This document shows positions 1 through 21,061 of a DNA stretch of 21,061 nt, one piece after another. The stretch is from Candidatus Nanohalobium sp. (GTDB taxonomy: Archaea; Nanohalarchaeota; Nanosalinia; Nanosalinales; Nanosalinaceae): NCBI GenBank assembly GCA_042216335.1, contig JBDGTY010000004.1, positions 4,475 to 25,535 on the forward strand. The letters are read 5' to 3'. The notes under the pieces are model-generated. The model ran no database searches. It was not told where the DNA came from and saw only the letters and a list, made by a program, of their open reading frames with translations. Within the stretch, counting starts at the first letter, position 1, and every line of letters starts with the position of its first letter. The position numbers and the translations under genes are program-made.

Positions 1-650
1 TGCATGATATTCTCCGCTACTTCCTCTGGTTCGTCGGTGATGAGTTTGGCTGCGACAAGTGGCCCGATCGAGTCTCCGATAGGTGCTTCGTCGACGAACG
101 CTCTTGTCGCTCCCTTCTGGCTTTCGGCGAGCTCCTCGTAGATCGGAAGCATCATGTTGATGAGTCCGACCAACTGGAAGTTCTGCGTCTCGTTGATGAG
201 TTCGCGGTAGTGCCTGATGACCTTGAAGATCTGGTGCGTCCCCATGACGCCCTTGAAGGCCATGTTGAGGTCGGCGAGCTCGTCCTCGTCTTCCGTATCT
301 GCGTGGTTCCTGACGAATCGCTTGAACTTGTCCTCCGATGCGTCCAGCACGTTCTCCAGCCTGTCAACCATACCGGCTGGATCGAGCTGTGTAGGGGCGG
401 AGAACTGGAAGTTCTTCATGGATTCAAGCCTCTGCTGGAACTCGTCAGTATCCTTCATCCCGTCCGTGAAAAGTGAGACCGACGTCTGATGGTAATCCTC
501 AATGTCGGCGAGGACCGACCGTAGTTTCCTGTCGGCCTGCCACACCATTATACGCGGCCCGAAAACTATGAGTATCGGGAACAGCAGGAATGAAAGGATT
601 TGAAGTACTTGTATTATCTCGTTGCCTGAACCGATGAAAGGTAGAACCAT
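1..650 (-). CDS. DUF1512-family archaeal membrane-anchored protein (partial, runs off the window start)
   Basis: My own translation from ATG at 650: MVLPFIGSGNEIIQVLQILSFLLFPILIVFG (TM) ... APTQLDPAGMVDRLE ... IFKVIRHY ... PIGDSIGPLVA, motifs I recognise from DUF1512. The frame is open to the window edge. An in-frame ATG also lies at 671, but the TTAAAA box at about 673-678 favours 650. Confidence 0.8.
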   Translation of the reverse strand, partial: MVLPFIGSGNEIIQVLQILSFLLFPILIVFGPRIMVWQADRKLRSVLADIEDYHQTSVSLFTDGMKDTDEFQQRLESMKNFQFSAPTQLDPAGMVDRLENVLDASEDKFKRFVRNHADTEDEDELADLNMAFKGVMGTHQIFKVIRHYRELINETQNFQLVGLINMMLPIYEELAESQKGATRAFVDEAPIGDSIGPLVAAKLITDEPEEVAENIM

Positions 651-851
651 ACCGAGGGATGTAAACTGCATCTTTTTAATGCTTTCAACAGCAGTTCGAG
701 AAAACCCGAATTAATCGAATAATACGTCACGAGGACCTGACGTACAGTTTATTATTCAGAATGCGGACTTCCGTAAATAGCATACTCTAGAGTGATATAC
801 TCACGATAATATTAGAACACTCTTCCCCGGAACCTGGTCAGAAATAGGCTT

Positions 852-1025
852 CTACACTTCACTGCTTTCTCTGGCAGACTCCAGTTGAGAGTTTATGATC
901 TTGTTCTGCTGCCGTGACCACTCCTCATCCGGATGATTCCTGACGTACTCCGCCCAGAGCTTGATGAACTCTTTTCTCTGTTCCTTATTCCTCTCCTTTT
1001 TTTCCTTCAGTTTATCTAAGTTCAT
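852..1025 (-). CDS. Small 57-aa helical protein, partner of the upstream nucleotidyltransferase (not in the ORF track)
   Basis: ATG at 1025 to TAG at 852: MNLDKLKEKKERNKEQRKEFIKLWAEYVRNHPDEEWSRQQNKIINSQLESARESSEV. It overlaps the 3' end of 1012..1590 by 14 nt and has protein-like composition. Confidence 0.75.
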   Translation of the reverse strand: MNLDKLKEKKERNKEQRKEFIKLWAEYVRNHPDEEWSRQQNKIINSQLESARESSEV

Positions 1026-1590
1026 CGAGTTTATCCCCTACATTCATTTTTTCGGCAAATCTTTCAAGCCTTTCCATTTCGAGATCTTCATTGAAAATCC
1101 GATAGAGATGCTGGGCGTCCTCCAGATCTTTTTCCGATCCGAGGAACAGCTTGTAAGCTATCTGCAGTTCTATAGGGCTTATCATGATTTTACTTGAGTT
1201 TATCTCAGCATCTATACTATTCTCGAGAGCTTCACTGTCGAACCTGTCTTCAGGATAGAAGAGTTCGAAGTTTGGGATAACTTTTCCCTCTCTTGCTATA
1301 CGTGGCGCGATACCTTCCTCTAGCATGTCAGGAATCCTATCTATTTCTTCATTTATACACCAGTAACTGTTTTCTTCAAGTCTTTCAGCCAATTCAGCTG
1401 CTTTTCCCTCTTCAATAAGTACATCTACATCCTCTGTTCCTCGACTGCGGCCTGTAAGAATAGCCACATAACCACTGACGATAACATAGTCTATTCCCTC
1501 TTCCTCAAGAACTGAGACAAAATCGAGAACCTCACGGTCCAGTTCAGATTTCTCCCGATTTATCTCAAGAGAATCTTCATGCAACTTCAT
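1012..1590 (-). CDS. Pol-beta-superfamily nucleotidyltransferase (AbiEii/DUF6036-like)
   Basis: Motif YVIVSGYVAILTGRSRGTEDVDVLI (SG...T-x-D-x-D) plus C-terminal IAYKL...EKDLED, typical of AbiEii-like NTases. Acidic protein. Confidence 0.7.
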   Translation of the reverse strand: MKLHEDSLEINREKSELDREVLDFVSVLEEEGIDYVIVSGYVAILTGRSRGTEDVDVLIEEGKAAELAERLEENSYWCINEEIDRIPDMLEEGIAPRIAREGKVIPNFELFYPEDRFDSEALENSIDAEINSSKIMISPIELQIAYKLFLGSEKDLEDAQHLYRIFNEDLEMERLERFAEKMNVGDKLDELR

Positions 1591-1614
1591 ACAAAAACTT
1601 TAATCTTCAGGGTT

Positions 1615-2175
1615 TTATCCCTTCTGCTTTACCTCCGCGATAACCGCCCTGACTTCTTCCTCCGTTGGAGAGCTCCTCTTCAGCAGTTCCATGGTATTCT
1701 CCCCGACGTCTTTCTGGATGGCCTCAAGTTTTCCGACTCCGGCCTCTCCTTCCTCATGGGTGTAGAAGCTGTGCATCAGTATAGCGGCGGCGTGGCTCTG
1801 GTTCACCGAGTCGTATTCACCGGTCTCTATGTGGACTGTTGCGTCGCATTTCTCCAGTTCTTCGTTCGTGAGTCCGGAGCTTTCCCGTCCGATGACGAGC
1901 GAGGTGTTTTCACGCGGCTTAAACTGTTTCAGAGGCGATCCTCTTCCGGGTTTGGTGCCGACCACGTGCTCAAGGTCCTCGATCGCTTCCTGGAAGCTTT
2001 CGTATATCCTTGCTTCGCGGATCTTTTCCTGTGCGTTGTTGGCAGTTTTTCGGGCTTCGGAGAGATTGAAGCCGGGATTGACGATGCGGAGGTCGGCGTC
2101 AAAGTTCTCACATAGTCGTGCGATAAATCCCGTGTTTTCAGGTTGTTCAGGTTCGACCAGGACGAGTTTCTCCAT
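1615..2175 (-). CDS. trmJ: SPOUT tRNA 2'-O-methyltransferase, TrmJ/TrmH family
   Basis: VLVEPEQPENTGFIARLCENF, VIGRESSGLTNEEL and YDSVNQSHAAAI match the TrmJ SPOUT motifs. Confidence 0.85.
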   Translation of the reverse strand: MEKLVLVEPEQPENTGFIARLCENFDADLRIVNPGFNLSEARKTANNAQEKIREARIYESFQEAIEDLEHVVGTKPGRGSPLKQFKPRENTSLVIGRESSGLTNEELEKCDATVHIETGEYDSVNQSHAAAILMHSFYTHEEGEAGVGKLEAIQKDVGENTMELLKRSSPTEEEVRAVIAEVKQKG

Positions 2176-2201
2176 GCAGAAAAGATGTCTCTGAATGCTT
2201 T

Positions 2202-2879
2202 TTAGTTTCCGCCGTAGGTGGTTTTTCCTGCGGTGAGTGTAGCGACTTTTCCGTCGATGACGAGTGTGCTGTTGCCAGGGTAGATCATTATGTCGCCAGT
2301 GAAGGAGTTGATGTTCAGGTTCTTTTCCTGCGTGTTGATGGGGAAGTCCGAGTTTCCAGCCGGTGCGACGGATGCGCTTTTGAACTTGATAGGAGTCTTA
2401 ACCGTGTTCTCGACGCGGATGAGGTGTGTCTGGACTTCTGTGTCGAGGCTGAGGTCTGTTGTGAGGTTGACGCCGCTTGTTTTCAGTCCTGCGGCTGCCC
2501 CGCTTATCTTTGATGTGTTGCCGAACCTTACTTTTCCGTTGAAGTTCTTGAACTGTATCTCCTGGTCGGAGTCTATCTTCATCGACCTGGAGTTTATCCG
2601 TGTCAGGTTCTGGGCTTCGAGCATAGCCGAGTTGATCTTTACTTCTGCCGAGCCCTGTACGGTTATACGTGCCTTGACGTCGTTTTTCGGTACAGGTTTC
2701 TCGAAGAATCCTCCGATAACCGGTACTTTCTGGAGAAGAGAGTTTGATGAAGGTGTTGAGATGCCCGGTGCCTCGGCCGTTACCTGTCTAACATCCGAGG
2801 TCGAGAACATCCCCCCACTCGTACCGGCGAAAACTGCGGCAAGTGAGGCGAGTACCGCGGCCAGGATTTTTGCGTCCAT
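2202..2879 (-). CDS. Secreted or membrane-anchored beta-rich hypothetical protein
   Basis: 225-aa ORF with an N-terminal hydrophobic segment (ILAAVLASLAAVFAG), S/T/N-rich, with several N-x-S/T sequons. Co-oriented with neighbours. Confidence 0.7.
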   Translation of the reverse strand: MDAKILAAVLASLAAVFAGTSGGMFSTSDVRQVTAEAPGISTPSSNSLLQKVPVIGGFFEKPVPKNDVKARITVQGSAEVKINSAMLEAQNLTRINSRSMKIDSDQEIQFKNFNGKVRFGNTSKISGAAAGLKTSGVNLTTDLSLDTEVQTHLIRVENTVKTPIKFKSASVAPAGNSDFPINTQEKNLNINSFTGDIMIYPGNSTLVIDGKVATLTAGKTTYGGN

Positions 2880-2903
2880 AAGAATTAGTTGATCTGGACG
2901 TTT

Positions 2904-3392
2904 TTAATCTTCGTCACTGTCTTCTCCATCTTTGTCCTTGTTCCCGAGGATGACCTCTTTCGTGGACTTGTCCCCTTTATCTTTCTTGTCTTTCTCGACC
3001 TGGTCTCTGTCAACGTAGCTCTTCCGTTTCTGCCTTTCCTCGATTTTCTCCCAGATGTATTCGAACGGCTTCGCCACCGTCTTGGCGACGTGGTACGGTA
3101 TCGGTATGACTGTCGAGCCCACCTTGTAGAGCGAGGCCAGGAGGCTGTAAACCATGTAGAGCGATGCTCCAAGGAATGAGAACAGCAGGAGATCGTTGAT
3201 GTCGATCGGGCCGCCCTGCATGTACTTCAGTGTGACGTAGAATGCTCCTGAGAGCAGTGTGACGATGACCGTCTCGAAAACCATCTCCATAAGTTTGAAG
3301 GCGATGACGAGCGCCAGTATCAGGGCTACGACCAGGAGTATGCTTATGCCGCTGCCCTGTGTCTGTACCGCGTTTATTATCTGGTCTATCAC
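2904..3392 (-). CDS. Integral membrane hypothetical protein (about 3 TM, charged C-tail)
   Basis: Three hydrophobic helices and a K/D/E-rich tail. The GTG start overlaps the TGA of the upstream gene (GTGA at 3389-3392). Confidence 0.75.
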   Translation of the reverse strand: MIDQIINAVQTQGSGISILLVVALILALVIAFKLMEMVFETVIVTLLSGAFYVTLKYMQGGPIDINDLLLFSFLGASLYMVYSLLASLYKVGSTVIPIPYHVAKTVAKPFEYIWEKIEERQKRKSYVDRDQVEKDKKDKGDKSTKEVILGNKDKDGEDSDED

Positions 3393-6034
3393 TGTCCCTC
3401 ACCGAGTACGTCGTATAGCGGGTCGCCTTCCTCAGGCACGTAGCTCGTGAAGAAGACGAAACCTATTATCAGTAACAGGATCACGATACCTGCGATCGGA
3501 AGGATCGGGATCCCTCCGCCGCTCTGATTTTGCTGTTGCTGGTCATCCGGGCCTCCGGGGCTTCCCGTTCCCGTGTCGTTGTTGTTTCCTCCGGTGTTCG
3601 GATCCTGGAAGTTGTTCTGCACCTGAGCAGTCACCGGGATCGTCCTCTGCATACTTCCCGCTGTCACCGTAACCGAGCCGGCGCTCGATGAAACGCCGTT
3701 GAACGTGAGTACCAGAGTCCTGCTGCTCCCCGCAGAGATGCTGTCAACTGCAGTTGCGGAGACATCGTAGACGCTGGAGCTTACTGAAACAGGTGATAGC
3801 GCCTGATCTCCGTTGTTTTCCAATGTTATTGTTGCCGAGCCTACTGCCCCGCTTGTGATCTCCCCCAGGCTGATGGAGGAAGGTGTGACAGTCAGTGTTT
3901 GTTCGGTCTGTCCTCCTGTACCCTGGTTTCCTGTGCTGTTCTGTGCAGGGTTGCCGGCTCCCAGATCCGCGATCAGTGTGGTGTCAAGTTCCAGTCTTTC
4001 GCCAGCCTCTGTCGTGAAGACGATCTGGCCGCTGTACTGTCCGGTGGTCTCCGGTGTGTAGGTGAATGTGATATCCTTTTTCTGATCCAGTGTCATGTTG
4101 GTCCTGTTTCCTTCTACCTGCATGTACTGCCCGACCTCTCCCTCGATCGTGACGTTGAAATCTACAGTCTGATCGACCGGCCCGATGTTCCTCAGCGTGA
4201 TGGTCTTCAGTATATCTTCCGTGTTCTCGGCGTTAACCTCTATGCCGCTGGCGGTCTCGCTGCAGATGTCGCCGGCCTCGACCTTGCAGTCCGCAGCGTT
4301 CACGTTAACGTTGAGTGTCTCCGAGTAGTTCGTGTCAGGATCAGTTAAAGTTACACTCCCGGAGACATCCGACAGAGTTGTCAGGTTCACAGCGAACTCC
4401 AGGACGTCACTTCCCGAAGCCGGGATGTCAACCGTTGAGTTAGTCAATTCTACTTCACTCGGCAGATCGGTTGAGACGTCAAGTGTGTTCGACGCCTCTA
4501 TCTCGTTCTGGATATCGACATAGAACATCTCCTTCTGAAGTCTATTAACCGGGAACTCCACGCTATCCGGAACCGTGAAGGTAGCGTCCTGGCTCTTCAC
4601 GTTGAAGCCCGAGGTCGAGAACTGCGTCTCGCCGTAGATATTCGTGGCGTTGACCTCTACGGTGTAGCTGCCCGTCGGCATATCCGAAGTTATCAGGGTC
4701 TCGGCCGTCATAACACCGTTCGCGATATCGTACGTTAGCTCGCTCATCGAAAAGCTTTCGACCATACTCCCGGAAGGATTGAAGACCGAGACGTTGATCA
4801 TCTGGAACCGGTCCTTGCTGTAAGAGTTCAGGGAGTACGGCTTGCCCAGGAAGATCCTGAGTTTGTAGTTGTTGCCGGTGTAGGCCGTCGGAGTACTCCT
4901 GTCCTCGATCTTGAAAGGCCTGAAAGTAACGTTTCTCCTGTCGACATGCCAGCGGTCATCGTTTGATGCATTGAACTTGAACCCGACCTTCTTCATGTAC
5001 CGGGAGGTATTCAGGTCAGGGATCTGGATCTCACCCGTGAAAACACCTGAACCTTGAGAAGAAAGAGTCATGTTCTTCAGGAGATGCCGACCCGACGAAT
5101 TAAACGCGTACATCGAAAGGTTCACCTGATCGGCAGCCGAATTAGTGATATTGTACTCGACCGAGATGTTCGCTCCTGCCTCACAGCTACCGACCATCGA
5201 CTCAGTCCTGCAGCCGTTGGAGGAGCTGAAACCGGTGATATCCCCCGAGATCGCCGGCGCCGTACTCAGGATACGCGAATACGTGCCGTGCTGGCCTGAG
5301 GATGACGTCGCCTTGACATGCATGACGTACTCGGAGTCTGTGGAGTGCGGGAACTCGACCTCGGCGTTGTAGAAGTAGTTCTCCTGAGAGTTATAGTTAT
5401 CCAGCATGAAAGAGTTACCTGGCTCGGAGAAACTGGCCCTGCCAGAGGCGTTGCCGTAGAAGACCTCGACACTCGCCTGAGTATCATCCAGGTAGTTGCC
5501 TGAAGAGGTGTTCAGTACCCGGACATCAAGCTTGTACTGCTTCCCTGCCTTCACGTCACCTTTCTCGTTCTCCATACCGGCGATATCGGTCAGGACCTCG
5601 ACCTTGAGTTCACCCACGTTCAGATCGTCTGTAAGGTTCGCAGGGCCATTGGAAGGCACCTCCGGGGAAAGAGTGGTGCCTGTCGCGTTGTACTTAATCA
5701 TGTCGCCACGCGTAAAGTTGGGCTGGAAATCAGCGTACCAGTAACCGCCGTAGAAGTAATCGAGAAGCGATGCGTTGGCGGAAGTATTGTAGTAATATTT
5801 TATATCCTCGATATCCGACTGGTTCAGGTTGCTCGGCACTACAGCGTTCCAGTTACCGGTCTCAGGATCCTGATACTGTAGCCTAACTACCTGAACGGTT
5901 GAGGTGTTCACACCTGTCTGACCCAGCGAGAAATCAGTGTTTACATCCTGCATCCTCCAGTCGGCCGCAGCCATCGAAACAAAACCGAAAACCAAAGCGA
6001 AAACCAGCAACGCTTTACTCTTCTGAATGTGCAT
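3389..6034 (-). CDS. Large cell-surface glycoprotein (Ig-like beta domains, Sec signal, C-terminal TM anchor)
   Basis: Signal peptide MHIQKSKALLVFALVFGFVSMAAA, more than 20 N-x-S/T sequons, Ig/ASH-like segments (TLRNIG, TLENNG), G/N/Q/T linkers and a C-terminal TM IPILPIAGIVILLLIIGFVFF. Confidence 0.85.
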   Translation of the reverse strand: MHIQKSKALLVFALVFGFVSMAAADWRMQDVNTDFSLGQTGVNTSTVQVVRLQYQDPETGNWNAVVPSNLNQSDIEDIKYYYNTSANASLLDYFYGGYWYADFQPNFTRGDMIKYNATGTTLSPEVPSNGPANLTDDLNVGELKVEVLTDIAGMENEKGDVKAGKQYKLDVRVLNTSSGNYLDDTQASVEVFYGNASGRASFSEPGNSFMLDNYNSQENYFYNAEVEFPHSTDSEYVMHVKATSSSGQHGTYSRILSTAPAISGDITGFSSSNGCRTESMVGSCEAGANISVEYNITNSAADQVNLSMYAFNSSGRHLLKNMTLSSQGSGVFTGEIQIPDLNTSRYMKKVGFKFNASNDDRWHVDRRNVTFRPFKIEDRSTPTAYTGNNYKLRIFLGKPYSLNSYSKDRFQMINVSVFNPSGSMVESFSMSELTYDIANGVMTAETLITSDMPTGSYTVEVNATNIYGETQFSTSGFNVKSQDATFTVPDSVEFPVNRLQKEMFYVDIQNEIEASNTLDVSTDLPSEVELTNSTVDIPASGSDVLEFAVNLTTLSDVSGSVTLTDPDTNYSETLNVNVNAADCKVEAGDICSETASGIEVNAENTEDILKTITLRNIGPVDQTVDFNVTIEGEVGQYMQVEGNRTNMTLDQKKDITFTYTPETTGQYSGQIVFTTEAGERLELDTTLIADLGAGNPAQNSTGNQGTGGQTEQTLTVTPSSISLGEITSGAVGSATITLENNGDQALSPVSVSSSVYDVSATAVDSISAGSSRTLVLTFNGVSSSAGSVTVTAGSMQRTIPVTAQVQNNFQDPNTGGNNNDTGTGSPGGPDDQQQQNQSGGGIPILPIAGIVILLLIIGFVFFTSYVPEEGDPLYDVLGEGQ

Positions 6035-6070
6035 ACAACACGATTAACAAACTACCGTTAAAAAATCTAC

Positions 6071-6592
6071 TCAAAATTCGAACAGGAACACCGTCTCAAA
6101 CCATAGATTCTCCCTGTCAACCTCGGAAAGACCAAACCTCTCAACCACTTCATCGTAGCCAGTCCTGTCACTCAACACGACCCAGGCCCGACCATCCACT
6201 GAAAGATAATCCGGCACCTGCTCCAGAAACCTCTCAGCAACCTCAAGGCCTGTCTCTCCGCCACGCCACATCTCCTCATCGCCTACGCCTTCAGGCCCCG
6301 AAAGATACGGTGGATTAAACACGATGAAATCAAACTCCCCTTCAACACTTTCGAAAATATCACTTCGGAAGACCTCAGCCTCAAGGCCTTCCTTCTCGAA
6401 ACGTTCCCGGGCATGGTGAACAGCCTCAGGATCGATGTCAACAGCAGTAACGGCCGCTCCATTCTTCGCAGCCGTTATCGATACCTCAGCGTTTCCGACA
6501 CCGACCTCCAGAAACTTCGTATCATCTAATCCTTGATCCTCTAAATTCCTTTTGACCAGAAGCGTGTCCTCACGGACGGGATATACTGTCAA
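6071..6592 (-). CDS. hemK: HemK2/N6AMT1-like (release factor glutamine) methyltransferase
   Basis: VYPVREDTLL, FLEVGVGNA (SAM binding), FNPPY and W-x-GG-x-x-G motifs. The ORF extends to ATG 6634, but TTG at 6592 (after GGAG and the upstream stop) is the likelier start. Confidence 0.85.
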   Translation of the reverse strand: MTVYPVREDTLLVKRNLEDQGLDDTKFLEVGVGNAEVSITAAKNGAAVTAVDIDPEAVHHARERFEKEGLEAEVFRSDIFESVEGEFDFIVFNPPYLSGPEGVGDEEMWRGGETGLEVAERFLEQVPDYLSVDGRAWVVLSDRTGYDEVVERFGLSEVDRENLWFETVFLFEF

Positions 6593-6593
6593 A

Positions 6594-6836
6594 TCATTCA
6601 ACTCCTTCAATCCTTTCCTCAAGCTCAAGCTCATTTTTTCCGGAGGTGCCCCATTTAGCCACCACCCAGACAGAGGTCAGAAAAATAAAGCCCCAAGCAA
6701 GCGTAGCATACTCTTGAGGTACATAAAGCTCGAAAAGACCACTAATCACCCCCTCCAGTGAAAAAACTATGATAACCGGCCCTACGACCTCTCGCGGCAA
6801 AAAATGATCCAAGTAAATTTTCAACCTATCTCGCAT
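6594..6836 (-). CDS. Small 2-TM membrane protein (80 aa)
   Basis: Starts at ATG 6836 (MRDRLKIYLD...). The ORF-track extension to 6965 overlaps the tRNA and is spurious. Two hydrophobic segments and an acidic tail. Confidence 0.6.
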   Translation of the reverse strand: MRDRLKIYLDHFLPREVVGPVIIVFSLEGVISGLFELYVPQEYATLAWGFIFLTSVWVVAKWGTSGKNELELEERIEGVE

Positions 6837-6886
6837 GAAAGACACTTTATACAAAAACGGATTTAACTCTCGAGAAGAACGAAAAG

Positions 6887-7025
6887 TGCGGCCGCCGGGA
6901 TTTGAACCCGGGTCTACGCCTAACTCCTCACAGCTTTCAGGGAAAGAAAGCCGCTTGACCGCCAAATCTGGCGATTATTCGGTGTCGAGAGGGCGTGATG
7001 ATTGGCCAGACTACACTACGGCCGC
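6887..7025 (-). tRNA. tRNA-Glu(CTC) with a 64-nt intron (6922..6985) at canonical position 37/38
   Basis: Acceptor stem GCGGCCG/CGGCCGC plus discriminator A, D arm GTGTAGTCTGGCCAATCAT, anticodon stem ACGCC/GGCGT with loop CT-CTC-G|A, T arm CCGGG TTCAAAT CCCGG. Exons total 75 nt and CCA is not encoded. Confidence 0.93.
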
Positions 7026-7048
7026 CTGTCAACAGGAAAGAAAGAAGA

Positions 7049-7063
7049 GGTTAAAGTTAAATT
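7049..7063 (-). promoter_or_regulatory. Probable TATA-box promoter of tRNA-Glu
   Basis: Minus strand AATTTAACTTTAACC lies about 25-38 nt upstream of the tRNA 5' end. Confidence 0.45.
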
Positions 7064-7071
7064 AGGAGACC

Positions 7072-8637
7072 TCAGCTGAGAGACCTGACGAACGCATCGT
7101 AAAGGGGGTTCGGCTCCTCGAAAGTTGAGTTGAACTCAGGATGGGCCTGAGTGCCGATGAAAAACGGGTGCTCCGGAAGTTCGACATACTCTGCCAGTTC
7201 CCCATTCTGGGTTTTGCCCGAGATATTCAGTCCGTTACTCTCCAGTTTTTTGTGATACTCCGGGTTGACTTCGTATCTGTGTCTGTGCCTCTCGGAGGCT
7301 TCTTCCTTTCCGTATATCTCCTTGACTTCTCCTGAGAGCTGCGCTGTGTAGCTGCCGAGACGCATCGTCCCTCCTTTCTGGTCGATTCCCTCCTGGTCAG
7401 GCATCTGCTTCACGACAAACTTTTGATCATCTTCCCCAAATTCTTCGGAAGCCGCATCGATACCGAGTTCGTTTCTGGCGAACTCGACGACCATCAACTG
7501 GAGGCCGTAGCAGAGTCCGAGCACAGGGATATCGTTTTTCCTGCAGTACTCAATGGCCTCTATCTTGCCTTCGATCCCTCTGCTGCCGAAACCACCGGGA
7601 ATGACGACTCCATCAAGTCCTTCAAGGCTTGCCGGGTCGAAGTCCTCAGTATTAATATATTCTATTCCTATTTCCCCTCCTTCCTCGACGGCTGCATGTT
7701 TCAGTGCTTCCTCAACCGAAGCGTAGCTGTCCTCCATGTCCATGTACTTGCCGCATATCCCTACTGTGGCGATCTCGCCATTTTCCAGGGCTTCTACCCG
7801 GGACTCCCAGTCCTCCAGGTCTCCGGTCTTCTCAGGCAACTCCATCTTTCCCGATATTATCTCGTCAACATTCTGGTTTCTGAACTTCAGTGGCAGTTCA
7901 TAGACGCTCTCCATGTTGGGGTCAGAGATGACCGCTTCCTCCTCCACATCGCAGAATAATGCTATCTTCTCCCGGACATCTTCACCGAGGTCCTCCTCAC
8001 TTCTTCCAACTATCATATCGGGGGAAAGACCTGTCTCCCTCAGTTCTTTGACGGAGTGCTGCGTCGGCTTGGTCTTCTGCTCACCAGTTGTTTCCAGATA
8101 CGGGACGAGAGTAGTATGTATCAGGAACGTGTCTTCGTCTGGTAGTTCGGATCTCAGCTGTCTAACAGTCTCCAGGTAAAGCATGTTCTCGATATCACCA
8201 ACGGTGCCACCAACTTCAACGATGACGATGTCGGCATCTTCCTCTTCTGCGGAATCCTCCCAGTTATCCCTGATCTGATTCGTCACATGTGGAACCATCT
8301 GAACGGTTTTCCCAAGGTAGTCTCCGTTCCTTTCCCTGTCGATTACTTCCTGGAAGATCTTTCCCGATGTCAGGTTCCAGTCACCCTTACCCTTTACTCC
8401 GAGGAATCTTTCGTAGTGGCCGAAGTCCATGTCGACCTCGGTGCCGTCTTCAAGGACGTAGACCTCTCCGTGTTCGTGCGGATTCATGGTGCCAGGGTCG
8501 ACGTTGAGGTAGCCGTCGCACTTGATCGGCACGACTTCCTGATCCCTGAGCTGTAGGAGTTTGGAGACACTTGCGGACACGAGACCCTTCCCGAGCCCGG
8601 AAAGAACACCGCCGGTAACGAAAATCCACTTCGGCAT
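7072..8637 (-). CDS. pyrG: CTP synthase
   Basis: IFVTGGVLSGLGKG, YLNVDPGTMNPHEHGEVYV, KTKPTQHSV, glutaminase GLCYG and ERHRHRYE, QAHPEF. Confidence 0.98.
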   Translation of the reverse strand: MPKWIFVTGGVLSGLGKGLVSASVSKLLQLRDQEVVPIKCDGYLNVDPGTMNPHEHGEVYVLEDGTEVDMDFGHYERFLGVKGKGDWNLTSGKIFQEVIDRERNGDYLGKTVQMVPHVTNQIRDNWEDSAEEEDADIVIVEVGGTVGDIENMLYLETVRQLRSELPDEDTFLIHTTLVPYLETTGEQKTKPTQHSVKELRETGLSPDMIVGRSEEDLGEDVREKIALFCDVEEEAVISDPNMESVYELPLKFRNQNVDEIISGKMELPEKTGDLEDWESRVEALENGEIATVGICGKYMDMEDSYASVEEALKHAAVEEGGEIGIEYINTEDFDPASLEGLDGVVIPGGFGSRGIEGKIEAIEYCRKNDIPVLGLCYGLQLMVVEFARNELGIDAASEEFGEDDQKFVVKQMPDQEGIDQKGGTMRLGSYTAQLSGEVKEIYGKEEASERHRHRYEVNPEYHKKLESNGLNISGKTQNGELAEYVELPEHPFFIGTQAHPEFNSTFEEPNPLYDAFVRSLS

Positions 8638-8668
8638 AACAGAATTACATCAACCGGGAATATATAAT

Positions 8669-8854
8669 TCACGATGCGAAGGCCCAGACCTCCTTCCGGT
8701 GCTCGTACAGTTTCCAGATCACGAAGTAAGTAACTGTTATAGCGAACGAGGTGTTGATGGCGGAGTAGTCGAAGTATTTCTGGGCGAGTATCGGGGTCAG
8801 GAGCCAGAATAGGAGTACCGTTGAGGCGAGAAGGATTTCAGTGTGTCGGTTCAT
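8669..8854 (-). CDS. Small 2-TM membrane protein (61 aa)
   Basis: ATG at 8854 overlaps the TGA of the MNT gene (ATGA). Sequence MNRHTEILLASTVLLFWLLTPILAQ...FAITVTYFVIWKL. Confidence 0.55.
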   Translation of the reverse strand: MNRHTEILLASTVLLFWLLTPILAQKYFDYSAINTSFAITVTYFVIWKLYEHRKEVWAFAS

Positions 8855-9213
8855 GCGTTTATCCAGTTCTTTGATTGGTCGTTCCACAGCTTCCTGAACC
8901 TGAAGAGGTATTCCTGTAGCCTTGAGTAGTCTCTGGTCCAGACGATCTCATGGTTCTGTATAACACTGTTTTTCAGCCGGAGAGTAAGTTCCTCGAACAC
9001 TTTCACATCGTAACCTTTCTTCTCTACATCGACTTCGGGATATACCTCGGACAGGATATCCCATGGTTCCGCATCCGGCACCACGATGCATATATCGGTG
9101 TCGCTCCGCTCATGGCTCTCCCCCTTCACCTGTGAACCGAATACAAGCACTGCAAGGACTTCATCGACCTCCTTCAGGAATTCGAAGTCTTCCTCTATCT
9201 GCTCTCTATCCAT
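8851..9213 (-). CDS. mntA: Minimal nucleotidyltransferase (MNT) antitoxin
   Basis: VLVFGSQVKGESHERSDTDICIV fits GS-x10-DxD. 120 aa, overlapping the HEPN gene. Confidence 0.88.
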   Translation of the reverse strand: MDREQIEEDFEFLKEVDEVLAVLVFGSQVKGESHERSDTDICIVVPDAEPWDILSEVYPEVDVEKKGYDVKVFEELTLRLKNSVIQNHEIVWTRDYSRLQEYLFRFRKLWNDQSKNWINA

Positions 9214-9620
9214 GACTTCACCTCTTCCCGGAACTTCTCCACAGAGGGTTTCGTCTGCTGAATGCCACTGTAGGCAGTAGAGTGGTCTATCTCGTCGTAC
9301 TCGTGGACCAGTCTGTTCCTCAAGCCGTTCAGGTTCTTCAGCTCTGCAAGTATCTCTTCAGGGAAAAGCTCTCCGGAACACTCCTCCAGGTTCTCGTAGT
9401 TATCGCCGACCAGTTCCTCTTTATCCGACAGGTACATGGCGCACAGATCGGTGACCGCCTCGGAAACCTCCTGCACCGCCTTGTAAACAGAGAGACGTAG
9501 CTGGAGATCACGGGAGAACTCCTCCTCATCAACACCTTCAAGCCACTGCTCAACGCTGGAGAGACGACCATCAATCCTCTTCAGTTTGGCCCTGTACCTG
9601 TCAACCCTCTCCTCTTCCAT
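9195..9620 (-). CDS. hepT: HEPN (DUF86/HepT-like) ribonuclease toxin
   Basis: GLRNRLVHEYDEID gives an intact R-x4-H-x-Y motif. 141 aa, helical. Confidence 0.9.
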   Translation of the reverse strand: MEEERVDRYRAKLKRIDGRLSSVEQWLEGVDEEEFSRDLQLRLSVYKAVQEVSEAVTDLCAMYLSDKEELVGDNYENLEECSGELFPEEILAELKNLNGLRNRLVHEYDEIDHSTAYSGIQQTKPSVEKFREEVKSWIESR

Positions 9621-9654
9621 ACCTATGGATTGGTCTTCAGTCTTAAAGAACTAA

Positions 9655-10446
9655 TCAAAGACTCTCCAGAAACTCCGCGACCTCGGCCAGCTCCTTGATG
9701 CCCAGATTGATCACACGTTCCTCGGAGTGCGGAAGCTCGTCACGGATCTCCTTGGCCTCATCCTTCTCGAAGTCGAGCATGTGACGGGCGTCGACGAACG
9801 CGTTACGCAGCTTCTTCCTCTTATGAGTAAACAAAGCCTTCACAAGCTGGAAAAATTCCTCTTCATCCTCCACAGGATGACGGTCCTTGTTCGGATACAG
9901 CTTGATTATCGCGGCGTCAACCTCCGGCTCCGGGTGAAAGCTTCGGGAGGAAAGAGTTCGAAGCTTGACAGGAACGAAGTAGTACTGCGCCCTCACAGTC
10001 GAGATACCGTAGTTTTTGTCACCAGGCTCTGCAACTACCTTATCCGCCAGTTCATCCTGGACGATCAGAGCAGACTGGACCTGTGCCTCCCCCAGTTTCT
10101 CGATTATATCCGATGAAATCTGGAACGGGATGTTGGAGACGACTCTTTCAACCTCAAGTTCGTCGATATCCACCTCGAGGAAATCCTGCTTCAGAACCTC
10201 AGCTTCCGGAAATTCCTTTCCAACATAGTTTGCCAGGTTCCTGTTTTTTTCCACCAGAACCAGTTCATCGGTTTTCACGGCCAGTTTCTCGGTGATCTTC
10301 CCGAGGCCGGGGCCGATCTCCAGCGTCTTTTCGCCGTCGATCTCTGCTGCTTCAACGAGTGCTGCAGCGGCTGCTTCAGAATTCAAGAAATTCTGGCCCT
10401 TTCCCGGGTTTACTCCGATCTCCCGGAGCTGGTCCTCTATCTCCAT
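9655..10446 (-). CDS. rsmA: 16S rRNA adenine dimethyltransferase KsgA/Dim1
   Basis: GQNFL, LEIGPGLG, VVSNIPFQISS, FHPEPEVDAA and FTHKRKKLRNA motifs, in conserved synteny with DUF655. Confidence 0.96.
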   Translation of the reverse strand: MEIEDQLREIGVNPGKGQNFLNSEAAAAALVEAAEIDGEKTLEIGPGLGKITEKLAVKTDELVLVEKNRNLANYVGKEFPEAEVLKQDFLEVDIDELEVERVVSNIPFQISSDIIEKLGEAQVQSALIVQDELADKVVAEPGDKNYGISTVRAQYYFVPVKLRTLSSRSFHPEPEVDAAIIKLYPNKDRHPVEDEEEFFQLVKALFTHKRKKLRNAFVDARHMLDFEKDEAKEIRDELPHSEERVINLGIKELAEVAEFLESL

Positions 10447-10455
10447 AGAAATTAT

Positions 10456-10992
10456 CTAGGATGTGAATAGTTTGTGTTTGGTTTCTCCCTTCATCTCCTG
10501 TACGATGCGCTCCCGAATCGCCTCCTTCGGCTCCGGGACTGAAGGAACTCTTTCCTTGACGTCTTCCAGACTCTCGAAGTCGCCGGTCTCTCTTTCATCG
10601 ATCAGTTTCTGCATGTGCTTGTTTCCGATTCCTGGCAGCAGTTCGAATGCGTGTCTTCTTGGTGTGACTGGTGTGGCGTTGTTGAAGAATTCGACGAATT
10701 CGTCCTCGTTTTCGCTGATAAGGGCGTCGAGCACGTATTTGATCTCGCTCTGTGCTGAGCCTGTTAGGTCGTCGTAGCTGATCCTCTGTTTTATGAACTC
10801 GACCTTTTCCCTGTCTCCGTCGCCGATGTAGACTTCCTCTCCTCCTTTCGGCCTTACCTCTTCACGCATCACGACCTCCAGAAGTGTATAGTTTTCTGTT
10901 CCGATCACCTGTGCGACTCTCTCGTCCCTGTCGTCGCTCTTCCCGTGCTCAAGGAAGTCAAGTACCTTCGCGTATTCGTCTTTGTCAGCCAT
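10456..10992 (-). CDS. DUF655 putative RNA-binding protein (HhH)
   Basis: VLDFL, AQVIGTENYTLLEV, FVEFFNNA and HAFELLPGIG motifs. SD GAGGTGA upstream. Classic position between rpoF and ksgA. Confidence 0.93.
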   Translation of the reverse strand: MADKDEYAKVLDFLEHGKSDDRDERVAQVIGTENYTLLEVVMREEVRPKGGEEVYIGDGDREKVEFIKQRISYDDLTGSAQSEIKYVLDALISENEDEFVEFFNNATPVTPRRHAFELLPGIGNKHMQKLIDERETGDFESLEDVKERVPSVPEPKEAIRERIVQEMKGETKHKLFTS

Positions 10993-11073
10993 TTTTGTTG
11001 TTCACCTCGATTTTCCGAGAGACAGATGCCTCTCGATGAAATTAATAAGGAATCTAGAAGTTAAAAACCTTCC

Positions 11074-11412
11074 TTACTTGTCCTCGGTCTCGATACTCTG
11101 GCAGATCTCAAGGATCTCCTCTACCTCTCCATCATCCAGCTTGACTCTCTCCTTCTCGAAGACGGATCGAACGGTCGACTCAAACTCCGGGACAACTTCA
11201 AGCAGCTTGTAGATATGTTTGTCCTTCAGGGAGTCGATCTCGGAAAGCTCTTCGTAGAGTTCCTCCAGAGTGTCCAGGTCTCTTACTTTGCAGTGTCGTG
11301 TCAGGTTCTCGAGTGCGATTTTCTGCTCGTGAGTCAGGTTTTCCTCTTCCCGGTCTTCCAGAAGCTGGAGTGCTTCAGCAGGATAAGCCAGTTCTTCATC
11401 CTTTACTTCCAT
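11074..11412 (-). CDS. rpoF: DNA-directed RNA polymerase subunit F (Rpo4)
   Basis: 112 aa with the LTHEQKIALE...KLLEVVP...VRSVF...EILEI pattern, in rpl21e-rpoF-DUF655 synteny. Confidence 0.9.
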   Translation of the reverse strand: MEVKDEELAYPAEALQLLEDREEENLTHEQKIALENLTRHCKVRDLDTLEELYEELSEIDSLKDKHIYKLLEVVPEFESTVRSVFEKERVKLDDGEVEEILEICQSIETEDK

Positions 11413-11414
11413 TA

Positions 11415-11462
11415 GAAAACCACCTCGTGGTTTTCGGCCTGTCCAGAAAATCTATGATTTTC
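11415..11462 (-). promoter_or_regulatory. Double-hairpin leader of rpoF with the SD inside the second hairpin
   Basis: mRNA sense: GAAAATC-ATA-GATTTTC, 10 nt, GAAAACCAC-GAG-GTGGTTTTC, TA, ATG. Confidence 0.6.
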
Positions 11463-11473
11463 GTACATAAAAA

Positions 11474-11761
11474 TCACTCGTTTCTCTTCAGGTGAACTGG
11501 CGGGATATAAAGAGTTTTCTCGACGTTACCGTCATCAAACTTGACCTCGTAGCTGTCGCCCTGCATCCCCGTAACTTCGACAGTCTTGCCGTGGAAACGT
11601 ACGTGAGGCCGTCCCTCCTGGACGCTTGGATCGATCTTGATTAGAACTTTTTCCCCTTCTTCAAACTCCTTCAAGTATTCGTTTACCGTCGTCTTGTCAC
11701 GCGGACCGGAAGAAAGCTTGTCACGTGCTCCCTGCTGCGGACCCTGACTCTTCTGTGCCAT
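11474..11761 (-). CDS. rpl21e: 50S ribosomal protein L21e
   Basis: FEEGEKVLIKIDPSVQEGRPHVRFHGKT...PVHLK is the L21e signature. Confidence 0.97.
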   Translation of the reverse strand: MAQKSQGPQQGARDKLSSGPRDKTTVNEYLKEFEEGEKVLIKIDPSVQEGRPHVRFHGKTVEVTGMQGDSYEVKFDDGNVEKTLYIPPVHLKRNE

Positions 11762-11763
11762 TC

Positions 11764-11812
11764 AAAAATCGCCTCCGCGATTTTTTGCATGTGCTGAAAT
11801 TCCTTGAATTTC
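11764..11812 (-). promoter_or_regulatory. Double-hairpin leader of rpl21e with the SD inside the second hairpin
   Basis: mRNA sense: GAAATTC-AAG-GAATTTC, 10 nt, AAAAATCGC-GGAG-GCGATTTTT, GA, ATG. Confidence 0.6.
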
Positions 11813-11854
11813 GCTCATTTTAGATTACCTCTTAACCTTGAATCCACATGGAAA

Positions 11855-11864
11855 CTTTAAAAAC
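11855..11864 (-). promoter_or_regulatory. Probable TATA box of the rpl21e-rpoF transcript
   Basis: Minus strand GTTTTTAAAG directly after the PHP stop, about 95 nt upstream of the rpl21e ATG. Confidence 0.5.
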
Positions 11865-11871
11865 GGGAAGG

Positions 11872-12744
11872 CTAGACCGCTGCATCCGCCCTCTCCTTAA
11901 GCCGTTCAACATGTGAATACGGCAGTTCAACCGAACCTATCAGATACTTGTCACTTCCAGAGCCATGGCAGTCGCTGCCACCTGTCCAGATCAAATCGTA
12001 TTCTTCGGCCAGCTCACGGCATTTCTCCTCCGCAAAGCTTATCCCAAAGTTGTTCGCCTTCTTGTGCTCCCAGCTATACATAACCTCTATCCCTTTCAAT
12101 CCATACCCGACAAGCTCTTCCACGATATCCTCAGCTTCTGATTCCTCAAGGTCTCTCCCAGGATGAGCCAGTACGGGAACCCCACCATCTTCCAGGACAG
12201 TTTCAATCACTTCTTCCGCATCCTGCTTCGGAGTCGGGATGTATGCAGGACAGTCCTCACCGATATATTCATCAAACGCTTCCTGCTGTGTATCCACCGC
12301 CCCTGCCTTCTCCAGAGCATCCGCGACGTGGGGCCTTCCAGGATTGCCTTCAACTTGATCGAAAACTTCTTCTTCAGTCAAGTCATAGTCCAGGACTTCG
12401 TTCAGGTTTCCAATCATATCCTTAATTCGTTGTTCTCGGAGCTGAGAGTTCTTTTCCAGAAGTGAGTTTATCTCATCCGAGTTCGGATCAAGGAAATAAG
12501 AGAGAATCTCGATTCCGGAACCCTGAACCTCACATTTTATCTCGGCGCCGGTGATGACCTCTACACCGGCTTCATCATCCACGTAAACCCTCTCATCCAG
12601 TCCAGGATTGATGGTATCGTGATCTGTCAACGCGATGGCATCAAGGCCTTTCTCGGCGGCATCCTCGATTCTCTCCTGGACAGAATCAGTGCCATCGCTG
12701 GCCGAAGTATGCATATGTAGGTCGGTAACTTTGGAATCTTTCAC
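11872..12744 (-). CDS. PHP-domain phosphoesterase (YciV/TrpH/RNase AM-like)
   Basis: DLHMHTSASDG, IALTDHD, GAEI, GRPHVA, VLAHP and GGSDCHG motifs. GTG at 12744 is the likely start because the ORF-track start at 12843 overlaps the HEPN gene. Confidence 0.9.
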   Translation of the reverse strand: MKDSKVTDLHMHTSASDGTDSVQERIEDAAEKGLDAIALTDHDTINPGLDERVYVDDEAGVEVITGAEIKCEVQGSGIEILSYFLDPNSDEINSLLEKNSQLREQRIKDMIGNLNEVLDYDLTEEEVFDQVEGNPGRPHVADALEKAGAVDTQQEAFDEYIGEDCPAYIPTPKQDAEEVIETVLEDGGVPVLAHPGRDLEESEAEDIVEELVGYGLKGIEVMYSWEHKKANNFGISFAEEKCRELAEEYDLIWTGGSDCHGSGSDKYLIGSVELPYSHVERLKERADAAV

Positions 12745-12781
12745 GATACATACTGGAAGTGAGAGAGTTAAGAAAACCTGA

Positions 12782-13207
12782 TCACTTCTTGATGTACTCC
12801 CGGACTTCTCTGCGGAAAACTTCGAAGTCTCCCAGACCTTCAACTATATTCCTGTATGCTACCTCGTCATCTATAGAGCCGTACCTGCGCGCCAGTGCAT
12901 TCCTGAAACCCTTCATATCCTTCAAACTTTCAGAAAGTTCAGAAGATATTATATCGTCTTCAGCCAGCAGATCCGGAAAACCGGATTCATCCTCAGGAAC
13001 ACCAAGGCTTTCTGCTTTTACTATCATCGCACAGATATCATACGCTGCCTGTATCGCAGTCTTAACGTTCTTGTAGACGCCGTCCTTCTCAATGTCCAAC
13101 TGCTGAAACTCTTCAAACGTATCCGGCAGGTTCTCATCAACCCTATCCAGAGAAGAATCGATTAGATTCAGTTTCTCTCTTATCCTGTCCTCGGTCTGTT
13201 GTTCCAT
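12782..13207 (-). CDS. hepT: HEPN (DUF86) protein with a degenerate active site
   Basis: DUF86 pattern (IQAAYDIC, L.E..II) with motif GFRNALARRYGSID, where Arg replaces the expected His. Confidence 0.85.
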   Translation of the reverse strand: MEQQTEDRIREKLNLIDSSLDRVDENLPDTFEEFQQLDIEKDGVYKNVKTAIQAAYDICAMIVKAESLGVPEDESGFPDLLAEDDIISSELSESLKDMKGFRNALARRYGSIDDEVAYRNIVEGLGDFEVFRREVREYIKK

Positions 13208-13209
13208 TA

Positions 13210-13578
13210 TTAGCCTCCTATCGCTGTCCGGTAGAGCGGTTCAAAGCTTTCGAAGTCCCGAAAGGTTTCAAACGCCTCATCGTAGGCCAAGTCGTCTCTG
13301 CTATACAATAATTCTCCGCTGAAAACCTGCTTCCTGACATGTAGCGGCAAAGCCTCAAAAACAGAGACGTCTATTTCCTCAGGGACTCTGCCATCCAGTT
13401 CCATCTCAAGCTGCTGCGGATTGTCCACATCGGCCGAAATACAGATATCAATGTCGCGTGCAGTCTCCGGACTGTCAACATAAGATCCAAAGAGATAGAC
13501 AAAGCCGATATCCTCTCTGTCAAGACCGACCTCATCGGCTGCATCGAAGACTTCCTCCAGGATTTTCTCTCTTTCCAT
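13210..13578 (-). CDS. mntA: Minimal nucleotidyltransferase (MNT) antitoxin
   Basis: FVYLFGSYVDSPETARDIDICI, DVSVFEALPL and GELLY motifs. Ends 2 nt before the HEPN start. Confidence 0.88.
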   Translation of the reverse strand: MEREKILEEVFDAADEVGLDREDIGFVYLFGSYVDSPETARDIDICISADVDNPQQLEMELDGRVPEEIDVSVFEALPLHVRKQVFSGELLYSRDDLAYDEAFETFRDFESFEPLYRTAIGG

Positions 13579-13611
13579 ATCAAAGCATGAGTTCTGAGAG
13601 ATAAAAAACCT

Positions 13612-16335
13612 CTACTTCTCGATCCAGATAACATCCAGCTGGACGCACTCACACGTAGTTCCCACAAGCTCCGAGATGTTCGGCTGGGTCCTACCCTCGT
13701 CGCCGTGAATCAACTCCTTGATGTAGGTCCCGGCTTCCGCTTTAACTTCCAGCTCGAACTCTTTCTCTCCGGTCTTCTCCCAGTCCACTTCCAGGACCTC
13801 CCTCTCCCTGGTCTTCTCAGCTCTCCTGTGTTCAACTCTCTCCGGAGTCTCCTGTTCTATCTCACCGACAACCTCGGAGATGTTCTCCAGGTCTTCCTCG
13901 GTTATCTCGTCCTCTGTCTCGACTACTGCCCTGTACTCCTTATCTGAGTGTTTTTGTTTAATTTCAGGAGCTTTGTCTTTGTGAGTATATTGAATGTTGA
14001 AAATTTCTACTTTATCCGTAGACTCGTTGACCTCTTCTTTGAGCTCTTCCAAGTTAAGGTTTCTGTTTAACGGCTCAATCAGTTCTAGTACAAACTCTCT
14101 TTTACCAAAGCATTTAGCATCCACATCTTCTCGGCCAGAATTATGTGTCAAGAAACCATTTGCTGTAAATGTGTGAGGTTTCGAAACCTCTAGGCTAGTC
14201 AATTTATCTATTTCGGTTTTCTGGATTGATTCTATCCTATCCCAGTAGTAGCCATCGTCGTTCCAGTTTTCTTCATACCATTCATTGAATGTTGGGAAGC
14301 TATTCTTAGCCTTCATGTTTTCAAGCGGATTTAAATCTCGGTTGAGCCAAGTCCAAAGGTTAGACTTTGTAACCCAGTCTGAAACTTTTTCATGGATCTT
14401 CGATAGTTTCATTCCCTTGTCATCTAACTCTACTGCTGTTCTATATGCTTCTTTCCTATTCTCTATTTCTCTTCTTTTAGTCTTAAGATAGGCTAAGAAT
14501 GCTAAACTTCTCTCCTTCTTTTCTTTATGTACTTCGAATCCGACATTTTCTAGGAAGTCTATCATGTTCTGGTAGTTATTTTTTATATCAAAGGCGATTT
14601 TGTACGATAGACAGCCATCATCTCTTTGGGTATACTTATTCGTTCTAATCTTACCTGTCTCAACATCAAATTCTTCTAGAATTTCTTTCAATTGTAGTGC
14701 GTACTTTTCTGCAGAATCCTTTTGAGATTCTATTTTATTTAAGGAGAACTTGATTGAGGTCATACTTTTCCGGTTATATTCTCTATTGTCTATCCTAGGT
14801 GTCTCAGCCTCACAACCTAGTAGAGCCGAAACAAAGTTCATCTTCACGCATTTACTTCCCTCCATTATCCAGTTAGGGACCTCAAATTCTTTCTTTGTTT
14901 TTTCTCCTACAGGCACACCTAACGCAACCAGTAGCGTCCAAAGAGACTTAGAATACACCGCAACTTCATTACAATCTCCTGAAATAAGTTTCTCTTTCCC
15001 CTCTGCAGAAGTTACGGTTGTTTCTGATTTCCTACATCTTTCAAGAGAAGTTTCAAATCCTAGAGATTCTATTTCCTCTGTAATGCCTTTAATCTGTGGT
15101 TTTCCACCATAAAATGCTAAAGTAGTGTCTCTATCGCGAGTAACCATTGCGCTGCCATCCCCTAGAAGAACCCCAATTAGTCTAGAAATAGAACGAATGT
15201 TCTCATGAGAAGATTCCAAGGGTAAAAGGCCTTTACTCGCCAATTCTCTGAAAATCTTATCTCTATTGACGGATTCAAAGTACTCGTCCATGACGCTATG
15301 CAAATCTTCTTTATCGGCAATTCTATTCCCGCTAGATGAGTAGTTCTCTTTTCTTTCTCTTACTAACACCTCGTCGGACTTATCTAACTTGCCCGCTACC
15401 ACAAACCCGTCTCTAGTATTGAATGGGTGACTGGTAGTTGTAACCAAGTTCTTCCCGGTCCAAGTATTTACTTCCACTGTTTTAATATCTTGAGCCATGA
15501 AAGTCAAACTATCTTCAACTTCGACACTGTCTGAACTCTCTGTATCCTCTCTAAATGTTGGAATAGAATTTCCTACCTCTACCTCTGAGGCTGAAACTCT
15601 GCCCAATTTGGAGTCATAAGCGACACAGCCATGGAACTTGGATTCTACCGCTTTGCTTTCTCTGAGGAAAGGCCCTTCGATCTCCTGCTGCACACTTGTC
15701 GGGTACTGGTGGCCTGTCCAGTCACATTCCTCACATCCGCTGCCCCTGCAGTTCCTGCAGTGCCACTCCGTCTGCGGGATCTCACGGCTGTACTTGTTGT
15801 ACTGGCCGTAGATCAAAAGCGAGTTAACCTGAAGCTCCACCCTCTCACGGCCTTCACGCATATCAACTACTGCCATGATATCGGCCCGATCGAAGTCGAC
15901 CTGAATATCCAGTCGCTCCTCCATCTTCTTTCCGAGAAGCCGGGAGAGCTCGGTCTTGAGAGGTTCTGTCCACTCAACGCCGTACTCCTCCCAGAGCTCT
16001 TCCTCCGCCCTGACAGACTCCTCACGGGGCCGTATGCCGATCAGGAAGGTCTCCAGTTCGTACCTCTCAAACGAGTCTTCCACCATGTCGGCCCAGCGAT
16101 CCAGCTCGTCAAAGACTCCTTCACAGATCTCGCATTCTCCACCGATCTCTGCGTCCTCCGGAACGTTCTCCCGGACAAAATCATCTTCGTCAAGTTCTTC
16201 AGTATTTCTGATTATCTGTCCTCTCTCGAAGTTCTCAAGTCCGTGGCCGAGCTGGGCGAACTGTCTCCCCAGGCAGTGATCACAGAGTTCTTCATTTTCC
16301 AAGAGCTGGTCGGCTTTTTCCTGAATACTGAGCAT
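13612..16335 (-). CDS. pus10: tRNA pseudouridine(54/55) synthase Pus10, intein-containing (about 411-aa mature protein)
   Basis: N-terminal LCDHCLGRQF and CEIC, YGQYNKYSREIPQTEW, FHG|SGREDVDA catalytic motif, QETPERVEHRR, AEAGTYIKELIHGD-GRTQP. Confidence 0.95.
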   Translation of the reverse strand: MLSIQEKADQLLENEELCDHCLGRQFAQLGHGLENFERGQIIRNTEELDEDDFVRENVPEDAEIGGECEICEGVFDELDRWADMVEDSFERYELETFLIGIRPREESVRAEEELWEEYGVEWTEPLKTELSRLLGKKMEERLDIQVDFDRADIMAVVDMREGRERVELQVNSLLIYGQYNKYSREIPQTEWHCRNCRGSGCEECDWTGHQYPTSVQQEIEGPFLRESKAVESKFHGCVAYDSKLGRVSASEVEVGNSIPTFREDTESSDSVEVEDSLTFMAQDIKTVEVNTWTGKNLVTTTSHPFNTRDGFVVAGKLDKSDEVLVRERKENYSSSGNRIADKEDLHSVMDEYFESVNRDKIFRELASKGLLPLESSHENIRSISRLIGVLLGDGSAMVTRDRDTTLAFYGGKPQIKGITEEIESLGFETSLERCRKSETTVTSAEGKEKLISGDCNEVAVYSKSLWTLLVALGVPVGEKTKKEFEVPNWIMEGSKCVKMNFVSALLGCEAETPRIDNREYNRKSMTSIKFSLNKIESQKDSAEKYALQLKEILEEFDVETGKIRTNKYTQRDDGCLSYKIAFDIKNNYQNMIDFLENVGFEVHKEKKERSLAFLAYLKTKRREIENRKEAYRTAVELDDKGMKLSKIHEKVSDWVTKSNLWTWLNRDLNPLENMKAKNSFPTFNEWYEENWNDDGYYWDRIESIQKTEIDKLTSLEVSKPHTFTANGFLTHNSGREDVDAKCFGKREFVLELIEPLNRNLNLEELKEEVNESTDKVEIFNIQYTHKDKAPEIKQKHSDKEYRAVVETEDEITEEDLENISEVVGEIEQETPERVEHRRAEKTREREVLEVDWEKTGEKEFELEVKAEAGTYIKELIHGDEGRTQPNISELVGTTCECVQLDVIWIEK
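14140..15627 (-). mobile_element. Intein (496 aa) with a LAGLIDADG homing endonuclease in pus10
   Basis: Starts Cys1 (CVAYDSK), block B TTSHPF, LAGLIDADG motifs LIGVLLGDGS and FVSALLGCEA, ends HTFTANGFLTHN followed by Ser+1. The DNA is visibly AT-richer than the host gene. Confidence 0.95.
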
Positions 16336-16371
16336 AGGGAAACAATTCGAGGTGAAGTTTTTAAGAGCGAT

Positions 16372-18738
16372 TCAATCCCACTGTGAGCCATCGAACCTCT
16401 TGACCTTGAAAGGCCTTACCCAACTGTCTCCATCGTAGATCTTGACAGTACCCGGTGAAAAGCTCGAGTTGTAGTACTGTAAACCATAACCTGTCTTGAG
16501 GGAAACAGTGCCAGAGTCGGAAGCCGTATGTTCAGTGAAAGTTCGAACCTTGGCGACATAATTCTGATTAAACAGCAGATCAGACGTCGTGAACGATGTT
16601 TTATTCGCTGATATGTCGCTTCCCTGCTGGGAGAAAGTTGAGCCGCCATCAGTCGAAAGCATCAACCTGAACCCATCCTCGTTGTTCGAGTTGTCAGTCC
16701 AGGAAGCCGAGATCCTGTTGTTCTTTATTATAGAAGCTGAGAATCTGGAAGGCGGTGGCAGAATCGTTGTTCCAGAGATAGTAGAGGAGTCAGCTGAGTA
16801 TTCTGCCTGGATACTGCCATGACGTGCCTGTTCAGCTGTTGCCCGGGAAAAGACATCGTATTTCTCGCCGTCAAGCAAACCGGTAAATGTGTAAGTAGTG
16901 AGATCAGCCGCAAGGTTATCTTTGTGCGTCCAAGTACTTGACCCTGTAGGCCGGATCTTGGCCTCATACTTGGTATTGACCGATGCGTTATCAACCCATG
17001 AAGCCGTTACCTCACGTTTTATGGAAGTATCAAGAGATAGGCTTGTCGGTGCCGCTGGCTTAGTATACTCGTGGACGATGTCAGAAACGACCACATGGTC
17101 TACTGCAACGTAGTCTCCCCCTCCTGCCTCATCTCCCTGAATTCGAATACGATTATCTGTAGAGAGCAGCGAGTCCGGAACCTCAATCGCTGCCTCAACC
17201 CATCCATTCCTGTTATATTCCCACGAATAGGAACCTGCCTCGATTTTCTGCCACGATGAACCATCGTACCACTCAAAGTGAATATCATCTGAATCTGCAT
17301 CGAAAGATCCAACCGCCAGAACAGACTTTATGAAAACATCGCTCTCATTCGAGATATCTCCAAGATTCTTCTGGATGTAATCAGATCCATCAAGCCTCAC
17401 ATAGTAACTCCCCTGATCTGCACCAGAAATACCGAGACTATTATTGCTTCCCGAGTAAATTCCACCGCCTCCAGAAAAATCTGTAGCAGACCACTCCGAT
17501 AAATCCTGATCCTCAAAATCGTCCTTGAAGTATACATTACCCTCGTTGCCGTAATCGGCGTAAACCCACTTGCTGGTGCCTCCATCCGGAGCCACGGTTC
17601 TCAGCCTGAACTGGTACCGGGCATCTATCTCAAACCAGGAGTACTTATCATTGTCGAAGTGATGAAGATCGTCCGGGTCGGTAGTAGCCGCCTTCCAGGA
17701 TCCGTATCCTGATCCGGTATCCTTCCGGTACTGGATCTCGACGTGATCAAAAATATCGGTTCTGTTTGACCAGTTGATGTTTAATTGAGTACTGTTTCGG
17801 TTATCCACGAAAGGAGAATGCGGCGGAATTGGATCAGTATAGACTGTTCCAGACTGCGTCCAGGACGAACTGCCGGCCGAGTTCTCCGCTCTAACCCGGA
17901 ACTGGAATGATGAGTCTATACCGACAAACGAGTCATAGCTAACGTCACTCGTCGAATTGTAGGTCGCCGAAGTCGTACCCGACGCCGGCGTAGTAGGCCC
18001 ACCCGAAGGATCAACATATGAGGCAGCATCCCGCGAAAGCTGAATATGATAATTACCTTTTTCGCCTCCCCAATCAGAGGGGGGATCCCATGAAGCTGTT
18101 ATAGAATCGTTCGAGTTAACATTTAAGGCAAGATTTGAAGGTGCTGAAGGCGGTGAGACCGGAGTTGTATAGAAAGCATCCCACCACATGTAAGTGTTGT
18201 CAGGATTATCTGCAGGATGCCAATTTCCCGAATTATAGTTGTGTAGTTCAACAGCCGCGATATCAGTTCCGTTGATAAAACTACCAGTATAGGATTTGGT
18301 TGTACCCGACTGAAGATCCTCAAATGTCACGGTGAATTCAGAGTTAGACCAGTCAAATGTGGCAGATACTCTGATCCATCTATCATAACCATCTCCACCA
18401 TAAACTTCTGTAATCCCACTGCTATCATCAACATTCCATTGAGGGTTATTTGTGGCGAAACCACACTCATAGTTCCCGTTAGAGTTCTTCAACCGGACTC
18501 CAGAACCGTAGGAACTTGAAGACTCTTGAAAATAAAATTCAAACTCTGACGCCTGTTTGCCCGTCCCGTTCCAAGGCTGCCAAACTGCAAAATCATCTGG
18601 ATCACTTGGCGTGTCTGCTTGCACAGAACCAGAGTAAGATCCATCGTACACTCTATCACTAGCAGCTGAATTAAACGAGCCATTGTTTACAGTAAAACTT
18701 CCATCTGATTTAGAATCAAAATTGTACTCTTTAACCAT
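16372..18738 (-). CDS. Fibronectin type III repeat protein with lectin-like beta-sandwich domains and no signal peptide
   Basis: Four Fn3-like units (PSAPSNL..ITASW..FQFRVRAEN; LNINW..YQFRLRT; PAAPTSL..VTASW..TGLLDGEKY; PPSRF..ISASWTDNSNNEDGF). W/Y/D/S-rich ConA/CBM-like domains lie at the N-terminus and in the middle. Confidence 0.85.
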   Translation of the reverse strand: MVKEYNFDSKSDGSFTVNNGSFNSAASDRVYDGSYSGSVQADTPSDPDDFAVWQPWNGTGKQASEFEFYFQESSSSYGSGVRLKNSNGNYECGFATNNPQWNVDDSSGITEVYGGDGYDRWIRVSATFDWSNSEFTVTFEDLQSGTTKSYTGSFINGTDIAAVELHNYNSGNWHPADNPDNTYMWWDAFYTTPVSPPSAPSNLALNVNSNDSITASWDPPSDWGGEKGNYHIQLSRDAASYVDPSGGPTTPASGTTSATYNSTSDVSYDSFVGIDSSFQFRVRAENSAGSSSWTQSGTVYTDPIPPHSPFVDNRNSTQLNINWSNRTDIFDHVEIQYRKDTGSGYGSWKAATTDPDDLHHFDNDKYSWFEIDARYQFRLRTVAPDGGTSKWVYADYGNEGNVYFKDDFEDQDLSEWSATDFSGGGGIYSGSNNSLGISGADQGSYYVRLDGSDYIQKNLGDISNESDVFIKSVLAVGSFDADSDDIHFEWYDGSSWQKIEAGSYSWEYNRNGWVEAAIEVPDSLLSTDNRIRIQGDEAGGGDYVAVDHVVVSDIVHEYTKPAAPTSLSLDTSIKREVTASWVDNASVNTKYEAKIRPTGSSTWTHKDNLAADLTTYTFTGLLDGEKYDVFSRATAEQARHGSIQAEYSADSSTISGTTILPPPSRFSASIIKNNRISASWTDNSNNEDGFRLMLSTDGGSTFSQQGSDISANKTSFTTSDLLFNQNYVAKVRTFTEHTASDSGTVSLKTGYGLQYYNSSFSPGTVKIYDGDSWVRPFKVKRFDGSQWD

Positions 18739-18768
18739 TTTAACCCATCAAAACCATGAAATCTATCT

Positions 18769-19149
18769 TTAAGAAGTATCTATCCAGATATCGTTGGTTT
18801 CAGGGTTTGAAGGTGCTGAACTACCTACATGGACATCATGGCCATCTACTTCATCTGCGTTTACATCGGATTGGCCGCTGCTTGCAGGTTGAAAAACACT
18901 CCACTCCAGTCCTGCTACAGAAGAGGAGAGTGCTAGACTTCCTGCACCCATACCCAGCAATTTTAGGAAATTTCTTCGAGACAGAACAGACTTCTGCTCT
19001 TCATCATCTTTAGACAGTCCAGAACCTATATTTTTGGAACCTTCACCTTTTCTTTCACACTCATCTTGTCTGTCCTCTGCTCCTACAGATTTTCCTCTCT
19101 GGTTACGTTTTTCATGATTGCTTGTTGAGTCTTCGGTTTCTTCAGCCAT
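18769..19149 (-). CDS. Small twin-arginine (Tat) signal protein with a tail-fibre-like C-terminal motif
   Basis: SRRNFLK followed by the hydrophobic LLGMGAGSLALSSSVAG. Ends NADEVDGHDVHVGSSAPSNPETNDIWIDTS. Confidence 0.75.
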   Translation of the reverse strand: MAEETEDSTSNHEKRNQRGKSVGAEDRQDECERKGEGSKNIGSGLSKDDEEQKSVLSRRNFLKLLGMGAGSLALSSSVAGLEWSVFQPASSGQSDVNADEVDGHDVHVGSSAPSNPETNDIWIDTS

Positions 19150-19222
19150 GTTGAATGAAATACAGATCGCTGTTTAAAATTCTTCTCTATCTTCTCATCA
19201 GGAACAGTAAGAGCGGGAATCT

Positions 19223-19768
19223 TCAGGATTTTTGAGAATATTCTTCAGTCCTCCTGATCGTCATTTCACCTTCTCTAATTTCAATGAGGTTTACCTGGAT
19301 AGAAGCATCTTCAGAAGTTCCTATATCCAGCATCGTCGGATTTCCTCTCCTGCTGGAGCCTCCGCCTACTCCTGTGCAGCTTCCAGGATTCAGGATTACG
19401 CATTCTTCGAGTTCTGTGATTTCTTCTTCGTGAGTGTGGCCGGTGATGAGTATGTCGACCTCTAAATCTTCTGTCGCTATCTTCTGTAGTGTGTCGTGGT
19501 CGCCGCGCGGGTTGATGCCCGTTCCATGATAGACTCCGAACTTCACGCCGTTTCTCTCGAAGGTTTCCGAGTTCGGGAGGTCGAAAAAGTCACAGTTCCC
19601 CCTCACTGCCACCAATTCTCCGTATTCATCTATACCGTTCTTGACGGGTTTTTCGTCGAAGTCTCCTGCGTGGACGATGAGGTCTGATTCCTTCATTTTT
19701 TCCCTGAACTGTTTCGGGATCTTGTCTGCGCGGGTTGGGACGTGGGAGTCGGATACTACTGCTATCAT
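19223..19768 (-). CDS. YfcE/MJ0936/Vps29-family metallophosphoesterase
   Basis: SDSH, HAGD, VRGNCD, YHG, TGHTH and NPGS motifs. The start is ATG 19768 (MIAVVSDSH), with a TTTAAA box about 26-31 nt upstream. Confidence 0.93.
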   Translation of the reverse strand: MIAVVSDSHVPTRADKIPKQFREKMKESDLIVHAGDFDEKPVKNGIDEYGELVAVRGNCDFFDLPNSETFERNGVKFGVYHGTGINPRGDHDTLQKIATEDLEVDILITGHTHEEEITELEECVILNPGSCTGVGGGSSRRGNPTMLDIGTSEDASIQVNLIEIREGEMTIRRTEEYSQKS

Positions 19769-19860
19769 GTGGTTTGTTTGGACTCCGAGTATCTTTAAAT
19801 ACAGGTCCGGAGAACACTTTGAATACGGGGATAGTACGGGGAGTGACTTGACGTGATCGG

Positions 19861-20172
19861 ATGCGGATTTACCGGAAGGTTCGGCGGAAGGCATTGCTTG
19901 CGATGCTGGCATTGACCAAGATAGTTTCTTCGACAGAGCGAAGTATACCCGGCAAATGGCATAACGTGGTCGACTCCGTCAAAGTCTCCAGTCAGGCAAT
20001 CCATGCACAACTCTCGATTCTTGACGACGAAGTAACCGAAGAATATTACGAACTGGAGAAGAACCTCAGCCGGAGAGTAGGGAAAGGAAAACTGTACAGC
20101 AAAGAGGACCTGGATATGGCTCGGAAACGGATCGAGCAGGTGGAGTTCCAGAACCTGAACCGTGGAATTTGA
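19861..20172 (+). CDS. Hypothetical protein (103 aa)
   Basis: ORF divergent from the phosphoesterase that fills the gap, with host-like codon use. No recognisable family. Confidence 0.55.
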   Translation: MRIYRKVRRKALLAMLALTKIVSSTERSIPGKWHNVVDSVKVSSQAIHAQLSILDDEVTEEYYELEKNLSRRVGKGKLYSKEDLDMARKRIEQVEFQNLNRGI

Positions 20173-20257
20173 ATAGTCGGTAGTTTGTTTAAGTTGCGTC
20201 GATTATTTCTTTCGTGTGAGGTAAACTCCTTAACCAGTTCAGCGAGGCTTCGTTTTG

Positions 20258-20551
20258 ATGCAGAATTTTGAGAAGAATCTGTGGTGGTTGATTGCAGGGA
20301 CGCGTGGCGGCGAGAACAGGCTGCGTATTCTCCGTGCCCTGGATGAGAGACCGATGAACGCGAATAAACTGGCTGAGGAGCTGGAGCTGGATTACAAGAC
20401 GGTTGAGCATCATCTCGATACTTTGAAAGAGCATAACATCATCGAGACTATGGGTGAGGGCTATGGAAAGAACTATCTTCTCACGGAGCAGATGGAAGAA
20501 AATAAAGGAAAACTCGACGAAATACAGGATGAGGCAGGTGTAGAACTATGA
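20258..20551 (+). CDS. ArsR-like winged HTH transcriptional regulator
   Basis: LWWLIAGTRGGENRLRIL...PMNANKLAEELELDYKTVEHHLDTL...YG..Y, a common archaeal wHTH subfamily. Confidence 0.9.
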   Translation: MQNFEKNLWWLIAGTRGGENRLRILRALDERPMNANKLAEELELDYKTVEHHLDTLKEHNIIETMGEGYGKNYLLTEQMEENKGKLDEIQDEAGVEL

Positions 20552-20937
20552 AACCGGAGAAAGAGATGTACGCCGTCATCGGATTTAGCATACTCGTGGG
20601 TATAGTCTGCGCCGTTCTCACCAGCCGTACGATCTTCTCACCTGTAAAGTTTGCGGAAACAGCGGTACTGGCCAAGGTCTTCCTCACCTCGATGAACACA
20701 GTACTTCTCGGAGGACTGACGTTCAATTACCTTAAGATCTATCGTAACATGCCGACACCGACCTCCCGTGTATTCCTGATATTCAGCTCCGCACTCATGA
20801 TGTACGCACTGACCGCAAATCCGTTGATCCAGATACTTTTCGGCTTCAAACTCATACCGCTCGGCCCATTCACCTACCTGCCTGAACTCTTCCTGACCGC
20901 GGCCACGGGCTCAGTGCTCTACGAGAGCTACCGATGA
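20548..20937 (+). CDS. 4-TM membrane protein coupled to the wHTH regulator
   Basis: Four hydrophobic segments. The ATGA overlaps the regulator stop and is preceded by an AGGTG SD. Confidence 0.75.
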   Translation: MKPEKEMYAVIGFSILVGIVCAVLTSRTIFSPVKFAETAVLAKVFLTSMNTVLLGGLTFNYLKIYRNMPTPTSRVFLIFSSALMMYALTANPLIQILFGFKLIPLGPFTYLPELFLTAATGSVLYESYR

Positions 20938-21011
20938 ACTTCCTTAGGAACTAACCTAGAGATCCGGAACGAAATTGGGTCTGAATTGGGAGAGAGCTGA
21001 ACAAAGTTCGG

Positions 21012-21056
21012 AAAACCCCTTTTAAACAGAGATTCGGTTAGTTGGACAGAAGGTGA
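21012..21056 (+). promoter_or_regulatory. BRE/TATA promoter and SD for a gene beyond the window
   Basis: GAAAACCCCTTTTAAA followed by AGGTGA at 21051-21056. Confidence 0.5.
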
Positions 21057-21061
21057 ACAAA

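Follow-up and report, generated by a model that had tools for sequence, protein, structure and literature searches.

The window analysed here, a stretch of 21,061 nucleotides, comes from a salt-lake nanohaloarchaeon belonging to the genus of Candidatus Nanohalobium constans, and carries a gene for the tRNA pseudouridine synthase Pus10 whose reading frame is interrupted by an intein (Table 1). In the precursor, Pfam identified a THUMP domain (PF22023) at residues 81-158 and the Pus10_C domain (PF21238) at residues 721-905, and the NCBIfam equivalog TIGR01213 (Pus10, tRNA pseudouridine 54/55 synthase) scored 440 bits against a cut-off of 200, its match being split into two stretches that flank the intein. 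It has been reported that the catalytic Asp of Pus10 has Arg at -2 and Asp at +2 (PMC6380271), a rule that R-E-D-V-D at 14119-14133 satisfies, and the C-extein aligned to the human PUS10 structure 2v9k from chain residue 341. This Asp is residue +5 of the C-extein, with S-G-R-E separating it from the intein, just as the original prediction held when it placed the insertion at the catalytic motif, four residues before the first Asp. On these sequence matches the product of the ORF is a Pus10 synthase, and its spliced form is predicted to make psi54/psi55. The source genome contains one Pus10 gene and also a Cbf5/TruB-type gene (82.5 bits against a cut-off of 27.3).

Table 1. Features of the intein-bearing pus10 gene, in positions of the window.
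Feature	Position	Strand	Basis
Pus10 precursor ORF, 907 aa plus stop codon (13612-13614)	13612..16335	(-)	ORF listing; PF22023, PF21238; TIGR01213
N-extein, residues 1-236, ends ...SKAVESKFHG; zinc-ribbon and THUMP part of Pus10	15628..16335	(-)	Translation; relatives' genes
Intein, 496 aa, precursor residues 237-732, Cys1 to Asn496	14140..15627	(-)	Boundary script, translation, AlphaFold2 model, structural matches
Cys1 codon, first splicing nucleophile	15625..15627	(-)	Translation
Block B TxxH = TTSH, intein residues 64-67	15427..15438	(-)	Translation, family alignment
LAGLIDADG homing-endonuclease domain, about intein residues 140-380	14488..15210	(-)	Model alignment to I-DmoI, E-DreI
First LAGLIDADG motif LIGVLLGDGS, acidic residue Asp157	15151..15180	(-)	Translation
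Second LAGLIDADG motif FVSALLGCEA, acidic residue Glu273	14806..14835	(-)	Translation
Blocks F and G, LTSLEVSKPHTFTANGFLTHN; His485, penultimate His495, terminal Asn496; Ser478 replaces Asp	14140..14202	(-)	Translation; TIGR01443
+1 Ser codon (TCT), second nucleophile	14137..14139	(-)	Translation; comparison with relatives
C-extein, residues 733-907, catalytic domain of Pus10	13615..14139	(-)	Translation; relatives' genes
GREDVD catalytic motif of Pus10; catalytic Asp codon 14125-14127	14119..14136	(-)	PMC6380271 motif logic; 2v9k alignment

Both the boundary script and the translation put the junctions at FHG/C (residue 237) and THN/SGREDVD (after residue 732), in agreement with the 496-aa intein originally proposed, and the product without it, expected to be a normal-sized protein of about 411 aa, is exactly 411 aa long and colinear with its relatives. 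In the Pus10 genes of relatives, the matches to precursor residues 1-236 (46-92% identity) and to residues 731-907 adjoin directly, and base composition differs between the insert and its flanks, with a GC content of 38.7% in the intein versus 51.6% in the exteins and a GC3 of 0.367 versus 0.628. This back-to-back colinearity, the lower GC content and the predicted HINT and LAGLIDADG fold argue that the insertion is not due to chance. The residues described for class-1 splicing are Cys1, block B TxxH, the block F His, a His-Asn end and a +1 nucleophile (PMC10663303), and in this intein we found Cys1, TTSH, His485, His495-Asn496 and Ser+1 together with a HINT fold; the block B His67 is invariant in a five-sequence alignment of full-length Pus10 inteins. 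TIGR01443 (intein_Cterm) matched with 23.1 bits against a cut-off of 15.6, and PF14890 with 36.5 bits against 35.8 when the intein was scanned alone, while the whole precursor stayed below that cut-off at 32.6. The block F Asp, present in all 10 of the other Pus10 inteins compared, is replaced here by Ser478. This Asp assists splicing steps 1 and 2 (PMC10663303) and is a highly conserved assisting residue rather than a defining one of class-1 inteins; its replacement lowers confidence in efficient splicing but takes none from the fold. The insert is a real and complete intein with a homing endonuclease, and from its residues it is predicted to splice.

A sequence search of the PDB with the intein gave one weak C-terminal match, the Ssp DnaB intein (E 0.0058), and structure prediction was needed. 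In the AlphaFold2 model (pLDDT 86.7, pTM 0.82), the HINT domain superimposed on the Ssp and Npu DnaB, gp41-1 and Mtu RecA mini-inteins with Z of 18-19 and rmsd of 1.8-3.5 A over 120-144 residues, whereas residues 140-380 aligned to I-DmoI (Z 15.5-15.8, rmsd 2.1-2.4, about 172 residues) and residues 141-452 to E-DreI (Z 16.5, 205 residues). These predicted HINT and LAGLIDADG folds bear out the earlier view of a full-length intein with an endonuclease domain. Pfam listed no LAGLIDADG family on the intein, with LAGLIDADG_3 (PF14528) absent even at E<=10, while PF14528 detected the intein endonucleases in ten other ORFs of the source genome, that is, in all of those scanned except TopA. G156, D157, G158, G271 and E273 are invariant in the five-sequence alignment. 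The endonuclease, as modelled, is a two-motif single-chain LAGLIDADG enzyme with an acidic residue in both motifs, and is predicted to cleave DNA.

Among 40 relatives searched, the site was empty in all 38 with a readable junction (G006 gave no Pus10 match, and G038 only a C-terminal piece at a contig end), and at a threshold of E<=1e-45 the intein was present in the source genome alone among 70 genomes of the phylum. In the extein tree the source Pus10 is sister to the intein-free G001, inside an intein-free genus. The +1 residue of the 38 intein-free relatives is Gly in 19, Ala in 16, Asn in 2 and Cys in 1, and intein-free genes of the same genus read GGT, GGA or GGC (Gly) at +1, versus TCT (Ser) in the source. 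An empty site was also recovered from the same salt-lake samples, where the contig of a more abundant relative, about 80% alike and covered at a depth of 276 versus 67 for the source in run X1, passes from 15628 to 14115 through just 24 diverged letters, which read AGREDINV; this places the empty site exactly at the predicted intein boundary. Among the contigs of the sequencing runs, none at least 95% alike lacked the intein; since contigs drop rare variants, they are uninformative on mixed alleles within the strain. When the nucleotide identity of each extein half to three same-genus genes was followed in 60-nt bins outward from the junction, it was flat at 0.67-0.88 and no co-conversion tract was visible. 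The empty sites, the single carrier among 70 genomes, the intein-free genus and the GC3 contrast point to a recent gain, while low GC alone cannot date the arrival because all inteins of the source genome are GC-poor (0.38-0.475).

Same-site inteins were found in at least eight species genomes of other DPANN phyla and in nine further protein records (among them P0002, P0003 and P0014-P0016), two mini-intein forms included. The genomic carriers are MAGs of Aenigmatarchaeota (L040, L045 and L063), Micrarchaeota (L046) and unclassified archaea (L041-L044); this number is a lower bound, as the genome scan used two peptide patterns drawn from the five-row intein alignment. All of these inteins sit at HG/C...N/(S or C)GRED, their genes being unannotated for the intein and labelled 'hypothetical protein' or plain Pus10, and the site occurs empty, with a full-length intein or with a mini-intein of 147 or 167 aa. 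In the phylogeny, 13 Pus10 inteins formed one clade (SH-aLRT 100) apart from the inteins of uS12, aRF1, radical-SAM, HerA and epimerase hosts. The closest known relative of the source intein is 36-37% identical to it, so no donor has been sampled. Tabulated as the original prediction had suggested, the +1 residue of all 17 intein-bearing sequences with a visible C-junction is Ser (13) or Cys (4), versus Gly, Ala, Asn or Cys in the 38 intein-free relatives, and FHGAGRED is indeed a common reading, Ala being the commonest residue at +1 (76 of 144 intein-free proteins with a readable motif). The proposal that only Ser, Cys or Thr alleles could carry the element agrees with the inteins found, but the residue at +1 does not keep the intein out of a gene, since homing copies flanking extein DNA along with it.

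We propose, as a very probable explanation, that the element is a bifunctional class-1 intein (HINT plus two-motif LAGLIDADG) of a Pus10-specific lineage that circulates among DPANN archaea. The pus10 gene would have gained it on the terminal branch of the source organism itself, within the Nanohalobium genus, when the endonuclease cut the conserved FHG-x-GRED coding site and the break was repaired from an intein-bearing copy, the same repair putatively importing the +1 Ser codon. After translation, Cys1 would attack the Gly236-Cys1 bond, Ser+1 would then receive the N-extein, and cyclisation of Asn496 with the help of His495 would release the intein. The expected products are a free endonuclease and a Pus10 of 411 aa whose active site, ...FHG-SGREDVD..., is intact.

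Alternatively, the intein may be decaying, with splicing poor or absent, Pus10 partly or wholly inactivated and psi55 covered by Cbf5. No other member of the clade has diverged as far as the source intein (end branch 1.55 versus a median of 0.31), which departs from the 10 other Pus10 inteins in the comparison at 24 of the 84 residues that these all share. Its segment after Cys1, at the N-terminus of HINT, is 8 residues shorter than in relatives, and it has lost the block F Asp; archaeal Cbf5 is moreover described as able to make psi55 without guide RNA (PMC3443816). This last point also bears on the earlier claim that splicing is obligatory for psi54/55, which stands in so far as the genome has no second Pus10 gene but not in full, as the product of its Cbf5/TruB-type gene may modify U55. 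Decay nevertheless appears quite unlikely to us, as 907 codons remain open through AT-rich DNA, all nucleophiles and both helper histidines are retained, confidence in the modelled HINT fold is high, and the divergence may largely reflect adaptation to a salt-rich cytoplasm (D+E 17.1% versus about 12% in non-halophile relatives). The exteins, too, show no acceleration relative to intein-free sisters (end branch 0.052 in the extein tree versus 0.057-0.074 in three of the same genus), as would be expected of a host gene that is still constrained. That the junctions are an assembly artefact fusing DNA of two organisms is extremely improbable. While the intein lies 13 points below the exteins in GC content and the assembly comprises 74 contigs from a mixed community, the other inteins of this genome are GC-poor as well, the insertion is in frame and codon-exact at both ends at a site shared with 16 other sequences, and both junctions lie within a 2833-base contig that was assembled separately for run X1 and differs in 2 letters, although X1 may be the source sample and this contig thus counts as a second assembly rather than as independent data.

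It has been reported that splicing in halophilic archaea can be activated by salt (Reitter et al. 2016, cited in PMC10663303), and splicing of the Pus10 intein might likewise be conditional, as the original prediction proposed, with high salt triggering it or oxidation of Cys1 preventing it, in which case the element would act as a switch on tRNA psi54/55 and not be purely selfish. The net acidic character of the source intein, unlike that of its relatives, agrees with this, and so does its position four residues from the catalytic Asp, owing to which the unspliced protein should be inactive. On the other hand, the absence of the intein from the other 69 genomes of the phylum means that it has no conserved regulatory role in this lineage, and salt dependence in a halophile protein may be a mere folding adaptation, thus we regard a switch as unlikely. 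A wider scenario, which we put forward as speculative and rather improbable, would make the source intein an offshoot of a wandering archaeal lineage that has jumped repeatedly among unrelated translation genes (uS12, aRF1, RtcB and Pus10), radical-SAM and HerA, freshly arrived from another phylum and reshaped for a salt-rich cytoplasm (acidic, with the penultimate His gained and the block F Asp lost), with salt- or redox-dependent splicing that gates psi54/55.

Surveys have found intein hosts to be concentrated in replication and repair proteins. The literature searched contained no paper linking Pus10 with inteins, while supplementary tables (e.g. PMC4760082) and InBase may list it; papers with both intein and tRNA pseudouridine synthase carried the two terms in unrelated passages where the text was examined, none of those on inteins in DPANN concerned Pus10 by title or abstract, and the main text of PMC4760082 mentions neither pseudouridine nor Pus. 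The element is thus of an ordinary mobile kind in a host gene that we did not find in the literature searched. The original suggestion of an uncatalogued host stands to that extent, but the site is not unique and recurs unannotated in other DPANN archaea. A Pus10 intein adds an RNA-modification enzyme to the classes of intein hosts, and across several DPANN phyla the Pus10 allele occurs empty, with a full intein and with a mini-intein, the three stages that make up the homing cycle. Candidatus Nanohalobium constans is an intein-free sister in the genus with a public genome, which makes an empty target site available for tests of homing, cleavage and salt-dependent splicing.

The architecture of HINT plus two-motif LAGLIDADG is the same as that of TliVMA (7qss), PI-PfuI (1dq3), PI-TkoII (2cw7) and yeast PI-SceI (1vde), which were the best Foldseek matches of the intein model (E 6e-15 for TliVMA, and 6e-15 to 6e-11 for the four) and aligned to it over the whole chain with Z of 16-17 at a sequence identity of 10-18%; the hosts of these inteins are V-ATPase, ribonucleotide reductase and DNA polymerase, whereas the host here is Pus10. 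The best match among sequence families was NF038162 ('intein-containing RtcB family protein'), with 224 bits over precursor residues 256-736, far under the 1150 bits that the family sets for the whole protein, since the two hosts have unrelated exteins; its host and insertion site differ from those of the Pus10 intein. The intein of P0043, RtcB-like as read from its sequence motifs only, is 30% identical to the source intein. The Pus10 inteins of other DPANN archaea share host, site and clade with the source intein at 31-37% identity, but they are lysine-rich, with hosts outside Nanohaloarchaeota, and have a penultimate Ser or Ala and the block F Asp, whereas the source intein is acidic and has His495 and Ser478. 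Finally, the salt-dependent inteins of haloarchaea likewise work in a salt-rich cytoplasm and may serve as a model for the behaviour of the Pus10 intein, while they reside in replication proteins of Halobacteria and the source intein in a nanohaloarchaeal Pus10.

In this study, a well-formed, genuine intein was identified in Pus10 of Candidatus Nanohalobium sp., a host gene without report in the literature searched. The position and length of the intein in the original prediction, together with a host remainder of about 411 aa, were reproduced by script and translation (411 aa), and all sub-feature coordinates agree with their translations. Cys1, TTSH of block B (64-67), block F His485, His495-Asn496 and Ser at +1 (the first C-extein residue) were read in the sequence, as were two LAGLIDADG motifs, LIGVLLGDGS with Asp157 and FVSALLGCEA with Glu273; the class-1 mechanism uses the splicing residues present here, according to a review (PMC10663303). 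Profile support for intein identity is modest: PF14890 scored 36.5 bits on the intein alone (cut-off 35.8) and 32.6 bits, below the cut-off, on the whole precursor, TIGR01443 scored 23.1 bits (cut-off 15.6), and the Pfam scan of the intein matched no LAGLIDADG family. The top Foldseek PDB matches of an AlphaFold2 model of the intein, built from an 11-row alignment (pLDDT 86.7, pTM 0.82), were the TliVMA intein (E 6.3e-15), PI-PfuI, PI-TkoII and PI-SceI, followed by free endonucleases of the I-DmoI type. Compared domain by domain, the model matched mini-inteins with Z 18-19 and rmsd of ~2 A over 120-144 residues, and its range 140-452 matched I-DmoI and E-DreI with Z 15.5-16.5 over 170-205 residues; the modelled structure settles the question in favour of an intein with a predicted endonuclease domain. 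A literature search gave no relevant link between inteins and Pus10 or pseudouridine synthases, and neither is mentioned in the main text of an intein survey (PMC4760082). Public records of the allele leave the intein unannotated, library protein P0003 being labelled 'hypothetical protein, partial' and P0021 plain Pus10.

Pfam recognised the archaeal Pus10 THUMP domain at precursor residues 81-158 and Pus10_C at 721-905, the NCBIfam Pus10 equivalog TIGR01213 scored 440 bits (cut-off 200) as two stretches, and the human PUS10 structure 2v9k aligns with the C-extein from its residue 1 (E 5.6e-30). In Pus10, according to PMC6380271, a conserved Arg stands at -2 and an Asp at +2 relative to the catalytic Asp, and human PUS10 D344A is inactive; by this Arg/Asp rule the first D of S-G-R-E-D-V-D is the catalytic residue, at C-extein position +5, and the intein was thus correctly predicted to lie four residues before the first Asp. 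Only one Pus10 gene was found in the genome, where the precursor matched itself and the TopA intein, thus Pus10 activity requires splicing. This claim covers Pus10 and not psi55 as such, given the Cbf5/TruB-type gene of the genome; archaeal Cbf5 is able to modify tRNA U55 without guide RNA (PMC3443816).

Features of the window and intein loci or proteins related to the Pus10 intein
Feature	Position or record	Strand	Description
Pus10 precursor ORF	13612..16335	-	907 aa (ORF listing)
Intein	14140-15627	-	496 aa; FHG/C at residue 237, HN/S after residue 732 (script)
HepT-like ribonuclease	12782-13207	-	immediately downstream of pus10 with the nucleotidyltransferase
Pol-beta-type nucleotidyltransferase	13210-13578	-	overlaps or abuts the HepT-like ribonuclease gene
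Large ORF	16372-18738	-	788 aa; fibronectin-III or Ig-like repeats, no other recognised domain
Large ORF	3389-6034	-	881 aa; repeats as in the preceding ORF, no other recognised domain
Inteins of this genome (G000)	L081-L091; contigs C33, C35, C28, C16, C54, C38, C58, C56, C25, C17; plus G000:C19:8498-11563
Intein-bearing Pus10, full length	P0014; P0015; P0016		913; 933; 928 aa (full protein scan)
Intein-bearing Pus10, partial	P0003		full protein scan
Intein-bearing Pus10, fragments	P0046, P0088		full protein scan
Pus10 with mini-intein	P0021; P0022		inteins of 147; 167 aa; same site, endonuclease deleted
Further Pus10 intein record	P0002		word-index search
uS12 inteins	L050-L055, L059, L067, L069, L075 (e.g. 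L050:2590-4563)		10 loci
aRF1 inteins	L058, L060, L061, L065, L066, L068, L070, L073, L078, L079 (e.g. L060:2476-5262)
Radical-SAM inteins	L047-L049, L062, L076, L077 (e.g. L047:2548-5148)
NAD-dependent epimerase/dehydratase inteins	L071, L072, L074, L080 (e.g. L072:2218-4626)

The carrier genome (1.02 Mb in 74 contigs, rated 96% complete) was compared with 40 relatives searched with the precursor. Pus10 was matched in 39 of them, the exception being G006 (rated 82% complete), and G038 holds a C-terminal piece at a contig end only; in all 38 relatives with a readable junction no insert was found between residues 1-236 and 731-907. The residue between HG and GRED in these 38 is Gly (19), Ala (16), Asn (2) or Cys (1), and all three same-genus genomes read FHG-G-GREDV, among them G003. 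The G003 Pus10 is identical in every letter to the Candidatus Nanohalobium constans protein at NCBI, which identifies the carrier as a nanohaloarchaeon of this genus. The +1 codon is TCT here, whereas the sisters have GGN, a difference at two codon positions. At E<=1e-45 the intein was matched in this genome only, among all 70 genomes of the phylum searched, weaker matches (1e-26 to 1e-43) being inteins in ~950-aa ORFs of relatives and the own TopA intein. Among the genomes searched, the Pus10 intein is the first in Nanohaloarchaeota. The extein-column tree pairs the window with its sister G001, which lacks the intein, within an intein-free genus, a position that places the putative gain on the carrier's own terminal branch. 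The extein end branch is not longer than those of the same-genus sisters (0.052 vs 0.057-0.074), thus this comparison gives no sign of relaxed constraint on the host gene. GC of the intein (0.387) is among the lowest of the genome's inteins, but since every intein of the genome is GC-poorer than its host (0.38-0.475 vs 0.50-0.54), the insertion is not datable from GC alone; no co-conversion tract is visible.

A salt-lake metagenome is the sole run found to contain the window's DNA. When contigs from three runs of one study were compared with window positions 13000-17000, the window's own contig crossed both junctions (2833 bases, depth 67, 2 differing letters). Because the source sample is possibly run X1 itself, the spanning contig does not confirm the assembly independently. 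A second, deeper contig, ~80% alike (depth 276 in X1, 458 in run X3), connects positions 15628 and 14115 through 24 diverged letters, which read AGREDINV on the minus strand; the join falls exactly on the predicted intein boundaries, and empty-site relatives therefore share the carrier's habitat. The co-occurring, related nanohaloarchaeon, whose contig depth in X1 and X3 is four to seven times that of the carrier, has Ala at +1 in a pus10 that lacks the intein, and its AGREDINV is also the motif of relative G009.

Intein-bearing Pus10 also occurs in other archaea, as indicated by scanning the complete set of 1.84 billion representative proteins (table); the P0021 and P0022 mini-inteins found there represent a late stage of the homing cycle. 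A pattern scan with one genome per species gave related inteins at 41 loci, eight of them at the same Pus10 site (3 Aenigmatarchaeota, 1 Micrarchaeota and 4 unclassified archaeal MAGs); the records are partly redundant, the L046 intein being identical to that of P0015 and the L063 C-junction text the same as that of P0088. The original prediction had limited the intein to Ser, Cys or Thr alleles, and all 17 intein-bearing Pus10 with a visible C-junction have Ser (13) or Cys (4) at +1, while the intein-free library (150 proteins examined, motif readable in 144) has mostly Ala (76), followed by Met 26, Ser 18, Gly 6, Cys 5, Leu 4, Gln 2, Thr 2, and Asn, Val, Glu, Lys and His once each. All 13 Pus10 inteins in a 39-intein tree form a single clade (SH-aLRT 100) apart from those of uS12, aRF1, radical-SAM, HerA and bacterial epimerase, non-Pus10 host names being Pfam-checked in one example per host. 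The best-matching NCBIfam family for the window's intein is the RtcB intein model.

Inteins of the same sequence family as the Pus10 intein were found in uS12 (after ...RKC and, beyond the terminal N, before CV(R/V).Q) of MAGs labelled Bathyarchaeota, Thaumarchaeota/Nitrososphaerales, Woesearchaeota/Nanoarchaeota and, once, Methanobacteriota, and in aRF1 of Nitrososphaerota MAGs between ...LY.C and CDDHFH, this being the YxCxxxF motif in the domain that reads stop codons. In radical-SAM proteins of Thermoproteota and Baldrarchaeota MAGs the first Cys of the intein immediately follows the ...CNF(T/S)CPW portion of the iron-sulfur cluster motif, and the epimerase/dehydratase hosts (3 Omnitrophota and 1 Planctomycetales MAGs) are bacterial in an otherwise archaeal intein family. 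The carrier genome itself has 25 intein-profile matches across 13 ORFs, a dense load for its small size, with ribonucleotide reductase, HerA, MCM, a Hel308-like helicase, SufB, RFC, MoxR ATPase, dCTP deaminase, topoisomerase IA and Pus10 as hosts; the remaining ORFs are one of 1945 aa with several inteins, one with the intein alone recognised and one with a run of N. Next to pus10, the pair at 12782-13578 (-) is by family a putative HEPN/MNT-type toxin-antitoxin, and the two large repeat ORFs are possibly surface proteins of a host-dependent archaeon.

Several features of the window's intein call for caution: it has the longest branch of the Pus10 intein clade (1.55), departs at 24 of 84 positions from the residue that is invariant across the 10 other Pus10 inteins in the comparison, one of them being the block F Asp (Ser478 here), and has 8 residues fewer just after Cys1 than its relatives. 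Its D+E and K+R contents are 17.1% and 14.5%, compared with ~12% and 15-17% in the relatives' inteins and 26.3% and 12.4% in its own exteins, and judging from this composition, halophile adaptation may be the source of part of the divergence. The penultimate residue is His in the window's intein, whereas the other Pus10 inteins have Ser or Ala.

What the first reader, a model, noticed from the sequence alone, without database searches (positions are those of the whole stretch)
16372..19149. Two-gene surface-fibre module: Tat carrier plus signal-less Fn3/lectin protein sharing a split phage tail-fibre-like motif
Seen: the 126-aa protein has a Tat signal (SRRNFLK plus h-region) and only about 45 mature residues, ending NADEVDGH-DVHVGSSAPSNPETNDIWIDTS*. 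The next gene (788 aa, 4 Fn3 plus lectin-like domains) looks extracellular but has no signal peptide or TM anchor. It ends in repeated beta-hairpins LQYYNSSF / VKIYDGDSW / VKRFDGSQWD*. From my recollection of phage tail and fibre proteins, NADxVDGxH and APxxPxxGDxWxDTs...LKxWdGxxW occur as one contiguous module. Here the two halves sit at the C-termini of two separate adjacent proteins. Established: Tat exports folded complexes, and signal-less partners can hitchhike. Inference: the small protein is a Tat-exported, possibly trimeric, adaptor that captures the large adhesin by beta-strand complementation. That would be a modular, virus-derived display system with swappable cargo, plausibly for host attachment in a symbiotic archaeon.
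Basis: partly seen in the sequence, partly recalled or inferred. Interest (0 to 1): 0.85.

Follow-up and report, generated by a model that had tools for sequence, protein, structure and literature searches.

The report
Tat carrier with phage-fibre docking partner
A tiny export-tagged protein and the large untagged surface-type protein encoded next to it carry the two halves of a plug-and-socket motif that tailed viruses use to hang tip proteins on their fibres, suggesting that a salt-loving nano-archaeon borrowed it to carry adhesin-like cargo to its surface.

Summary
Window 18769-19149(-) encodes a 126-aa protein with a twin-arginine (Tat) signal and about 45 mature residues ending ..NDIWIDTS. 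Window 16372-18738(-) encodes a 788-aa signal-less protein with Fn3 and jelly-roll domains that ends in three beta-hairpins.

The two are separate genes, not one broken gene. Both halves recur as a set. Among 70 genomes of the phylum I found 7 Tat proteins that stop right after this motif. Five of them are followed at once by a signal-less protein ending in three hairpins, and the cargo type differs (Fn3/jelly-roll or glycine-rich). These are the only 5 such tails found.

One-chain forms also exist in relatives. The same split occurs in phages: a fibre protein ends in the strand motif and the next protein starts or ends with three hairpins (mycobacteriophage Galactic gp23/24, Gordonia phage Suzy gp27/28, viral contigs).

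The genome has TatA and TatC. The pair sits among housekeeping genes and is missing from the same site in sister strains.

Binding and co-export were not shown. The one complex prediction gave no verdict and the folds were too poor to read. Best reading (about 0.5): a virus-derived docking pair exported by Tat hitchhiking. I rate it a new variant of known kinds.

The parts
18769..19149 (-). Carrier gene (P0001, 126 aa plus stop): long charged n-region, Tat signal, about 45-aa mature stalk.
   Evidence: ORF list. Translation. Paralogue 58% identical elsewhere in the genome (C47).
18922..18984 (-). Tat signal core, residues 56-76 (SRRNFLK plus h-region).
   Evidence: TIGR01409 scores 25.0 bits against cut-off 16.7. 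Pfam TAT_signal scores 19.1 against 22.7, below its cut-off. TatC and TatA genes are present in the genome.
18772..18906 (-). Predicted mature part, residues 82-126. It contains NADEVDGH and SSAPSNPETNDIWIDTS. The last eight residues (18772-18795) are the 'A strand' that ends the protein.
   Evidence: Alignment A1 of six such carriers; invariant columns include P, S, P and DIW. Weak PHROG hits whose profiles also end at this point: phrog_22680 at E 9.3e-4 and the tail-fiber family phrog_15651 at E 0.12.
18735..18770 (-). Relic in the +1 frame of the 30-nt spacer. It reads ..KDRFHGFDGLKW, a hairpin-like unit placed just after the carrier's stop, as in phage-like loci where the partner starts with hairpins.
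   Evidence: Sequence. About 3.7e-4 such motifs are expected by chance in the spacer. The in-frame reading of the spacer has three stops (TAA, TAG, TGA), read directly.
16372..18738 (-). Cargo gene (P0002, 788 aa plus stop), signal-less: jelly roll, Fn3 x2, jelly roll, Fn3 x2, hairpin tail.
   Evidence: Paralogue in C47 is 65% identical over residues 189-788.
18154..18738 (-). N-terminal beta-sandwich, residues 1-195. This domain differs in the C47 paralogue.
   Evidence: No Pfam family. Atlas structural neighbours are Sialidase-like CBM and similar, at TM 0.71-0.80; a lead only. The paralogue match starts at residue 189.
17044..17541 (-). Central beta-sandwich, residues 400-565.
   Evidence: Atlas neighbours are MAM / Cleaved_Adhesin / CBM_4_9 at TM 0.67-0.78; a lead only.
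16375..16503 (-). C-terminal tail, residues 746-788: three tandem beta-hairpin units at a 14-residue period. The first unit is degenerate.
   Evidence: The same three-unit tail is found in 4 other archaeal cargo proteins and in 6 phage or phage-like partners.

Best explanation
The two genes encode a two-part secreted or surface complex built on a docking module taken from tailed viruses.

The small protein is a Tat substrate. Its short mature part is essentially the last ~45 residues of a virus tail fibre and ends in one beta-strand (..P..P..NDIWIDTS). The large protein has no signal of its own. It consists of Fn3 and carbohydrate-binding-like beta-sandwiches and ends in three tandem hairpins (x-K-x-[YF]-D-G-x-x-W).

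In one-chain relatives and in phage fibres, the strand and one hairpin form one contiguous small beta unit. Here they lie on two polypeptides. I infer that the carrier's terminal strand completes the cargo's hairpin array. This could be either three carriers on one three-hairpin tail or one carrier at the free edge of the array. I further infer that the folded complex forms in the cytoplasm, leaves through TatAC by hitchhiking, and shows the adhesin-like cargo outside the cell.

Shown: gene structure; Tat signal; Tat machinery; absence of a signal on the cargo; recurrence of the split pair with swapped cargo; one-chain forms; phage counterparts; presence/absence variation of the cassette.

Inferred: binding, stoichiometry, co-export, retention at the surface and role in attachment.
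For: Separate genes. Across the five archaeal pairs the junctions differ: a 30-nt spacer with three in-frame stops, 527 nt, an overlapping TAATG, and 14-nt spacers with an AGGAG-like or AGGCGG-like stretch before an ATG or TTG start. An independent contig shows no gap across the window's junction.

Tat. TIGR01409 is above its cut-off for P0001 and for 6 of the 7 carriers scanned. TatC (E 1.4e-54) and TatA (E 1.5e-11) are present in the genome. In G017 and G073 the carrier lies beside tatC or tatA.

Linkage, carrier side. The carrier profile A1 was searched over 70 genomes of the phylum. It found 7 carriers that end at the motif, in 6 genomes. Five of the 7 are directly followed by a signal-less protein with the three-hairpin tail.

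Linkage, cargo side. The tail part of profile A2 hits only those 5 proteins in the 70 genomes. In the window's own genome, 2 of 7212 frames carry the tail, and both follow a carrier.

Swappable parts. Cargo is either Fn3/jelly-roll (window, C47) or glycine-rich: ALK_LTK_GRD at E 7e-5 and 7e-7, and phrog_33719 at 2e-16 and 2e-19. The mature parts of the carriers range from about 45 to about 340 residues.

One-chain forms. G011 has strand and hairpin contiguous, followed by another domain. G013 has the strand before a WD40 propeller and the hairpin after it, at the very C-terminus.

Phage counterparts. Galactic gp23/gp24, Suzy gp27 (collagen-like fibre)/gp28, RcIroh gp12 and gp14, Bxb1 gp32/gp33, metagenome loci L092 and L095, and viral contig L102. 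All have three hairpins at a 13-14 residue period.

Aromatic residues. By eye, across the 12 pairs read, strands with W go with hairpins ending in W. Strands with Y (Galactic, Suzy) go with hairpins ending in F.

Virus link. The G003 Tat carrier is 70% identical over its last 57 residues to a non-Tat, fibre-like protein.
Against: No physical evidence of binding or export exists.

Two of the 7 carriers (G027 and G073, one genus) have no hairpin protein beside them, and none was found in their genomes with A2.

A third pair in G003 is an 80-aa Tat protein with a degenerate end plus a 755-aa homologue of P0002. It lacks the hairpin tail. A small Tat protein can therefore sit beside this cargo family without the motif.

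In viral contig G074, three proteins ending in the strand motif stand in tandem, and the only hairpin protein found is more than 13 kb away. Adjacency is not universal.

Pfam's own Tat model is below its cut-off.

Known Tat hitchhikers are cofactor enzymes (established knowledge; review listings), and no cofactor domain is present here.

All archaeal examples come from one phylum and partly from one genus, so they are not independent.
Confidence: 0.5

Rival explanations
1. The two proteins dock through the strand/hairpin module, but export is not by Tat hitchhiking. For example, only the carrier is exported and the cargo acts inside the cell, or the cargo is released by some other route and joins the carrier outside.
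For: The docking inference rests on the same comparative data. Nothing here tests the export route. Phage pairs with the same module assemble in the cytoplasm without any signal.
Against: The cargo domains (Fn3, CBM/MAM-like, glycine-rich fibre-tip type) are typical of extracellular or virion-surface proteins. One-chain relatives carry the Tat signal themselves, for example G011, G013 and the 409-aa glycine-rich protein of G017. The same domains are therefore meant to go out through Tat. No other signal or membrane segment is present in the cargo.
Confidence: 0.2
2. There is no interaction. The two motifs travel together only because both genes descend from one phage tail-fibre cassette. The small protein is a stand-alone secreted peptide or a leftover.
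For: Two carriers have no partner. One neighbouring pair lacks the tail. The spacer holds a relic hairpin, which shows past rearrangement. The module is virus-derived.
Against: Both motifs stay at the extreme termini while everything else is exchanged: cargo domains, carrier length, and N- versus C-terminal placement of the hairpins. The tail region is the best-kept part between the two paralogues: 90% identity over the last 49 residues, against 65% over residues 189-788. All ORFs are intact.
Confidence: 0.17
3. It is one gene that is broken (a pseudogene or an assembly error), or one gene read as a single protein by programmed frameshift or read-through.
For: Both ORFs are in the same frame, 30 nt apart. 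The +1 frame of the spacer continues the motif. In L092 a single stop separates the two ORFs in frame.
Against: There are three in-frame stops in the spacer. The paralogue and the carriers of four other genomes stop at the same residue but have different junction lengths and frames. An independent contig has 0 gaps across the junction. The +1 frame ends 29 codons later without joining the cargo frame.
Confidence: 0.05
4. The locus is a decayed provirus tail fragment with no cellular role.
For: The docking module and the cargo types are phage-like. The cassette is missing from the same site in sister genomes and in a second sample.
Against: None of the 16 neighbouring ORFs scanned matches a virus-specific Pfam family. 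They include CTP synthase, KsgA, Pus10, a phosphoesterase and an ArsR-type regulator. The carrier belongs to a family of 7 Tat-leader paralogues spread over the genome. Both ORFs are intact and a second full copy exists.
Confidence: 0.05

Closest known systems
Tat 'hitchhiker' co-export: a signal-bearing subunit carries a signal-less partner. Examples are E. coli PaoABC and the small Tat-tagged subunit of Burkholderia FAD-glucose dehydrogenase (abstracts in the listing: PMC4273604, PMC6719666). HybO/HybC is recalled, not from a call.
   Same: One partner has the twin-arginine signal and the adjacent gene's product has none. The carrier can be small. Tat moves folded complexes.
   Different: The known cases are cofactor-bearing redox enzymes whose subunits share a catalytic complex. 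Here the mature carrier is about 45 residues with no enzyme domain. The cargo is adhesin-like. The proposed interface is a phage-fibre strand/hairpin module. Co-export is not shown.
Phage fibre/tip gene pairs with the same split module: Mycobacterium phage Galactic gp23/gp24, Gordonia phage Suzy gp27/gp28, Mycobacterium phage Bxb1 gp32/gp33 (gp33 is the 'tail wing brush' of PDB 9d93), and Rhodobacter phage RcIroh gp12 and gp14.
   Same: The upstream protein ends in the ..P..P..G-x-[LI]-[WY]-x-x-x strand. The partner carries three tandem hairpins at a 13-14 residue period at one terminus. The genes are adjacent or nearly so, on one strand. The glycine-rich tip domain is of the same kind as in the G003 and G019 cargo.
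   Different: The phage proteins have no signal peptide and are virion parts. The hairpins are mostly N-terminal there. In the actinophage pairs the aromatic residues are Y and F rather than W and W. I found no description of this docking in print. The Bxb1 structure paper was not held, so it may already describe the gp33 N-terminus.
Contiguous fibre repeat in tail fibres of cyanophages and other phages (S-N03 QIN96650, uvMED BAQ94218), and at the C-terminus of PDB 9d83 Gp49.
   Same: The same sequence unit, with strand, turn and hairpin in one chain.
   Different: It is contiguous and often tandem, not split. The sequence matches are weak: best tblastn E 2e-3, and E 0.038 for the PDB profile search.
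Pfam DUF2510 (a short W..YWDG..W unit) and the WW domain.
   Same: A small three-stranded unit with a similar pattern of aromatic residues.
   Different: Only a sub-threshold hit, on a relative's tail: DUF2510 at E 0.012 and 15.8 bits against a cut-off of 24. The WW domain hit is E 0.2. Neither hits P0002. This protein is not a member by these tests.

Membership tests
Tat signal peptide (TIGR01409 / PF10518) | The S/T-R-R-x-F-L-K motif followed by a hydrophobic h-region. | tested here: met
   SRRNFLK is at residues 57-63. The most hydrophobic 15-residue window starts at residue 61 (mean 1.37).
Tat signal peptide (TIGR01409 / PF10518) | The profile score lies above the curated cut-off. | tested here: inconclusive
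   NCBIfam TIGR01409 passes: 25.0 against 16.7. Pfam PF10518 fails: 19.1 against 22.7.
Tat signal peptide (TIGR01409 / PF10518) | Tat machinery is encoded in the genome. | tested here: met
   TatC at E 1.4e-54 and TatA at E 1.5e-11, both above their cut-offs, on contig C56.
Tat hitchhiker pair | The partner lacks any signal peptide or membrane segment. | tested here: met
   Hydropathy scan of all five cargo proteins. None has an N-terminal hydrophobic stretch, and the maximum 15-residue mean anywhere is 1.26. No signal-peptide predictor was available.
Tat hitchhiker pair | The two proteins form a complex before export. | tested here: inconclusive
   The one complex job (1:1) returned no verdict. 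Only comparative linkage supports binding.
Tat hitchhiker pair | Export of the partner depends on the carrier's RR motif. | not testable with these tools
   This needs expression with RR and KK variants.
Phage split fibre/tip pair (strand-ended protein plus three-hairpin partner) | The strand motif lies at the extreme C-terminus of the upstream protein. | tested here: met
   P0001 ends ..SSAPSNPETNDIWIDTS. Of the best 150 hits to the carrier profile, 27 end within 3 residues of the motif.
Phage split fibre/tip pair (strand-ended protein plus three-hairpin partner) | The partner has three tandem hairpins at a 13-14 residue period at one terminus. | tested here: met
   P0002 has units at about residues 753 (degenerate), 767 and 781, ending the protein.
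Phage split fibre/tip pair (strand-ended protein plus three-hairpin partner) | The proteins are part of a virion, in a viral genome context. | tested here: not met
   The neighbours are housekeeping genes and the carrier has a Tat signal.
Fibronectin type III (PF00041) | The profile score lies above the cut-off. | tested here: met
   E 2.6e-19, 69.7 bits against a cut-off of 25, in 3 stretches.
DUF2510 (PF10708) | The profile score lies above the cut-off. | tested here: not met
   No hit on P0002. The G003 cargo tail scores 15.8 bits against a cut-off of 24.

The most novel reading that the evidence does not exclude
The strand-plus-three-hairpin pair is a general plug-and-socket joint. Tailed viruses of bacteria and archaea would use it to hang a single tip protein on a trimeric fibre, with three fibre ends each completing one hairpin. 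Nanohaloarchaea would have fused the plug to a Tat leader, making an exchangeable, virus-derived display system. That system would export folded, signal-less adhesins by hitchhiking and help the symbiont hold on to its haloarchaeal host.
Probability: 0.3. Interest if true: 0.85.

Novelty: new variant of a known kind. Interest (0 to 1): 0.68.

Why it matters
If the reading is right, three things follow.

First, it would be a Tat hitchhiker pair that has nothing to do with redox cofactors. A minimal carrier would exist only to take a folded adhesin out of the cell.

Second, it would define a compact docking joint, about 8 residues against about 43. That joint seems to be shared by many phage fibre/tip pairs (344 phage records match the three-hairpin unit). 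It could explain how tip proteins are exchanged between fibres.

Third, it would give DPANN biology concrete candidates for host-attachment proteins of viral origin. These sit in a cassette that differs between close strains.

All three points can be tested with ordinary pull-down and export assays.

Tried and rejected
Complex prediction. I sent carrier residues 82-126 with cargo residues 661-788 at 1:1, each with its own small alignment. The tool returned 'no answer' (score 0.02, mark 0.32, controls not run). It counts neither for nor against binding. With hindsight a 3:1 job would have been the better use of the single job.

Folds.
- Cargo Fn3 plus tail (alignment A2): mean pLDDT 34.6, unusable.
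- G013 one-chain form (alignment A6): mean pLDDT 62.4, but the strand (residues 1-50) and the terminal hairpin (343-361) are below 50. The fold says nothing on their pairing.

Searches that found little.
- The search for homologous proteins with P0001 found only P0001 itself.
- A 50-residue tail query over 61 genomes found only the paralogue and the G003 tail at E 1e-3 or better; two further hits, in G037 and G052, were weak (E 0.028 and 0.0985). The profile search was needed.
It was repeated with three sequences.

Solved structures by sequence. There was nothing convincing for the module: the best hit was 9d83 Gp49 at E 0.038. RcIroh gp12, Suzy gp28 and Bxb1 gp32 have no solved relative.

Flanking repeats. 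No convincing direct or inverted repeats flank the cassette.

RNA. No RNA holder was listed for this stretch.

Literature. Searches found no description of the system. One search (PDB codes as search terms) gave only unrelated papers. The Bxb1 structure paper was not held.

Rejected readings. Read-through or frameshift fusion, and provirus remnant, were both rejected; see the rival explanations.
Full report
WHAT IS THERE

On the minus strand of the window lie two ORFs, 30 nt apart.

P0001 (18769-19149, 126 aa) has three parts:
- a 55-residue charged N-region;
- SRRNFLK followed by a hydrophobic stretch;
- about 45 further residues ending ..NADEVDGHDVHVGSSAPSNPETNDIWIDTS.

NCBIfam's Tat-signal model scores 25.0 bits against a cut-off of 16.7. 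Pfam's model scores 19.1 against 22.7 and so fails. The genome encodes TatC (E 1.4e-54) and TatA (E 1.5e-11).

P0002 (16372-18738, 788 aa) matches fn3 at E 2.6e-19 in three stretches, plus two weaker Fn3-like hits. Two further segments, residues 1-195 and 400-565, have no Pfam family. Their neighbours in the ESM Atlas are carbohydrate-binding or MAM-type jelly rolls at TM 0.7-0.8, which is a lead only. P0002 has no hydrophobic N-terminus and no membrane segment. It ends in three hairpin units at a 14-residue period.

ONE BROKEN GENE OR TWO GENES?

The two ORFs share a frame, but the spacer has three in-frame stops.

The +1 frame of the spacer reads ..KDRFHGFDGLKW, a hairpin-like unit. The strict motif occurs 17 times in 2.04 million six-frame residues of the genome, so about 3.7e-4 are expected in the spacer. 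It is therefore a relic, not chance. That frame stops 29 codons later without joining P0002.

A paralogous pair on contig C47 has a 124-aa carrier that stops at the same residue. Its 733-aa cargo lies 527 nt further on.

Carriers in other genomes also stop at this point, with different junctions: an overlapping TAATG in G003, and 14-nt spacers with an AGGAG-like or AGGCGG-like stretch in G017 and G019.

A contig from a second sample (X2, record 13) crosses the window's junction with no gap.

These are separate cistrons. Recoding or an assembly error is unlikely.

THE TWO HALVES BELONG TO ONE MODULE

In relatives the same leader and stalk run on in one chain.
- In G011 the strand is followed after a short turn by a hairpin (..GTLFYDTDGEGVHYYNGSSW..) and then another domain.
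- In G013 the strand precedes a WD40 propeller and the hairpin ends the protein.

In phage tail fibres the unit is contiguous and often tandem. Three units occur in the Synechococcus phage S-N03 tail fibre and one in a uvMED podovirus tail fibre. The sequence matches are weak, with a best E of 2e-3. PHROG profiles that match the end of P0001 also end there: phrog_22680 at E 9.3e-4, and the tail-fiber family phrog_15651 at E 0.12.

THE SPLIT PAIR RECURS WITH EXCHANGED PARTS

I searched a profile of six carriers (A1) over all 70 genomes held for the phylum. It found 7 carriers that end at the motif, in 6 genomes. Relatives' records are titled Candidatus Nanohaloarchaea.

Five of the 7 are followed at once by a signal-less protein ending in three hairpins:
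- the window's cargo;
- the C47 cargo;
- G003, 300 aa;
- G017, 260 aa;
- G019, 320 aa.

From the other side, the tail part of profile A2 hits only these five proteins in the 70 genomes. In the window's own genome, only 2 of 7212 open frames carry the tail.

The cargo differs between pairs. It is Fn3/jelly-roll here and in C47. In G003 and G019 it is a glycine-rich domain: ALK_LTK_GRD at E 7e-5 and 7e-7, and phrog_33719 at 2e-16 and 2e-19. The G017 cargo looks alike but has only a weak Gly_rich_2 hit at E 0.047. Carriers differ as well, from about 45 to about 340 mature residues.

Exceptions:
- G027 and G073 (one genus) have a 180-183-aa carrier with no such neighbour, and no tail was found in their genomes.
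- G003 has a third pair, an 80-aa Tat protein with a degenerate end plus a 755-aa homologue of P0002 without the tail.

A search of 1.84 billion representative proteins with A1 gave 1217 hits at E 1e-3 or better. Of the best 150, 27 end within three residues of the motif. Of those 27:
- 8 carry a twin-arginine leader, two of them new (P0054, P0107);
- the rest look like acidic halovirus-type or bacterial-phage fibre proteins.

Their gene neighbourhoods could not be seen.

THE SAME SPLIT EXISTS IN VIRUSES

Two metagenome loci hold a fibre-like protein ending ..DIWIEV or ..DIWIQT. Each is followed at once by a gene that starts with three hairpins.

A 54-kb viral contig holds a 588-aa fibre-like protein ending ..GDIWIDTSTVLS. 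It is followed by a 193-aa protein (196-residue open frame) ending in three hairpins.

A tblastn search with the three-hairpin unit hits 344 phage records, of which 302 are Mycobacterium phages. In the records I read:
- Galactic gp23 (minor tail protein) ends ..GVLYVVVP. gp24 starts with three hairpins and continues as a glycine-rich domain. That domain is homologous to Bxb1 gp33, the 'tail wing brush' of PDB 9d93 (E 5.6e-77).
- Gordonia phage Suzy gp27, a collagen-like tail fibre, ends ..GKLYVTP. gp28 starts with three hairpins.
- Bxb1 gp32 (63 aa) ends ..DTIYVVVE. It stands before gp33, whose N-terminus is a degenerate version of the hairpins.
- Rhodobacter phage RcIroh gp12 ends ..GDLWVDTN. 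gp14, two genes on, ends in three hairpins.

All have three units at a 13-14 residue period.

Adjacency is not universal. In viral contig G074, three proteins ending in the strand motif stand in tandem. The only hairpin protein found is over 13 kb away and has two units.

By eye, strands with W go with hairpins ending in W, and strands with Y with hairpins ending in F. This may reflect a single lineage split.

CONTEXT

The window's other genes are housekeeping or ordinary cellular genes:
- CTP synthase;
- KsgA;
- DUF655;
- a PHP protein;
- a HepT/MNT pair;
- Pus10 with an intein;
- a phosphoesterase;
- an ArsR-type regulator.

No virus-specific Pfam family was found among the 16 ORFs scanned.

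The carrier is one of seven paralogues in this genome that share the long leader and the conserved stretch after the h-region.

In two genomes of the same genus (G001, G002) the phosphoesterase and Pus10 genes are direct neighbours. In G003 a different carrier and cargo sit before Pus10. A contig of sample X2 joins 16372 to 19329 with 104 other letters between. The pair is therefore a cassette that is present, absent or exchanged among close strains. No flanking repeats were found.

MECHANISM

I infer that the carrier's terminal strand completes the cargo's hairpin array, and that the folded complex leaves through TatAC by hitchhiking. One-chain relatives with the same domains carry the Tat leader themselves, so these domains are meant to be exported by Tat.

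Two stoichiometries fit.
- Three carriers per cargo. The number three is constant, phage fibres are trimers, and Suzy gp27 is collagen-like.
- One carrier at the free edge of a six-stranded meander. In tandem arrays the W-strand to next-hairpin spacing is 8-9 residues, against 11 in contiguous units. Each second strand could therefore serve the next hairpin.

Whether the signal is cut or kept as a membrane anchor is open.

None of this was shown. The only complex job (1:1) gave no verdict, and both folds were too poor at the relevant parts.

COMPARISON AND NOVELTY

The system works like a Tat hitchhiker pair and like a phage fibre/tip pair, but it is a full member of neither. It lacks the cofactor enzyme of the first and the virion context of the second.

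I found no paper describing the docking module or the archaeal pairs. I saw listings and abstracts, and passages of PMC12646305, PMC13243192 and PMC7443923. The Bxb1 structure paper (Freeman et al. 2025) was not held and may bear on the phage side. Supplementary files were not consulted.

I rate it a new variant of known kinds, with interest 0.68. The comparative pattern is strong and testable. The mechanism is inferred.

Noticed in passing
window 13612-16335 (-): The tRNA pseudouridine synthase Pus10 gene carries an intein. There is a Pfam Intein_splicing hit across residues 279-732, and G+C drops to 0.375-0.39 over 14001-15500. The Pus10 frames of G001 and G003 (same genus) are only 414-417 aa, so the intein is absent there.
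   Followed up: partly
G000 contigs C3, C10, C16, C29, C34, C38, C47 (loci L001-L007): Seven paralogous Tat proteins share an unusually long charged n-region. Most have an ..IEELIE.KVEEKL..-like helix 30-50 residues before the RR. All share a conserved ..AG.xWSV(L/F)QP.S.G.SD.. stretch right after the h-region, and their mature domains vary. There are weak hits to TIGR04519, an extended Tat leader of molybdoenzymes (P0054: 18.1 bits against 20.6). This could be a chaperone-binding or processing site.
   Followed up: partly
L010 5760-6160 (-) = G000 contig C47, between the paralogous carrier and cargo: The 527-nt spacer holds a further small reading frame (MDTKSS.. to ..VEVPNQ). It is interrupted by one in-frame TAA and has no start codon after the stop. 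It may be a broken third gene of the cassette.
   Followed up: no
L031 (G017:C1:681000-692000) and L053 (G073:C5): In G017 the carrier-cargo pair lies next to tatA- and tatC-like genes. In G073 a 180-aa carrier starts 11 nt inside the end of tatC, and a second small Tat protein follows it.
   Followed up: partly
L033 4940-5113 (-) (G027:C3): A 166-aa Tat protein with contiguous strand and hairpin ends at a TGA. The +1 frame then continues with ..DGSDGSITRTTNG.., which in G017's 409-aa protein is part of the same chain. This is another split at a module boundary.
   Followed up: no
window 12782-13578 (-): An adjacent pair: a HepT-like RNase (E 7e-25) and a Pol-beta-type nucleotidyltransferase (E 1e-11). 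Together they form a HEPN/MNT-type toxin-antitoxin pair. Similar pairs lie near the carrier loci of G003 and G017.
   Followed up: no
window 3389-6034 (-): An 881-aa ORF with no Pfam family at E 1e-5 or better. The ORFs at 1012-1590 and 2202-2879 also have none.
   Followed up: no
L122 (G074:C1:71000-76200), viral contig: Three tandem fibre-like genes (211, 368 and 371 aa) each end in ..NDIW(I/V)DT(S/G)G. They are followed by a LamG-like protein of over 600 aa. This looks like a set of alternative 'plugs' in one virus.
   Followed up: partly
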